Shown: in pieces, positions 1-64,000 of the stretch
Layout of the letters: every line of letters begins with the position of its first letter
Numbering within the stretch: the stretch's first letter is position 1
NCBI GenBank assembly: GCA_902791625.1
Contig: CADAWN010000002.1
Coordinates: forward strand, 4,929 to 68,928
DNA: 64,000 nucleotides
Reading direction: 5' to 3'
Origin: an uncultured Erysipelotrichaceae bacterium
GTDB taxonomy: Bacteria > Bacillota_I > Bacilli_A > RF39 > UBA660
The notes under the pieces: model-generated
Seen by the model: the letters and a program-made list of their open reading frames with translations, nothing else
The model's database searches: none
Told to the model about the DNA's origin: nothing
Translations under genes and position numbers: made by a program

Positions 1-240
1 TTGAGCTTCTAATTTACCTAATTCTAGCATTGCATATATTTTATTTTTTGTATTAAGTTGTCCTTTTAGTATTCTTCTTGCTTCATCATATCTTCCATTT
101 TGTATATATGATTTTGCTCGTTGAAAATCACTTTTTAAATCATCAGATACTTTATTATCAAATTTTACTGATTTTGTTCTACTTTTACTATAATAATTAA
201 CATCTGTATGTAATTTTTTTACATAATTTTTTCTACCCAT
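1..240 (-). CDS. TPR-like protein, N-terminal 80 codons only (gene runs off left edge)
   Basis: ATG at 238-240 preceded by a GAGG RBS. No in-frame stop down to position 1. Translation MGRKNYVKK...RAKSYIQNGRYDEARRILKGQL looks like a TPR helix pair. Confidence 0.4.
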   Translation of the reverse strand, partial: MGRKNYVKKLHTDVNYYSKSRTKSVKFDNKVSDDLKSDFQRAKSYIQNGRYDEARRILKGQLNTKNKIYAMLELGKLEAQ

Positions 241-315
241 TTTTCCTCTACTCCCCTTAAGACTTAGAATATTATACCAAATAAACTAAAAAAAGACAAT
301 AATTAAAAGCCTTTT

Positions 316-1665
316 TCATTCTACTTCTAGTATTTTATTTAGTCTTTTTACCTTTTCATCAATATTAACAGGTACGTAATTATGTTCTATTTTTCTATTT
401 ATCTTAAATCTTTCTATGAAACTACCAATATATAAAGTATTTCCTGTTTCAAATAACTTATCTTCAATTAGTTTTAATTCATCACTTGTTAATTCTTTGC
501 TGAAAAGCTCAGCAAATCTGTACAAATATTTAGGATCTTTACTTTCTACAATTGGTTTTAAGTGTTCTCTAAATCTTTTAGTACTAATCTTTTCAAGATA
601 TAAAACATTATATTTTCCACTATTACTGTTAATAACTACATCTTCAAATTTATCTAAATCTTGTTCTTCTATATCACAATGCCTAATATTAAATGCGAAG
701 TGATAACAATATTTTGGATTACGACTATTAACTACTATTTTAGCAAGTAACTTAGTTTTAGCTCCTTCTATATCACTAGCATATGCGAGTGCATATTCAG
801 GATTTTTTATTTGTAGAATTAGTTTTTCTAGTGGTCTTTTATTAGCTCCTTCTACATCTCGTGCGAATAAGAAAATAAAGTTTGGATCAAGACTATCCAT
901 AACTATCTGTTGATGTTTTAAGACATCAACACCTTCTACATCACGAGCAACTTGATAGTTTGCTTCAGCATTTTTACTTTCAAGTATTACATCAACAAGT
1001 GCATATTTGTCTGTTGCTTTACCACTTACTAAAAACATATATGCATAATGTGGATTCTTACTTTTTATAATATTTTGTTCTATTCTTTCTAAGTCTACAC
1101 CTCTAATGTATTCACTCATTAAATAATTGTATTCAGCACTACCACTTTTATATACAGCTTCAATAAATTTCTTTCTATTAACATTTCCTTCATAACGAGC
1201 AATTAGATAATTATATTCTGGGTTTCCACTTTTTAAAACTTCATTAAGATGAGCTTTTTTATCTACACCATCTATATATTTATAAAACATATAATTAGCT
1301 TTAGCATCTTTACTTTCTAAAACTTTTTTACTTAATAAATCTTTATGAGAATTAGACATATATTTTGCAAATTTAAAAATATATTCTAAATCTCCACTTT
1401 TAATAACTTCCCATTCATGAGCACCCCAATCTGAATTAGGGATATATTTAGCTGCCAAATAATTATATTCTGGATTACCACTTTCTTTTATTATGTTGCA
1501 ATGTCCCAAGAGATTTGCTCCAGGCATCTTTAAAGCATAATAATATGAAAGTTTAGGATTTTTTAAGTTAAATATTTTCCATTCAAATAAATCTCTTGCA
1601 GTATTTGGATCTATTTTACAACATAGGCAATTAATTAAATTTATTATTTCTTCTTCCTTTGTCAT
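316..1665 (-). CDS. Helical tandem-repeat protein, about 14 copies of a 28-residue unit (consensus h-x-x-S-x-N-P-E-Y-N-Y-x-x-A-x-x-h-x-G-x-D)
   Basis: 449-aa ORF. Repeats are visible by eye: IKESGNPEYNYLAAKY, LKSGNPEYNYLIARY, YKSGSAEYNYLMSEY, LESKNAEANYQVARD, LQIKNPEYALAYASD and others. Confidence 0.6.
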   Translation of the reverse strand: MTKEEEIINLINCLCCKIDPNTARDLFEWKIFNLKNPKLSYYYALKMPGANLLGHCNIIKESGNPEYNYLAAKYIPNSDWGAHEWEVIKSGDLEYIFKFAKYMSNSHKDLLSKKVLESKDAKANYMFYKYIDGVDKKAHLNEVLKSGNPEYNYLIARYEGNVNRKKFIEAVYKSGSAEYNYLMSEYIRGVDLERIEQNIIKSKNPHYAYMFLVSGKATDKYALVDVILESKNAEANYQVARDVEGVDVLKHQQIVMDSLDPNFIFLFARDVEGANKRPLEKLILQIKNPEYALAYASDIEGAKTKLLAKIVVNSRNPKYCYHFAFNIRHCDIEEQDLDKFEDVVINSNSGKYNVLYLEKISTKRFREHLKPIVESKDPKYLYRFAELFSKELTSDELKLIEDKLFETGNTLYIGSFIERFKINRKIEHNYVPVNIDEKVKRLNKILEVE

Positions 1666-1760
1666 ACCTAACCTCCCGATTTTCCTACCCTAATTTAATT
1701 CTATCATTTAAACAAAATAAAAACAAGAATAGTTAAACTATTCTTGTTATTTGTTAAATA

Positions 1761-2360
1761 TTATTTTGTTTTTGTACCTTGTTCTTCTAAAGTAAGTAAT
1801 TTATTATACATTTTACTTTTACTTTCATGTATTACTTGTTTATGTGCTTCAACATTAGCACCTTTAACATTATGTTCATATAGGTAATTGTATTCGGCAC
1901 TACGACTATTTAATACTACTTCTTCTTTTTCTTTAATATGCTCTCCTCTATATAATGCACTAAGTAAATTATATTTTGGATCCTTACTTTCAATAATAAC
2001 TAAGTCATGAGCTTCTTTATCAGAACCCTCAATATCTCTTTCAAATAAGAAGTTATACTCAGGATTTCCACTTTCAATTACTTTTTTTCCGAATTTTCTT
2101 ACATCAACACCAGGAACATCTCTACATAATAAGTACATTACTTCTAAATCATCACTATCATATACTATTTGTTCATTCTCTTTAAATTTTGCAGTTTTAT
2201 CTCCTACAATCATTAAGTAACCACATGAAAGTAATGCATTTTTTAAGTTTACTATAACATCATCATACTCTTCTACTGTTCTTTCAATTCCTATTTTTTT
2301 TGCTAGTTCATTAATATTTAATATAATTTGTTGTATACGTGCATAATCTTTTTTTTCCAT
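1761..2360 (-). CDS. Shorter paralog of the 28-residue repeat protein
   Basis: 199-aa ORF with ESGNPEYNFLFERDIEGSD, ESKDPKYNLLSALY and NSRSAEYNYLYEHNVKGAN repeats matching the neighbouring gene. Confidence 0.6.
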   Translation of the reverse strand: MEKKDYARIQQIILNINELAKKIGIERTVEEYDDVIVNLKNALLSCGYLMIVGDKTAKFKENEQIVYDSDDLEVMYLLCRDVPGVDVRKFGKKVIESGNPEYNFLFERDIEGSDKEAHDLVIIESKDPKYNLLSALYRGEHIKEKEEVVLNSRSAEYNYLYEHNVKGANVEAHKQVIHESKSKMYNKLLTLEEQGTKTK

Positions 2361-2444
2361 AATATTTCTTCACTCCCTAAAAGCATTTATTATTTTAACA
2401 CTAATACTTTAAAAAGTAAATAAAAAAGATTAGTAATACAATTA

Positions 2445-3398
2445 CTAACCTAAAATAACATATGAATAATAACCTACAAAAAGTAGTAAGAATAGTATTC
2501 CTTCTTTTCTATTTATTCTATAATCTTTAAAACTACAAATAAATAATAATAAACAACTAGCTATCATTGCGATTAAATCTACATAACTAATCGTAAAATG
2601 ATTAATTCCTCCAATTAAAGCTACTGGAAGTCCTATTACTACTCCTATATTAAATATATTACTTCCTACTACATTTCCTATAGCAATATCATATTCACCT
2701 TTTCTAGTTGCTACTACACTGGTAACAAGTTCTGGAAGAGATGTTCCTAGAGCTACTACAGTAAGTGAAATCATTCTTTCGCTAACATGAAGCATTTTAG
2801 CTATTTTAGATGCAGAGTCAACCACAAAATGAGATCCAAATACTAAACAAGCTATTCCTACTAAAGTAAATATTATCGATAGAAGTATATTGAATTTTGG
2901 CTTAGTTTCTTCCTCTTCTTCTGTTTTATTTCTCATAGTTGAAATCAAGTAATAAATAAACACTAAAAAGAATAAAACTATTATAACTCCATCGCTTCTA
3001 GTTATAGTATTAACTTTTGCACCACTAATTAATTTATCACACATTATTACTGAAAGAAGTACAGATAAAAGCATAACTATTGGTAATTCTTTTTTTACAG
3101 TAGAATTCTTTACTCTTAATGCATGAATAGTACCAGCTACTCCTAATATAAGTAAAATATTTAAAATATTACTACCAACTACATTTCCTAAAACGATATC
3201 TCCACTCCCATTAATCATTGATTTAATTGATACAGCAAGTTCTGGAGCACTTGTACCAAAAGCTACTATAGTAAGTGCGATAAACATTTTAGATAATTTA
3301 AAATTTTCAGCTAATGAACTAGCTGCATCAACAAATAAATCAGCACCCTTTACTAAAACTATAAATCCTGCGACTAATATTAAAATTTGCAACCACAT
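2445..3398 (-). CDS. Ca2+/Na+ antiporter, CaCA (YrbG-like) family
   Basis: Multi-pass membrane protein with two alpha-repeat motifs: GNVVGSNILNILLILG and GNVVGSNIFNIGVVIG. Confidence 0.85.
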   Translation of the reverse strand: MWLQILILVAGFIVLVKGADLFVDAASSLAENFKLSKMFIALTIVAFGTSAPELAVSIKSMINGSGDIVLGNVVGSNILNILLILGVAGTIHALRVKNSTVKKELPIVMLLSVLLSVIMCDKLISGAKVNTITRSDGVIIVLFFLVFIYYLISTMRNKTEEEEETKPKFNILLSIIFTLVGIACLVFGSHFVVDSASKIAKMLHVSERMISLTVVALGTSLPELVTSVVATRKGEYDIAIGNVVGSNIFNIGVVIGLPVALIGGINHFTISYVDLIAMIASCLLLFICSFKDYRINRKEGILFLLLFVGYYSYVILG

Positions 3399-3441
3399 AA
3401 TAAACCTCCTAACAAAAAATGGTTATATAATAACCATTTAA

Positions 3442-4290
3442 TTATCTTCTTATACCTTTAAAATTATTTGGATCTAGTGGATCAAATTCAGTCATTGTTC
3501 CATCACTAAGCTCTACTGGGTATTTTCTATTAAAATCTTCTATTTCTTTTCTGTCTTGTTCATCTTTTCCATTAATTAGATTTAATAGATTAAGAGCTGT
3601 TTTATTAACACCTGGAGCATCTACACCAAACATATTACCATTTATTTTTCTTAAAAAATTATTAAATTCAGTATCTATATCTTCTCTTCTTATATCTTCT
3701 GGTTGAATATCTCTATTTTTATATAATCTTTCATTTACATCTTGTAGTCCTAAACGTTCTGGATGTTCAAAACATTCCTCAACTAACTCTCTTGTTCTTT
3801 TAACATAATCAAGTCTATTATAATTATCTTGAGTAATAACCATATCAGCATTAAATACAGATTTTACACAATCAACAAATGGTTCCATAGGAGCAACACT
3901 TATATCTTGTATATCTTCTGCCTTGTGACCTAAATCATTTAAAAACTCTCTAAGTTCCATTACAACATCTTGTGAATAATCTTTACTATTTCTTGCTAAT
4001 TTACTACACATATGTGCAATACCTAATAAACAATATCTTTTTGCTGCTTCTTTTGAAGGTTTCATAGCTTCACTTGTTTTTTCAGATTTAAACATATTGA
4101 TATCAAAAACTTGTGAAAATAAACCATTTACCATTGGTTTTAAATCTTCATGACAATTCTCTAATGCATTTTCTTTATAATATCTTCTAATTTTTCTTAA
4201 TTCATTTAATACATAATTACTACTCATAGTTTTTATTCTATGTGATATTTTTTCTTTTAATGTAGATCTTTTGTAAATATTTAATTCCAT
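3442..4290 (-). CDS. Hypothetical protein
   Basis: 282-aa ORF overlapping the upstream gene by 10 nt. No recognisable motif. Confidence 0.5.
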   Translation of the reverse strand: MELNIYKRSTLKEKISHRIKTMSSNYVLNELRKIRRYYKENALENCHEDLKPMVNGLFSQVFDINMFKSEKTSEAMKPSKEAAKRYCLLGIAHMCSKLARNSKDYSQDVVMELREFLNDLGHKAEDIQDISVAPMEPFVDCVKSVFNADMVITQDNYNRLDYVKRTRELVEECFEHPERLGLQDVNERLYKNRDIQPEDIRREDIDTEFNNFLRKINGNMFGVDAPGVNKTALNLLNLINGKDEQDRKEIEDFNRKYPVELSDGTMTEFDPLDPNNFKGIRR

Positions 4291-5402
4291 AAAGTATCCC
4301 TCACTTTTTTTAACCCTAATTTCTCTTTCATTATATCAGAATAATCTGAAAAAATCAAAAGAATTAGCTTACTTAACATTTTTTTACTATCAGAACTTAA
4401 TTTAGTACTTGATTTAATTATTTTGTAAATACTTCTTATTTTTTCCTTTTTTATATCAAGTAAACTATTTATATTATTTTCTTCAAATATCATAAATAAT
4501 TCATCTATACATTTTTTTCTTTCTTCTTCATCATATTTTTCTAACCATCTAATAAGTACATCCTGAAATTCTTTACTTCTATTTATTAAATTAGCTTCAA
4601 TAAATGTAGTATCATTTACATGCCATTTTAAAGCATCATGACCAAATATACCAATACCAGTAGACGCAATTACTTCGTAGTTAGTATTATAAAGTAGTAT
4701 TCCAACAATACTATTTTGCGGAACTATATGTACGTATTTATCTTTTAACTTTAAGAATGCTTGTGACTCAATTTGTTCTTTTAGTACTCCTGGTCCATCA
4801 TTATTATATATTTTAATAATTTTATTTTTAACCCAAAAATCACTATAAAGTGCTGAAACAAGTGCAAGATTACCACCTTTAGAATGTCCTCCTACTATTA
4901 CTCTAATATTTTTAAATCCTACTACTTTTTCTAAATAAAGTATCGCATCATCTTGTGAAGATATTGGAAATTTATAAGCAAGACAAAAATCTTCTTTCCA
5001 TCCTATAACAGCTTCATCTGTTCCTTCAAAAGATACATACATTAAGTCTTCTAAAATATCTATACATACTGCTCCAAATTGTTCTTTTTCATTAACTACT
5101 TTTTCATAATTATGTAAAGTTAAAGTATTATATCTTTTAAAATCTTTTATTTTTCTAAATAGTTTTATCGCACTTCTAATAGAGAAAATATTATGTTTTA
5201 ATTCTTCATCACTATACTTATTAAAATACTTTTCACTTGCTTCTTTTAGTGTAATTTTATCTTTATGTTTAGATACAATATCAGTAAAATCTATATATGA
5301 AACAAGAGATAGAATAACATTATCTACCTCATTAAATTCAAATTCATTAAAATCTTTTTCTCCATATTTTTCTACATACTCAAACAAAGTCATACTCTTC
5401 AC
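4281..5402 (-). CDS. Mbeg1-like (DUF2974) alpha/beta-hydrolase, lipase-like
   Basis: Nucleophile-elbow-like motif VGGHSKGGNLALVSAL, typical of DUF2974. Confidence 0.6.
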   Translation of the reverse strand: MKSMTLFEYVEKYGEKDFNEFEFNEVDNVILSLVSYIDFTDIVSKHKDKITLKEASEKYFNKYSDEELKHNIFSIRSAIKLFRKIKDFKRYNTLTLHNYEKVVNEKEQFGAVCIDILEDLMYVSFEGTDEAVIGWKEDFCLAYKFPISSQDDAILYLEKVVGFKNIRVIVGGHSKGGNLALVSALYSDFWVKNKIIKIYNNDGPGVLKEQIESQAFLKLKDKYVHIVPQNSIVGILLYNTNYEVIASTGIGIFGHDALKWHVNDTTFIEANLINRSKEFQDVLIRWLEKYDEEERKKCIDELFMIFEENNINSLLDIKKEKIRSIYKIIKSSTKLSSDSKKMLSKLILLIFSDYSDIMKEKLGLKKVRDTLWN

Positions 5403-5405
5403 CTA

Positions 5406-6248
5406 CTATATAGTTTTTGAATTATTAAAACCATAGTACTCTTGTACTTCAGAAACTAATCCCATAACACCAGTGGTCCATTCATATGCAGTGTCACCAC
5501 AATAAAATTGACTTGTATAATTAACTATTCCACCAATATCAGTTATGCCTTGTTCTTTAGCAGCATCAATATATTTTTTTATACAACAAAGTGCTTCATA
5601 CATACCATAGTAAGGAGTTTGATATTTACCAAATTCTCCGTTTAATAGTCTTATTCCACCATAATTATTATCATTCTTGCAAAGTTCTGAAGTGCCATTA
5701 CCTGTTTCTAATCTAAATATTGAAAGTGAAATTGCTTTTTCATCTTCAGTCATTCCATAATTATCACACATCTCAAGAATAAAACCTTCTTGTTCATCTT
5801 GTGTCATTTCTTTTCTTTCAATTAATTCTTCAGGACAATCACATCTAAGTATTTTTTTATCATAAGAATCATCAAATAATACACACATAATACCGGCTTT
5901 AGGTTTATTATATTCATTTTGAATAATACTCATGTTTTTCTTTATAACTTCAATACTATCTCTATATTTATGATGAGAAAGATTGCTATACTTTTCTATA
6001 AAAGGTCTTAATTCCATTACACTAATACCAGTAGTTTCTGATATACCTCTAACCTCAGCGTATTCATCTATTATTATCTTACTTGCACTATCATCTACAT
6101 TTACATCACTACTTTGTGTAATGCTAGATTCAGGTTTATCAACTTTACTACTTTTATTGTTACATCCAGTAAAAGTAAGCATAAAAACTCCTGCACTAAG
6201 TGTAGCTAAAACTTTCTTAACATTAATATCTAAATTCTTAATATTCAT
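5406..6248 (-). CDS. Lipoprotein with glucosaminidase-like (FlgJ/Lyz2-type) C-terminal domain
   Basis: Lipobox LTFTGC. ETGNGTSELCKNDNNYGGIR resembles the E-S/T-G-x-G-x-S...NN-x-F-G-I motif of mannosyl-glycoprotein endo-beta-N-acetylglucosaminidases. Confidence 0.45.
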   Translation of the reverse strand: MNIKNLDINVKKVLATLSAGVFMLTFTGCNNKSSKVDKPESSITQSSDVNVDDSASKIIIDEYAEVRGISETTGISVMELRPFIEKYSNLSHHKYRDSIEVIKKNMSIIQNEYNKPKAGIMCVLFDDSYDKKILRCDCPEELIERKEMTQDEQEGFILEMCDNYGMTEDEKAISLSIFRLETGNGTSELCKNDNNYGGIRLLNGEFGKYQTPYYGMYEALCCIKKYIDAAKEQGITDIGGIVNYTSQFYCGDTAYEWTTGVMGLVSEVQEYYGFNNSKTI

Positions 6249-6281
6249 AGTATCACCCTTATCATAAGTATATCATATAAA

Positions 6282-6758
6282 CTAATTATTTGTTGAACCA
6301 AAACCACCATTTCTTAAATTATCTATGTCTTCTTCATTATCTACTGTTAAGTATTTGACAAATATTCCCTGACAGATGTTATCTCCTTCTGAAATACTAA
6401 AATCTTCTTCTCCTTCATTTTGTAAACAAATCCAAACATGTCCTTCATTACTAGAATTATTGTAGTAATCACTATCAATTATTCCTACTTGATTACAAAG
6501 TCTAATATTATGTTTAAACCCCATACTACTTCTAACAACAATCATTAATACTTCATCACTTTCAAGTTTTACTTTAATTCCTAGAGGTATCTTTTTTCTT
6601 TCTCCTTTTCTTAAAGTAAAACTAGTTAAAGATTTAAAGTCATATCCTGCACTATTTTTAGTACTTCTTTTAGGTAGTAAAATACTATCATATAATTCTT
6701 TATCATCACTTATATCTTTTTTAAATTGTTCAAAACTTATTTTTTCAAAGTATCTCAT
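6282..6758 (-). CDS. dut: dUTP diphosphatase
   Basis: dUTPase motifs SAGYDFKS, VVRSSMGFK, GIIDSDYY and RNGGFGSTN. Confidence 0.9.
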   Translation of the reverse strand: MRYFEKISFEQFKKDISDDKELYDSILLPKRSTKNSAGYDFKSLTSFTLRKGERKKIPLGIKVKLESDEVLMIVVRSSMGFKHNIRLCNQVGIIDSDYYNNSSNEGHVWICLQNEGEEDFSISEGDNICQGIFVKYLTVDNEEDIDNLRNGGFGSTNN

Positions 6759-8536
6759 TTTTTCTCCTTTAATGTTACTTCATAGTCTGTTATGCCCTTA
6801 CCTACATTAGGTTTAGTCATTGAATATACAAAGTCTACTATAAAGACTGTTGATAAAATAACACATGCGGTTATTAATACTTTCTTATTAAACTTTCTTA
6901 ATATATTATCTAGTTTAGGACTTATTAGGTATACTACAGCCATACCTGCTACTACGAATAGAAGTATTCCATCTGCACATATTCTTCCATCTATATTTAA
7001 GAAATAACCAGTATAATCCCACCATCTTTGACCATTATGAGTAACCTCTAAAATTAAAGCTGTATAATACTCTATTATTCCGCAAATAATACCTGTAAGT
7101 AAAGCATGTTTTCCTGGATCTCTTCTAAATCTATAAAGTAGTAATAATATTAAACAACTACCCGCACCATATATAGGTAACCAAGGTCCATACATAACTC
7201 CACGATTAACAAATCTTCCATCCTCTACAATGTGAAGTACTACTTCCCAGAACCATCCACAGAATGATGTTATAAAAAATATTAAAATAAGATTATAAAG
7301 AGTATATCTTCTTGCATAATTTAATCCTTTATCTTGAGCTGGTTTATTTTTACCTTTAAATAAATTATCTGGATAAACATTTCCATTTATACAATCACTA
7401 ATGTATTTATATCTTGTATTTCTTACTAATTCTTCTTCATAAGCTTTCTTATCTTCATCTTTTTCTAATGAAAGACCAAAGTTTCTAATTAAAAATCCTC
7501 TAACTCCTTTATAATTCTTTAATGGTATTTTCTTACTAGAAACATTATCGTATTGCTCTTTATATTCTTTATCTAACTCTTCTTTTGATGCAACTTCATA
7601 TAAGTATTTATCATTAAAGTATTTATAACCCTCTATCTTATTATCTATAGCTTTCTTTCTTAGTTTAACAAAGAATTCAGAGAATGTTGCAACTTCATAT
7701 GCATTAGAGAAAAATATTGATGATAAACCTAGTGTTAAAAGTCCTAAAATATTCCATCCAATAAATGATAATTTTAATTTAAAAGCCTCCCATTTATATC
7801 CATCCATCATTCTTCTAGATAAATTAATAGCATCTCTTGCAGGAATATAGGGATTCTCAGCAACGATAAAAGGAACCATTAAATAAGAAAAATGCTTAAT
7901 AAAACCTCCTACTATAGTTAATGTCCATAGTAATGTATAAACATATTTTAAGAACATTACTTTAGCTACTTTTAACCAAGTTTTAGTTCTTTGAATAAAT
8001 AAATATCTTGTCTTTCTTACTCTTTTATAGGTTCTCGCTTCTAAGAATATTCTTCTTGATATTACCGTGTAAACATCTACCACCAAGTACCAGAGTGATA
8101 AAACTAGTAACATAGCTAAAATAATTAATAATCCCATCCAGAAATTATATGATTTAATTATAGATTTAACTGTTCTTATAATAATGGCATATAAAGTACC
8201 TGTAGTAAATACTCTAACTGCACTCTTAAATATACTTTTTTTATGATTTAAAACTAAATCCTCACCATCTTTTATTTTAGATGATTGTTCTTCTACTTCT
8301 TCTTTTAAAACATTAAATCTTTGTTTTGTATTAGTCATCTCAAAAATACTAATATCTGATTCTTTTTTTACTCCTACTTGAGCAATAGTGATAGATGAAC
8401 TAAATTCACTACCAATTAAAGATGAAACTAAACATGCAATTATCAAAAATCTATAATGTTTTTTAATAGTTTTTCTTGCACTAGTCTTTAACTCTTTTAT
8501 ATTCATAACCACACCTCTATTTAAAACAAAAGACAT
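6755..8536 (-). CDS. Large polytopic membrane protein with a C-terminal CmpB-like domain (PF06541, 'putative ABC-transporter type IV')
   Basis: 593 aa with many TM segments. C-terminal FCGWFWEVVLH...GPWLPIYGAG motif. Confidence 0.45.
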   Translation of the reverse strand: MSFVLNRGVVMNIKELKTSARKTIKKHYRFLIIACLVSSLIGSEFSSSITIAQVGVKKESDISIFEMTNTKQRFNVLKEEVEEQSSKIKDGEDLVLNHKKSIFKSAVRVFTTGTLYAIIIRTVKSIIKSYNFWMGLLIILAMLLVLSLWYLVVDVYTVISRRIFLEARTYKRVRKTRYLFIQRTKTWLKVAKVMFLKYVYTLLWTLTIVGGFIKHFSYLMVPFIVAENPYIPARDAINLSRRMMDGYKWEAFKLKLSFIGWNILGLLTLGLSSIFFSNAYEVATFSEFFVKLRKKAIDNKIEGYKYFNDKYLYEVASKEELDKEYKEQYDNVSSKKIPLKNYKGVRGFLIRNFGLSLEKDEDKKAYEEELVRNTRYKYISDCINGNVYPDNLFKGKNKPAQDKGLNYARRYTLYNLILIFFITSFCGWFWEVVLHIVEDGRFVNRGVMYGPWLPIYGAGSCLILLLLYRFRRDPGKHALLTGIICGIIEYYTALILEVTHNGQRWWDYTGYFLNIDGRICADGILLFVVAGMAVVYLISPKLDNILRKFNKKVLITACVILSTVFIVDFVYSMTKPNVGKGITDYEVTLKEKK

Positions 8537-9195
8537 TATTCATGTCTTTCTAAAAATAAACTATCTAGTGAAAAATAATAACTTAGTAATGTTATAGATA
8601 TAACTATTCCACCTAATATATCACTAAACCAGTGTACACCAGATATAAATCTTCCAGCTACTATTAAAACCATAAGTATCATAATAAATATATTAACTAG
8701 TTTTAATTTACTCTTATCTTTAATATAGAATTTGTTCATAGCTATCGCACTTACACAAACACATATAGCAAGTACAGTATGACTAGATGGGAAAGATGCT
8801 TCTAGTTTTCCATCCATTAATACTGGTCTATAATTAATAGCTACTTTATCAAAGAAAACATATATTATTCCTACTAATACATAGAACACTCCTAATATAT
8901 ATATTCTTTTATCAACTTTAAATAAACTCTTTCTTTTAATTAATTGTACTAAACCAACAATTCCATATACAGCTACTATTAATAGAGCTATTAAACCTAG
9001 TATTTCTGTTACCTTATAAATTGTTTTATTGTATGTAAATAAATTTTTAAAATATTTATTAACAGTACCAAATCCTACTTTACTCCCCTTTGGACCAATT
9101 GCCATTATATCAATAGTTTTAACTAAATAGATGTATCCAAAAGATACAACAGTTAAAAATAGTGATATTAATATATTTCTTGTTTCTTTTTTCAT
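8536..9195 (-). CDS. PAP2-family phosphatase
   Basis: PSSHT and SGVHWFSDILGG acid-phosphatase motifs in a multi-TM protein. Confidence 0.8.
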   Translation of the reverse strand: MKKETRNILISLFLTVVSFGYIYLVKTIDIMAIGPKGSKVGFGTVNKYFKNLFTYNKTIYKVTEILGLIALLIVAVYGIVGLVQLIKRKSLFKVDKRIYILGVFYVLVGIIYVFFDKVAINYRPVLMDGKLEASFPSSHTVLAICVCVSAIAMNKFYIKDKSKLKLVNIFIMILMVLIVAGRFISGVHWFSDILGGIVISITLLSYYFSLDSLFLERHE

Positions 9196-9288
9196 ATTCT
9201 CACTCCTAATACCATTATATTAAAAAGTGTAAAGTAAAATAAATAGTAAATTAATAATTTATACAATTTTTTACAAAAAAAAGACATT

Positions 9289-11082
9289 TTACAATGTCTT
9301 AACTTTTTCTGTTTCTTTTATTTCATCTAAACTATCAACGAATTTATATGTAATTAAATTACAATATTCAGGAAATTCTCTTTCACATAAAGTTTGGATT
9401 GGTCTTACAACAACATCATCAAATCCTTTAAATCTTTCATTTAAAACAAGATTAGCTTCAAATGTTTTATTATGCTTAACATCTGTATATGTTACAACTT
9501 TACATCCTGATATACTGTAATACATTCCTAATGTTTTTTCTAATATTCTAGGAAAATATTTTAAATCCCATTTTCTATTTTGCCAATTTTCTAATCTATC
9601 ATTAACATATAAGACACCATCTTCATTTATGTATCCTATATCTCCTGTATGTAACCAAAGTCTTCCATCTTTATGTTTCATAATTACTTTATCAGTTAAT
9701 TCTTGATCATCAAAATATCCATTCATTATACTTGGACCACTAATACATATTTCACCATCATACCCATATTTAATTTCTTTATCAGTACCAGGTGAGAATA
9801 TTCCTATTAGAGTTTTAGTAAATGGTATACCAACACTACCAAATTCATTATTTTTATGTGGTGTACCCGCAATAGCTCCACCTACTTCAGTCATACCATA
9901 ACCTTTTAAAACTCTAGATTTACAATTATGTTCTTCTAAAAACTTATTAGTTTTTTCTTCTAAATTAGTATACATATTATCAATAACTATAGGTGTTTTT
10001 AAGAATGAAAAATTCTTATTCATAAGTTTATAATTACTTAACATATCTTTATAACATCTATATGTACCAATTATATGATTAGGTTTATTCTTAAGAAGTA
10101 TTTGTTCAAATTTATTATCATCATATTCAGGCATTAAAATAGTTTCAATACCACTTGAAAGAGGTAAATGAATACCAAGAGTAATACCAGTTATTCTATA
10201 GTTTGAAAGCGTATTTAACCATTTATCGCCTTTTTCTATATCTATTCCAGAAATTGAACATTGAAGTGAAGCTGCATTAATATTCTCATTTGTTAATACA
10301 ACAGTTTTCTTATCTCCTGAAGTACCTAAAGTATGAGTAATTAAAAATGGTCTTTTCTTTTTATACTCTAATTTTGCATTTAGGTTTTCGTAGTTTTTAC
10401 CTTCATTAATAAATGTCTTCCAGTTAATTGTTTTATCATTATAATCAACTTTATAATTCTTAAATAAATCGTTAACATATTTAATTCTATGAGGTATTAC
10501 TACACTCTTATTAATTGTTTCATTTTCTATTAATGGTTTAAACTTTTCATAATCTTTATCAGTAATAAATGTCATAGTTGAATTAACTGCTTTAATATAT
10601 TTTTCAATATCTTTAATATCAGTATTAGAATCAATTATATGAATAGTACTTCCTATTTTACTAATGGCATAAAACAAATAAACAAATTCTAAACTATTAG
10701 GCATAGATAATGTAATAACATCATCTTCTTTTACACCATTTTGTTTTAATGCTTTAGCTACTTCATCTATTTTTTCAAATAATTTTTTATAAGTTATTCT
10801 TTCATTATCATAATTTAGTGCAATATCATGAGGATTAGCTATATTATTACGATAAAGATATGAATATGCACTTACCTCAGGTAACTCCATAGCTATTTCA
10901 TCTTCAGTATATGAGTCTAACCATGGTCTATCATTTGTTGCATATCCAGTTAATGCACCAGCTCGCTCTCCTGTATAAAATTCCTTTAAATATAAATTAC
11001 GTTTTTCTTCATCAGTTAACTTAGGTTTAGGAATTTTTACACCTAATAAAGTATCACTTTCATGATTATCAAAATATACCAT
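9289..11082 (-). CDS. AMP-dependent synthetase/ligase (acyl-CoA synthetase-like)
   Basis: Adenylate-forming motifs THTLGTSGDKK, GYGMTEVGG and TGDIGYINEDGVLYVNDR. Confidence 0.85.
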   Translation of the reverse strand: MVYFDNHESDTLLGVKIPKPKLTDEEKRNLYLKEFYTGERAGALTGYATNDRPWLDSYTEDEIAMELPEVSAYSYLYRNNIANPHDIALNYDNERITYKKLFEKIDEVAKALKQNGVKEDDVITLSMPNSLEFVYLFYAISKIGSTIHIIDSNTDIKDIEKYIKAVNSTMTFITDKDYEKFKPLIENETINKSVVIPHRIKYVNDLFKNYKVDYNDKTINWKTFINEGKNYENLNAKLEYKKKRPFLITHTLGTSGDKKTVVLTNENINAASLQCSISGIDIEKGDKWLNTLSNYRITGITLGIHLPLSSGIETILMPEYDDNKFEQILLKNKPNHIIGTYRCYKDMLSNYKLMNKNFSFLKTPIVIDNMYTNLEEKTNKFLEEHNCKSRVLKGYGMTEVGGAIAGTPHKNNEFGSVGIPFTKTLIGIFSPGTDKEIKYGYDGEICISGPSIMNGYFDDQELTDKVIMKHKDGRLWLHTGDIGYINEDGVLYVNDRLENWQNRKWDLKYFPRILEKTLGMYYSISGCKVVTYTDVKHNKTFEANLVLNERFKGFDDVVVRPIQTLCEREFPEYCNLITYKFVDSLDEIKETEKVKTL

Positions 11083-11166
11083 ATTAACAACGCCCCTTAT
11101 CTAACAGACGAGCATTATTATACCATATTTTTAGTAAAAAGTAAATAAAAAGAAGCTATTTTGCTT

Positions 11167-12471
11167 CTAATTACTTGTAAAAATAATATTTACAGGATAT
11201 TTTTCTACTTTCTTAACTTTAACTAGTTTTCTATCTTGATTACTAGAATCAGTTAACTTAGTCCTTACATAATCACTAAAATCAAGTGCATTCATTACTT
11301 CTTTAAATTTGTCATAACTTAGATTATTAAAATAATCTATATCAGAGTAATCTTCTGTATAATTCATGTGATCACCAAATGCTAATAGTTGATTATATTT
11401 ATCATCTAATTGTCTTATTCTTTCAGATAAAAACATCTTTTTAAGAGCAATAAAATCTTCTTCTGTTAAATTTTTTCTATTCATACCAATTAAAAAACAA
11501 TTATAATAATCAATAAAATTTCTAGTTACAACACTATTAACAAAGTATAGATAATTATCTACTTTTTCCATATGTAGTGCTTCAGAATGATCACATAAAC
11601 CATATCCAGCTATTGTAGAATAAGTAAGTTTAAATAAAAGTTTAGAAAAATAATATGCATCTTTTATATCTATTCCATCTGGTATTTTTGTTTTTATACC
11701 AAAACCATATAAATCGTTAACATCTTTTTTATAAAGTCTCTCACTTTTATTTCTAATAGAAGAATAATCATATTTAGGTAGTATTACTCTACTTTTATGT
11801 TCAGCTATATTTTTATATATACTATTTAGGTAATTAACTACTTCTTTTTCATCTAAGTTTCCACCTATAACTAGTACTTTATTTTGATCAGTATAAAAAG
11901 CATCATAACAAATTTTTAAATTTTCTATACTTATTTTTTTCTCTGTTTCTGTTGTGCCAAGAAAAAGTAAGGAATCATCATGTAATTCTACATCACCAAA
12001 TAAATTTTTTTCTGTAAGATGAGTTAACATAGCTGGATAATCATTCTCATACATTCTACATTCATCTATAATAGAATGTCTTGATTTTTCTACATCTTCA
12101 AATGTAAATCTAGGTTTATCAATAGCTTCAATTAATTTTTTAATAGATTCTTTTATATCTTTAGTTCCATAAAAATAATATGCAGTAAAATCTTTTTTAG
12201 TATAAGCATTATTTTCATATCCTTTTCTTGAAAAATAGTTTGTTAAATCACCATAGGAGCTACTTTCAAGAAGTAAATGTTCAAGATAATGTGCATACCC
12301 TGCTCCAACATCATAATCCTTTCCATCTAAATTAAACTTAAAGAATTCACCACTAAAACCATATTTAACTATATAATTCATAAATACTTGTTTCATTGAA
12401 GTATCTTGATATAAATATAGAGGTATTCCATTATCTAAAATAATCTTTTTATAATTATTCACAATCATCAC
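11167..12471 (-). CDS. M16-family zinc peptidase (active subunit)
   Basis: Inverted zinc motif HYLEH (HxxEH) in GYAHYLEHLLLES. Confidence 0.8.
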   Translation of the reverse strand: MMIVNNYKKIILDNGIPLYLYQDTSMKQVFMNYIVKYGFSGEFFKFNLDGKDYDVGAGYAHYLEHLLLESSSYGDLTNYFSRKGYENNAYTKKDFTAYYFYGTKDIKESIKKLIEAIDKPRFTFEDVEKSRHSIIDECRMYENDYPAMLTHLTEKNLFGDVELHDDSLLFLGTTETEKKISIENLKICYDAFYTDQNKVLVIGGNLDEKEVVNYLNSIYKNIAEHKSRVILPKYDYSSIRNKSERLYKKDVNDLYGFGIKTKIPDGIDIKDAYYFSKLLFKLTYSTIAGYGLCDHSEALHMEKVDNYLYFVNSVVTRNFIDYYNCFLIGMNRKNLTEEDFIALKKMFLSERIRQLDDKYNQLLAFGDHMNYTEDYSDIDYFNNLSYDKFKEVMNALDFSDYVRTKLTDSSNQDRKLVKVKKVEKYPVNIIFTSN

Positions 12472-13699
12472 CTCTGTATATAAATATATTTCTTTTCTTT
12501 AGAGTTTTTGTTTTTTCTAATAATTCTTCTGCAGTTACATTATCTATATTATCTGCAAACTCTGTTTCATTAAACTTATCAAATATTCCTGTCACATAAT
12601 CATTAATAGTATCTATCATATGTTTTTTATTTTCACTTAAAAGATAGTTTTCTTCTTTTATACTTTCCCTAGTTTTAATTAAAAACTCTTTTAGTTTTTC
12701 TTTATCTTTTAAATCATTAACTATTTCATCAGTTGCTTCTATTAACTTATCTATATTTTTCTTATCCACTTGTGCTTTAAATATTAATGTTTTTCTAGAA
12801 TATCCTACAACGGCATATGAAACATATACTAAATCATATTTTTCTCTTAGTATAGTTGTACAATAAATACTACTTACATTAAGTATATCAAATAAAATAT
12901 TATATAAAGCTTTATCCATTTCATCTAAAGAATAAGTTATATATACGACAGAATCTTTAGAATGCTTATTAGATATTTCTATTTTATCTTCATTAAAACA
13001 AGGTATTGACATACAGTCTATGTTTTCATCTTTACTATTTTCAAAAGGAATATGATCTCTAAAACTATTGAATTGTTCATCTGTTATATTTCCAAATATA
13101 TGTCCTTTAAAGAAATTATTTTTTATTGAATTATTATATGCTTTTTCTAAATCATCTAAACTTATAGAATTAAGCATCTTTTCTAAATATTTATAATTAG
13201 TAGAAAATATAAAAGCCTCTTTTCCACCTTTATATATTTCTTGTTTATATCTTCTTTCTGCATAGTTATCATATTCTATTAATGTTTGTTTCATCTTTGA
13301 TAAATAATACTCTTTTTCTTCTTTTAACACATCTTCTCTTGTAAAATCTGGTTGTAGTAACATTTCATTTATAAAACCATAAGCATCATCTAAATAATCT
13401 TCTTTTACTACTTGAGGAGATACTAAATCAATAGTTAAATATAATAGTGGAGTATCTCCATAATAACAGTTATATAACTCAATATCCATAGAATAAAAAG
13501 CATTTTTCTTTTCTCTAATATCCTCTATATTTGGATATATTTTATTAGCCTGTAATAAGTAATTAGCTAGTAATATATATACTGCATCCATTCTATTACC
13601 TTTATCTCTTTTGAAGATTAAAGTTATAGATATTGTATTAAAGGAATCATCTTTATATAAATATATTCCTTTGTCTTCTATTAAGTTGTCATAATCCAT
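12455..13699 (-). CDS. M16-like peptidase, non-catalytic partner
   Basis: Same size and gene pairing as the adjacent M16 peptidase but no HxxEH motif. The ATG at 13697-13699 is preceded by GGAGTGA; the track ORF extends to 13753. Confidence 0.55.
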   Translation of the reverse strand: MDYDNLIEDKGIYLYKDDSFNTISITLIFKRDKGNRMDAVYILLANYLLQANKIYPNIEDIREKKNAFYSMDIELYNCYYGDTPLLYLTIDLVSPQVVKEDYLDDAYGFINEMLLQPDFTREDVLKEEKEYYLSKMKQTLIEYDNYAERRYKQEIYKGGKEAFIFSTNYKYLEKMLNSISLDDLEKAYNNSIKNNFFKGHIFGNITDEQFNSFRDHIPFENSKDENIDCMSIPCFNEDKIEISNKHSKDSVVYITYSLDEMDKALYNILFDILNVSSIYCTTILREKYDLVYVSYAVVGYSRKTLIFKAQVDKKNIDKLIEATDEIVNDLKDKEKLKEFLIKTRESIKEENYLLSENKKHMIDTINDYVTGIFDKFNETEFADNIDNVTAEELLEKTKTLKKRNIFIYRGDDCE

Positions 13700-13776
13700 A
13701 AGTATCACTCCAGTATATCTCATTATTATAAGTATTGGAGTATTAAAAGTCAAACAAAAAAGCCTATAAAATAGGC

Positions 13777-14043
13777 TTAACTAAACATTCCAAGTCCTAA
13801 AACTTGTGGTTTATTAGTTTTAGATACAAATTGATAGTTTTTATCTTCTTGTTCAAACTTAATTATGGCTTCTTTTAAAGCTTTTAATTGTTCTTTATTC
13901 ATTTCGTTTATACTATCAATATATTCTTGTTGAACATGTTTTTTATTATAATCATTTGTTACTCTTGATTCTAATTTAAAAAGTTCTTCATCACTCATCA
14001 TATCAAGTTCTTCTATATATTTTTTATATGGATTTTTCTTCAT
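13777..14043 (-). CDS. Small charged helical hypothetical protein
   Basis: ATG at 14041-14043 preceded by GAGGGGGA; the track ORF extends to 14067. Confidence 0.45.
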   Translation of the reverse strand: MKKNPYKKYIEELDMMSDEELFKLESRVTNDYNKKHVQQEYIDSINEMNKEQLKALKEAIIKFEQEDKNYQFVSKTNKPQVLGLGMFS

Positions 14044-14100
14044 TTTGATCCCCCTCAAAATTGACATTATTATAACATAATCAAACTAAATAATCAATTA

Positions 14101-14823
14101 TTACTTTATATTTTTAAATACTTTAACTAAATCATCATTAATAACTAAATCTGCTTTTTCATCAAAACTAGTTTTATCATTATTAATAATTACTAAATAT
14201 TTACCATTAAAATAATTTACTAAACCACTTGCAGGATATACAGTTAAAGATGTACCAGCAACTATTAACATATCTGCTTTGTAAATTGCTTTAGAAGCAT
14301 TACTAAATGCTTCATCTGGTAACATTTCTCCATATAAAACTACATCTGGTTTAACAATACCACCACAACTACATTTAGGTACTTCATTATCTTTAAATAT
14401 ATATTTTCCATCATATTCTTTATTACATTTAATACAATGACCTCTATTTACTGTACCATGTATTTCATAAACTATTTTACTTCCTGCTTTAGTATGAAGG
14501 CCATCTATATTTTGAGTAATAACAGCTTTTAATTTATCTTCATCTTCTAACTCTTTTAGTACTTTATGAACAATATTGGGTTTATATTTTAGACAATTCA
14601 TATTTTCTTTATAGTATTCATAAAAGAGTTTTGTATTCTCATAAAAGCATCTTGAACTAAGTAAATATTCTGGTGGAAAATCATATTTATTTTTCTTTTT
14701 ATATAGTCCATCTTTTCCTCTAAAATCTGGTAACCCACTAGCAGTAGATACTCCTGCACCACCAAAGAAAACTATATTATTGCATTCTTTTATCATTTCT
14801 TTTAATTTATCTATTTTATTCAT
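14101..14823 (-). CDS. cobB: NAD-dependent protein deacylase, Sir2 family
   Basis: GAGVSTASGLPDFRGKDGLY and TQNIDGLH motifs plus a Cys4 zinc module. Likely start is the ATG at 14821-14823, after AGAGGTG. Confidence 0.9.
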   Translation of the reverse strand: MNKIDKLKEMIKECNNIVFFGGAGVSTASGLPDFRGKDGLYKKKNKYDFPPEYLLSSRCFYENTKLFYEYYKENMNCLKYKPNIVHKVLKELEDEDKLKAVITQNIDGLHTKAGSKIVYEIHGTVNRGHCIKCNKEYDGKYIFKDNEVPKCSCGGIVKPDVVLYGEMLPDEAFSNASKAIYKADMLIVAGTSLTVYPASGLVNYFNGKYLVIINNDKTSFDEKADLVINDDLVKVFKNIK

Positions 14824-15478
14824 GTAAAGCACCTCTTTTATTACCAAATACTAAGAGTACTGAGATAATATAAGACATTAAATATATAACCGGAATTACT
14901 ATATAAATATTATTTATATTTCCTTGTAGGAAACCATAAAAATCATATTTAAAAGTAAGTCCTCCATTATTTAAATGTATTAAAACATTAGCTATATAAA
15001 ATATTGAATATAAGAACATTGGTATTATTCCAAAAAAAGCATACTTATATTTATTCTTATGTTTTTCAAAGAATATATAAGTAATAATTGAAAGAACCGG
15101 AATAATTAAATGAAAGAATAAATTATTGTTATTAAACATCGCATAAAAACCATATGAAGGTCCTAGAAAAAAAGTAGTTGTTAAAAATGTTAGAGTAATT
15201 CCAGATGTTGCGATTAGTTTTAAAATATATATTTTTTTAGGTATTTCTTTTATTCTATTTTTTAATAGTTTTATTTCATAAATAATAAATATTAAAGATA
15301 TTATTCCCATTAATATATTAGAATCTACTGTATAAAATTTAAACATTTCTAATTTTGATACTTCAAGTAATGTTTCACCAGGCATAAATTTAAACCCAAT
15401 AAACATAAATATACTTGAAAGGAGTACTAATAATACTATTATTATATTTAATATTAATGATATCTTAATTTTCTTCAT
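14816..15478 (-). CDS. Integral membrane protein (possibly Pr6Pr/FAR-17a-AIG1-like)
   Basis: Six predicted TM segments and a FYTVDSNILMG motif. Confidence 0.35.
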   Translation of the reverse strand: MKKIKISLILNIIIVLLVLLSSIFMFIGFKFMPGETLLEVSKLEMFKFYTVDSNILMGIISLIFIIYEIKLLKNRIKEIPKKIYILKLIATSGITLTFLTTTFFLGPSYGFYAMFNNNNLFFHLIIPVLSIITYIFFEKHKNKYKYAFFGIIPMFLYSIFYIANVLIHLNNGGLTFKYDFYGFLQGNINNIYIVIPVIYLMSYIISVLLVFGNKRGALHE

Positions 15479-15531
15479 ATTATCACCTAAATAAATTATA
15501 ACATAAAAGAACTAGTTTCCTAGTTCCTTAA

Positions 15532-16209
15532 TTATTTATTTTTTTCCTTATATTCTTCAAATGTTATATTCTTAGACATTATTTCTTTAGCTATTTCTTT
15601 ATCTTTAATATATCTTAAATGCCAAGGTTCATAACTATATCCAGTTATATCATCTTTACCTTCTAAATATCTTAAAATGAATCCATAATCAGCAAGTTTT
15701 TCATGTACTTTAGAAAATATTTTTCTCTCAGCAATCATCTCATCATTGTTATTAATAATCTTTCCATCTTTCTTTATACATACATCTATTGCAAGGCCTG
15801 TATGATGTTCAGAATATCCTGGTACAGCTACATACTTTTTAACATATTCAATACCTTTTTCTGGATCTTTTGACCATTCATCCCATAATTCTTGTTGTTC
15901 TTTTACTGAACGATAAACACTTTCAAGTTCAATGTCTACTCCTTCTTTTAAAAGAGCACTTCTTAATTTCTTAAATTGACTTAATGCTTCCTTTTCAACT
16001 TTAATATCTTCATCCCAAATGTTTTTTACAGTTTCTAATTCTACTTTTTCTTCCCAATCATCAGGAAGTTTATTTTTCTTATTAACTAATACTAGATAAT
16101 CTATACCATCATTACTACATCCAGTTAATGAAAATACTAAACCTAATGTCATTACAAATAATAATATTTTAATTTTCTTCATTTTCATCATCATTTCCTT
16201 ATTTTTCAC
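15532..16209 (-). CDS. D-alanyl-D-alanine carboxypeptidase, VanY/M15B family, lipoprotein
   Basis: Lipobox LTGC; SEHHTGLAIDV and EPWHLRY zinc-peptidase motifs. Confidence 0.85.
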   Translation of the reverse strand: MKNKEMMMKMKKIKILLFVMTLGLVFSLTGCSNDGIDYLVLVNKKNKLPDDWEEKVELETVKNIWDEDIKVEKEALSQFKKLRSALLKEGVDIELESVYRSVKEQQELWDEWSKDPEKGIEYVKKYVAVPGYSEHHTGLAIDVCIKKDGKIINNNDEMIAERKIFSKVHEKLADYGFILRYLEGKDDITGYSYEPWHLRYIKDKEIAKEIMSKNITFEEYKEKNK

Positions 16210-16444
16210 CTCTAAGTGCTTTCTTATCTCTTCTTACTTTAAGGATACCTTCAATTATAGCCATAATAACACCAAATACTATTGGTCCAATTATATGTTC
16301 TCCAACTGAGTAATGAAATGTTGAATTTGTAATCATGTTATCAAAAAACATATCAAATAGTGGCCAGATAATTAGAGCAGCTATTGTCATTGAAAGAAAT
16401 TGTACAAGCATATATAAAGCAAGATTTTCTTCTATTTTTTTCAT
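16199..16444 (-). CDS. Small membrane protein
   Basis: 81 aa with two hydrophobic helices, overlapping the neighbouring genes at both ends. Confidence 0.45.
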   Translation of the reverse strand: MKKIEENLALYMLVQFLSMTIAALIIWPLFDMFFDNMITNSTFHYSVGEHIIGPIVFGVIMAIIEGILKVRRDKKALRGEK

Positions 16445-17424
16445 ATTATTTCATCCTCCTCTTCTTCATATTTATAGAAACCTTCTCCTGAAGATTTTCC
16501 CATTTTTCCTTCACTAATATATTTATTTAATACATCAAGCATACCATCATAATTATATGGTAACATCATTTTCTTAAGTAGTGGATCAAATATATTAGGT
16601 ACTTTTTGATATTGTAGCACAATATTTTTAGCTGTTTCAAGTCCTACTGTATCAATTATTTTAAATGGTCCTTTTGGAGCTCCTGTACCTAAAGTCCAAG
16701 CCTTATCAATAGTTATAGGATCAGATACACCATTAGCAACTAAATCCATTGCACTTAATAAGAAAGGTACTAACATTGAATTAAGTAAATAACCTGACTT
16801 TTCTTCTTTTGCAGCTAGTGGAATCATATTAATACTTTCTGCAAAACTAACTATTTCATTAAAATACTTTTCATCAGTTTTATCATGTCCCATAACTTCT
16901 GCTATATTATTTTTCCAAATAGAATTAGCAAAGTGAAGAGCTAAAAATTTATCTTCTCTTCCAGTTGATTTAGCAAGTTTAGATGGTAAGAGAGTTGATG
17001 AGTTAGTAACAATTACTGTTTTTTCTGGAAGTATATTTTTTATTTGTTCATAAAAATTCTTCTTAACATCAATATTTTCTGTAATTGATTCAATTAGAAC
17101 ATCAGCATCCTTTAGTGATTCTTCTTGACTAGAAGATATAGTGATATTTTCTAAAGCATTATTTACTTTATTAATGCATTCTTCTTTATTAAAATTATCA
17201 ACACTACTAATTCCTCTACACCACTCAATAGGTTCTTCTTTAGACATTTCTTTAATCGCATCTAAATAAGTCTTCTTTAACTTTTTTAGTTTTTCTTCTA
17301 CTTCATTCTTTGAATCTTCTTCTCTTACTAAGATTGTTACATTAAAACTACAGTATGCACTTTGAAAGGCTATTTGACTTCCAAGTATTCCTCCTCCAGC
17401 AACTACTACATTTTTATAATTCAT
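16441..17424 (-). CDS. 3-hydroxyacyl-CoA (3-hydroxybutyryl-CoA) dehydrogenase family
   Basis: Rossmann motif VVVAGGGILGSQIAFQ and overall HBD-like layout. Confidence 0.75.
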   Translation of the reverse strand: MNYKNVVVAGGGILGSQIAFQSAYCSFNVTILVREEDSKNEVEEKLKKLKKTYLDAIKEMSKEEPIEWCRGISSVDNFNKEECINKVNNALENITISSSQEESLKDADVLIESITENIDVKKNFYEQIKNILPEKTVIVTNSSTLLPSKLAKSTGREDKFLALHFANSIWKNNIAEVMGHDKTDEKYFNEIVSFAESINMIPLAAKEEKSGYLLNSMLVPFLLSAMDLVANGVSDPITIDKAWTLGTGAPKGPFKIIDTVGLETAKNIVLQYQKVPNIFDPLLKKMMLPYNYDGMLDVLNKYISEGKMGKSSGEGFYKYEEEEDEII

Positions 17425-17433
17425 AAATTCCTC

Positions 17434-17820
17434 CTATTCAATTACTACTAATGAAATATTTTTATTTCCATCAACTTTAACAGTATGCTTTTCTTCTTTT
17501 ACTACTTCACCTTCAATACTTACGTATTTAAAAGTAATTGTAGTTTTACCTTTTTTTAATCCTTTAAATACATAGTTAATATCTACTGCTCCACCCTCAA
17601 CTAATTCTTTTTCTTTGCTTATTTCATACTTTTTTACAAACTCTACTATATCTTTATCTTTTATTTCATATTTCCATTCAAATGGTACTCCTCCATTTGT
17701 TTTATATGTTAATTCTAATTTTTTAGAGCTATCATCACTACTTAATAAATAAGCAGTTAAACCAAGGCCAAGACCTAAAACAAATAAACATATTAGTATT
17801 ATTACTCTTTTATTTTTCAT
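17434..17820 (-). CDS. Secreted small beta-rich protein (possibly a chagasin/I42-like inhibitor)
   Basis: Signal peptide present; the TNGGVPFEWKYEI segment is only weakly reminiscent of I42 inhibitors. Confidence 0.3.
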   Translation of the reverse strand: MKNKRVIILICLFVLGLGLGLTAYLLSSDDSSKKLELTYKTNGGVPFEWKYEIKDKDIVEFVKKYEISKEKELVEGGAVDINYVFKGLKKGKTTITFKYVSIEGEVVKEEKHTVKVDGNKNISLVVIE

Positions 17821-17872
17821 ATCTTATCACCTATTAAAATTTTAACATAAAAGAAAAGAAATAGAAAGATTT

Positions 17873-18703
17873 CTATTTCTTTATGACAATTAGTTTACTA
17901 CCTACACCATTTAGTTCAATTACATTAGTTGATTCTTCTGTATTTATTGCATCAACAAATTCATTTTTAACACCTTTAAGTATAGTTTTATATTCTTGAT
18001 TTTCTGGAAATTTTACTCTAGCTGTTGAATTAAATGTATTTACTTCTAATACTCCATCTAACTTATCATAGTTTGCTTCAATATCACATTTAGTAGTATT
18101 TAATACTATTTTACCTTTAGAGTTTAAAACATTTAAGTATTTTAAATTACCATCATATTCTAATTTATTTAATTCTAAATCAGATATATTTAGTGTTTTC
18201 ATTTTAGATTTTAACTCTATCTCATCAATATATTTTTGTGGTAAAAACATCTTTATAGATATATCACTAATTTTCTTTTTATTCTTAACATCAATATCTA
18301 ACTTATTATATATATCATCAAATTTAACTTTAAAAGAATCTTTTAAGTTTTCTTCTTCATTAGAAGATACTTCTAAAACTATTTTTTCTTCTTTAGATGG
18401 TTCAATAGAAAGTTCATTAATCATATCAATATTAATATCGAAATGTTTAGTATGATCTATTTCTAGTTCATATACTTCCTTATAATTTTTATCAATAGTA
18501 ATCTCTTTTTCTTCTTTAACTAATTCATCAATAGTTGTATTAAATAATATACTTATTTGTTTTAAGTTTTCTATATCAGGTATACCATCACCACTTTCCC
18601 ATTTAGTAATGGCTTGTCTAGATACATTTAATTTGTCTGCAAGGTTTTCTTGAGTAAATCCATTTTCCTTTCTTAGCATTTTTAATTTTTCACTAAATTG
18701 CAT
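17873..18703 (-). CDS. XRE-family HTH transcriptional regulator with extended C-terminal domain
   Basis: N-terminal LKMLRKENGFTQENLADKLNVSRQAITKWESG helix-turn-helix. Confidence 0.85.
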   Translation of the reverse strand: MQFSEKLKMLRKENGFTQENLADKLNVSRQAITKWESGDGIPDIENLKQISILFNTTIDELVKEEKEITIDKNYKEVYELEIDHTKHFDINIDMINELSIEPSKEEKIVLEVSSNEEENLKDSFKVKFDDIYNKLDIDVKNKKKISDISIKMFLPQKYIDEIELKSKMKTLNISDLELNKLEYDGNLKYLNVLNSKGKIVLNTTKCDIEANYDKLDGVLEVNTFNSTARVKFPENQEYKTILKGVKNEFVDAINTEESTNVIELNGVGSKLIVIKK

Positions 18704-18787
18704 ACTTTTTCACACTCCTTGAGCAAATTTTATTAAATTTTATATAGTTTCACAAGCAAACTTTATTTACATTTTATGATTTTTTTG

Positions 18788-19567
18788 CTACTTATCGTAG
18801 CATTTTTCTATTTTTACATTATTTTTATCTTTTTTTAGTGCATTTGTTGTAATATATGCAGTAATTGGTATTACAAGTATACATCCTATAGCACTAAATA
18901 ATATTCTTATTAACTCAGCTACAAAAGTTTTAGAATTCATAATATCAAAGAATGAGTAATTACCTTTAGAAAACCATATAAGTAATGTCATGAAGTCTCC
19001 TAAAAAAGCAAACATTAATGTATTTGTAGTAGTACACAATATATCTTTACCTATATTCATTCCTGAAATAAATAATTCCTTTTTTGTTAAATCTTTATTA
19101 TTTTGATGTACTTCATATAAAGCAGAAGATATAGCAATAGATGAATCAACAGTTGCTCCTATTAAACTTATTAATATCATAGATATAGCTATATTAGTAA
19201 AATCAATATTAACATCATATGAAAACATATTTATTTCTTCATATGACTCATATCCAAATCCAGCTATTCTAGATAAATATGTAGTTATAAAAATAAGTAG
19301 TAATAAAACTAATAGAACAATAGCTATAGATTTTAAACTAGATTTAGTTTTAATATTTTTTTCATTTACATAATATAGAATTATATAACTTATAATAAAA
19401 CATCCTATTAAAGAACAAATAATTGGGTTTAATCCTAATGCGATTAAATAAAAGATTATCATTAATATTAAAAAATTAAATATTATAGATAAGAATAGTT
19501 TTATACCTCTTTTTTTATCAATATATATCATTAATAAAAATAATATAATTACTAATATTAGATTCAT
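18788..19567 (-). CDS. YibE/F-family membrane protein
   Basis: Polytopic protein with GKDILCTTTNTLMFAFLG, a paralog of the upstream gene. Confidence 0.55.
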   Translation of the reverse strand: MNLILVIILFLLMIYIDKKRGIKLFLSIIFNFLILMIIFYLIALGLNPIICSLIGCFIISYIILYYVNEKNIKTKSSLKSIAIVLLVLLLLIFITTYLSRIAGFGYESYEEINMFSYDVNIDFTNIAISMILISLIGATVDSSIAISSALYEVHQNNKDLTKKELFISGMNIGKDILCTTTNTLMFAFLGDFMTLLIWFSKGNYSFFDIMNSKTFVAELIRILFSAIGCILVIPITAYITTNALKKDKNNVKIEKCYDK

Positions 19568-20625
19568 TTCGCACCTCTTTTCATTATTCTAATGGAAATA
19601 AATGCTGCGACTGGTATTGTCATAACTATTCCTATACTTCCCACTAAAAATCTAGTTAATTCTAGTGAAAAATTAGTTGTAATATAGTTATGCATTGAAA
19701 ATCCATTACGAAGTGCTAATACAAATATTGGAAGTCCTGCACATAAATATGTAAAGAATAAAACATTACTCATTGTACTCATTATATCTTTACCTATTTC
19801 TTTAGCAGATTTATTTAATTTCTTAACTGAAATCTTATTATCTTTTTCAATTAATTCTGACATAGAAGATGAAATAGTTATAGCAACATCCATAATTGCT
19901 CCAAGTGAACCTATTAACAATTCTGGAAGAATTATATCTTCTACTGGTACAGTTAAGAATGACAATTCATTAAAGTTTATTCCTTTATAATTAGTTAGTT
20001 TAACTATTAGTAGTAGTATCAAAAGCATAACTGTTGTTGAAACTATAACTGATACTATTGCTGATAGTGTTTTTTTATTAAATCCACTTGCCAGTAATAA
20101 AGAAAGTACTGAGAAAATAATCATTTCTATAACACATAACAATAATAAGTTAACTCCACTAAAGTATAATGATAACCCTATATAGAAAATACACATATTA
20201 AATACTACACTTACTACTGATAATAATCCTTTGAAGGATCCTACTATATATATTAAGTTTAAAAAGATTACAACTATTAAAGTAACATAGAAATCTCTTT
20301 TTAGTCCTACATCAGAACCACTTAATATTAGTTTATCTCCTACTTTATATTTGTCTGTCACAACAGATGAATAAGCTTCTTCATAAACTATTTTCTTTTC
20401 TTTACTCTTATTTTTACCATTTGTAATAGTACCTTTTATCTCTTTTTTATAATACTTTTCTTCTAGTCCTAAAGCATTTTGAGATATATCTTCTTTCAAT
20501 ACATTTATATTTGTTACTTTCATAATTTGATCTGAATATAAAAAATCATCATTATATACAAATATTAATGTAGCTATTGATACTAACAATAAAATTATAA
20601 ATATTACTTTCTTCATAATCACCAC
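19564..20625 (-). CDS. YibE/F-family membrane protein
   Basis: GKDIMSTMSNVLFFTYLCAG motif; overlaps its partner gene by 4 nt. Confidence 0.55.
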   Translation of the reverse strand: MVIMKKVIFIILLLVSIATLIFVYNDDFLYSDQIMKVTNINVLKEDISQNALGLEEKYYKKEIKGTITNGKNKSKEKKIVYEEAYSSVVTDKYKVGDKLILSGSDVGLKRDFYVTLIVVIFLNLIYIVGSFKGLLSVVSVVFNMCIFYIGLSLYFSGVNLLLLCVIEMIIFSVLSLLLASGFNKKTLSAIVSVIVSTTVMLLILLLIVKLTNYKGINFNELSFLTVPVEDIILPELLIGSLGAIMDVAITISSSMSELIEKDNKISVKKLNKSAKEIGKDIMSTMSNVLFFTYLCAGLPIFVLALRNGFSMHNYITTNFSLELTRFLVGSIGIVMTIPVAAFISIRIMKRGAK

Positions 20626-20672
20626 TTCAACATTATATCATATATTATTATTTTAATTCGAAATAAATTCTC

Positions 20673-21206
20673 CTACTTATAATAAATATTAGTATCTTCT
20701 AAAAAAGAATAATACTCTTTTACTTTCTTAATCACTTCTTTATCATCTAATTTAAACTTAAGTACTTCATCTTCTATATCATCAGGAAACATTCTTTTTA
20801 TTGAAGCACTTCTTTCAAAACCATCTATTGGTTCTTCATATTTAATTACTTTGTTAGTTTTTTTATCAAAAGTAAATTTGTAAGGCATACTATTACCAGA
20901 AAAAGGGATTATTTTATTATTCTTTACATAGTATGATTGAATATTAATGTACATATAAGCATATTTATAATCTTTATCCATAGTTATTCCAAATTTATGA
21001 TAGTCAGTAAATATTTTAAAATTAGATTTATTCTTACTATCATAATTAGTATGTTTAACTAAATACTCTATTGCAACATCATAAAGATTATCACTATCAG
21101 TAATATATTTTTCTTCACTTTTCATAAGTACTTTAAATATAATAAAACCTGAAGTAATAATTACTACTAATAAACTTAACAAAATAATTACTCTTTTATT
21201 TTTCAT
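20673..21206 (-). CDS. Secreted/anchored hypothetical protein
   Basis: N-terminal signal anchor; no other motif recognised. Confidence 0.45.
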   Translation of the reverse strand: MKNKRVIILLSLLVVIITSGFIIFKVLMKSEEKYITDSDNLYDVAIEYLVKHTNYDSKNKSNFKIFTDYHKFGITMDKDYKYAYMYINIQSYYVKNNKIIPFSGNSMPYKFTFDKKTNKVIKYEEPIDGFERSASIKRMFPDDIEDEVLKFKLDDKEVIKKVKEYYSFLEDTNIYYK

Positions 21207-21215
21207 AAAAACCTC

Positions 21216-22430
21216 CTACAAGAAATAATAATGTTTAGCAATTAATAATAAACATATTAATGTAAAATTAATACTTAATAGAAGTACAATATTATTCTTT
21301 TTATCTCTTACAATATTTGCAACAAATTCTCTAATTAAAGCATTAGTATAAAAGTACCATTTAGTTTTACTTCCTATTCCTTCACAATCAATGTGTTGAT
21401 CTGCTGCGATAACACCACTTCTAAAAACATGGTAGTTAGTAGTTGAAAAAATAATTTTACCATTCTTTTTAATTTCATCTATTTTCTTTTTAGAAAACTT
21501 CATATTCTCATAAGTACTTGTTGATTCATTTTCTACTATTATTTGTTTTTCATCTATTCCTTGTTCAAGTAAATAATTTTTTATCGCATCAGCTTCTGAA
21601 GTTACTTCGTCACTACCTTGTCCACCAGAAGGTACATAATATACTTTCTTTTTATTAATCTCATACTCTTTATTTCCAAATTCTATTGCTTTATCTACTC
21701 TTCCTTTTAAAAGAGGTGTAAGAGTTCCATCTTCTCTTATTTTAGATCCTAATATAATTACAAAATCTTTATCATATTTAGGAGTATGTTTTCCTGCTTT
21801 AATATTACAATAAAGTGTTGCGATTATTAAAGTATAAAAGTAAGTTAAAGTTGCATTGATACAGATTTTCAAAATATTATCAATAACAATTTTATTATAA
21901 TAATCACTTATAAATTTAGAAAATAAGTAGTATAGTGTTTGACTACCTATAAGACTAATAAGAACAAGTATTCCCAAAATAACACTTAGCATTCTTCTTG
22001 GAGAAAAACCTTCTTTTTTTATTAATATTAGATTCGTAATAATACTATAAATAGCAAGTATTATTATAAATGGTAATACTAGTACTATAAAATATGAAAA
22101 TGATTCAAGTACATTAACATATACATCACCAAAACTAGGTATATACCAAGTTTTAAAAGCTAAATAAATATGTCTTATAATATTAATATTTAAAAATATT
22201 GAAAGTCCTAAATAAGTAATTATTTTATATGAATATTTTTCTTTTTTATATATTTTTCTTATATAGAAAGTACAATGTATTGAAAGTCCAATATACATAA
22301 GTATTAAAAATATTTGAAATGATCTACTTATAAAAATATGATTTAAATATGTTGTTTTTAATAATATTTCTATACCAAAAAAGATAAGAATTAGCATTAA
22401 TCCTAAACATATTAAACCTCTTTTTTTCAT
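21216..22430 (-). CDS. Membrane protein with YdcF/DUF218 (ElyC/SanA-like) domain
   Basis: VIILGSKIREDG, PSGGQGSDEVTSEA, ENESTSTYENM and TTNYHVFRS motifs follow the TM segments. Confidence 0.75.
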   Translation of the reverse strand: MKKRGLICLGLMLILIFFGIEILLKTTYLNHIFISRSFQIFLILMYIGLSIHCTFYIRKIYKKEKYSYKIITYLGLSIFLNINIIRHIYLAFKTWYIPSFGDVYVNVLESFSYFIVLVLPFIIILAIYSIITNLILIKKEGFSPRRMLSVILGILVLISLIGSQTLYYLFSKFISDYYNKIVIDNILKICINATLTYFYTLIIATLYCNIKAGKHTPKYDKDFVIILGSKIREDGTLTPLLKGRVDKAIEFGNKEYEINKKKVYYVPSGGQGSDEVTSEADAIKNYLLEQGIDEKQIIVENESTSTYENMKFSKKKIDEIKKNGKIIFSTTNYHVFRSGVIAADQHIDCEGIGSKTKWYFYTNALIREFVANIVRDKKNNIVLLLSINFTLICLLLIAKHYYFL

Positions 22431-22451
22431 ATTATCACCTCCTATATTTTA

Positions 22452-23174
22452 TTACATATTTAACATTTTTTGATATATTTCTGGACTTATTGAAGTTACA
22501 AGTATTAAGACTACACTTGCCATTTCTATAAGAGCGTGTCCAATCATAATTGGCACTGGATTCTTATGTTTGTGATAATACCAACATAAAATTATTGTAA
22601 GTGGTAAGAACGATAAGAATCTATAAATTATAAATTTAAAATCAAATAGTGTTGGTATAAAACTATGTTGTATTGCATAAAAGAATGCTGGTATTAAAAT
22701 AGCAAAATACTTATTTTTAAAACTATTTACTCCACATCCTAAATATAGAGCATCTTCTGCAAATGATACAGTAAGTGGTAAAATTATGAAGTTAAAAACT
22801 GCAAGTACAACTGGTATTGGTCTAATCATCATAGGTGGTGAATAAGGAATTTTCCCATAACAAATAAATCCAGCTAAATACATTCCTATAGTTCCTACTA
22901 ATAAAACTATAAGTGAAATAACTACTACTTGTTTTACTTTAGTACGTCCCTTTTCATAATTAATTAGTTTTTTATAATTATTTTTAGTAACTAAAACAAG
23001 TATTATAATTGTTATAATATTAACTATAGTTGCTACTACACTCCACCAATTACTTATACTATTTAAGCTCTTATTTGTAATATATGATCCTATTACAAAA
23101 ATAAGTATAAACATAATACTACGAATTGGTAATAAATATTTTAATTTACTATTATTCATTATTAACACCTTCAA
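22452..23174 (-). CDS. Polytopic membrane protein, degenerate CPBP-like
   Basis: AEDALYLG, YAIQHSF and GHALIEM loosely match the three CPBP motifs. Confidence 0.35.
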   Translation of the reverse strand: MKVLIMNNSKLKYLLPIRSIMFILIFVIGSYITNKSLNSISNWWSVVATIVNIITIIILVLVTKNNYKKLINYEKGRTKVKQVVVISLIVLLVGTIGMYLAGFICYGKIPYSPPMMIRPIPVVLAVFNFIILPLTVSFAEDALYLGCGVNSFKNKYFAILIPAFFYAIQHSFIPTLFDFKFIIYRFLSFLPLTIILCWYYHKHKNPVPIMIGHALIEMASVVLILVTSISPEIYQKMLNM

Positions 23175-23180
23175 TTTAAA

Positions 23181-23384
23181 CTATTTTATTTCTACTGGTT
23201 CTTTAGTGAATGAATATTTCATACATTTTATCTCATCTAAATACATAACCTTAAATATTTCATCATCATATTTATATATACTACTTGGTCCAGTTGGATC
23301 TTCTAACATAGCTTTTTTAACTTCTAATCTATCATCATTTACTAATTTACATGAAAGTCTAATCCATTCTCCATTTTTATTCAT
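23181..23384 (-). CDS. Small hypothetical protein
   Basis: 67-aa ORF in the operon gap. Confidence 0.4.
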   Translation of the reverse strand: MNKNGEWIRLSCKLVNDDRLEVKKAMLEDPTGPSSIYKYDDEIFKVMYLDEIKCMKYSFTKEPVEIK

Positions 23385-23389
23385 AACTA

Positions 23390-24373
23390 TTATCCTAATA
23401 CTTCAACCCATTTATTTAATTCTAATTCATATTTAAAATCTTTTAAACTATTCTTTAATTCATTTTCTTCTTCAAGCATTCTCTTTACTACATTTTCATA
23501 ATTATCTTCATCAAGAGATACTATTATACCATTAACACCATCTTCTACTTGTTCTTTAGCACTTTCAAAATTAGTAACTACTACTGGTACACCTAATACT
23601 TTAGCTTCAGTAATACTATTACACCAACTTTCTTCATCACTTAATTGAACTAAGTAATTACTATTCTTTACATAATTATATGGATTATCTTTATATCCAA
23701 CAAATACAACACTCTTATAATCTTTAAATAATTCTCTATATTCTTTTTCTCTAGTTCTACCTTTTCCTACTATATTAATTATATAAGGAATTTTCTTTTC
23801 TTCTAATACATTTACTAATTTATATAATCTTTCAAATCCTTTAGCTCTACTTATTCTAGATACAACACATAGTTTTAATACACTTTCATCTACATCTTTT
23901 AAAGGATTACTAACCTCTGCTAACTCTTCTATATTATCATTTATAAAATTGTGAATAACTATTCCTTCTTTTTGTATATTTAAATTATTCTTAACTGCTT
24001 CACTTACACATATAAATTTAGAACAATCATTAACAAAATCTTTATTATCAAGAAGACAATCTGGTAGAGTTCTTGGCATACTATGTATCCATGTATAATA
24101 CTCTTTTGCTTTTATTTGTTTTTTAAATCTATAATAATCAAAATATAAGTAACACCAAATACATATATCAGCTTCTACTATAGTATCTTCTTCTAGTTTA
24201 GTAACTGTAGCGTATTTAGATATTAAATTAACCACATTATTATCTAATATACTATCATCAAAATAACAAATTTCGAATTGATATTTGCCTTTTAACTCTT
24301 TAGTTAAATTCTCAATACATTTCTCTATTCCACCACTTATAATAGTCTTATTAAATAATACAATTTTCTTCAT
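23390..24373 (-). CDS. Glycosyltransferase, GT4 (group 1) family
   Basis: C-terminal EESWCNSITEAKVLGVPVVVTNFESAKEQVEDGVNGIIV matches the E-x7-E region. Confidence 0.8.
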   Translation of the reverse strand: MKKIVLFNKTIISGGIEKCIENLTKELKGKYQFEICYFDDSILDNNVVNLISKYATVTKLEEDTIVEADICIWCYLYFDYYRFKKQIKAKEYYTWIHSMPRTLPDCLLDNKDFVNDCSKFICVSEAVKNNLNIQKEGIVIHNFINDNIEELAEVSNPLKDVDESVLKLCVVSRISRAKGFERLYKLVNVLEEKKIPYIINIVGKGRTREKEYRELFKDYKSVVFVGYKDNPYNYVKNSNYLVQLSDEESWCNSITEAKVLGVPVVVTNFESAKEQVEDGVNGIIVSLDEDNYENVVKRMLEEENELKNSLKDFKYELELNKWVEVLG

Positions 24374-24481
24374 TTAATATCACCTCAATGTGATTATATA
24401 ATAATTAAAGATAAAAGTAAAAAAATAGTTGAAATTTTTTAAATTATAGTATAAAATAATCAAAAAAAAAGGAGGGCTATT

Positions 24482-25138
24482 ATGAGTATTAGTGTTATAA
24501 TCCCTGCATATAATGAAGAAAAATATATTTCTAAAGTTATAGGATTAGTAAAAAAATGTAATTGTGTTGATGAAATATTAGTAGTTGATAATAATTCTAC
24601 TGATAATACATCTAAAATAGCTAAAAAGTGTGGAGCTAGAACTGTTTTTTGTAAAGATCAAGGTAAAGGTTATGCGATGGAAATGGGAATTAAAGAAGCA
24701 AGTGGAGATGTATTAGTTTTTTTAGACGGAGATATATGTAATTATAAGAAAGACTTTATTAAATTACTTATTAACCCTATTTTAAATGATGAAGCTGATT
24801 TTGTTAAAGCTACTTTTAAAAGAGATGGTGGTAGAGTTACTGAATTAGTTGCTAGACCATTATTAGAATTAACATTCCCAGAATTAGGTAATTTCACTCA
24901 ACCTTTAAGTGGAATAATCGCAGGAAGAAAAGAAGTTTTTACTAAAATAACACTTGAAAAAGATTATGGAGTAGATGTGGGTATACTTATAGATGTATAT
25001 AAAAATAAAGATAGATTAACAGAAGTAACTATTGGATCAATAAAAAATTATTCACAAGACTGGCATAGTCTAATAGATATGTCTAAACAAGTATCAAGAG
25101 CTATACTTATAAGAGCTAATAAAATAAAAATAAAATAA
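24482..25138 (+). CDS. Glycosyltransferase, GT2 family
   Basis: ISVIIPAYNEEKYI, VVDNNSTDNT and DGD motifs; GGAGGG RBS. Confidence 0.85.
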   Translation: MSISVIIPAYNEEKYISKVIGLVKKCNCVDEILVVDNNSTDNTSKIAKKCGARTVFCKDQGKGYAMEMGIKEASGDVLVFLDGDICNYKKDFIKLLINPILNDEADFVKATFKRDGGRVTELVARPLLELTFPELGNFTQPLSGIIAGRKEVFTKITLEKDYGVDVGILIDVYKNKDRLTEVTIGSIKNYSQDWHSLIDMSKQVSRAILIRANKIKIK

Positions 25139-25167
25139 AAGAGTTCATTTTTTAGAACTCTTTTTTT
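25137..25167. terminator. Bidirectional hairpin between convergent genes
   Basis: 9-bp stem AAAGAGTTC/GAACTCTTT flanked by an A-run and a T-run. Confidence 0.5.
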
Positions 25168-25444
25168 CATTTATAGTTATATATGCTTTTCTAGATTTAA
25201 TAAATACATATACTAGTAACATTAATCCAATTACCATTGTAAGTATTCCTTCTACTACATTCTTTTTAATTGTATAGATGCCTATATATACAATAACTGC
25301 TAGTACAGATAATATTATTAAAAAGAATAATGTTATTATGAATAACAATATAAATCTTTTTAACTTAGAGTTATTTTTATCCCTACTTGCCTCTATTAAT
25401 TCATTTAATATAAACTCAAGTATTATTTCAAATATTATATCCAT
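25145..25444 (-). CDS. Small membrane protein
   Basis: 99 aa with two long hydrophobic helices. Confidence 0.45.
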   Translation of the reverse strand: MDIIFEIILEFILNELIEASRDKNNSKLKRFILLFIITLFFLIILSVLAVIVYIGIYTIKKNVVEGILTMVIGLMLLVYVFIKSRKAYITINEKKSSKK

Positions 25445-25474
25445 AACAACACCTCTCTATTAATATTATAACAT

Positions 25475-25500
25475 AAAAACTGCATTACTGCAGTTTTTTT
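25475..25500 (-). terminator. Intrinsic terminator of the 25505-26803 gene
   Basis: 10-bp stem AAAAACTGCA/TGCAGTTTTT with a 4-nt loop, followed by a T-run on either strand. Confidence 0.65.
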
Positions 25501-25504
25501 ATTT

Positions 25505-26803
25505 TTATCCAATATCACTTGTATTTATTTCTATAACTGGGCGAACGCCGTAGTAGTCGTCGTCGCTGCAGTCGTCGTAGCTGAAGCTCGGGGCGTACGA
25601 AGACACATGCCACACGCTGCCATTGTCGTAAGCAGAACCAAGCCAAAATGGTGTTTTCTTAATGAATGACCCTTCTGGGCACGTATTTTCATTTGCATCA
25701 CATCCTAGACTTGTTGCTTCTTCAAAAGTTAATAACCTTCCTGTTATAGTTGATGGAGCTCCCATTTCGATTAATTTTGTTTTATATTGTTCTACATAGT
25801 AAGCTATGTTATATCCTGGTGTATTCCATCCATCATTTTCAAAATCAGGAGCTGTAGTTAGTGAACTATTATATACAAATGGTTTTGGATTTCCATCATA
25901 ACTTGCTCCAGTTGCATTATATGGACTTAGTAATCCATTTCCATCATCCCAGTAGTTTGTACTTGAGAAAGCTACTGTTGAATAATAAGAATTGCCATCA
26001 TATCCAATGGCATCTACACTTTGTAAACCATATCCTGGTGTTGACGGAGACATGTATGTATCCTCATAATTAGTGCTTTCATTATTGCTATATCCTACTA
26101 ATAAGTTGTATTTTGAAATTAACACTGTCTTTTCTTGATTACTTGATACTACATAGAAGTCTTCTGTTTCTCCTATTCCTACTATATCTCCTGGTTGTAA
26201 GTTACCTTTTTCTCCTTTTATAATTCTTACAGCACTTTGTTGCCCAGATTTTTCTCCTTGTACATAATCTACTTCAAATACTAGTTTCATTGTTTCTGTT
26301 GTTGAGTCATTCAATGTACTTGGATCTATATCTGTTTTATACCATACTCTTACTTTATACTTCTTTCTTGTTGGGGTATTTCCTTTTTTAGCTTCTAGAA
26401 CATCTCCTGCAGTAACATCTGCATCATTTTCTGCATATTTAACAGTATATCCAAGATAATCTGGTAAGTTCTTTGGTGTTGTTCCATCACTTTCATATAC
26501 ATTGTTCTTTACTCCATTTGGAGCTATTTTTGCATTTAAGCTTCCTTCATTTACAGCGTCACTATATTCTATTTGTGTCTTACCAGCATCTGTTACTCTT
26601 GCTCCATTTCCTTCTGATGTTGCTACACTTCCACTTGTTACTTGTATACTATTTTCATCCCAATATACATTCCATCTTGCACTTTTTACATCTGCACTAC
26701 CATTTATCTTTAATGTTGTAGCTATTGCCGCATATCCAATAGTAATTGCTAGAAGTAAAATAATTACAGTTAGTAATGTCTTATTCTTTTTGTTTTTCTT
26801 CAT
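25505..26803 (-). CDS. Membrane-anchored surface protein with lectin-like (DUF1566/DUF6273-like) C-terminal domain ending in a YGVRPV motif
   Basis: 432 aa with an N-terminal signal anchor. The C-terminus FWLGSAY...YYGVRPVIEI parallels WWLATGN...YAGLRPVIHL in ORF 44873-46078. The gene has its own promoter and terminator. Confidence 0.6.
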   Translation of the reverse strand: MKKNKKNKTLLTVIILLLAITIGYAAIATTLKINGSADVKSARWNVYWDENSIQVTSGSVATSEGNGARVTDAGKTQIEYSDAVNEGSLNAKIAPNGVKNNVYESDGTTPKNLPDYLGYTVKYAENDADVTAGDVLEAKKGNTPTRKKYKVRVWYKTDIDPSTLNDSTTETMKLVFEVDYVQGEKSGQQSAVRIIKGEKGNLQPGDIVGIGETEDFYVVSSNQEKTVLISKYNLLVGYSNNESTNYEDTYMSPSTPGYGLQSVDAIGYDGNSYYSTVAFSSTNYWDDGNGLLSPYNATGASYDGNPKPFVYNSSLTTAPDFENDGWNTPGYNIAYYVEQYKTKLIEMGAPSTITGRLLTFEEATSLGCDANENTCPEGSFIKKTPFWLGSAYDNGSVWHVSSYAPSFSYDDCSDDDYYGVRPVIEINTSDIG

Positions 26804-26830
26804 CTTTTCCTCCTATTATTATTTAATAAT

Positions 26831-26860
26831 AGTATACCCCCCCCCACTGAATTTTGTCAA
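26831..26860 (-). promoter_or_regulatory. Sigma-A-type promoter (TTGACA, 18-nt spacer, TATACT) with a G9 tract in the spacer
   Basis: Minus strand reads caCATTGACAaaattcagtGGGGGGGGGTATACTatt...GGAGGaaaagaATG. The -35 is at 26855-26860 and the -10 at 26831-26836. Confidence 0.65.
26837..26845. repeat. Homopolymeric C9/G9 tract
   Basis: Nine consecutive C on the plus strand. It is the only long G/C homopolymer I saw in this AT-rich window. Confidence 0.95.
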
Positions 26861-26882
26861 TGTGAAATAGATAAAATAATAA

Positions 26883-27774
26883 CTATACTAACTCATATTC
26901 ACTTGATAATATTCTTTTGTCACTTGAATACTTAATTATATATTTATTATCTTTTTTAGTAATTATTATTCCTATAGTTTTATCTTGATTTATTCTTCTT
27001 AAATTATTATCTATATAATTCATATATACCTCAATCTGACCAATATGTTCTTTTTTTAACTCTGTTACTTTTAACTCTACTACTACTAAACTCTATATTA
27101 AATAGTAATAAATCTATGTAGTTATAAGTATTACCTATTTTTATCTTATATTCATTACCAACATAACTATATCCATTACTTAGTTGTAATAAAAAACTAT
27201 CTAGATTATTTAATATAGATTCTTTTAAAGCATATTCAGAAAACTTTTCCTTTGATGAAGTCTTTTTAATAATTATTGGATTAGGTATTAAATCTTTTAT
27301 ATCAAGTTCTTGTCGTTTTATAATTTTATTCTTTGTATTATTAGGTAATCTATTATAAGTATTGTTTTTTATTAAATCATGTAATTGTCTCTGAGTTAGG
27401 TTTTTATTCTCACACTCATTTAAATAATATATTATCTCATTTATATTTTTAAGTGATAAAACTTCACGATAATGACTCCAACTCAATTTGGAACGCAATG
27501 TGTTCCATTTTATTTCATTTAGCATTTCATAGAATTGCCTCATATATCTTAGATTTCTTTCATTATATTTTTTACCAACTTCAATCATTAGTTTATCTGA
27601 ATACTGTTTAATTATATTTTTACCATATTCTTTACCTGCTTCACTTAATAATCTTCCTATTTTGAAATATACAAATACTTTATTTCTATCTTTTGAATAA
27701 TCTTTTGCTCTATCATATATTTCACTTTTTATTAATTCTTCTTTTATACTTTTATAATAATCCGTAATTATCAC
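26883..27774 (-). pseudogene. DUF1016/YhcG-type PD-(D/E)xK nuclease-like gene, frameshifted near 27085-27095
   Basis: The track ORF ends ...YIDLLLFNIEFSSSRVKSNRVKKRTYWSD. The +1 frame continues SLVVELKVTELKKEHIGQIEVYMNYIDNNLRRINQDKTIGIIITKKDNKYIIKYSSDKRILSSEYELV to a TAG at 26883-26885, restoring the family's conserved VVELK core and C-terminus. Confidence 0.7.
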
Positions 27775-27844
27775 CTCAATTGTATTATACTGAGGTGATA
27801 CTAAAAATTCTAAAAAAATATTTTTTGTTTCTACTTCTTTTTTT

Positions 27845-27877
27845 TATAAAAAAAAAGCGATAGGTCTTGCGACCTAT
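27845..27877 (-). terminator. Strong intrinsic terminator downstream of recG
   Basis: Minus strand reads GATAGGTC-GCAA-GACCTATC-GC-TTTTTTTTT: a GC-rich 8-bp stem, a GNRA loop and a U9 tail. Confidence 0.8.
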
Positions 27878-28019
27878 CTTCAGGGGGTTCGGTTGAATAT
27901 ACTCTCACTTGATATAATCGTGAGAGATATCAGCATAATATCTCTACTATGCACTTTAATAATATCGAAGAAAAGAAAAAAAGTCAATTGGTTTAAATTA
28001 ACTTTTTTAAAAACTTTTT

Positions 28020-29819
28020 CTAATAATTTGTATTCATTGAATTTATAAAGTTTTCTTTTAATTCATCCTTACATTCTTCATCAAGTAAATACTCTTCACT
28101 ATCTTTTTTGGCTTTAAGTAATATGTTGTAATCATCTTTAATAGATGCGATTTTAAATGTCATATCACCACTTTGTTTAGTACCAAATAAGTCTCCATGA
28201 CCACGTAATTTAAAGTCTTCTTCACTTATTCTAAATCCATCTGATTCTTCTACCATAACATGAAGTCTTTTAGCATCATTATCACTTATTAAAATACATT
28301 TAGATTCATCTTCTCCACGTCCAACTCTACCTCTAAGCTGATGTAGTGTTGAAAGTCCAAATCTATCTGCATCAAATATTACCATAGTAGTTGCATTACT
28401 TACATCTACTCCTACTTCTATTACTGTAGTAGATATTAATATTTGAATTTTATTTTGTAAGAATTCTTGCATTATTAATTCTTTAGCTTTACTAGCCATC
28501 TTCCCATGAATAATATCTATTTTATAATATTCACCAAATGCAAGTTGCATTTTTTCTTTTAAATCACAAACTGTTGCAAGTTCACCTGATGTTTCGCTTT
28601 CTTCTATTAATGGTGCGATAACATATACTTGGTGATGTTTCTTTAATTCTTCTAACATCATTCCAAGTACATCTTTAATTTCAGCACTTGTTTTTAGATA
28701 AGTCTTAACAGGTTTTCTACCTACAGGTTTTTCTTTAATAATAGATGTATCCATATCTCCATAAATAGTTAAAGCATAAGTTCTTGGAATTGGAGTTGCA
28801 CTCATGTATAGGATATCAGGCATTAAACCTTTATTTTGTAGGTTACCTCTTTGGTTAACTCCAAAACGATGTTGTTCATCAGTAATTACAAGACCTAAAT
28901 TATAGTAATCTACTTCTTCTTGAATTAGAGCATGTGTACCTACTACTATACTTATTTTTCCACTTTCTAAATCTTTATATATTAAAGCTTTATCTTTCTT
29001 TAAAGTAGAACCTGTAAGAAGCGCTACTTCTATATTTGTACCTTTTAATATTTCTTTTAAATTATTATAATGTTGAACAGCAAGTATTTCAGTTGGAGCC
29101 ATTAATGCTGATTGATATCCACACATACTGTTAATATACATCGCTATAAAAGATACGATAGTCTTACCACTTCCAACATCACCTTGTAGTAATCTATTCA
29201 TTCTGTGACTTGATGACATATCTTTTATAATATCAGTTACTGCTTTATTTTGATCATTTGTTAATTTAAATGGTAAGTTCTCAATAAACTTATTTACTAA
29301 AGCTATATCTATATCTCTTTTTATACCAATATTCTTCTTTTTGTTCTGCATCTTTAAATAGTTTATCTTATACATAAACTGAAATAATTCTTCATATTTA
29401 AGTCTATATTTAGCTTCTTCTAGTTTTTCATCTGTAGGAGGATTATGTACAATATTTAAAGCTGTTTTCTTGTTCACAAATCCATACTTTTCAATATAAC
29501 GTTCTGGTATATAATCTTTTATAGTTTTACCATACATAAGTAAAGCCATATTTATATAATTACTTAAGCTTTTTACAGTTAATCCACTGGTACTGTGATA
29601 AACTGGTTCTATTTTAACTTTATTAGAAAGTGTTGAAAGTTTTATTTCAGAAGCTGTAATTATATTTTTTGATTTATCATATTTACCTATTACAGTAATA
29701 CCAGTTCCTACTTCTAAATCTTTCTTTAAGAAAGCTCTATTAAATATAGAAACACCTACTACTCCACTTTGAGTAACAAGTCTAAAATTCATTTTATTAA
29801 GTCCTGCTTTAAATCTCAT
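28020..29819 (-). CDS. recG: ATP-dependent DNA helicase RecG (main body)
   Basis: Walker A GDVGSGKT, the DEQH box in VITDEQHRFGV, and the helicase C-terminal motifs QLRGRVGRG. Confidence 0.9.
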   Translation of the reverse strand: MRFKAGLNKMNFRLVTQSGVVGVSIFNRAFLKKDLEVGTGITVIGKYDKSKNIITASEIKLSTLSNKVKIEPVYHSTSGLTVKSLSNYINMALLMYGKTIKDYIPERYIEKYGFVNKKTALNIVHNPPTDEKLEEAKYRLKYEELFQFMYKINYLKMQNKKKNIGIKRDIDIALVNKFIENLPFKLTNDQNKAVTDIIKDMSSSHRMNRLLQGDVGSGKTIVSFIAMYINSMCGYQSALMAPTEILAVQHYNNLKEILKGTNIEVALLTGSTLKKDKALIYKDLESGKISIVVGTHALIQEEVDYYNLGLVITDEQHRFGVNQRGNLQNKGLMPDILYMSATPIPRTYALTIYGDMDTSIIKEKPVGRKPVKTYLKTSAEIKDVLGMMLEELKKHHQVYVIAPLIEESETSGELATVCDLKEKMQLAFGEYYKIDIIHGKMASKAKELIMQEFLQNKIQILISTTVIEVGVDVSNATTMVIFDADRFGLSTLHQLRGRVGRGEDESKCILISDNDAKRLHVMVEESDGFRISEEDFKLRGHGDLFGTKQSGDMTFKIASIKDDYNILLKAKKDSEEYLLDEECKDELKENFINSMNTNY

Positions 29820-29968
29820 TAAAGGACTTCAGCTAGATTATCTCTTATTAAATAATCATATCTAAAAGGATAATGAGTTACTAAGTCTTCAATAGTATTT
29901 ATTCCTATTTTTCCAAGTAGTGAAAGTGATTTGGGACCAATTCCTTTAACATCTTTTAATTCGTTCAT
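29819..29968 (-). CDS. RecG N-terminal fragment as a separate 49-codon ORF
   Basis: MNELKDVKGIGPKSLSLLGKIGINTIEDLVTHYPFRYDYLIRDNLAEVL matches the canonical RecG N-terminus. Its TAA stop overlaps the recG ATG as TAATG. Confidence 0.6.
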   Translation of the reverse strand: MNELKDVKGIGPKSLSLLGKIGINTIEDLVTHYPFRYDYLIRDNLAEVL

Positions 29969-30082
29969 ACGTATCACTTCCTTACCTCGCTTATTGTATC
30001 ATAAACCACCTCAAAAATCAAACAAAAAGTTAGAATTTTAAATATATTTTTGGTATAATAAGTTAGAGGTGAATATAATAAA

Positions 30083-30778
30083 ATGAAGAAAAAAACATTA
30101 ATAAACATTATTAAACTTGCAGTAATATTTGTAGTTTTTCTGTTTAGTTCTCTATTTAAACTAATACCTGTATATCTATTTAATATAAATACAAAAAAAG
30201 CTAGTACTACTACTCTAACTTTATTAACAATATTTTCAGATATTTGTGTTTTAATCATTGCTTTACTACTATATGGTAAAGAGTTAAAAGCTGAATGGAA
30301 AGCATTTAAAAAGAAACCTGGAGAAAATTTTGATATAGCTATTAAATACTATTTTATAGGTCTAGGTATCATGATTGGTTCAAATATAATAATTAACTAT
30401 TTTTTAAAACTAGGTAATTCTCAAAATGAAACTCTTATTCAAGGTATGATTAAAACATCTCCATGGTTAATGTTATTATTTGCAGGATTATTTGCTCCTA
30501 TAATTGAAGAAATAGTATTTAGAAAATCTCTTAAAAATGTATTTAAAAATAAGTATTTATTTATATTTATATCTGGATTTGTATTTGGACTTTTACATAT
30601 TATTGGATATGATTTAAAAACACCACTTGAATTATTATATATAATTCCATATGGTGCGTTAGGTCTTATGTTTGCACTTATGGATTATAAAATAAATTCT
30701 ACTTATCCATCTATATTTATGCATATGTTTCATAATACCGTATTAACTCTTCTAGCAATATTTTTAAACATGTATTAA
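30083..30778 (+). CDS. CPBP-family intramembrane metalloprotease
   Basis: APIIEEIVFRKSL, FGLLH and HMFHN motifs. Confidence 0.85.
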   Translation: MKKKTLINIIKLAVIFVVFLFSSLFKLIPVYLFNINTKKASTTTLTLLTIFSDICVLIIALLLYGKELKAEWKAFKKKPGENFDIAIKYYFIGLGIMIGSNIIINYFLKLGNSQNETLIQGMIKTSPWLMLLFAGLFAPIIEEIVFRKSLKNVFKNKYLFIFISGFVFGLLHIIGYDLKTPLELLYIIPYGALGLMFALMDYKINSTYPSIFMHMFHNTVLTLLAIFLNMY

Positions 30779-30809
30779 ACATGTTTTTTTATGCACAAAA
30801 AAAGAAGTA

Positions 30810-31442
30810 TTAATTATCAATACCTCTTTCAATCGCACTATCCATTATTCCAAGAACTATTGCAAATACTGTTTGTATTAATACTAGTAATGCATATTCT
30901 AACCAGAATGAATCAGTCATAGCACCTCTATAATTAAACAACATGTAAATCATATTAAATATCAAACAACAAAACATATAATTAACTATTACTATAAATA
31001 TAGGAAGTCTTGTATTAACTAAGAAAAAGTTATAAATAGATAAACAAACTGATTGTGTCATAAAGTAACCTAAACCTATTGATATAATACTCGTAATTTC
31101 AAAACTACCAGTTATAAAATAATTAGTAAGTGATCCATATGTCAATAAAACAATAGTTGATATAACAACTGCTTTAACTCCTTCTTTATATCCTAAATCT
31201 TTATTAATCGCACAAGATAAAAAGTAAACTGTTGGGAATAATGCACTCATTACACTTATTTTAACCGCATCATAATCAACAAATATTTGTCTTGCTGAAT
31301 ATAAAAACATTAACAATGCACATAATAAAAATGTATATGCTCTATATAATTGTTTAACTGTTATTTCTTGTTCTTTAATTATTTCTTCTTTCTTTTTTCT
31401 TCCCACACTAAACACCTCTATTCTAATAAAAGTATAACACAT
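30810..31442 (-). CDS. Integral membrane protein
   Basis: 210 aa with 5-6 TM segments; no diagnostic motif. Confidence 0.4.
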   Translation of the reverse strand: MCYTFIRIEVFSVGRKKKEEIIKEQEITVKQLYRAYTFLLCALLMFLYSARQIFVDYDAVKISVMSALFPTVYFLSCAINKDLGYKEGVKAVVISTIVLLTYGSLTNYFITGSFEITSIISIGLGYFMTQSVCLSIYNFFLVNTRLPIFIVIVNYMFCCLIFNMIYMLFNYRGAMTDSFWLEYALLVLIQTVFAIVLGIMDSAIERGIDN

Positions 31443-31509
31443 GTAAACTTAATTTAAAACTATATTTTACATTATTATTTTTCATGATAAAATTATTATA
31501 GGTGATACT

Positions 31510-32424
31510 ATGATTACACGTGAAGAATTAAATAAAGATATTCATGAGGAAATTGAATATGAAGAAAAAAAAGAAAAAAGAAAAAAGGTTGCAAAAATAA
31601 TATTTAAAGTATTATTAATTATTTTTATAACTACTCTTTCTTTTCTACTTTATAATTATCATGTAACAACAAGAGGATTATCAGTAAGAGAAAAAAGAAT
31701 TATTGTTAATAATATACCTGATAATTTTAATGGTTGTAAAATAATTCATTTTGGTGATTTACATTATGGTTCAAATATATTTATAGATGAAGTAAAAACT
31801 TTAGTAGAAAAAGTCAATGAAAGAAAACCAGATATAATAGTATTTACTGGTGATTTAATTGAAGAAAAGTATAAAATAAAGAATAATGAACAAGAAAAAT
31901 TAATAAAAGAACTTAGTAAATTAGATGCAGAACTTGGAAAATATGCAGTTAGTGGAGATGAAGATAATAGTAACTTTAATACTATTCTTACTCAAGCAGG
32001 ATTTACAGTTCTTGACAATAATTATGATCTAATCTATAAGGATTCTAATAATCCTATATTAATAACTGGTTTATCAAATAAAAATATGGATATTAAAAAA
32101 GCATTTAATTATTATGAAGATGAAAAAAATAATAAAGAAATAACTAATATATTAATTATGCATGAAGCTGACATATTAGATAAAGTTAAAGATAAATATA
32201 ATGTTGATATAGCTCTTAGTGGTGGTAATCTAAATGGTATGATATATATACCTAAAATTGGAGGACTTGTAACTAGAAAAAATGCTAAAAAATATACAAA
32301 AGAATATTATGAAGTTGGTAATACAAAACTATTTATAACAAGTGGTGTTGGAACAGATAATATAGGAGTAAGATTATTCACAAGACAAGGTATTAATTTT
32401 ATAAGATTAGCAAAAAAGAAATAA
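31510..32424 (+). CDS. Membrane-anchored metallophosphoesterase (YkuE-like)
   Basis: IIHFGDLHYG and VFTGDLI calcineurin-like motifs follow an N-terminal TM segment. Confidence 0.8.
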   Translation: MITREELNKDIHEEIEYEEKKEKRKKVAKIIFKVLLIIFITTLSFLLYNYHVTTRGLSVREKRIIVNNIPDNFNGCKIIHFGDLHYGSNIFIDEVKTLVEKVNERKPDIIVFTGDLIEEKYKIKNNEQEKLIKELSKLDAELGKYAVSGDEDNSNFNTILTQAGFTVLDNNYDLIYKDSNNPILITGLSNKNMDIKKAFNYYEDEKNNKEITNILIMHEADILDKVKDKYNVDIALSGGNLNGMIYIPKIGGLVTRKNAKKYTKEYYEVGNTKLFITSGVGTDNIGVRLFTRQGINFIRLAKKK

Positions 32425-32427
32425 TAA

Positions 32428-33468
32428 TTATTTCTTTTTTATTTTTACATATATACTTCTATTACCTATTAATTCATCATTTAGATATATTTCTATATTA
32501 CCTATTTTTTGATTATTAACATAATTAGACATTTTATTTATTTTTATAATAGTTTTAACCTTATCTTTTTCTTCTTCTGAAAGTGGATATCTAAAAGATT
32601 TTTTTATATAGATTTCATCTTTAATTAGTTTATTATTCGAAATACTCTTCTTATCTACAATTACATAGTTTTTATATTTATTAAATATATAGTTATCTAA
32701 ATTTATATGATTTTGATAATGATTGGAATCTTTTAATGAGACTGTTGTAATTCTTAAATTATCTTTTTCTGCAGTAGATACTAATGTTTTACCTGCACTT
32801 GGGGTATATCCTGTTTTACCTCCAGTTGCATATTTATACATTTTTAAAAATTTATTTCTGTTATACCATAGATATGATTTATTATTTGATTGAACTTCAT
32901 ATTTATATGTAGATGTAATAGCTCTATAAGTTTTTGATTTTTTATAAATATATCTTGAAAGAATTGCCATATCATGAGCAGTTGAATAGTTTTTAGTTTT
33001 TTCATCTAAACCATGTGAATTACTAAATATTGTATTATTCATTTCTAATTCTTTTGCTTTATTATTCATTAGTTTTACAAATTCTTTTTCATCTTTACTA
33101 ATATTATTAGCAATAACAACAGCTGCATCATTACCACTTCTTAGTATTAATCCATATAGTAAATCTTTTAATTTCATTTCTTCTTCTACTTCTAAATATA
33201 TATTAGTTCCATACATTTCAAGTATTTCATCACCTACTTTATATACATCATTTAACTTACCTTCCTCAAGAGCAATAGTTGCAGTCATAATCTTAGTAAT
33301 TGATGCGATTAATCTTTTTTCATTCATGTTTTTTTGATATAGAATTCTACCACTATCTATATCCATTACAACACTAGATTTAGATGTATCATTAAATGCT
33401 GAAACATTTATAGGAATTATAATTAAAAGTATTACTAATACAATAAAGTTTTTTTTCACATATATCAC
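32428..33468 (-). CDS. dacA: D-alanyl-D-alanine carboxypeptidase (S11, PBP5-like)
   Basis: SITK (SxxK), SGND (SxN) and KTGYT (KTG) motifs plus a signal peptide. Confidence 0.85.
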   Translation of the reverse strand: MIYVKKNFIVLVILLIIIPINVSAFNDTSKSSVVMDIDSGRILYQKNMNEKRLIASITKIMTATIALEEGKLNDVYKVGDEILEMYGTNIYLEVEEEMKLKDLLYGLILRSGNDAAVVIANNISKDEKEFVKLMNNKAKELEMNNTIFSNSHGLDEKTKNYSTAHDMAILSRYIYKKSKTYRAITSTYKYEVQSNNKSYLWYNRNKFLKMYKYATGGKTGYTPSAGKTLVSTAEKDNLRITTVSLKDSNHYQNHINLDNYIFNKYKNYVIVDKKSISNNKLIKDEIYIKKSFRYPLSEEEKDKVKTIIKINKMSNYVNNQKIGNIEIYLNDELIGNRSIYVKIKKK

Positions 33469-33514
33469 CTAAAATAATATATGTTTTTATTTTTAATTTA
33501 TAAATAAAAAAGGA

Positions 33515-34069
33515 TTATCCTCTATATAATCCATGTATTTTTTCTCTATCAGTATCACTTATTTCATCAAGCACCCATTTTTTATTTTCTTTATGTAAAG
33601 TAAATACTATTTCATTTTTTATTCTATCATTTACTTTTGTCATTTCTTCTATTTTATAATCCCAGTATTTTTTTAAATCTAGTTTTCCATCTCCTGTTTT
33701 GAATTTTTTTTCATTACTATCAAAATAAGCTTCACTTTTATTTAAAGCATTTCTATAATCATACGTTTCTACTTCTACCGTTACATTAGCATTATTATCA
33801 TTTATATTTTTATTTTTTATCTCATATGATAAATTTTGATACTGTTTTTCCATTAGAGATTTATAATTACTTTTTTGTTCATCTGTTAAATCATTTCTAT
33901 TTTCTATAATTAAATCTAATTGATTTAAAACACTACTATCCATGCTTTGATACTTTTCTAGAAAATTTTCTACTTTAGCAGTTGGTGTAGTTGACATATT
34001 TTTACATCCGATACAAGTTAATATAATTAAATTAAATACTAAAATTATTTTTTTCATATATTCCTCCAT
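33515..34069 (-). CDS. Lipoprotein, function unknown
   Basis: Lipobox LTCIGC. Confidence 0.5.
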   Translation of the reverse strand: MEEYMKKIILVFNLIILTCIGCKNMSTTPTAKVENFLEKYQSMDSSVLNQLDLIIENRNDLTDEQKSNYKSLMEKQYQNLSYEIKNKNINDNNANVTVEVETYDYRNALNKSEAYFDSNEKKFKTGDGKLDLKKYWDYKIEEMTKVNDRIKNEIVFTLHKENKKWVLDEISDTDREKIHGLYRG

Positions 34070-34124
34070 TTATATATTGGAGATTATTTATATTTTTATA
34101 CAAAAAAAATCAACTTTCGTTGAT

Positions 34125-35243
34125 TTATTTAAACATTTGTGCATTTATAGAAGGAACTACAGGTTGTGCTTGTTGTGTAACCATTTGTTGAAGTTCTGCT
34201 TGTTTTTTAGCTTCTTCTTCAGCTGGTGTCTTTTTAAACATAGATTCATAAATCTCATGTAATTCTGCTTCTTTTTGAGCTCTTAAAGTAGTTAATTCTT
34301 TAATTTTTGCATCTAGATCTTTTATTTCACTTGATACTTTCTTAGCATTTTCTCTTTTTTCTTCTAAATCATTACCACTGTTTGCTTCTTTTGGAGCATC
34401 AGTATTAACAGGTTGTTGTTCAACTGTAGGTACTGCAATTACTGGTTTTTCAATTGCAGGAATTTCAAGATTTACAGATGCTTCTTGTTTCTTTGTTATA
34501 TCAAACATTTTTATATTATTAACAATATCACCTTGTGTTACAAATAAACTACATTTATCAGCTTCTACTTTAGCATAATTATCAATTGGTGGATTATTTT
34601 TTGCAGTATCAACATTTAATGTATAACTACAACGTTCAAAATAATCCATTGATTCTTTGCTCATATCACCACTAAATAATTCTTTATCAAAGTCTAATTG
34701 TTTAGCTGCATTAACAACTTTATCAAATTCACTACCTAATGTTGAATCTTTAACTACAGTAGAGTCTTTTCCTAAATCATAATTATCTAAATTACTAACT
34801 TGTTTTCCTAAATCTTTTTGACATTTAGCTTTTAACATTTCTGTAACTAGATATAGTGGTACTTTTGAATCTTCACTATTATCATTTTTAGTTGGGAAAG
34901 TTCCACCTAAAATGCTATTTTTTACATCTTGAGGTGCCTTTTTATCTATACCATTTATCATACCTAAAAGACAAACTACATCATCTATATATGCATGATG
35001 TATTTCATCATTTGATGCTAAACTAGTATTATCATCTACTAATTTTGAAAAATGATATTCTACAAACTTACGAGTATCTTCTGGGTTTGGTAAATAAGCC
35101 TTTTCCATTTGAAAATTCAAAAATTTAGTACTTGGACAAACCTTTATTAAATGATCTGGTCCAGATAATTGTTTAAATACATCTGACTTAAAAACTTCTA
35201 CTCCATTTTCATCTACAATTTTACCTTCACTATTACGTACCAT
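34125..35243 (-). CDS. Hypothetical protein with coiled-coil C-terminus
   Basis: 372-aa ORF whose C-terminal region is E/K/Q-rich and helical. Confidence 0.45.
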   Translation of the reverse strand: MVRNSEGKIVDENGVEVFKSDVFKQLSGPDHLIKVCPSTKFLNFQMEKAYLPNPEDTRKFVEYHFSKLVDDNTSLASNDEIHHAYIDDVVCLLGMINGIDKKAPQDVKNSILGGTFPTKNDNSEDSKVPLYLVTEMLKAKCQKDLGKQVSNLDNYDLGKDSTVVKDSTLGSEFDKVVNAAKQLDFDKELFSGDMSKESMDYFERCSYTLNVDTAKNNPPIDNYAKVEADKCSLFVTQGDIVNNIKMFDITKKQEASVNLEIPAIEKPVIAVPTVEQQPVNTDAPKEANSGNDLEEKRENAKKVSSEIKDLDAKIKELTTLRAQKEAELHEIYESMFKKTPAEEEAKKQAELQQMVTQQAQPVVPSINAQMFK

Positions 35244-35354
35244 ATATACACCTCTATCCTATTAATAGGATAACACAAAATGACATTTTTGAAAACAAAA
35301 AAATTCATTTTTATTTTTTTTATTATATTTATGTGATACAATTATATTGGTGAT

Positions 35355-36404
35355 ATGTATATGTTTAATATTTTAGCTATGTGCGATGATTATATTTTAG
35401 GAAATATTTTGAATATAGTTAAAAAAACTATCGATATTTTAGGTATAGTTGTTCCAATATTATTAATTATAGGTGGTAGTATTAATATTGCTAAAGGTGT
35501 ATTCAATCCAGAAGATAAAAAAGCTGTAAAAAAGGTTGTTAATCAATTTGTAAGTGCTGTTATTATTTTTCTATTACCTTTCGTAATTAATACAACAATG
35601 AAAATAATTAGTGTTGCAAATGATGATACAACAAGTGTTGGTATACATGATACAGGTAAAGTTGAAAGATTTGACTTAGCTACTTGTTGGAATAATATAA
35701 GAACTACAAAGATTGATTATACTGCTTCCTTTGATAGTTCAGTAAAGAAAACATCTGATGCAATACAAAAGGAACTAGAAAATAATAAATATGAACAAAT
35801 AATTCAAAATTATTGGAAAAAGAAAGAAGAAGAAAAACAAAAACAACAAAATAATAACAATAGTAACAACAATAACTCATCTTCTAACGTTCAAGCTCAA
35901 ACATTCAATAAAATTGTTTTAATTGGTGATTCAAGATTTGCTGGTTCTGATCAGTGGTATAAAATTGGAAATGAAAAAACTGTATACATTGCTAAAGGTG
36001 GTACAGGATTACAATATATTAAAGATCAAATGACTAACATAAAAAAATATGATAATGAAAATGCTGCTTTTGTAATTAACTCTGGAATCAATGATAGAGG
36101 TATAGTAAATAGTTATATTTCATATTTAAATGAACAAGCTAAAACATTTAAGGGAAAAGTATATTATTTATCAGTTAACCCTGTTGAAGAAAGCAAACAA
36201 CAAGGCAGTCCATACTATACAACAAATCAACAAGTTAATACTTTTAATGATAAAATGAAAAGTGGCTTAGATAGTAAATATATTACATATCTTGATAGCA
36301 ATTCATATTTAAAATCTAAAGGCTATAATACATCAGATGGTATTCACTATGATAAAGAAACATCTCAAAAAATATTTGATTTTATAACACAATACGTGAA
36401 ATAA
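35355..36404 (+). CDS. VirB2/TrbC-like two-helix membrane domain fused to an SGNH/GDSL hydrolase
   Basis: The N-terminus ILGNILNIVKKTIDILGIVVPILLIIGGSINIAKGVFNPEDKKAVKKVVNQFVSAVIIFLLPFV aligns with ORFs 57474-57785 and 56891-57385. The C-terminus carries LIGDSRFAG, GINDRG and DGIHY. Confidence 0.6.
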   Translation: MYMFNILAMCDDYILGNILNIVKKTIDILGIVVPILLIIGGSINIAKGVFNPEDKKAVKKVVNQFVSAVIIFLLPFVINTTMKIISVANDDTTSVGIHDTGKVERFDLATCWNNIRTTKIDYTASFDSSVKKTSDAIQKELENNKYEQIIQNYWKKKEEEKQKQQNNNNSNNNNSSSNVQAQTFNKIVLIGDSRFAGSDQWYKIGNEKTVYIAKGGTGLQYIKDQMTNIKKYDNENAAFVINSGINDRGIVNSYISYLNEQAKTFKGKVYYLSVNPVEESKQQGSPYYTTNQQVNTFNDKMKSGLDSKYITYLDSNSYLKSKGYNTSDGIHYDKETSQKIFDFITQYVK

Positions 36405-36453
36405 GCTTATAGCTTTTTTCTTTTAGAAAATAAATAATTTAAGGAGTGATAAT

Positions 36454-37458
36454 ATGAAGAAAAATGTATTAACAGGCTTACGTCCTACAGGTAATCTTCA
36501 TTTGGGACATTATTTTGGAGCTTGTGGTAATTATTTAAAATTACAAGATGATTATAATTTCTTTTTAGAAATTGCTGATGTACAAGCTTTAACTGATAAT
36601 TTTAATAATCCTGAAAAAGTTAGAAAAAATACTAAAGAAATAACAATGGATTTACTTGCTATAGGAGTTGATCCTAATAAAGTTAATTTCTTTTTACAAT
36701 CACAAATACCAGAAATAGCAGAACTTACTGTTTACTACTCTAATTTAGTAACAGTTTCTCGTTTACAAAGAAACCCTACTGTTAAGACAGAAATGGCTCA
36801 AAAGAAAGAACTATTTGGTAATAATGGAGAAAGTATTACCTATGGTTTCTTAGGATACCCTGTAAGTCAAGCTGCTGATATTACTGCTTTTAGTGGAGAA
36901 CTTATTCCAGTTGGAGAGGATCAACTTCCCCTACTTGAACAATGTCGAGAAATAGTTAGAAAATTTAATTCTATTTATGGTGAAACTTTAATTGAACCAG
37001 AACACTTGTTAAGTGATACTAAAAGAGTTAAAGGATTAGATGGAAATGAAAAAATGGGCAAAAGTTTAGGTAATGCTATTTTCTTAGTTGATAGTGAAGA
37101 TACTATTAAAGAAAAAGTTATGAAAGCAGTAACTGATCCAAATAAGATTAAAAAAGATGATAAAGCTAATCCAGATGTATGTATGGTTTATTACTATCAC
37201 AAACTACTTAATAATAATGTAGAAAAAGTATGTAGCGAATGTAAAAAAGGTGAACGTGGATGTGTAGCTTGTAAGATGGAACTTGTTAATGCAATTAATA
37301 AGTTATTAAAACCAATACAAGAAAAAAGAAAATACTATGAAGAGCATCCTGAAGAAGTAGATAGAATTTTAAAAGAAGGTACTTTAAAAGCTCAAGAAGA
37401 AGCTAAAGAAACAGTTAAAAAAGTTAAAAAAGCTATGATGATTGATTATGACATATAA
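36454..37458 (+). CDS. trpS: Tryptophan--tRNA ligase
   Basis: HIGH-type motif TGNLHLGHY and KMSKS-type motif KMGKS; about 334 aa, the typical size. Confidence 0.92.
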   Translation: MKKNVLTGLRPTGNLHLGHYFGACGNYLKLQDDYNFFLEIADVQALTDNFNNPEKVRKNTKEITMDLLAIGVDPNKVNFFLQSQIPEIAELTVYYSNLVTVSRLQRNPTVKTEMAQKKELFGNNGESITYGFLGYPVSQAADITAFSGELIPVGEDQLPLLEQCREIVRKFNSIYGETLIEPEHLLSDTKRVKGLDGNEKMGKSLGNAIFLVDSEDTIKEKVMKAVTDPNKIKKDDKANPDVCMVYYYHKLLNNNVEKVCSECKKGERGCVACKMELVNAINKLLKPIQEKRKYYEEHPEEVDRILKEGTLKAQEEAKETVKKVKKAMMIDYDI

Positions 37459-37490
37459 AAAGAATGTATAAATTAATATACATTCTTTTT
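37457..37490. terminator. Bidirectional terminator between convergent genes
   Basis: Stem AAAAGAATGTATA/TATACATTCTTTT with a 6-nt loop. Confidence 0.6.
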
Positions 37491-39051
37491 AATTTACTTT
37501 TCTTTTAAATTCTTCTAATGTTGTATCACTAAGTATTGAATATCTTGGTACTTTATACTTATCATTATTTCTTGTTGCTTTAACATTACCGCTTTCAAAA
37601 GCAAGTTTAAATCCTACATCTTTAACTGCCTTTATAGCAGTATCACTATAATTATAGAATGGATAACAGAATGCAGTACTATCTTTTATAACATCAATAG
37701 ATTTTTGTAAATCAGCTTTAGCTTCTTCATAGCTAGCACAAATAAGTTGACCTTTTCCACATGTTCCATAATTATGCATATCATATGTATGAGACTGAAT
37801 ATCTAAATTATTTGAACGATAGTTTTCTATATCCCACCATCCAGCTATTAAAAATAGTGTTGCATGCATATCATATTCTTCTAATACTGGAATTAATATA
37901 TTACCATTTTGTTTACCAGTACCCATCGCACCATCATCAATTGTTAATAAAACACTCTTTTCAGGTAATTCAATCTCACCATACATCCACTTATAGAATT
38001 CATCCATAGTAAGTGTCTTAAATCCATTATCTCTTAAATAATCAAGTTGTTCTCTAAATTTACTTTCTTTTAAACAAATAATCTCATTACATGCTTCACC
38101 TTTATCAGGATTATAGAAAAAGTGATAATTTAATACAGCTACTTTATTAGTTGTTTTTTCATAATAAGGTTTACCTTCTAACATTTTAGAAAATAATTCT
38201 AATGAAATATTATCTGTTATAACATATCTATTATGACTATTTCTATTAGATGGTTCATTATTATCTTTAAATTTAATACTATTATCATCAAGTACTATAT
38301 TTAATTTAGATTCTTTGTTAATACCTTTTATTTCATCTGTTAGATTACTAGTCATAAGAAGTACATAATTACCTTTAATCCTAATATTACCTTTAGTATA
38401 CTCTTTATATTCATCTAAAGTTAGACTCTCATATTTATTATCAGTTAGATGTTTTATTTCTTCTTTTATCTTATCAATACCTACACCATCATATTTAAAA
38501 ACACTTATATAACTATTTTCTTGTTCTTTTGTATTTTCTTTATTTTCTAACTTATCATCTTTATCTCTTTTTAGACCAAATAAAGTACCTAAATAATTAA
38601 CATAGTAATATTTATCATCCATATACTCTATTGGTAAAGAAAGCTCTTTATTTAGTTTTAAAACAAGTTTATCATTGTTATAAAATTCCATCTTTTTTCT
38701 TTTAATATTATTATTAAATACTAAATACTTATTTTTAAATTCTTTACCTTTAGTCTTTTCTACATCTTTATAATAAACATAGAAGTCTCCATTTTGTACT
38801 TTATAATACTCTTCTTCTTCACTTTTTCTTTTTGCTAAGTTAATAACAACATCTTTTTTTATAGAACCTATACTCTTCTTTTTAGAATCATATATATTAC
38901 TATCTTTAGTTACTATTACAGTATCTCCATAATTATTCTTGATTCTATTTTTCATAATTAAATAAGTTGCTAAAACTCCACAAGAAAAAAGTATTACAAG
39001 TATAATACTAATTATTATAATTGGTTTCTTTTTTACCTTTTTTCTTTTCAT
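37489..39051 (-). CDS. Membrane-anchored polysaccharide deacetylase (NodB homology domain)
   Basis: LLTIDDG and HTYDMH motifs in the C-terminal domain; N-terminal TM segment. Confidence 0.75.
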   Translation of the reverse strand: MKRKKVKKKPIIIISIILVILFSCGVLATYLIMKNRIKNNYGDTVIVTKDSNIYDSKKKSIGSIKKDVVINLAKRKSEEEEYYKVQNGDFYVYYKDVEKTKGKEFKNKYLVFNNNIKRKKMEFYNNDKLVLKLNKELSLPIEYMDDKYYYVNYLGTLFGLKRDKDDKLENKENTKEQENSYISVFKYDGVGIDKIKEEIKHLTDNKYESLTLDEYKEYTKGNIRIKGNYVLLMTSNLTDEIKGINKESKLNIVLDDNSIKFKDNNEPSNRNSHNRYVITDNISLELFSKMLEGKPYYEKTTNKVAVLNYHFFYNPDKGEACNEIICLKESKFREQLDYLRDNGFKTLTMDEFYKWMYGEIELPEKSVLLTIDDGAMGTGKQNGNILIPVLEEYDMHATLFLIAGWWDIENYRSNNLDIQSHTYDMHNYGTCGKGQLICASYEEAKADLQKSIDVIKDSTAFCYPFYNYSDTAIKAVKDVGFKLAFESGNVKATRNNDKYKVPRYSILSDTTLEEFKRKVN

Positions 39052-39060
39052 ATTTCACCT

Positions 39061-39612
39061 TTAAATAAATATATCTTTTTCTTTATTATACATCGGTTTA
39101 AATATTTTTGTACCCTTAAATTTTTCTATTTCTACTACTTTACCTTCTTCTAAACTTTTTTTAACATCTATTATTCTTTGATTTTTAGATCCTCTATAGT
39201 ATATATCTAAGCTTTTTTCTTCTATCAAGAATCTTCCATCTACTAAAACATCTACTTCTTCAAGTAGTTTTTTCATATTTTTATTTTCCATTATTTCTTC
39301 AAAGCGATAACCACTATAACACCATACATTCATTCCTAGTTTATGTGCTTCTTTAGCTATTTCTAGACATTGTAGAGGTTGAGCCATTGGGTCACCTCCA
39401 GAAAGTGTTATTCCATCTTGTCCTTTTAGTTCTCTTAATTCTTCTTTTATTTCTTCTATATCTTCAAGAAAACCACCTTTAAAGTCATGTGTTTGTGGAT
39501 TGTGACAAAAAGGACAGTCATGAGGGCATCCTTGTGTCCATACTACTGTCCTTATTCCTTCTCCATCTACTATACTATCGCTTTGTAATGTACTTGCTAA
39601 GCGAATTTTCAT
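39061..39612 (-). CDS. nrdG: Anaerobic ribonucleoside-triphosphate reductase activating protein (radical SAM)
   Basis: CPHDCPFCHNP CxxxCxxC cluster; adjacent to nrdD. Confidence 0.9.
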   Translation of the reverse strand: MKIRLASTLQSDSIVDGEGIRTVVWTQGCPHDCPFCHNPQTHDFKGGFLEDIEEIKEELRELKGQDGITLSGGDPMAQPLQCLEIAKEAHKLGMNVWCYSGYRFEEIMENKNMKKLLEEVDVLVDGRFLIEEKSLDIYYRGSKNQRIIDVKKSLEEGKVVEIEKFKGTKIFKPMYNKEKDIFI

Positions 39613-39614
39613 TA

Positions 39615-39797
39615 TTATTTTCCTTTAGCAGTTTTTTGTTCAGGGCAAAGTCCTGCAGTAGAATGTTTTACACGATCATGTTCTTCAGCTCTTTTACCAT
39701 TGTTAAAACGATCAACAGTTCCTACTAGATATCCTGTGATTCTTCTAATTCTTTCAAATCCTACGCCTTCTCCTACTTTTCTTTCTTCACTTTTCAT
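39615..39797 (-). CDS. Stand-alone glycyl-radical tail of NrdD (60 aa)
   Basis: EGVGFERIRRITGYLVGTVDRFNNGKRAEEHDRVKH aligns with the E. coli NrdD C-terminus VSVTRRVCGYLGSP..RPFNAGKQEEVKRRVKH. It has its own AGGAGG RBS about 8 nt upstream of the ATG. Confidence 0.75.
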   Translation of the reverse strand: MKSEERKVGEGVGFERIRRITGYLVGTVDRFNNGKRAEEHDRVKHSTAGLCPEQKTAKGK

Positions 39798-39818
39798 AAT
39801 TAATTCCTCCTTCTTTTT

Positions 39819-42104
39819 TTATCTTCCAAAACAAGTTAGACTTGCATTTTTAACTCTTTCAACACTTACACCCTCGTTTTCATGTCTTCCACATCCTGGA
39901 CAAACATCACCAATTACACCAGTGTAACCACATACTGGATCACGGTCTACTGGGTGGTTAATAGCTCCATAACCAATTCCTTCATCATGCATTACACGAA
40001 CTATTTTTTCGAATGCTTCTACGTTAGTAGCTGTATCTCCATCAAGTTCGATATAACTTATATGACCACCATTTGTTAATGCATGGTATGGACCTTCTAT
40101 CTTTAATTTATCAACTATAGAAATATTGTAATATACTGGAACATGGAATGAATTTGTATAATAATTTCTATCTGTTACTCCAGGTATAATTCCATATATT
40201 GATTTATCAATTCCTGTAAATCTTCCACTTAATCCTTCAGCTGGTGTTGCGATAAGTGAGAAGTTTAATTTATATTCTTGAGCATATTTATCTGCTCTTT
40301 TTCTCATAAATTCAACTATTTCATAACCAAGTTTTTGAGCTTTTTTACTTTCACCATGATGTTCACCAATTAATGCTTTTAATGTTTCAGCAAGACCAAT
40401 AAATCCAAATGTTAAAGTTCCATTTTTAAGAACTGGTCTTAATCTTGAATTATTCTTAAGTCCTTTTGAATCTATCCAAACTCCTTGTCCAAGTAAGAAT
40501 GGGAAGTTATAAACCTTTTTACTACATTGAATTTCGAAACGTTCAAGTAATTGATCTCTTACTAAATCCATTGTTTCTCCTAATTCTTTGTAGAATCCTT
40601 CCATATCAGTCTTACCTGATACAATACCATGTTTAATACCTAATCTAACTAAGTTAATTGATGTAAATGATAAGTTACCACGACCAGAAACTATTTCTTT
40701 ATCAGGGTTAGCAACGTTTGCCATAACTCTTGTACGACATCCCATGTAAGCTATTTCTGTACGATAATCACCTGGTTTATAATATTGTTTATTGAAAGGT
40801 GCATCTATAAATGAGAAGTTAGGGAATAATCTCTTTGCTGACACCTTACATGATAATTTAAATAAATCATAGTTAGGTTCTCCTTCATTATAGTTTATAC
40901 CTTCTTTTACTTTAAATATTGAAATTGGGAATATTGGAGTTTCTCCTTTTCCAAGTCCAGCATCAGTAGCTAGTAAGTAATTTTTAATTACCATTCTTCC
41001 TTCACAAGAAGTATCAGTTCCAAAGTTAATTGATGAGAATGGTACTTGAGCTCCAGCTCTTGAATGCATTGTATTTAAATTATGAATAAATGCTTCCATT
41101 GCTTGATATGTAATTCTATCTGTTTTAGCAAAGGCTTTTTTATAAGCAAATTTAAATATTCTTTCTACTTCTTCACTATTTTCATAGAATGATTTAAATT
41201 CTTCTATATCAAATTCAATGCTTGTTAATTTATCTATTTGTTTAACAATATTATCAAATTTAATTAATCCAATAAATCCTTCTAATTCTAAATAATCATA
41301 TAGCATTTGTTTAAATTGTTTTTTAAATGTTTTTAATACTCCAGGAGCCATGAAATAATCAAATGCAGGAAGACTTTGTCCACCATGTTGATCATTTTGA
41401 TTTGATTGAATTGCAATAGCTGCTAGTGCTGAATAACTCATTATGTCGTTAGGGCATCTTAAATGTCCATGTCCAGTTGAGAATCCATCTTTAAATAATT
41501 CATTTAAATCTATTTGACAACAAGTAGTAGTTCCCATTGGTAGGAAATCCATATCATGAATATGAATTAAACCACTATCATGTGCTTCTGCAAATCTATT
41601 TTGCATTTGATAACTTTTAGCAAATTCTTTAGCAAGAGTTGAACCATATTGAAGCATTGTTCCCATTGCTGTATTTCCATCAACGTTTGCATTATCTCTT
41701 TTTAAATCTTCATCTTTAGCATCTTTAAGTGTTAACGCTTCAATTGCTTTTGTTAATTTATGATATCTAGCTTTAAATATTTTACGAGACTCATTTCTTC
41801 TTTCTCTATAAGTTGCGAATGATTCTTTAACATCTCCATATCCTAAACTATCTAAATTCTTTTCTATTAAATCTTGAATATCTTCTATTTTAATAAATTC
41901 TACTTTTTTATAATCTTTTTCAATATCTTTTAAAACTGCTTCATATACTTTATTAGCATCTTCAACAGTATATTCATTTTCTTGAACTAAACCATCAAAT
42001 CCTTTTTTAATTGCTACTGCGATTTTTTCACCTTGGAAAGAATCTTTTTTACCATCTCTTTTTACTACTTTAAGATTTGGATTTTCTTTAATTATAGTAC
42101 TCAT
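39819..42104 (-). CDS. nrdD: Anaerobic ribonucleoside-triphosphate reductase, large body lacking the glycyl-radical tail
   Basis: N-terminal ATP-cone, class III RNR core and a C-terminal zinc ribbon (CPGCG). It ends 20-odd residues after the ribbon without the RxxGY motif. Confidence 0.9.
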   Translation of the reverse strand: MSTIIKENPNLKVVKRDGKKDSFQGEKIAVAIKKGFDGLVQENEYTVEDANKVYEAVLKDIEKDYKKVEFIKIEDIQDLIEKNLDSLGYGDVKESFATYRERRNESRKIFKARYHKLTKAIEALTLKDAKDEDLKRDNANVDGNTAMGTMLQYGSTLAKEFAKSYQMQNRFAEAHDSGLIHIHDMDFLPMGTTTCCQIDLNELFKDGFSTGHGHLRCPNDIMSYSALAAIAIQSNQNDQHGGQSLPAFDYFMAPGVLKTFKKQFKQMLYDYLELEGFIGLIKFDNIVKQIDKLTSIEFDIEEFKSFYENSEEVERIFKFAYKKAFAKTDRITYQAMEAFIHNLNTMHSRAGAQVPFSSINFGTDTSCEGRMVIKNYLLATDAGLGKGETPIFPISIFKVKEGINYNEGEPNYDLFKLSCKVSAKRLFPNFSFIDAPFNKQYYKPGDYRTEIAYMGCRTRVMANVANPDKEIVSGRGNLSFTSINLVRLGIKHGIVSGKTDMEGFYKELGETMDLVRDQLLERFEIQCSKKVYNFPFLLGQGVWIDSKGLKNNSRLRPVLKNGTLTFGFIGLAETLKALIGEHHGESKKAQKLGYEIVEFMRKRADKYAQEYKLNFSLIATPAEGLSGRFTGIDKSIYGIIPGVTDRNYYTNSFHVPVYYNISIVDKLKIEGPYHALTNGGHISYIELDGDTATNVEAFEKIVRVMHDEGIGYGAINHPVDRDPVCGYTGVIGDVCPGCGRHENEGVSVERVKNASLTCFGR

Positions 42105-42347
42105 AAACTTACCTCCAAACTGCCAATACTTTGTACTTCTTACACTTTGATTTTAAGATAACATTTTTCATTTTGCAATACTATTTTTTATGTTTTTTTT
42201 TACCAATTTTCTAAAACCCTTATTTTACGTTGTTTTGTGAAAAAATTTTTTTGTTCGATTTACGACAATTTACACTTTTTTTAAAAAGTTATAGTTTAAT
42301 TTTTTGTTAATTTCTTTATTTTCTAAACAACCTCAAAAATTAAAATC

Positions 42348-42369
42348 ATTGAAAAATAAAGAAAAAATA
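42348..42369. repeat. Direct repeat copy 1 (attgaaaaataaagaaaaaata)
   Basis: Perfect 22-nt match to 42456-42477; similarity extends about 6 nt further upstream with 2 mismatches. Confidence 0.85.
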
Positions 42370-42455
42370 AAAATAGGTTGTTTTGAAAATTTGTAAATAC
42401 CTATTTTTGCTTTTTTATATTTTCTTATCTTTAATACTATCAAAGTCATAAAACT

Positions 42456-42477
42456 ATTGAAAAATAAAGAAAAAATA
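42456..42477. repeat. Direct repeat copy 2 (attgaaaaataaagaaaaaata)
   Basis: Perfect 22-nt match to 42348-42369, 108 nt apart, in the 390-nt intergenic region upstream of nrdD. Confidence 0.85.
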
Positions 42478-42493
42478 GTACTGTAAAATAACA

Positions 42494-43147
42494 CTATTTA
42501 CATGTACTATTATAAGACAATTTTAATATGTAATTTAACTTATTTCTTACTGGTGAATTAATCTTATCTAGATCATTAATTAATCTTTCTAATTTTTCTT
42601 TATTTGAGGTCTTATCTTCATTAAAACATTCATTATATAAATACTTAATTTTTTCATATTTTCTACTTTTATAACTGTACTTTAAATCCTTAATAATATA
42701 ATTCCTATTCTTTTCTTCTTTTCTTGTTAAATATAGTCTATCTTTTTTATCATTAATAATAGTATATTCTATCTTATAATTATCCAACTGCATACTTAAC
42801 TCTAATATTTCTTGTTCTTCATCTAATAATAATGAACTTTTATATTCAACACTACCTTCTTTATTAAATAAAAATGCATATACTCTATTTCCTTCAGTTA
42901 ATAAACTAGAATATTCTATTTTCTTTTCATTATTTGAAAATAATATAGTTTTATCTTTAATTATATCTAAAAACTTTTTTGATACTTCAATATCATTATT
43001 CAATAAATCATCTATAGTTTTATAATCAACTAAAAAAAGAGGAATTCTTTTAATATGTTCAATATCATCATTATTATTCCATTCAAAAACTTCATATATT
43101 CTATTACTATCTATAAAATTAACTAATATATCATATGCATATGTCAT
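42494..43147 (-). CDS. Conserved Firmicute protein, YqhG/DUF3603-like
   Basis: The ATG at 43145-43147 follows GGAGAAAG. The N-terminus MTYAYDILVNFIDSNRIYEVFEWNNNDDIEHIKRIPLF resembles DUF3603. The track ORF extends to 43213. Confidence 0.4.
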   Translation of the reverse strand: MTYAYDILVNFIDSNRIYEVFEWNNNDDIEHIKRIPLFLVDYKTIDDLLNNDIEVSKKFLDIIKDKTILFSNNEKKIEYSSLLTEGNRVYAFLFNKEGSVEYKSSLLLDEEQEILELSMQLDNYKIEYTIINDKKDRLYLTRKEEKNRNYIIKDLKYSYKSRKYEKIKYLYNECFNEDKTSNKEKLERLINDLDKINSPVRNKLNYILKLSYNSTCK

Positions 43148-43362
43148 ATTTTCTTTCTCCTTATAAATATAGTAATTATAATTAATAACAATCCAATAAA
43201 AAATGTATAACACTCTATATGTTTGAAAATAAAAAATTTTAATTCTTTAAAATCATAAAAAAAATTAAAAAGACTTGTATATAGTATTATATAAAATAGT
43301 CCTATACTAGTTAGGATGAAACCTAATATAAATATTATAATTTTATACAAAACTATCACCAT
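43144..43362 (-). CDS. Small membrane protein
   Basis: 72 aa with two TM helices; ATGA overlap with the downstream gene. Confidence 0.45.
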   Translation of the reverse strand: MVIVLYKIIIFILGFILTSIGLFYIILYTSLFNFFYDFKELKFFIFKHIECYTFFIGLLLIIITIFIRRKKI

Positions 43363-43428
43363 TTAAATTTATGACTAATACAGTTATAGTATACTTTTAA
43401 ATATTTGTTTTATACATAAAAATACCGA

Positions 43429-44514
43429 TTATTCTAAATCGGCATTTTCTAATTTTTTTAACTCTACTCTATTAATTGATTCAAATTTCTTAGAAAGTTT
43501 ATCTGTTGTAATTGAAAAGTTTTCTACATCTTTATTGACTGTTTGAATACTTCTAGATAGTTTGTCCCATCTTTCTTTATAACGAGTAAACTCTATTCCT
43601 AATTTATTTAATTCTTCATGAATAATTTGAGTATATTTATCTCTTTCAATATTCTTAATAATCATTTCAACAACAGTAAGCGTTGAAATTAATGTAGTTG
43701 GGCTTGTAATCCATACTCGTTTTTTATAAGCATAATCTATTATATCTTGATGATATGCATTTATTTCAGCAAATATAGCTTCTGCAGGTAAGAATAATAT
43801 TGCTTGATCACTAGTTTCACCTGGTATTATATATTTACTACTAATCGCATCTATATGTTTCTTAACATCATTTTTGAACATCTTTTCATAAACATTTCTT
43901 TCTTCTTTATCAATTTTATGATCTAACATCTTTTGATAGTTCTCAAGTGGAAATTTAGAATCTATAGCGATAGTTCCTAAAGGTTCTGGTGCGAATAAAA
44001 CAGAATCAGCTATAACACCTGTAGACATAGTATATTGCATTCTGTAAATCTTATCATTTTTATCTCCAAAGATAGTAGATAAAATATGATGTAAGTTAAC
44101 TTCTCCAAATATACCTCTACTCTTTTTATCAGTTAAAATACTTTCAAGAGAAACTATATCACCTGATAATGTTTCTATTTTCTTTTGGGCTTCATCTATT
44201 TTACTTAATCTTTCTAAAACATTAGTAAATGTTTTATTAGTCTTTTCAAAATTTTGATCAAGTCTTTCATTTACTTTTTCATTAATAATCATTAATCTTT
44301 TTTCAACATTATCATTTAAAGTATTAAAATCTTTTGTTAAATTACTATTTAATCCATCTTTAAATTCACTTAACTCTTTCATAACAGAAACTTCAAACCT
44401 TCCAAGTCTTTCTGTTATATTAGCATCATTAATACCTTCTTTTCTACTATTAATAATAACTATTATTAGTAAAATAATAACTACTACTAATAATCCAATT
44501 ACTACATATAACAC
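43429..44514 (-). CDS. rmuC: DNA recombination protein RmuC
   Basis: N-terminal TM, a coiled coil, and the RmuC core motifs FLPAEAIFAEI and WITSPTTL. Confidence 0.8.
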   Translation of the reverse strand: MLYVVIGLLVVVIILLIIVIINSRKEGINDANITERLGRFEVSVMKELSEFKDGLNSNLTKDFNTLNDNVEKRLMIINEKVNERLDQNFEKTNKTFTNVLERLSKIDEAQKKIETLSGDIVSLESILTDKKSRGIFGEVNLHHILSTIFGDKNDKIYRMQYTMSTGVIADSVLFAPEPLGTIAIDSKFPLENYQKMLDHKIDKEERNVYEKMFKNDVKKHIDAISSKYIIPGETSDQAILFLPAEAIFAEINAYHQDIIDYAYKKRVWITSPTTLISTLTVVEMIIKNIERDKYTQIIHEELNKLGIEFTRYKERWDKLSRSIQTVNKDVENFSITTDKLSKKFESINRVELKKLENADLE

Positions 44515-44551
44515 ATTATCACCTTCTAACTTATTTCACTATAACACATTA

Positions 44552-44827
44552 TTACTTTTTATTCAAATATGAATTAAAACCACCAACTAAATTATAAACT
44601 TTATAACCTTTACTATTTAAATAATTAACTACTCTTTTACTTCTATTGCCATAATCACAATATATAACATATTCATTATTCATATCTAAATAATGTTTAG
44701 GATTCATCAATAATTTATTTTCTAAAATATTAATACTACCAGGAATATGATCTATTAAATATTTGTATTTAGCTCTTATATCTATTATTATTTTATCACT
44801 ACTAAGATCTTCAATTAATATATTCAT
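44552..44827 (-). CDS. Single-domain rhodanese-like protein
   Basis: Active-site loop YCDYGNRSKR, followed by GGF. Confidence 0.75.
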   Translation of the reverse strand: MNILIEDLSSDKIIIDIRAKYKYLIDHIPGSINILENKLLMNPKHYLDMNNEYVIYCDYGNRSKRVVNYLNSKGYKVYNLVGGFNSYLNKK

Positions 44828-44852
44828 AACTTCACCTCTAAAGTAGTATATG

Positions 44853-44878
44853 AAAAAGAATAGTACAATGTACTATTC
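44853..44878 (-). terminator. Intrinsic terminator closing the Tad/T4SS supercluster
   Basis: Minus strand reads GAATAGTAC-ATT-GTACTATTC-TTTTTC. The stem includes the TAG stop of ORF 44873-46078. Confidence 0.6.
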
Positions 44879-46078
44879 TATTACGTAAGGTTTTTCTTGA
44901 GTTCCTTTACCACTACTAAATGTAGTATTACTTCCTAAATGAATTACAGGTCTTAATCCTGCATATATATATGCAGAAGTTTCTTCAACTTTTCCAGATG
45001 AAGTTACTAAATATACTTCATAACTATTATTTGCATTACCTGTAGCTAACCACCAACCATCAGTTGGTTCAGATAAATAATTATAATTTTGACAAGATTT
45101 AGAAGCAGGATTCTTACATTCTGGATCAATGCTTGCATTCATATATTCAGATATTGTTAATAAACCTACTTTAGTATTATCTAAAGTCTTTTGGCATTCA
45201 TAAGCATTATTAGTTACTGTATTATTAATATTTACTTTTCCAATACATAATTTGAATGGTTTTAACTTTTTAACACTAGTAGTTGGTAATAATAATTCAT
45301 TATACTTTGTACTTCCTGTTCTAGCTGCTTCATATATATCATTAAGTAAATCTTTCATTCTACTCTTTTCATAATCATTGTATCCAGTATTATATTGCAT
45401 ATCAACGTTATATCTGTTATCCCAAGCATGTTCATAATCATAGAAACCATTTAATATTAAAACTATATCTTTATTAGAATCTATTTTAACAACACGCCAT
45501 AATCTATCACCAAATTTTACATAGTTATTAACTTTTTCTCCACGATACACATATTCATTATTCATACGATATAGTCCTGCATCTTTATCAACAATCTTAT
45601 TAGATTCAGTTAATTGTTTATATAAAACTTTTGAACTATAATTGTCTCCACAATCTAAATATGAACTATAAGAATAATCACCACTATGATTTTCAACAGT
45701 TACACTTCCTGAGCATGATTTAAGTTTTGCATAATCTTCCATGTAATTTAGTTTTATCAATTGACTTAGAGTAACTTCATTACTTCTACCATCAGTAGGT
45801 AATTCTTTATTATTAACTTTATAATAATTTTTAGCAGCAGCAATCATTTTATTCTCATAAGCAGAATAATCACTACTAGTTTTTGATGAATCAACAGATA
45901 ATAACCATAATACTATTATTAGTAGAAAAATAATTATTATTGAAAATATTAATATTTTTTTAATTGGTATTCCTACTACACTTTTAGTTTTAGTTGTTGT
46001 TACTACTTCATCTTCATCATATTCTGTTTTTAAAGCTTCTATTAACTCTTCATTTTTATTTTCTTTTGGATCTATCAT
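44873..46078 (-). CDS. Membrane-anchored surface protein with lectin-like C-terminal domain (paralog of 25505-26803)
   Basis: Acidic N-terminus, one TM segment, RLWRVVKIDSNKDIVLIL and WWLATGNANN...YAGLRPVIHL motifs. It is the last gene of the cluster. Confidence 0.55.
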   Translation of the reverse strand: MIDPKENKNEELIEALKTEYDEDEVVTTTKTKSVVGIPIKKILIFSIIIIFLLIIVLWLLSVDSSKTSSDYSAYENKMIAAAKNYYKVNNKELPTDGRSNEVTLSQLIKLNYMEDYAKLKSCSGSVTVENHSGDYSYSSYLDCGDNYSSKVLYKQLTESNKIVDKDAGLYRMNNEYVYRGEKVNNYVKFGDRLWRVVKIDSNKDIVLILNGFYDYEHAWDNRYNVDMQYNTGYNDYEKSRMKDLLNDIYEAARTGSTKYNELLLPTTSVKKLKPFKLCIGKVNINNTVTNNAYECQKTLDNTKVGLLTISEYMNASIDPECKNPASKSCQNYNYLSEPTDGWWLATGNANNSYEVYLVTSSGKVEETSAYIYAGLRPVIHLGSNTTFSSGKGTQEKPYVIE

Positions 46079-46093
46079 TTAAAACTCCTCCTT

Positions 46094-48283
46094 CTAATTA
46101 TCAAAAAAGTCATCAAAGAACTCTTCATCTTCATCGTCATCATCTAAATTGAATACGACTGATTCATTTTTCTTTTTCTCTTTTGGTTCTTCTTCTACTG
46201 TTGCATCAATAATTTCTTCATCATCTTCTTCAGAAACAGGTTCAACTTTAGCTATTGTTTCTTCTTTTTTCTTTTCTTCCTCTTTCATCTTTTCTTTTTC
46301 TTTTCTTTCTTCTTCTTCAAGTTCAGCAATCTTTTGGTCAATTTTCTTTACCAAACTGTCAATATCTAAACCATCTGAAGATTCTTTTGGTTCGAAAGGA
46401 TTTTTCTCCATAGAAGAAGGTCTTGGTCTTTCTCTATTAAATGGTGAATCTTCATTCATACCCATAAATGGTGGGAACATACCTCCTCCCATTTGTGGTT
46501 TGAACGGCATATTCTTCATTGGTATATCATCATCGTCATCATTTTCTGCTGCATTCATCATTTCAAGTAATTTTCTTTTCTTTTCATTTTTAACAAATTC
46601 TTTTATATCAAATACATTAATTGGTAATTTATTTCTAACTGGGTATTTTGCTTTTGGATATTTTTTACCCCAATTAATTGCATAGTTAGGAGTAAATTTA
46701 GTTTTAAATGGTGACATACGAAGTCTCATTATGATTACTTCGTTTTCTTTCATCTTTTGTAAATCTGTAACTGTAACTAATGGTGTTGAAGCTGTTTTAT
46801 CATCTTTCTTTGATTTTACTTCTCCACACATTTTACTTATTTCTTCTAGAGCTTTTAATTCTGTTGTAACTAAGTAAATTGTATTACCACAGTTACCACG
46901 TAATGTTTCAGCTTGTTCTTTTCCATAAACTTGTTCAAGTTGAGCAAAGTTTTGAATAATCATTGTAAATCTAATTTGACGTGATCTAGCTGCAGTAATC
47001 ATAGTTGTAACATCTTTTAAAGGTGGCATGTTTGCAAACTCATCAAGTAAGAAATTCGTACGTACTGGAAGTTTACCACCATGATCTTGAGCAACACTAA
47101 TTAGTGTTTCATAAATCTGTTTTAATAATATTGTAACTAATGAGTGATATGTCTTCTTTTCATCTTGAATAACAATGTATACTATAGTTGGTTTTTCACC
47201 AATACTTCTTAAATCTATATCACTATGCGAAAGCATTTCACTTAAGTTTTCACGAGATGCGAATAATTGAATCTTTTGTCTAAATACTGATAAAATACTT
47301 TGTTTAGTTTCACTAGCAGCCATAACTGTACTGTTAGCTTTTATGTAAGATGCTCCTGTTGGATCTTTACCTTGGAAGTATTCTTTAATATAAGTAGACC
47401 CACCAAATTTATCTTCACCAATACTTGTAGTTAAACTAATACTATTAATATTTATTTCATTAGGTTTAGCATCCTCAAATAATCCTAGTGCAACACCTGA
47501 GAAATAATCTGCAGATGTTTTTTCCCAGAATGGATCTGAACCTTTATTATTTTCATCATATAAGATATTAAGAGCTAAGTCATCTAGTAACTCTATTGCT
47601 TTATCTTTATTATCTTCTTTATATAATTTATATGGTAAATCCATTGGATTCCATGAATTACCATTTTGAGGATCACGGAAATTTAATAAGATAACATTAT
47701 ATCCTCTATCTCTTAGCATATTAGCTGTTTCTTCATAAATTTCACCTTTAGGGTCAGTAATAATCATTGATTCTCTTTTTTTAGCTAAAATCTTAACTGT
47801 TGGAAATATAACTGTCTGTGTTTTACCAGAACCAGTAGCACCAATAACTAATGTATGGTTTTCACCATTATCTACATATATCTTCTCACCTTTATATAAT
47901 AATGGTATTCCAGCAGCATTAGAATTCTTATCATTTATATTAACTGAAGCAACATTCTTGCTATTAATAATTTCTTTTTCTTTAGCCCATCTAGAATAAC
48001 CTTTATCCTTCTTTTGAGTTGAAAAACCTATTCCTTTATCAAACTCAAATATATAAGATTTTACACTAAATATTATTCCACCAGCTGCTAAAATATAGAA
48101 AACAATAGTTGCTTTAATATATTCAGCAGAAAAAGCAGGAAGTGGATTAGGTCCAGCAAAAGTACCTTTACTTGCAAAAGTTGATATATTAACTACTAGT
48201 ACTGCAACAATATATAAAAGGAATAATGCAAAGACACCTACCATCCATAAATCATCTGAATCAATACGTAATTTCAATTTCAT
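46094..48283 (-). CDS. Type IV coupling protein (VirD4/TraG/PcfC-like)
   Basis: Two N-terminal TM segments, Walker A VIGATGSGKTQT, Walker B LLDEFANMPPL, and a long acidic C-terminal tail. Confidence 0.85.
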   Translation of the reverse strand: MKLKLRIDSDDLWMVGVFALFLLYIVAVLVVNISTFASKGTFAGPNPLPAFSAEYIKATIVFYILAAGGIIFSVKSYIFEFDKGIGFSTQKKDKGYSRWAKEKEIINSKNVASVNINDKNSNAAGIPLLYKGEKIYVDNGENHTLVIGATGSGKTQTVIFPTVKILAKKRESMIITDPKGEIYEETANMLRDRGYNVILLNFRDPQNGNSWNPMDLPYKLYKEDNKDKAIELLDDLALNILYDENNKGSDPFWEKTSADYFSGVALGLFEDAKPNEININSISLTTSIGEDKFGGSTYIKEYFQGKDPTGASYIKANSTVMAASETKQSILSVFRQKIQLFASRENLSEMLSHSDIDLRSIGEKPTIVYIVIQDEKKTYHSLVTILLKQIYETLISVAQDHGGKLPVRTNFLLDEFANMPPLKDVTTMITAARSRQIRFTMIIQNFAQLEQVYGKEQAETLRGNCGNTIYLVTTELKALEEISKMCGEVKSKKDDKTASTPLVTVTDLQKMKENEVIIMRLRMSPFKTKFTPNYAINWGKKYPKAKYPVRNKLPINVFDIKEFVKNEKKRKLLEMMNAAENDDDDDIPMKNMPFKPQMGGGMFPPFMGMNEDSPFNRERPRPSSMEKNPFEPKESSDGLDIDSLVKKIDQKIAELEEEERKEKEKMKEEEKKKEETIAKVEPVSEEDDEEIIDATVEEEPKEKKKNESVVFNLDDDDEDEEFFDDFFDN

Positions 48284-48319
48284 ATTATGACCTCTTTCTA
48301 GTGAAATATTATATCACAT

Positions 48320-49141
48320 TTATTTAATATAAAGCAATAATTCATACTTATTATCACTGTTTTTATAAACTCCATATTCATTGTTATTACTATAGCTATA
48401 ATAACCACATTTAGTAATAATATTAACATCATTACTATCTTCTATTTTTATTAATCCAAGTAAAGTTGCTGAACACATAGAATATCTATTTTTAGCTTTA
48501 ACAACATTCTTATATATGAAGGTAGTTTTATTATTATCTTTAACAAAAATTAAACTATATGCATTACTATTTACAGAATAAGCAAACATATTAGATATAA
48601 CAAATAATTCTTCTTTATTGTCATCATTATCAAAATCATAAGTTACTTTATAACCTCTAAGATAATTATTTAAATCACTATTTGATACTCCTTCTTTTAA
48701 AAGAACAGAATGTATATAGTTATTATCTTTATCAGTTAGTTCTTCTTTATCAAACTCTATAAATTTAGATTTAATTCTTCCACCTAAATACAAGCTTTCC
48801 TCTGTTGTCGTAATAGAGTTCCTTTCTTTATCCTTTTCTTCAAACAAATAGAATTTATTGTCTGTTATATATAATGAATAATTTCCCTTCTTTTTTCCTT
48901 CTTCGAATACATCAAACTTATCCCAATCATATTTTTCATAATCTTTTGGTAACACTTGTTTCCATTTATCTTTAGAATAAGTAATCATTCTATCTTTGTT
49001 TAAAACAATATCAACAGAAGGTGCTTTTCCACCTATTATTCCAAGAAAATATAATACTAATAATATTACCATAATTAATATGAAAATTATAATTATAAAA
49101 ATTGTAACTTTTTCATTAGAACTTTTATTTTTCACAAGCAC
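48320..49141 (-). CDS. Bitopic membrane protein in the VirB8/PrgL position
   Basis: An N-terminal TM anchor plus a ~230-aa external domain, placed between the hydrolase and the coupling protein as PrgL is in pCF10. The assignment is positional only. Confidence 0.3.
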   Translation of the reverse strand: MLVKNKSSNEKVTIFIIIIFILIMVILLVLYFLGIIGGKAPSVDIVLNKDRMITYSKDKWKQVLPKDYEKYDWDKFDVFEEGKKKGNYSLYITDNKFYLFEEKDKERNSITTTEESLYLGGRIKSKFIEFDKEELTDKDNNYIHSVLLKEGVSNSDLNNYLRGYKVTYDFDNDDNKEELFVISNMFAYSVNSNAYSLIFVKDNNKTTFIYKNVVKAKNRYSMCSATLLGLIKIEDSNDVNIITKCGYYSYSNNNEYGVYKNSDNKYELLLYIK

Positions 49142-49145
49142 CCTC

Positions 49146-52028
49146 CTATTTTAAATCTAATACTGAAATTCCTACACAACTACTTACTGGATATACATCA
49201 TATACATTCTTTTGACTACGTCCTGGATCTACCATTTGTATATTATCATTTGTTAATCCAGTTACTGCAACCCAGTGTCTACCATTATCTAGATGTAATA
49301 ATACATAATATCCTTGATCTGTATATTTTTTTATTGTATTAATTTGTTCTTGTTTGTTATTACTTAATTCAACATAATTAACAGCTTTATTGAATCCAGG
49401 AACTATACTTTTTATGTTACTTTCTCCACTACCTGTTAAACTACCACCACTATCAAATGAATTAGATGATTTATTTAATTCAGTAACTAATGTTCCAGGA
49501 TTAAAGTTAGCAAGATTTGTTTTGATACCACTTCTAGCTACTTGAATAGCAATAGAAGTAACATAACATCCATGAGAACCTATTGTTCTTCCACTATTTC
49601 CAAGTGGTATATTTTTCCAAGGAGCATCACCATTTTGTCTCCAAGTGGACCAATCACCTGATTCAGCAGTTTGACAAGAATCTCCTGTTCCACCATTAGA
49701 AACTCTTATTATTTTACCTGGACGCCCTCCGCCCCAAGCATCACCTTTTACAAATGATGAAACATTATATACTTTACCACCTCTAGATGATGTCCAGTTA
49801 GATGTATCTCCACAATCATACCCCCATACAGAACCATCTGATCTTATTTCAGCAATAATATTCATATGTCCATTATTATTACCTGGATCTCTAACTAAAA
49901 TATCACCTGGTTGTAATTTACTAGTAACATCTTCTCCTGCAGCAACTGGTATTTCAGTCCAACCATATTTAGCATGTAAATCTGTAGTTACAAACCATTG
50001 TGTTACTTTTTGATATCCACCAAAATCTGAATATCCATATTGATATAATACCCAATCTACATAAGTACTACAATCAATATGTCTACCATCAACTGGTATT
50101 TTATTACCGTTTGTATATACATAATTACCATCAGTAACTTGTTTCCATAACTCATGTGCGATAGTTAAGAATGATGAATTTTTAGTAGTTGTTGTTGATG
50201 TCGAACATGAGGCATTTTTTATTTGCTTTATTTGCTTATAATGTGTCATAAGGATTTCAACATAATCCTTACCTTGTTTAGCCATATTATTCCAAGCATT
50301 TTGATCTTTTGATGTATATGCTAAATGTACTAATCTATTATTTTCATCAACAGCAACCATTCCCATAGTTTCTTTCCAATAAGTTCTTATTGGAGCTGTT
50401 TGTGATAGAGGTTGTATCTTAGCACCTGGATGATTAGTACCTAAATATGATACATAACATTCACTATAATTATTTGGATTTTGGAAATAAGGTCCATCAG
50501 CAGAACATCCTTTATCAGCACTACAGAACATCTGATCAGCAACGCATGATCTCATTTGTAATATATTAGTATTACCTTCTTTAACATATTTATTACCTAA
50601 ACTTGGTCCCATAGTTGCTGGTCTATTAAGTGCAAAAGTACGAGCAGCTATTAATTGAGCTTTAGTAGATTCTGAATAAGTACTATAATTTTCTACTCTC
50701 GCTACACCTAATACATAATCTTCAAAAGGAACTAATTCTTTTTCAGCTGCTACATTATCTTGTCCATGACAATATGAACTACTCATTAATCTTACTTGTA
50801 AATTATCAAAATTAAGTGAATTACCTCGATAATCTTTAATATCATAAGCACAAGAACCACTATTAGTAGTTGAACAAGTAGTAGTATTATCATTATGGGT
50901 ATCCTCAAGATAAGAATCTATATATTCAAAAACTTCTTCAGTCATGCCTTTATAATCATTACTCTCAACATGTTTTTTAAAGAAAGTATCTTTTAAGTAA
51001 TTATAATATGTTTCTTTACTATAAGTTGTTGAACCACCTAACATTGCATCTGCTAATTCATTAATTATATCTTGAGTCATATCTCTATACTTAAAATTCT
51101 TTTTATGATGAGATAAAATATTATAAGTTGCTGTTATATACATTGCATTAATGTCTTTTCCATTTGACTTATAATCATCTTTTGTTTTTAAGACTCTATC
51201 ATAGAATTCTTTTTGTTCAGGTGAAGTTGAATAATATTCAGTACTACCATTTTTTTCAACATTATTAGGATCAACTGCTGCGACATCAGTTCTACTTCCA
51301 GAGGAACTTGATAGAATTATAAATAAAAGTAAAAATATAAATCCAAGTGGTAAAAATGGAGCAATTGCTGCTTTTACTATTTTTTTAATAGCTTTTCCAG
51401 CTAAATTAAATGTATCTATTTCTTCATCATTACTTAAATTATCATTAGCTTTATCAAGCAATGACTTTTTCTTATTAAGAAATGGAAGGCCACCACCTTC
51501 ACCATTTCTTCGACCAAACATATTTCTTAACCTATTTTTATTAGCATTATCACTATTTCCATTAGGAATATTATCTGGTTTTTGAATTCCATTTCTAGCA
51601 TAATTAGGTTTTGGCTCCATACCATTATTATTAGGTATTTGACTAGAACCTGGAACATTATTTAATATTTTATTATTTTTTGTATCATTAGGTTTATTGT
51701 TGGGTAATTTTGAATTATTATTAGGAATATTTTTAGGAACATTAGTAGGTATTTTAGAATTATTTAAATTACCTTTATTATCATCTCCTAAATCTACTGA
51801 ATTTTGTAGTCCTTTTCCTATTTTATTTTCTGTTTCTTTATCTACTTTATTACCTGAAAAATTATTACTTTTCTTTTCATTATCTGAATCATTAACATAA
51901 TCAGCAAGAGTTTTTGCACTTGGTGCTGTCTTAGTACCTTTACTCTTAGATTCTTGTTCATTATTATCTAGTTTTTGTTCAGCAAATAAATCAACTTTTT
52001 TATTATCATCTTTCATTACATCACCCAC
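49146..52028 (-). CDS. Multi-domain cell-wall hydrolase (SpoIID-like + NlpC/P60 + C39/papain-like); VirB1/PrgK analog
   Basis: N-rich N-terminus and one TM segment. AQLIAARTFAL is SpoIID-like; DCSTYVDW...GDILV...GHMNIIAE is NlpC/P60; GSHGCYVTSIAIQ...GRHWVAVTG is a Cys/His papain-like domain. Confidence 0.7.
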   Translation of the reverse strand: MGDVMKDDNKKVDLFAEQKLDNNEQESKSKGTKTAPSAKTLADYVNDSDNEKKSNNFSGNKVDKETENKIGKGLQNSVDLGDDNKGNLNNSKIPTNVPKNIPNNNSKLPNNKPNDTKNNKILNNVPGSSQIPNNNGMEPKPNYARNGIQKPDNIPNGNSDNANKNRLRNMFGRRNGEGGGLPFLNKKKSLLDKANDNLSNDEEIDTFNLAGKAIKKIVKAAIAPFLPLGFIFLLLFIILSSSSGSRTDVAAVDPNNVEKNGSTEYYSTSPEQKEFYDRVLKTKDDYKSNGKDINAMYITATYNILSHHKKNFKYRDMTQDIINELADAMLGGSTTYSKETYYNYLKDTFFKKHVESNDYKGMTEEVFEYIDSYLEDTHNDNTTTCSTTNSGSCAYDIKDYRGNSLNFDNLQVRLMSSSYCHGQDNVAAEKELVPFEDYVLGVARVENYSTYSESTKAQLIAARTFALNRPATMGPSLGNKYVKEGNTNILQMRSCVADQMFCSADKGCSADGPYFQNPNNYSECYVSYLGTNHPGAKIQPLSQTAPIRTYWKETMGMVAVDENNRLVHLAYTSKDQNAWNNMAKQGKDYVEILMTHYKQIKQIKNASCSTSTTTTKNSSFLTIAHELWKQVTDGNYVYTNGNKIPVDGRHIDCSTYVDWVLYQYGYSDFGGYQKVTQWFVTTDLHAKYGWTEIPVAAGEDVTSKLQPGDILVRDPGNNNGHMNIIAEIRSDGSVWGYDCGDTSNWTSSRGGKVYNVSSFVKGDAWGGGRPGKIIRVSNGGTGDSCQTAESGDWSTWRQNGDAPWKNIPLGNSGRTIGSHGCYVTSIAIQVARSGIKTNLANFNPGTLVTELNKSSNSFDSGGSLTGSGESNIKSIVPGFNKAVNYVELSNNKQEQINTIKKYTDQGYYVLLHLDNGRHWVAVTGLTNDNIQMVDPGRSQKNVYDVYPVSSCVGISVLDLK

Positions 52029-52045
52029 CTAATATGAAAGAAGAA

Positions 52046-53836
52046 CTAGTATCCGCCTCCACTACCAAACGAATCTAATTCATCTCTTGTTACAGCAACA
52101 TTGATTTGCATACGTCTATTACCACATACAAATAATGCCTCTCCTTGTGAGAATTGTTTAATACCTTCCTTCTCACTTTCATTTAAATCAATTAATTTTC
52201 CTAAATCTTCAACTGCTTGTTTTTTAAGTCCCATAACTAAATAGTAAGCAGCATTATCGAAGATAGCTTTACCTTGTGTAATAACCTCAGGATCTGAGAA
52301 ATCACTAGGTTGTTGAGTTATTATAATTGCACCAGTATTATACTTACGTGCACGTCTTTGAATTTGAGCAAGGAAATCAGCTCCAAGAGCATTTTTATCT
52401 CCTAATAATACATGTGCTTCATCTACCATAAGTACTGTATTAATATTAGGATTTAAACATAATCCCCAAGCATATTTCAATATATTAAAGAACAATGCAT
52501 TTCTAACATTAGAATCACTATTCATTAATTCTCTAATATTAAATACCATAAAGTCACTCTTAGCTGTAATTGTTGTATGACCATCAAAATAGAATTTTAA
52601 TTCTTTTGTAATCGGTCTTAATTTTAATTCCAGTCTTTCAAGTATATCACGCTCTTGAGTTTGTTCAGTTAAAGCTGTTAGACGTCCTTTTACAGTTGCA
52701 TAAACATCTGTAAATGTAGGATAATCATTTGATGTATACTTAGAAAAATCAGTATTATAATCTATTCCAAAACGTCTATATGTATCTTGTACAACTTCAC
52801 TAAACATTGTGAGTACATCTTCTTGAATTGATGGATCATAATATTTCATAAATGCTTTTAAAGTTTGTAATGTACGTGTAAGAACTGTATAACCAAGTCC
52901 TTGTTTTATTTCTTCTTCATCAGCATCTACTACTACTTCAAGTGGATTAATTAAACCAAATTCTCCACCTTTACCTATTTCAATAGTATCTCCACCCATT
53001 GCTCTTGTAATATCAGCAAGTTCATTTTCAGGATCTATTGCAACTATTTGACATCCATTTCTAATATGAGTTCTAAGAAGTAATTTTGCTGCAGTTGATT
53101 TACCTGAACCAGATGTACCTAAAATAATCATATTAGCATTATTTCTATTAGTTTCTTTTCTTACTTGATATAAGAATTGATTGAATAAAACAACTCCACC
53201 TGAGAAATCTACACCAAGAAGTGTTGATAAACCAGGATCTTTAATACTATCAAAAATAAACGGATACATAGCAGCTATTGTTTGTGATGGCATTGGAGTT
53301 CCTATTCTCTCTTCAACATCCTGTTTAGGGAATATTGGAATTATAGATTTTAAAACTTTTTCTTGTTCAAATCTTAGAGGAATAGCTCTCATTTCCATAG
53401 CATCCAAATAGTTTCTAACATTTACTTTTGTAAGTTCAAGATTTTCTTTAGTATCAGCAGTAATCATAATGTGTAATTGAAAATCAAATATACGTGCTTG
53501 GCTAGCAGCAAGCATTGAAGTAAAGTATTGTAAGTTTTCAATTGATTGTCTTATTTTTTCTTTATAAGTTACATCTTTTTCATTTTTATACTTATCTTCT
53601 AATTCAACAATTTGTTTATTTAACATCTTAGACATTACTGAAAAAGGTACTGGTATATGTTTAGCAACTACCTTTATTCCAGGAATATTAGTAAGTGTAG
53701 ATAAATATCCAGGCATTATAGCACCAGGATAAGATATAACACTTAGTATTGTTGCATACTTATCACTTATAAAAAATTCACTTGATTTAAACTCCAAACT
53801 TTTTGGAGATAACTCACTTCTTATTCCTGTACTCAT
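52046..53836 (-). CDS. VirB4/PrgJ-like T4SS ATPase, ATPase body
   Basis: Walker A ILGTSGSGKST, Walker B LMVDEAHVLL, and IIITQQPSDF. Confidence 0.85.
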   Translation of the reverse strand: MSTGIRSELSPKSLEFKSSEFFISDKYATILSVISYPGAIMPGYLSTLTNIPGIKVVAKHIPVPFSVMSKMLNKQIVELEDKYKNEKDVTYKEKIRQSIENLQYFTSMLAASQARIFDFQLHIMITADTKENLELTKVNVRNYLDAMEMRAIPLRFEQEKVLKSIIPIFPKQDVEERIGTPMPSQTIAAMYPFIFDSIKDPGLSTLLGVDFSGGVVLFNQFLYQVRKETNRNNANMIILGTSGSGKSTAAKLLLRTHIRNGCQIVAIDPENELADITRAMGGDTIEIGKGGEFGLINPLEVVVDADEEEIKQGLGYTVLTRTLQTLKAFMKYYDPSIQEDVLTMFSEVVQDTYRRFGIDYNTDFSKYTSNDYPTFTDVYATVKGRLTALTEQTQERDILERLELKLRPITKELKFYFDGHTTITAKSDFMVFNIRELMNSDSNVRNALFFNILKYAWGLCLNPNINTVLMVDEAHVLLGDKNALGADFLAQIQRRARKYNTGAIIITQQPSDFSDPEVITQGKAIFDNAAYYLVMGLKKQAVEDLGKLIDLNESEKEGIKQFSQGEALFVCGNRRMQINVAVTRDELDSFGSGGGY

Positions 53837-54393
53837 ACTGGCATCACCACCCCAAATCCTGTATCTCTTCCACCATTTAAGAAGTTATTTAAAACTACTC
53901 TTAAATCTTCATTAGTTGTTGGACTAGCATTTAAACCACATGTAGCTAAACCATTTATCATCATTCTGATTTTCTTTTGTACTTCATCAGGATTTTTTTC
54001 TTTAAATAATAAATAATATTCTGTATCAACAACATTATTATTTATAAAGCTTTTACCCTTTTCTATATCTTGATCAATAAGTTTTCTAATAGCAGGTGAT
54101 TTAGCTTTATTGTATAGAAGTTGTAATTGTGACATGTAAACAGAAATATCAACTGGTCTATCAGCAACTACTAACCAGAATTCAAAATCAAGCATATTAT
54201 AAAAGTTTTTTAAACTTATTAATACATGATTCTGCATATCTGGATCTAAGATAAATATATTTCTAGGAATAACTTTAACTCCACTTACTATTGTTCTATT
54301 AGTTGTTAAAATCATTCCATTTTGTATATCTTTTATTGGTAACCAATCTTCCGTAAATGGACTTATCTTATTTTTTTTCATCTGAAACCACAC
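53833..54393 (-). CDS. VirB4 N-terminal domain encoded as a separate ORF
   Basis: FTEDWLPIKDIQNGMILTTNRTIVSGVKVIPRNIFILD resembles the N-terminus of Gram-positive VirB4 homologs. ATGA overlap with the ATPase ORF. Confidence 0.6.
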   Translation of the reverse strand: MWFQMKKNKISPFTEDWLPIKDIQNGMILTTNRTIVSGVKVIPRNIFILDPDMQNHVLISLKNFYNMLDFEFWLVVADRPVDISVYMSQLQLLYNKAKSPAIRKLIDQDIEKGKSFINNNVVDTEYYLLFKEKNPDEVQKKIRMMINGLATCGLNASPTTNEDLRVVLNNFLNGGRDTGFGVVMPV

Positions 54394-54682
54394 ACCAACC
54401 TTTCCATATATATTTTTGACGTGATGTCAAAAAGCTAAAAAATTCTGTTATTACTACCAACACATTATGATAATAAGGAATTGGTAGTACAAGTGCTACA
54501 CTTATTAATGCAGGAGCTAAAACAATAATTGTAGTTAATACTGAAGATAGCGGTATTAATAATAATAATATTAATGTAACAGCTATACCACTACCTAACA
54601 GCATCAAATCAATCGGTCTAAATAGCCCTAATATCAATTGTCCTTGCTTAGTATTAGCAGGGATTAAATATGTATTTTCCAC
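54368..54682 (-). CDS. VirB3/PrgI-like small membrane protein
   Basis: 104 aa. ANTKQGQLILGLFRPIDLMLLGSGIAV plus two TM segments, immediately upstream of VirB4. Confidence 0.6.
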   Translation of the reverse strand: MENTYLIPANTKQGQLILGLFRPIDLMLLGSGIAVTLILLLLIPLSSVLTTIIVLAPALISVALVLPIPYYHNVLVVITEFFSFLTSRQKYIWKGWCVVSDEKK

Positions 54683-54700
54683 TAAATATCACACCCTTTA

Positions 54701-56857
54701 TTAACTATTCTTATTATTTTGTTGTTCTGCTCTTTTAGTATTTGATTTTGCTTTAAAGTACTCATCACTATTCTTAATAGATTCTGACTTTTTACCTGAT
54801 TGGCCAGCACTAAACTTAAATGCTGCTCCCCAGTCAAGAATGTTGATACCATTTTTGTCTTTTCCTGTTGCATTGAAAGCATATAAGTTATCATTATCAT
54901 CATAAAATGGTGAGAACATTGCCTCATCTTTATATAATTTAGCAACATCATATATACGATGAGCTCCATCATAAGCAATTAAATCGCTTTCAGTATAATC
55001 TGTATTACGATCATTAACAAGTTTAACCAAATCTTCCCTCTTTAGAGTACGAAGATGAGTAAGTCTTTCACCTTGATATTTTTTCATAGCTGCATCAACT
55101 TGTCTGATTAAATTTTCATCACCAGAAGCATTTACACGATTTAAAATATCCTTCATTTCTTTTAATGTATATTTTCTATATGATCCATCAGCATTTTTTC
55201 TGTTCATAATAACATTACCATTTGAATCAACTATATCTTGAAAATTATCATCTAATGTAAATTTATATGCACCATTTCCATCAAATGCATTGGAGATTCG
55301 TTGCATTGCTGTATTCGCAGCTTCAAAGTGTTTAATTTGATCATCCATTCTTTGAACATCTGTTTTAAGTCCTAAGCCTTGTTGTAAAGCTGCTTTTCTT
55401 CTACCAAAGAATGTAGAATTATCTTCAGCACGTTCATAATTTTGAGCAGCATATCTACGATTAGCATCCCTAACTGCATGAACATCTCCGCCACGTAAAA
55501 GTTGTCCTCCAGCATTAACTGTTCCTCCAACTGCTCCTGAAAGTAATGCAGCTACTCTCTTACCTTTATTTTGTCCTTTAGAAGCACTAAATTTAGAAAC
55601 AGCTCCGCTAACAATTCCACCTGTTGCAGCTTTAGCAGCTCTAAGCTTGTTGAATCCATCAAGTAATCCTGTACCTTCACCTTCAATTCCTAAAGTTTTA
55701 GTAATAAACTTAGGAGCTTCTCTAGCAAAGAATATTAATCCTAAATAAATTAATATTTTTGATACAAATCCAACACTTCCTGAACTATTAGCTATTTGAA
55801 TTCCTCCATTTGAGAAACTACTTAGAACAAATAATATAAAACTAATAATTGCTATTCTAATAAATACAGATAAATATGTATCCATTAACATCTTAGTCCA
55901 ACTCTTAAATACTTTTTCACTACCTGGATCTATATAACTTACAATAGGTATTGGTGCAACTATTTCAAGTATTGCTAGTTTAAATACCCTGATTGCCATA
56001 TCCATAGCTAAACTTAATATTAATATACAAAATAATACTCCAACTATTGTTGACCATATTGATGAATATGCAAAAGCATAATAGTCATAAGTAAATCCTG
56101 CTTTTTTAGCCTCGTCACTAACATTTCCTGAACACCAAGCTTTTACAACTTTTGAATCTAATAATTGATCAACATTTGATGATGAATTAAAGTATATATC
56201 AAATGCATCTTCATCAGCTGCATATTTACAAACACATTTTGTATTATTACCTTTACATTTATCATTAAAGTTATCACCATCATGTGCAACATTTACTGTC
56301 AAGAAAACTCGAAGTACATCTGTTGCAAATTTTTCACCATATGCCTGTGAGGTTTTACTCATTTCCTCATTTTCAAATTGATCCCCCATAACCAGGTTCA
56401 TTATTACATTTCCTTTAAGTACTCTTTTTTGAAGTTCATACATACTACCAAATAAGATACCATGATTATTCATATTCTTATTCCATGAACCCATTCCGCT
56501 GTCACCTAAATCAGCTGCTGGAATATTTAAAGGAACAAGCATTAATAACATTACTAGAGTTACTACTATTCTTTTTAAAACTCCTCCAAAACCTTTTTTC
56601 TCATCAGAAAAACCTTCAGGATTTACGATACCAGTAAAGAAGGATATTACTAATTTAAAGAGGATTATAATTCCAAGTATTAATTGAACACGTCCAAATA
56701 ATGCTTTTATCATCTCAGGTTGCAATATAGTTGCATCTGCGATATTAAAGAATACATTGTAAAGTCCTGCTAAAATTTTATATATAACAGAATCTAAACC
56801 TGACATAATAAGTCTAAAAATATCTATATACCAATGTTGTTCAAGCATACTTGTCAT
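54701..56857 (-). CDS. VirB6/PrgH-like polytopic channel protein with large soluble C-terminal region
   Basis: 718 aa with at least 6 TM segments in the N-terminal ~400 aa. It sits upstream of the VirB3-like and VirB4 genes. Confidence 0.55.
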   Translation of the reverse strand: MTSMLEQHWYIDIFRLIMSGLDSVIYKILAGLYNVFFNIADATILQPEMIKALFGRVQLILGIIILFKLVISFFTGIVNPEGFSDEKKGFGGVLKRIVVTLVMLLMLVPLNIPAADLGDSGMGSWNKNMNNHGILFGSMYELQKRVLKGNVIMNLVMGDQFENEEMSKTSQAYGEKFATDVLRVFLTVNVAHDGDNFNDKCKGNNTKCVCKYAADEDAFDIYFNSSSNVDQLLDSKVVKAWCSGNVSDEAKKAGFTYDYYAFAYSSIWSTIVGVLFCILILSLAMDMAIRVFKLAILEIVAPIPIVSYIDPGSEKVFKSWTKMLMDTYLSVFIRIAIISFILFVLSSFSNGGIQIANSSGSVGFVSKILIYLGLIFFAREAPKFITKTLGIEGEGTGLLDGFNKLRAAKAATGGIVSGAVSKFSASKGQNKGKRVAALLSGAVGGTVNAGGQLLRGGDVHAVRDANRRYAAQNYERAEDNSTFFGRRKAALQQGLGLKTDVQRMDDQIKHFEAANTAMQRISNAFDGNGAYKFTLDDNFQDIVDSNGNVIMNRKNADGSYRKYTLKEMKDILNRVNASGDENLIRQVDAAMKKYQGERLTHLRTLKREDLVKLVNDRNTDYTESDLIAYDGAHRIYDVAKLYKDEAMFSPFYDDNDNLYAFNATGKDKNGINILDWGAAFKFSAGQSGKKSESIKNSDEYFKAKSNTKRAEQQNNKNS

Positions 56858-56890
56858 ATTATAATCACCTACCTTTTTTATTTATTTTTT

Positions 56891-57385
56891 TTATTTTATA
56901 CAAGTTGAATCAACTGATGAATCATTAATAAGTTTTAATATAAAACCTGTTAGTAAAGGTGCTAGATAAACTCCAGCTGCACAAGCTAATCTTATTCCTA
57001 GCTTTTTAAGTGCTTTCTTCATTTCATCATCATCACCTGATAAAGCATTTTTTGTAAAATCAAATCCACTTAATAATATTACTAATATTGGTGCAATTAT
57101 TTTTACATAATTTAATACCTTTTGAATCATGAATGCAAATGAATCTGGATTATTAGGATTACCTAAAATATATTTACAACTTTTTTTACTCCCACTGTTA
57201 TTACTTCCACTAGTAGTAGGAGTTGATGTTGTTATATCTTGTCCATTAGTACTTTTTTTTGCAGCATCACCAACATTAGTCGCAGTTGGTACATTATTTT
57301 CATTTACAGCTTTTACACTATAACTAGGTACTAAAAACATCATAGCTACAACTACTATAAATAATACTTTATATGCGTTTTTCAT
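56891..57385 (-). CDS. Secreted protein with C-terminal VirB2/TrbC-like two-helix domain
   Basis: Signal peptide, then a T/S/N-rich linker. AFMIQKVLNYVKIIAPILVILLSGFDFTKNALSGDDDEMKKALKKLGIRLACAAGVYLAPLL aligns with 57474-57785. Confidence 0.5.
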   Translation of the reverse strand: MKNAYKVLFIVVVAMMFLVPSYSVKAVNENNVPTATNVGDAAKKSTNGQDITTSTPTTSGSNNSGSKKSCKYILGNPNNPDSFAFMIQKVLNYVKIIAPILVILLSGFDFTKNALSGDDDEMKKALKKLGIRLACAAGVYLAPLLTGFILKLINDSSVDSTCIK

Positions 57386-57429
57386 TTTATCACCTCAGCA
57401 CATAAACAACCACTTTTAGTATATCAAAA

Positions 57430-57457
57430 ACAAAAAAAAATAGCAATAAAATTGCTA
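57430..57457 (-). terminator. Intrinsic terminator or attenuator after the VirB2-like gene
   Basis: Minus strand reads TAGCAAT-TTT-ATTGCTA followed by TTTTTTTTT. Confidence 0.55.
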
Positions 57458-57473
57458 CTTTTATATCATTTAA

Positions 57474-57785
57474 TTATTTTGCTGCATCCCAGCAAGCACG
57501 CCAATCAGATTTAATCATATCTTCATCACCTGATTTTGTAATAATAGACATTACTAATTGAACGATTGTAACCATAAAGAAGATAATTACGGCATATACA
57601 ATACGTTTAACTAATCTACCAGTTGAAGCTTTAATTTCTTTATCATCACTTGATATTACTGCTTTTCCTAAATCAATTGTTCCCATTAAAATTAAGATAA
57701 TTGGAATACCTATCCAAATAATTGGCATAATTCCTTTTCTAACAATTTTAAATATAGGTAGTAATCCTCCACATGCATCAGTCAT
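57474..57785 (-). CDS. VirB2/TrbC-like pilin-type protein (103 aa)
   Basis: The ATG at 57783-57785 lies 8 nt after AAGGAG. Two hydrophobic helices are separated by a GKAVISSDDKEIK loop. The track ORF's GTG start at 57803 overlaps the RBS. Confidence 0.55.
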   Translation of the reverse strand: MTDACGGLLPIFKIVRKGIMPIIWIGIPIILILMGTIDLGKAVISSDDKEIKASTGRLVKRIVYAVIIFFMVTIVQLVMSIITKSGDEDMIKSDWRACWDAAK

Positions 57786-57849
57786 ACTAAAAACTCCTTT
57801 CACTACAATTATAATATCTAATTTTTATATATTTGTCAATTAAATACTA

Positions 57850-58836
57850 TTAAAATCTAAATAAACCTAATATTTTTCCATCACTTTTTTTACTATTGGT
57901 ATTACCAACATTATTTAGTCCAACAACATCTATTAAACTAACAATTTTTTCATTTTTTCTTCTTTCATCAAGTGGTGGTACATTATATAAAACTTTTGTA
58001 TTAGCCTCGTTTTCAAAATCATTAACATCCTTATCATTCAATAAACTTTTATTAAGTACTATCTTCTTTCCATTTAGTTCATTAAATATATTTTTATTAG
58101 TTCTCATTAGCTTATTTAATCTTATTGAACTTGGTTCAATAAGGTACAAAACATCACCACATGTTGAATCATCATCACAGTCATTTAAGTCTATTAAAAT
58201 AACTGCAGCATTTGACAATTTGTTTACAGTAGATGACAGAACATCTTTTGTTGTTGATATTGTATTCTTTACATTAAAATACTGTAAATCATGTCTATTA
58301 ACTTCTATAGCATAAACATTTTCACCATATATTCTTTCAAGTTCCCTTTTAAGCATATATATAAGTGTTGTTGCTCCTGCATGGTCTGTAACATTTCTTA
58401 TTCCTATTACACGACATCCACTTACAACTTTTTGTTGAACAGCTTCTGTTAATTCTTTTACTTGTTCTACTTGAGCTACTTCTTCATGTGTATTAGTGTG
58501 ATTAATTAAGTATTTTACACCTTCTATATTATTAGTAAAATTATACATTCCACCTTTTACAATTTTAGCTAAATAAACTTGAGATGAAACATCTTGCACT
58601 TTAGGTAAGAATAATATAACTTTATTAGGGTCTAATCCTTCACCTATTTTAACAATATTATCAGGATTAACATAATCTTTAATTGCTGTAACATCAAGTA
58701 TCATCTTATTATAATAAAATGATTTAAATATTGATACTATTTCTGCAGCATCAAATTGTCCACTTATTGTTTTAATTACATCAATATCAAGATTAGATAA
58801 TTCATCTTTTCTCTCATTTTCTATTATTACATTCAT
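57850..58836 (-). CDS. TadZ/CpaE-like protein: receiver-like N-domain plus a ParA/MinD-fold domain with a degenerate P-loop
   Basis: VIGIRNVTDHAGATTLIYML stands in place of KGGxGKTT. AAVILIDL, DVLYLIEPSSIRLNKL, KIVLNKS and LYNVPPLD follow the MinD/TadZ layout. Confidence 0.4.
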   Translation of the reverse strand: MNVIIENERKDELSNLDIDVIKTISGQFDAAEIVSIFKSFYYNKMILDVTAIKDYVNPDNIVKIGEGLDPNKVILFLPKVQDVSSQVYLAKIVKGGMYNFTNNIEGVKYLINHTNTHEEVAQVEQVKELTEAVQQKVVSGCRVIGIRNVTDHAGATTLIYMLKRELERIYGENVYAIEVNRHDLQYFNVKNTISTTKDVLSSTVNKLSNAAVILIDLNDCDDDSTCGDVLYLIEPSSIRLNKLMRTNKNIFNELNGKKIVLNKSLLNDKDVNDFENEANTKVLYNVPPLDERRKNEKIVSLIDVVGLNNVGNTNSKKSDGKILGLFRF

Positions 58837-58848
58837 ATTATCACCCTA

Positions 58849-64000: not shown

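Follow-up and report, generated by a model that had tools for sequence, protein, structure and literature searches.

Diversity-generating retroelements (DGRs) that carry both avd and a gene for a MutS-like protein (MSL) form the 'Architecture D' of Wu et al. 2018 (PMC5758913), an example being the Legionella pneumophila DGR with its target LdtA. Adenine mutagenesis, the AAC design of the diversified codons, IMH-type boundaries, the Avd and MSL proteins, lectin-like tips and remote targets have all been described already (PMC5758913). Remote targets are missed by the survey approach, according to Roux et al. 2021 (PMC8144416). The locus analysed here, which lies in a stretch of 64 kb (the window), resembles Architecture D in two respects: the cassettes of its relatives contain a template repeat (TR), a small MutS_I-domain protein, bAvd and a reverse transcriptase (RT), and the variable region (VR) makes up the last ~100 nt of the C-terminal domain of the target. 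In addition, the 'category d' (CLec2) targets of PMC5758913 belong to the same DUF1566/Lcl-type class as the weak fold matches obtained here. It departs from Architecture D in the absence of a Pfam DUF1566 hit and in the presence of several TR variants of different lengths per lineage. The host, an uncultured member of the ruminant-gut Bacilli with 26% G+C, sets it apart from the Legionella LdtA DGR, as does the target, which is camelysin/TasA-like in its N-terminal part and carries a membrane or signal helix, not a lipoprotein signal.

Two other systems are instructive. The Treponema denticola DGR (TvpA), the classic example with several remote targets, is alike in that one retroelement family goes with several dispersed targets that have VR ends in common. 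The Treponema element, however, has HRDC and an FGE-sulfatase-type C-type lectin domain, whereas MSL is found here, together with extra TR copies, one of which (L009) has no adjacent RT. With the DGR of Bordetella phage BPP-1 (Mtd, TR, Avd, bRT), the prototype for the mechanism, the present system shares adenine-specific mutagenesis, stop-avoiding AAC codons, a VR at the 3' end of the gene, and a G+C-rich element at the 3' limit of TR/VR identity, after which the two diverge (IMH versus IMH*). In contrast to BPP-1, the element is non-phage, its G+C element is 11 nt long, and the sole hairpin past the window VR, 40 nt downstream of its end, is terminator-like. This hairpin could act bidirectionally.

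The sequence at the 3' end of the gene described below is very probably the VR of a remote target, written by a DGR. The DGR mechanism itself is well known. The locus indicates that composition and codon pattern of the bare sequence suffice to recognise a DGR target, even with the retroelement tens of kb off or on another contig. It also adds to what is known of the abundant uncultured ruminant-gut Bacilli a family of hypervariable proteins, probably of the cell surface, and its relatives, with loci that do and do not carry cassettes and with several TR variants, offer material on the gain and loss of targets in DGR networks.

A G+C-rich island and its boundaries

On a scale of 100 nt, the G+C content of the window averages 26.0% (sd 5.5%). 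At 25541-25640, 59 of the 100 nucleotides are G or C, and 25507-25686 is the sole stretch of the 64 kb in which G+C is at least 50% on that scale. Codons 406-419 (25588-25547, minus strand) form 14 NNC codons in a row, AGC TTC AGC TAC GAC GAC TGC AGC GAC GAC GAC TAC TAC GGC, in a gene with C at the third position of 6.5% of its other 387 codons; a naive estimate of the chance of such a run is ~2e-17. Over the whole VR, 21 of the 35 codons are C-ending. The adenines of codons 388-422 are distributed over codon positions 1/2/3 as 5/13/1, the only third-position A being that of CCA, against 148/144/201 elsewhere in the gene. None of these features of composition and codon use is plausible by chance. 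The original prediction had been built on the G+C count at 25541-25640, on the run of 14 NNC codons at 25547-25588 and on the restriction of all island adenines but the CCA third base to positions 1 or 2, and each was reproduced.

The VR occupies the 3' end of the target gene, whose stop codon lies 33 nt past the VR end, and it is built on AAC-type codons, in which mutagenesis yields no stop codons. Its diversified codons (Table 1) match AAC, AAT, TAC or GAC codons of templates, and among them stand fixed scaffold codons: GTG TGG at 25610-25615, GTG at 25604-25606 and TTC at 25583-25585.

The 11-nt element GGCGTTCGCCC (25549-25539) is the 3' boundary common to 7 of 7 TRs and to every DGR-like VR collected. 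Past it, VRs run on as (A/G)GTTATAGAAAT and TRs as AA(C/T)TTTTCATAAAAC, the latter continuation being also given as AA(C/T)TTTTCATAAAACTTAGGATT. The sequences that follow the boundary read RGTTATAGAAAT in VRs and AAYTTTTCATAAAAC in TRs, the 3' end of the TR being GTTCGCCCAAYTTTTCAT. An IMH-like role had been suggested for the sequence at this boundary, and it fits what was found: TR and VR are the same up to the boundary and diverge immediately past it.

Table 1. Positions of the target gene, its variable region and neighbouring features in the window
Feature	Position	Strand	Basis or remark
DGR target gene, 432 aa	25505..26803	minus	ORF list, 401 homologs, AlphaFold
VR, CTT GGT TCT GCT to GGC GTT CGC CCA (very probable)	25538..25642	minus	alignment with 7 TRs and other VRs
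Diversified codons 392-418	25550..25630	minus	protein alignment A1 and codon-level comparison
Middle block TCG TAC GCC CCG, codons 402-405	25589..25600	minus	fits no collected TR
IMH-like G+C-rich 3' boundary, GGCGTTCGCCC + A	25538..25549	minus	TR/VR identity ends here
5' homology edge CTT GGT TCT GCT	25631..25642	minus	identical to TR_L064; GGG TCG GCT in other TR types
Promoter-like TTGACA, 18-nt spacer, TATACT	26831..26860	minus	consensus match only, 11/12; just upstream of the start codon
Terminator-like hairpin, 10-bp stem	25475..25498		consensus match only; z-score -2.6; after the stop codon
Site of a 42-nt in-frame deletion, N-terminal domain	26560..26561	minus	relative to all aligned homologs; missing stretch VELSEPGDFYEFTV

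Variation among homologs and syntenic strains

The C-terminus of 32 homologs follows the pattern WLGSA-xxxx-VW-x-V-xxxxxx-F-xxxx-Y-xxxxxx-GVRPVIEI, in which the scaffold residues vary little or not at all; the ending W...GVRPV that had been noted earlier is seen here as WLGSA...GVRPVIEI. In these sequences the x columns hold mostly N, D, Y, S, G, F, C and H, residues that adenine changes in AAC can give, and the hypervariable columns of alignment A1 coincide exactly with the NNC codons first pointed out. In one relative (L072), the same domain is encoded with an AT-rich, non-diversified loop of 38 aa, so that the G+C-rich NNC run is not required by the fold.

Two loci from two samples of another study (L059 and L060) are syntenic with the window over DUF1016, the target, a 99-aa ORF, GT2 and GT1, and are 94-98% identical to it over 2.4 and 5 kb. 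Window, L059 and L060 are 100% identical in the ~130 nt that precede the VR and the 90 nt that follow it. Within the VR itself, L059 and L060 differ from the window at ~36 positions and are 9 nt shorter. Between the window and L059, the 3' 800 nt of the gene show 0-4 differences per 60 nt, with 0 in the 240 nt before the VR and 1 after it. Hypervariability is therefore confined to the VR when the window is set against near-identical syntenic alleles. The comparison of orthologs from related strains that had been proposed as a check favours a DGR, the variation being almost confined to the VR. At the 3' edge, the window and the TRs have CCCA, and the syntenic strains CCCG; judged from the alignment, this edge would be the expected limit of cDNA transfer. 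L059 and L060 carry one and the same VR despite differences elsewhere in the gene, which suggests that rewriting is occasional, not continuous. L060 also has a separate recombination-like patch elsewhere in its target gene.

Cassettes and templates in relatives

In this lineage the cassette has the order target, TR, MSL, bAvd and DGR-type RT. At locus L005, which belongs to the MAG UBA7476, a G+C-rich VR is followed 180 nt downstream by an AAC/AAT-rich TR (11455-11570 of that locus), and the cassette includes an MSL of 144 aa (MutS_I PF01624, E = 1.3e-8, above cutoff), a bAvd of 127 aa and an RT of 382 aa (RVT_1, E = 3.5e-15). The bAvd scores fall below the curated cutoffs, with E = 6.5e-10 and 39.9 bits for PF22296 (cutoff 40) and E = 1.6e-11 and 44.5 bits for NF033474 (cutoff 80). 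L013 and L061-L068 have this cassette too, and an RT is present in L005, L013 and L061-L069; a motif scan of the fetched loci identified RTs with IGNMSSQ and YMDD in L005 and L013, in line with the (I/L)GxxxSQ and YxDD motifs by which the DGR clade of RTs is recognised. L070 begins just past its TR, which is lost. An antisense ORF runs across the TR and was left uncalled by gene callers in L061 and L064. Searched against Rfam, the TR region gave a sub-threshold match to RT-14 RNA only, and a scan of viral_contigs returned no relative.

Altogether, 7 distinct TRs were collected, and the VR cores span 24-27 codons. Where VRs are paired with these templates, the differences fall at template adenines: VR_L005 differs from TR_L005 at 21 of 40 adenines and 0 of 67 other positions, VR_L061 from the same TR at 19 of 40 and 0 of 64, and VR_L064 from TR_L064 at 18 of 38 adenines (18 of 39 by hand codon alignment) and 0 of 60 non-adenines. 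Scanning metagenomes for GTTCGCCCAACTTTTCATAAAAC, the 3' pattern specific to TRs, added just 2 TRs, neither of them cognate. RT-based look-ups yielded TR_L005 again (in L061) and TR_L064. The latter, which is identical across five contigs from five samples, reads CTT GGT TCT GCT AAC AAC AAT AAC AAC GTG TGG AAT GTG AAT GAA GGT AAC TTC AAC AAC AAC AAC TAC AAC AAC GAC AAC AAC AAC GGC GTT CGC CCA.

The window VR and its closest template

The window VR reads CTT GGT TCT GCT TAC GAC AAT GGC AGC GTG TGG CAT GTG TCT TCG TAC GCC CCG AGC TTC AGC TAC GAC GAC TGC AGC GAC GAC GAC TAC TAC GGC GTT CGC CCA. When codons 402-405 are excluded, it differs from TR_L064 at 19 of 37 adenines and at 0 of 56 non-adenines (Fisher p = 6e-10), TR_L064 being a template from other samples, and maybe from another species, not the TR of the window genome itself. 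TR_L064 also accounts for the T-ending codons AAT, CAT and TCT of the window VR and for its 5' GGT TCT GCT, an edge that is missing from the other TR types. The VR common to L059 and L060 behaves in the same manner, with 22 of 37 adenines and 0 of 59 non-adenines different from TR_L064, minus one AAC codon.

The cognate TR of the window VR is not among the 7 collected. At codons 402-405, TR_L064 has GAA GGT and TR_L013 has TCG AAC GGC, and CCG occurs in VR_L002; these last two show that variants of the middle block exist. A search with the C-terminal 110 aa found no sibling VR with the same middle block among 9 proteins. By its sequence, the block would imply an unseen TR variant or a hybrid. 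Since it remains unmatched, the window genome's own TR is predicted to be TR_L064-like with a four-codon block, approximately CTTGGTTCTGCT AAC AAC AAT AAC AAC GTG TGG AAT GTG AAT (T/A)(C/A)G AAC (G/A)(C/A)C CCG AAC TTC AAC AAC AAC AAC TAC AAC AAC GAC AAC AAC (A/T)AC GGC GTT CGC CCA A.

Probable remote targeting

The original prediction had placed the RT and the template repeat outside the window, and this was confirmed: the 64 kb contain no RT, Avd or MSL gene, no TR and no cassette non-coding DNA, and no TR-like copy came up when the VR was compared with the window by blastn at a word size of 7 nt. Thus no cassette lies within at least 25 kb of the window VR. The cassette insertion sites that are known (pcrA...ligA and DUF1846...Metallophos) are both outside the window. 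Around four close homologs (L001-L004), no RT was found within 10 kb.

The pairing of VRs with distant templates is also seen in relatives. In UBA7476, VR_L007 fits TR_L010 (15 of 36 adenines and 1 of 68 non-adenines differ), the two being on separate contigs; no cassette lies on the contig of VR_L007. In the same MAG, the VR that adjoins TR_L010 fits TR_L005 (27 of 40 adenines, 2 of 67 non-adenines) and not its neighbour, to which it shows 15 non-adenine mismatches. VR_L071, at a partly syntenic locus of another species, fits TR_L064 with 0 of 60 non-adenines different, and no RT, Avd or MSL gene was called within 10 kb of it. At L009, a TR stands beside a target, and MSL, Avd and RT are absent after the TR. 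Taken together, these template matches suggest that remote targeting is normal in the lineage.

Proposed mechanism and alternative explanations

According to the mechanism that we propose, the TR RNA would be an AAC/AAT-rich copy of the VR, which the RT would reverse-transcribe with misincorporation opposite template adenines. The cDNA would then replace the VR in any gene that has the shared ends (5' CTTGG(G/T)TC(G/T)GCT, 3' GGCGTTCGCCC). Template adenines could become any base, and the C at position 3 and the scaffold codons would be copied faithfully; adenine changes with a faithful position-3 C would leave an NNC run, and with it a G+C island in a 26% G+C genome. The prediction of a DGR variable region is supported by the variability of the homologs, the cassettes of the relatives, the fit to TR_L064 and the strain comparison. 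If the VR is that of a remote target written in this way, the cassette is probably still present elsewhere in the genome. The window's own genome would have, or would recently have had, a cassette at another place, with a TR close to TR_L064 and a different four-codon middle block.

An orphan or fossil VR, formerly written by a DGR whose cassette has since been lost and now frozen in sequence, is in our estimate unlikely. Retroelement loss does occur in the lineage, since the TR-MSL-Avd-RT block that L061 and L064 contain at the DUF1846...Metallophos locus is missing from this locus in L001 and L072. In keeping with such a history, VR_L001 departs from its best TR at 3 non-adenine positions, each time from G/C to A/T, as decay would give; the L072 loop, being AT-rich, is not DGR-like; a single VR is common to L059 and L060 across two samples; and lesions close to the window VR, namely the 42-nt deletion and a frameshift in the upstream DUF1016 gene, may signal local decay. 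However, the window VR itself is free of A/T-ward decay, with none of the 56 non-adenines outside the middle block mismatched to TR_L064, and it has kept all 14 NNC codons, although so few others in the gene are C-ending. Moreover, cassettes occur at more than one locus in relatives, so that not finding one at a single locus or in 64 kb means little. A different last step, in which a paralogous target passed its VR to the window allele by gene conversion (homologous recombination), without fresh retrohoming at the locus, seems less probable still. It would draw on the several paralogs per genome that have the same VR flanks (7 or more loci in UBA7476), on the recombination-like patch of L060 and on the mosaic look of the window VR, with TR_L064-like ends and a middle that resembles the TCG...GxC of TR_L013 and the CCG of VR_L002. 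Even then a DGR would have written the donor VR, and only the last step would be changed. The difference from the syntenic strains, on the other hand, starts and stops at the limits of TR/VR homology and includes the A of the TR at CCCA, as cDNA transfer predicts.

That no retroelement was involved, the island being a foreign G+C-rich insert or the outcome of plain selection for a Tyr/Asp/Ser-rich loop, is very improbable. The compositional contrast, taken alone, favours it. Nevertheless, the stretch is colinear with AAC-rich templates that stand beside RTs in relatives and differs from them at template adenines, and native AT-rich codons encode the same domain in L072. On the former grounds the foreign recombination patch, which the original prediction had kept as an option, is excluded.

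Beyond the reading of the window VR as a DGR-written remote target, a multi-template, multi-locus DGR network, in which TRs of different length with the same ends compete for dispersed targets, is conceivable, and we put it forward tentatively, as somewhat doubtful. The same locus has a 27-codon VR in the window and a 24-codon VR in the syntenic strains. These length alleles, the cross-use of TRs and targets in UBA7476 and the RT-less TR of L009 hint at such a network, within which one locus may switch loop length besides undergoing point diversification. It would act on secreted or fibre proteins of TasA/camelysin-like type whose lectin-like tip is diversified, and we found no description of such a class of targets. 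Less ordinary here are the number of TR variants that differ in length and have the same ends, the TR/target cross-use, the 27- and 24-codon alleles and the TasA/camelysin-like targets.

The target protein and its family

A search of a large protein collection gave 401 relatives of the target, nearly all of them unnamed and metagenomic. In a genome scan, the hosts of the family were uncultured 'Bacilli/Bacillales bacterium' MAGs from the rumen, omasum and intestine of cattle, sheep, goat and deer; one of these (L039) is ~79% identical in nucleotide sequence to the housekeeping genes of the window. Several target paralogs with identical VR flanks are present per genome.

In the protein, a hydrophobic helix at the N-terminal end is followed by a beta-sandwich domain, which in some homologs is camelysin/TasA-like. 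The C-terminal domain has the VR at its end. Pfam and NCBIfam searches with the window protein gave no real hit, DUF1566 included, and a sequence-profile search of the PDB returned nothing. Among the 86 sequences of alignment A5, DUF6273 was hit in 8 and Peptidase_M73 (the camelysin family, N-terminal part) in 7. AlphaFold modelled the C-terminal 243 residues with a pLDDT of 94.7. With Foldseek, this domain weakly matched the C-terminal domain of Legionella Lcl (target TM 0.51, E = 0.19), viral DUF6273 and DUF1566 proteins (E about 1e-3, also weak) and, again weakly, EgtB/OvoA, snake C-type lectins and a Bacteroides fimbrial protein; the full-length model gave just weak pilin/Ig-like matches, which came from the N-terminal sandwich. 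The matches of the C-terminal domain, weak as they are, agree in theme. The DUF1566-like label given earlier to the domain finds weak backing in the fold, through these DUF1566, DUF6273 and Lcl-type matches, and none in a Pfam hit. The model suggests that the protein, likely secreted or on the surface, bears a C-type-lectin-like, DUF1566-related tip. It would be surface-exposed, with the tip binding a ligand.

The 42-nt stretch missing from the N-terminal domain (Table 1) is flanked on both ends by the microhomology GTAGA.

Cross-use of templates and targets

In MAG UBA7476, the variable region (VR) lying beside the template repeat (TR) of locus L010 does not fit this neighbouring TR, from which it differs by 15 non-A mismatches, that is, differences at template positions other than adenine. 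It does fit the TR of locus L005, with 2 such mismatches, and the VR of L007, on a separate contig of the same MAG, fits in turn the TR of L010, with a single one. These VR/TR comparisons show cross-use of templates and targets in UBA7476. A second RT-like ORF of this MAG is distant, sharing about 32% identity with the DGR RT across some 125 aa.

The L009 locus, from MAG RGIG8845, has a TR adjoining a target gene, with conserved non-coding DNA both upstream and downstream. An unrelated 387-aa ORF and then fmt follow, and no MSL, Avd or RT is present there. This TR is a template without an RT of its own, in a MAG with a full cassette at L013.

The cassette and its surroundings

The locus made up of DUF1846, a 526-aa ORF, the target and Metallophos carries a TR-MSL-bAvd-RT cassette in L061 and L064. 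The same locus is found without the cassette in L001 and L072, where only 62 nt separate the target from Metallophos; the L072 loop (38 aa) is AT-rich and not DGR-like.

The non-coding stretch that follows the TR is 86-96% conserved among cassettes and may be a spacer or a priming RNA. Directly after the L005 TR, a match to the Rfam RT-14 RNA falls below threshold (26 bits, for a gathering score of 48). In pcrA...ligA cassettes, a PD-(D/E)XK transposase-family protein (PDDEXK_2) is encoded immediately 3' of the RT, and it may be linked to the movement of cassettes between loci.

Coordinates of the features described in the text
Feature	Sequence	Positions
VR and the adjacent TR	L010	11092-11513
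VR fitting the L010 TR	L007	2700-2804
Second RT-like ORF	L012 (UBA7476)	12591-12995
TR with conserved non-coding DNA	L009	1000-1345
Target-Metallophos interval, no cassette	L001	11344-11406
Target-Metallophos interval, no cassette	L072	11314-11377
RT-14 match	L005	11566-11675
PDDEXK_2 protein	L005	13888-14907
PDDEXK_2 protein	L013	2935-3948
Missing 42 nt of target gene	window	26560-26561
DUF1016/YhcG-like gene	window	26886-27774
Frameshift in this gene	window	near 27082-27092
Substitution patch	L060	about 1790-1900 (window equivalent 25845-25960)

The target gene of the window and its neighbour

The target gene of the window is missing 42 nt, flanked on both sides by GTAGA microhomology and encoding 14 aa (VELSEPGDFYEFTV) that are present in 31/31 aligned homologs, in which they make up an almost invariant strand of the N-terminal domain. 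AlphaFold models the region around this gap poorly (pLDDT <50 at residues 52-79). Upstream, a DUF1016/YhcG-like gene is frameshifted relative to its 296-aa ortholog in the syntenic strain L059, and is either a pseudogene or the product of an assembly error. The other syntenic strain, L060, is set apart from both L059 and the window by about 30 densely clustered substitutions; the cluster falls outside the VR and resembles the outcome of recombination with a paralog (P0004 versus P0007 and P0023).

Follow-up and report, generated by a model that had tools for sequence, protein, structure and literature searches.

In Mycoplasma hyorhinis, the variable surface proteins of the vlp system are encoded by a multi-gene family, in which the promoter spacer of every copy contains a separate homopolymer and each copy switches independently of the others. 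Homopolymers between the -35 and -10 boxes are also described for Neisseria, where the tract lengths of porA (poly-G) and fetA/frpB (poly-C) differ among strains and set transcription via the length of the spacer (PMC5320596, with reference to van der Ende 1995 and Carson 2000). In Treponema pallidum, tp0126 contains a poly-G tract at this position, and transcription is optimal once the spacing between the two boxes reaches 17 nt (PMC7864442). Variable poly-G tracts of 7-11 G are furthermore found in the promoters of several tpr genes (tprE/G/J/L), which belong to a paralogous family of candidate surface proteins (PMC7864442).

The locus described here is located in a 64-kb stretch of DNA from an uncultured bacterium, in the following called the window. 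Like porA and fetA, it exhibits a G/C homopolymer of strain-variable length between the -35 and -10 boxes of a gene for a surface protein, in our case a putative one. Probably, this G9 tract is a slippage-driven expression dial of the kind known from porA, fetA and tp0126. Unlike in Neisseria, the host belongs to uncultured, AT-rich (26% GC) Bacilli of the ruminant gut and is not a Gram-negative pathogen. Instead of a porin or a TonB-dependent receptor, the gene encodes a weakly TasA-like protein with a C-terminus of the type diversified by diversity-generating retroelements (DGR). The promoter cassette is common to several paralogs, most of which contain interrupted, presumably locked tracts, and the system is known here from its sequence only. 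As a multi-copy family with a common G-tract promoter, the tpr family comes nearest. The tpr tract is situated just upstream of the transcription start, whereas the tract of our locus lies inside a canonical spacer, and in Treponema the length heterogeneity within isolates and the effects on reporters have been measured, whereas here the tract is known from consensus assemblies. With vlp the locus shares a low-GC, Firmicutes-related host and a multi-gene family of variable, here putative, surface proteins. In contrast, the vlp tract is poly-A, the products are lipoproteins and their size variation arises from repeats in the coding region, while our family shows DGR mutagenesis and mosaic C-termini. 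Both the host and the gene family are unusual for a spacer homopolymer of this known kind.

The gene in question is a CDS of 432 aa on the minus strand (25505..26803). Minus-strand positions 26860-26831 read TTGACA-aaattcagt-G9-TATACT. The -35 hexamer TTGACA (26855..26860) matches the consensus perfectly, and the -10 hexamer TATACT (26831..26836) matches it at 5 of 6 positions and is kept by the paralogs, with TATAAT, TACACT and TATATT as variants. The 18-nt spacer consists of a 5' half, aaattcagt (26846..26854), which close paralogs keep with the variants aaatttagt, aaattcggt and tttttcggt, and of the G9 homopolymer GGGGGGGGG as 3' half (26837..26845; C9 on the plus strand), which is the proposed site of slippage. 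Between the -10 box and the Shine-Dalgarno sequence GGAGG (26809..26813, read from the sequence) there are 17 nt composed only of A and T, attattaaataataata (26814-26830, minus strand). The sequence aaaag (26804-26808, minus strand) follows, so that the ATG at 26803 is reached 5 nt further. The 5' UTR is predicted to comprise about 20 nt. A first-pass annotation of this DNA had already recognized the two boxes, the 18-nt spacer and the G9 tract as half of it, and all of these are indeed present on the minus strand. Its placement of GGAGG 27 nt after the -10 box has to be corrected, as GGAGG begins 17 nt after this box and 27 nt is the distance from the -10 box to the ATG.

The window has a GC content of 26%. 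G9 apart, runs of G or C stay at 5 nt or below throughout its 64 kb, in agreement with the earlier remark that no other long run of these bases was seen. According to a first-order Markov model, about 0.004 runs of at least 9 are expected in the window for both bases together. Nine G is a length also known from other poly-G tracts of this type, and the run is pure and, with a requirement of about 7-8 G/C or more, long enough to slip frequently. The plus strand of the whole window is strongly asymmetric in its composition (C 10267 vs G 6360; T 25827 vs A 21546).

In a consensus scan of positions 25000-27200, TTGACA-N18-TATACT was the top-ranked promoter-like site, with 11 of 12 matches. Over the 64-kb window, sigma-70 consensus matches of at least 11/12 were not enriched (4 found vs 9.1 +/- 3.1 in shuffled sequences). 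Since the consensus score is thus not above chance in AT-rich DNA, the promoter call rests on the position of the site and on its conservation across paralogs. Neither a second copy of the promoter nor a paralog of the gene was found in the 64-kb window. An Rfam scan of the whole window detected no RNA family, and therefore no riboswitch or sRNA accounts for the region.

For the comparison, DNA of 12 close relatives was obtained via homologs of the protein and via an identical downstream glycosyltransferase. An exact-protein look-up of the window protein returned no record, and a scan with the pattern TTGACAAAATTCAGT...AATAATAATAGGAGG gave 0 matches in metagenome contigs and likewise 0 in viral contigs. 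Copies of the gene occur behind at least five different upstream neighbours, namely a DUF1016 gene, a KilA-N gene, an ORF of 523-529 aa, RNase J and non-homologous sequence (the latter in loci L142 and L143). In the promoter alignments, these differently located copies become alignable precisely at TTGACA. This hexamer is invariant in all 14 paralog and ortholog promoters compared, two copies from UBA7476, another species, among them. The -10 box, the Shine-Dalgarno sequence and the first ~200 nt of the coding region are nearly identical across the aligned copies. AGGAG is invariant and the last G of GGAGG nearly so (A in L144). Because copies from at least five contexts align from TTGACA onward and not one of the 14 sequences deviates in this box, the promoter is credible, and TTGACA-N18-TATACT is very probably the real promoter of the gene. 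The assumption that the tract lies inside the promoter spacer of the surface-protein gene is thus very probably correct.

The length of the G block was compared in 270 aligned columns of promoter and 5' coding region from 13 sequences. The block is the sole internal indel site of this alignment, the few other gapped columns belonging to its ragged end, and it is also the site with the most haplotypes (8-9 among the 13 sequences). G9 with a -10 box TATACT and a spacer of 18 nt is present in the window, L145 and L001, hence as the consensus of three independent assemblies. L003 carries G7 (TATAAT, spacer 16 nt) and L142 G10 (TATACT, 19 nt). Interrupted blocks are represented by GGGGCTGG in L143 (TATATT, 17 nt), GGTGGGGGG in L138 and L139 (TATACT, 18 nt), GGTGGGGGA in L002, L141 and L144 (TATACT, 18 nt), GGAGGATGG in L137 (TACACT, 18 nt), GGAAAAGGG in L058 (TATACT, 18 nt) and GGGGGAG in L140 (TATACT, 16 nt). 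In the UBA7476 copies we found G7 in L006 and GGTGGTGG in another copy. Four of the six interrupted versions (GGTGGGGGG, GGTGGGGGA, GGAGGATGG and GGAAAAGGG) retain 9 nt. As the interrupted blocks mostly hold this length, the usual spacing of the family appears to be 18 nt.

Pure tracts of G7, G9 and G10 were observed, in a small sample of only 5 distinct uninterrupted tracts. Invariance among strains, which the first-pass annotation had named as speaking against its reading, was not found: the same locus carries G7 in one strain and G9 in another, and the pure tracts are G7, G9, G9 and G10. At this locus, which is adjacent to the DUF1016 gene, L003 with G7 and the window with G9 show a divergence of ~1% across ~850 nt upstream, and in addition to G7, L003 has two base changes relative to the window, located within the -10 box or adjoining it. 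The DGR-linked locus carries G10 in L142 and GGGGCTGG in the ortholog L143. In 619 kb of DNA from 151 related loci there are six G/C runs of at least 7, all of them at this promoter position. Judged from these sequences, the pattern of lengths is that expected of a slippage-prone tract.

The transcription unit ends with a hairpin resembling an intrinsic terminator, AAAAACTGCAGTAATGCAGTTTTT (25475..25498, minus strand), which was detected in a terminator scan and has a predicted RNA folding energy of -15.6 kcal/mol (z = -3.3). The paralogs, too, each have a hairpin and T-run right after the stop codon, which differ from locus to locus. Directly past the terminator hairpin of the window gene there is an extended -10 element, TGTTATAAT (25465-25473, minus strand), 20 nt before the ATG of a conserved ORF for a membrane protein of 99 aa (25145-25444). 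The TGTTATAAT motif is also found after the terminators of other paralog loci, ahead of unrelated genes. The description of the gene as monocistronic with a terminator of its own holds, the hairpin being present and the downstream 99-aa gene having its own TGTTATAAT -10 box. Since each copy has a locus-specific terminator and the 99-aa gene its own TGTTATAAT, promoter, gene and terminator form an autonomous unit.

We propose that the promoter is of the sigma-A type and drives a separately transcribed gene, whose product would be a hypervariable surface protein, either secreted or anchored. The G9 tract, making up the 3' half of the promoter spacer, would undergo slipped-strand mispairing at replication, as may be expected of an uninterrupted homopolymer. 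Gain or loss of a G would shift the spacing between the -35 and -10 boxes within 16 to 19 nt and alter the strength of the promoter, and cells and strains would then differ in the level of this family member. We consider it moderately likely that changes of spacer length by slipped-strand mispairing affect promoter strength and cause differences in expression among cells and strains in this way. The rate of slippage, the transcription start, the effect of tract length on transcription and the reversibility within a population are what we infer from the sequences compared. G9, giving a spacer of 18 nt, would be an expressing state, G8 (17 nt) would give at least as much expression, and weaker expression would be expected of G7 and G10. 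G9 is probably the normal expressed configuration, and since it gives the 18 nt typical of the family, a rheostat rather than a clean ON/OFF would be expected; a change by one G in either direction may act as a volume control instead of an ON/OFF switch. The reading of the tract as a phase-variation switch can accordingly be kept only in part. The position in the promoter spacer, the polymorphism among strains and the stand-alone gene speak for it, whereas its ON/OFF form is weakened, and the interrupted blocks mostly keep 18 nt. Some further observations count against a dial: G9 is the consensus of all three assemblies, the window, L145 and L001; an 18-nt spacer is already sub-optimal, so that a change of 1 nt may give graded effects only; the G7 of L003 is linked to substitutions at the -10 box, and gene conversion could be its source instead of simple slippage; and the G-rich block is kept even where it is interrupted, so its function may be unrelated to slippage.

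The lineage of the window shows damage in and around the gene. The window protein contains an in-frame deletion, its junction being located at 26560..26561 (minus strand) between codons 81 and 82, by which 14 conserved residues, VELSEPGDFYEFTV, were removed. Among 28 aligned family members, VELSEPGDFYEFTV is missing from the window protein only and is present in all 27 others. Compared with L001 and L003 the deletion at 26560/26561 comprises 42 nt, compared with L145 only 41 nt (regions compared: L145:2263-2390 and L001:1303-1420). L145, an almost identical strain, likewise carries G9 and shows no substitutions relative to the window over a length of 1.5 kb, but exhibits a 1-nt deletion at the same spot (GTAGAC to GTGAC), by which the gene is shifted out of frame and split into ORFs of 97 aa and 269 aa. 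The 41-nt deletion of the window relative to L145 restores the frame, apparently pointing to a knock-out followed by a crude rescue. Upstream, the window contains a pseudogene of a DUF1016/YhcG nuclease (26883..27780, minus strand; Pfam DUF1016_N and YhcG_C), which marks the orthologous locus. Near 27080 the pseudogene is 8 nt shorter than its counterparts in L001 and L003 owing to a deletion, and an ATG-to-ACG change together with a 1-nt insertion has removed its start. The DUF1016 gene of L145 is a pseudogene, too, with the same truncated 247-aa ORF called. Since ordinary mutations knocked out and apparently rescued the surface-protein gene, G9 in the promoter being unchanged, the role of the tract as the main route to an OFF state is weakened here. 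The damage in this lineage is compatible with strong fluctuating selection on expression, and the promoter of the window allele may drive a crippled protein.

This damage might also indicate that the gene is simply decaying, promoter and G tract being functionless relics in front of a gene for a defective protein. The gene of L145 is split by its 1-nt deletion, the window regained its frame only at the cost of 14 residues conserved in 27 of 27 relatives, the adjoining DUF1016 gene is a pseudogene as well, and the AF2 model of the window protein reaches a pLDDT of 59 compared to 85 for P0002, an intact relative with a deeper alignment. We nevertheless regard decay as improbable. The window ORF is intact with 432 codons, the promoter, Shine-Dalgarno sequence and terminator carry no mutations and agree fully with the intact allele of L001, and the restoration of the frame by a deletion points rather to selection for renewed expression. 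It is very improbable that the tract or its length is an artefact of sequencing or assembly. Homopolymers are error-prone on some platforms, and assemblies often break within this gene, but G9 is present in the same context in the assemblies of other samples (L001 from ERZ28633704 and L145 from ERZ920288), and the indels by which the window differs from its relatives, namely the 8-nt deletion, the 41/42-nt deletion and the 1-nt insertion at the lost DUF1016 start, do not include any change in the length of a long homopolymer.

Rather unlikely, and yet deserving more weight than decay or artefact, is a role of the G-rich block as a conserved cis element, for example as the site of a regulator or as a structure within the spacer. 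The pure G9 would then be incidental, the different lengths would reflect an ordinary history of indels and gene conversion, and expression would be under conventional regulation. Such an element would account for the G-rich block of 7-10 nt, which all 13 close sequences and the two UBA7476 copies have at this position, pure or not, and for the interrupted versions mostly holding exactly 9 nt and thus an 18-nt spacer. G9 is only one T-to-G change away from the GGTGGGGGG of L138, and the substitutions linked to the G7 of L003 match a 'tttatt' variant of other paralogs, suggesting gene conversion. However, no internal sequence is kept beyond the richness in G, and GGAAAAGGG, GGAGGATGG and GGTGGGGGA share so little that they fit poorly to a sequence-specific operator. 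Length changes occur, moreover, at no other position of the otherwise homogenised block. A tract of G9 or G10 can slip whatever its origin, and a cis element therefore concerns selection on the block more than the mechanism of its length change. A G-quadruplex or recombination signal like the one upstream of Neisseria pilE was rejected by reasoning alone, as a single block of 7-10 G cannot provide four G runs.

The protein governed by the promoter belongs to a multi-copy family of predicted secreted proteins from uncultured ruminant Bacilli. A signal-anchor at the N-terminus is followed by a beta domain with a weak likeness to TasA, and the C-terminal domain is variable. We found 401 homologs, none of them named and all from metagenome-assembled genomes (MAGs) of uncultured Bacilli/Firmicutes. 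Genome scans revealed several copies per genome in MAGs from the ruminant gut, e.g. UBA7476, RGIG8845 and RGIG6854. No family was assigned to the window protein in Pfam or NCBIfam, a scan of the 28-member alignment gave sub-threshold family matches only, and a sequence search of the PDB with the family profile returned nothing meaningful. The N-terminus (residues 1-30) consists of the basic sequence MKKNKKNK followed by a hydrophobic stretch of ~20 residues and is, as read from this sequence, a signal-anchor or signal peptide. In the AF2 model of the intact relative P0002 (pLDDT 85, 96 sequences), residues 8-26 form a helix. The model of the window protein (pLDDT 59, 28 sequences) is too poor to use, and its Foldseek matches are noise. 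For the P0002 model, the best Foldseek match in the PDB was the TasA fibre 8aur_A (E = 0.01, probability 0.87) with low TM-scores, TasA monomers appearing lower in the list, and altogether the fold searches with P0002 gave weak DUF6273-like and TasA-like matches only. PF12389 (camelysin/TasA, Peptidase_M73) is precomputed for a few homologs, and only one of the 28 family members reaches it (E = 0.027). The modelled resemblance of the N-terminal domain to TasA is weak and may serve as a lead only. The basic and hydrophobic signal-anchor, the DGR-type variable C-terminus and the weakly TasA-like fold all agree with the original designation as a surface protein, which is plausible rather than proven.

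The C-terminus of the family resembles DGR-diversified proteins such as Mtd of the Bordetella phage and TvpA of Treponema denticola, in that L138, L142 and L143 have a C-terminal variable region with mismatches strictly at template adenines. In these three loci, an AAC-rich template repeat lies ~180 nt downstream of the gene and pairs with its final ~100 nt (L138:2908-3015 with 3227-3334; L142:~3650-3755 with 3963-4067). In L138 and L142, 19 of the 39-40 adenines of the template are mismatched to the gene, compared to 0 of its 62-68 other bases (p ~ 1e-10). The template repeat is followed in L138, L142 and L143 by a MutS_I-like ORF, bAvd and a reverse transcriptase, and this arrangement is a textbook diversity-generating retroelement. 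The window gene contains a segment resembling a DGR variable region at its 3' end (25535..25645, minus strand), which ends with GGCGTTCGCCC and exhibits 70-73% identity to the template repeats of L138 and L142. Compared with the template repeats of these other loci, it has mismatches at 22 of 40 A sites and at 10 of 67 non-A sites (p = 2e-5). Unlike the loci of Mtd and TvpA, the window copy has this segment only, without template repeat, reverse transcriptase or Avd in the 64 kb. When the 64-kb window was searched by tblastn for the reverse transcriptase, Avd and MutS_I-like protein known from L142, and by blastn for the template repeats, we found only the 3' end of the gene itself. Mutagenesis of the window copy by a DGR in cis was rejected, as template repeat, reverse transcriptase and Avd are all missing from the window. 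A trans-acting DGR elsewhere in the genome is possible. For a C-type lectin fold of the C-terminal domain, the fold searches gave nothing beyond the weak DUF6273-like and TasA-like matches.

Furthermore, the family appears as a mosaic. In alignment columns ~200-533 of P0001-P0065, the N-terminal halves cluster by species, and the C-terminal halves cross these clusters. P0019 and P0026 carry a C-terminal segment of the window type behind divergent N-termini. Such a distribution in the sequences suggests an exchange of cassettes between paralogs or species. Judging by its sequences, a multi-copy family with mosaic C-termini and paralogs that are DGR targets fits a contingency locus.

Tentatively, three layers of variation can be envisaged for a TasA-like surface or fibre family of walled, uncultured gut Bacilli, and we regard their combination as possible rather than likely. 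Slippage of poly-G would act in a promoter cassette shared by all paralogs and raise or lower the expression of single copies, interrupted tracts being locked; DGR mutagenesis would diversify a ligand-binding segment at the C-terminus; and recombination would exchange C-terminal cassettes behind a homogenised block of promoter and 5' region. To our knowledge, no phase-variable DGR target has been described. A full-text literature search combining phase variation and DGR gave only unrelated work, and a large survey of DGRs makes no mention of phase variation or promoters (PMC8144416). If the expression dial is confirmed, the classic strategy of pathogens to tune surface proteins stochastically by a homopolymer in the spacer would also be used by a commensal, namely an uncultured one from the gut of ruminants. 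One family diversified by a retroelement would then vary both in being made and in its binding target, which would bear on the evasion of phages, the adhesion to host or particles and the strain-level dynamics in rumen communities.

Two minor observations concern the assemblies and the DGR loci. Five of the seven contigs recovered via the glycosyltransferase stop inside or just past the gene (contig ends in L146, L147, L149, L150 and L151). These breaks are consistent with a near-identical repeat of the promoter and the 5' ~600 nt common to several paralogs per genome; the shared promoter/5' cassette together with the homopolymer would explain why assemblies break at these genes. In the DGR loci, the ORF located between the template repeat and bAvd has 138 aa and a match to MutS_I in Pfam (L138:3552-3968, L142:4281-4697 and L143:1989-2405), and this MutS_I-type ORF seems to be an unusual accessory gene of a DGR.
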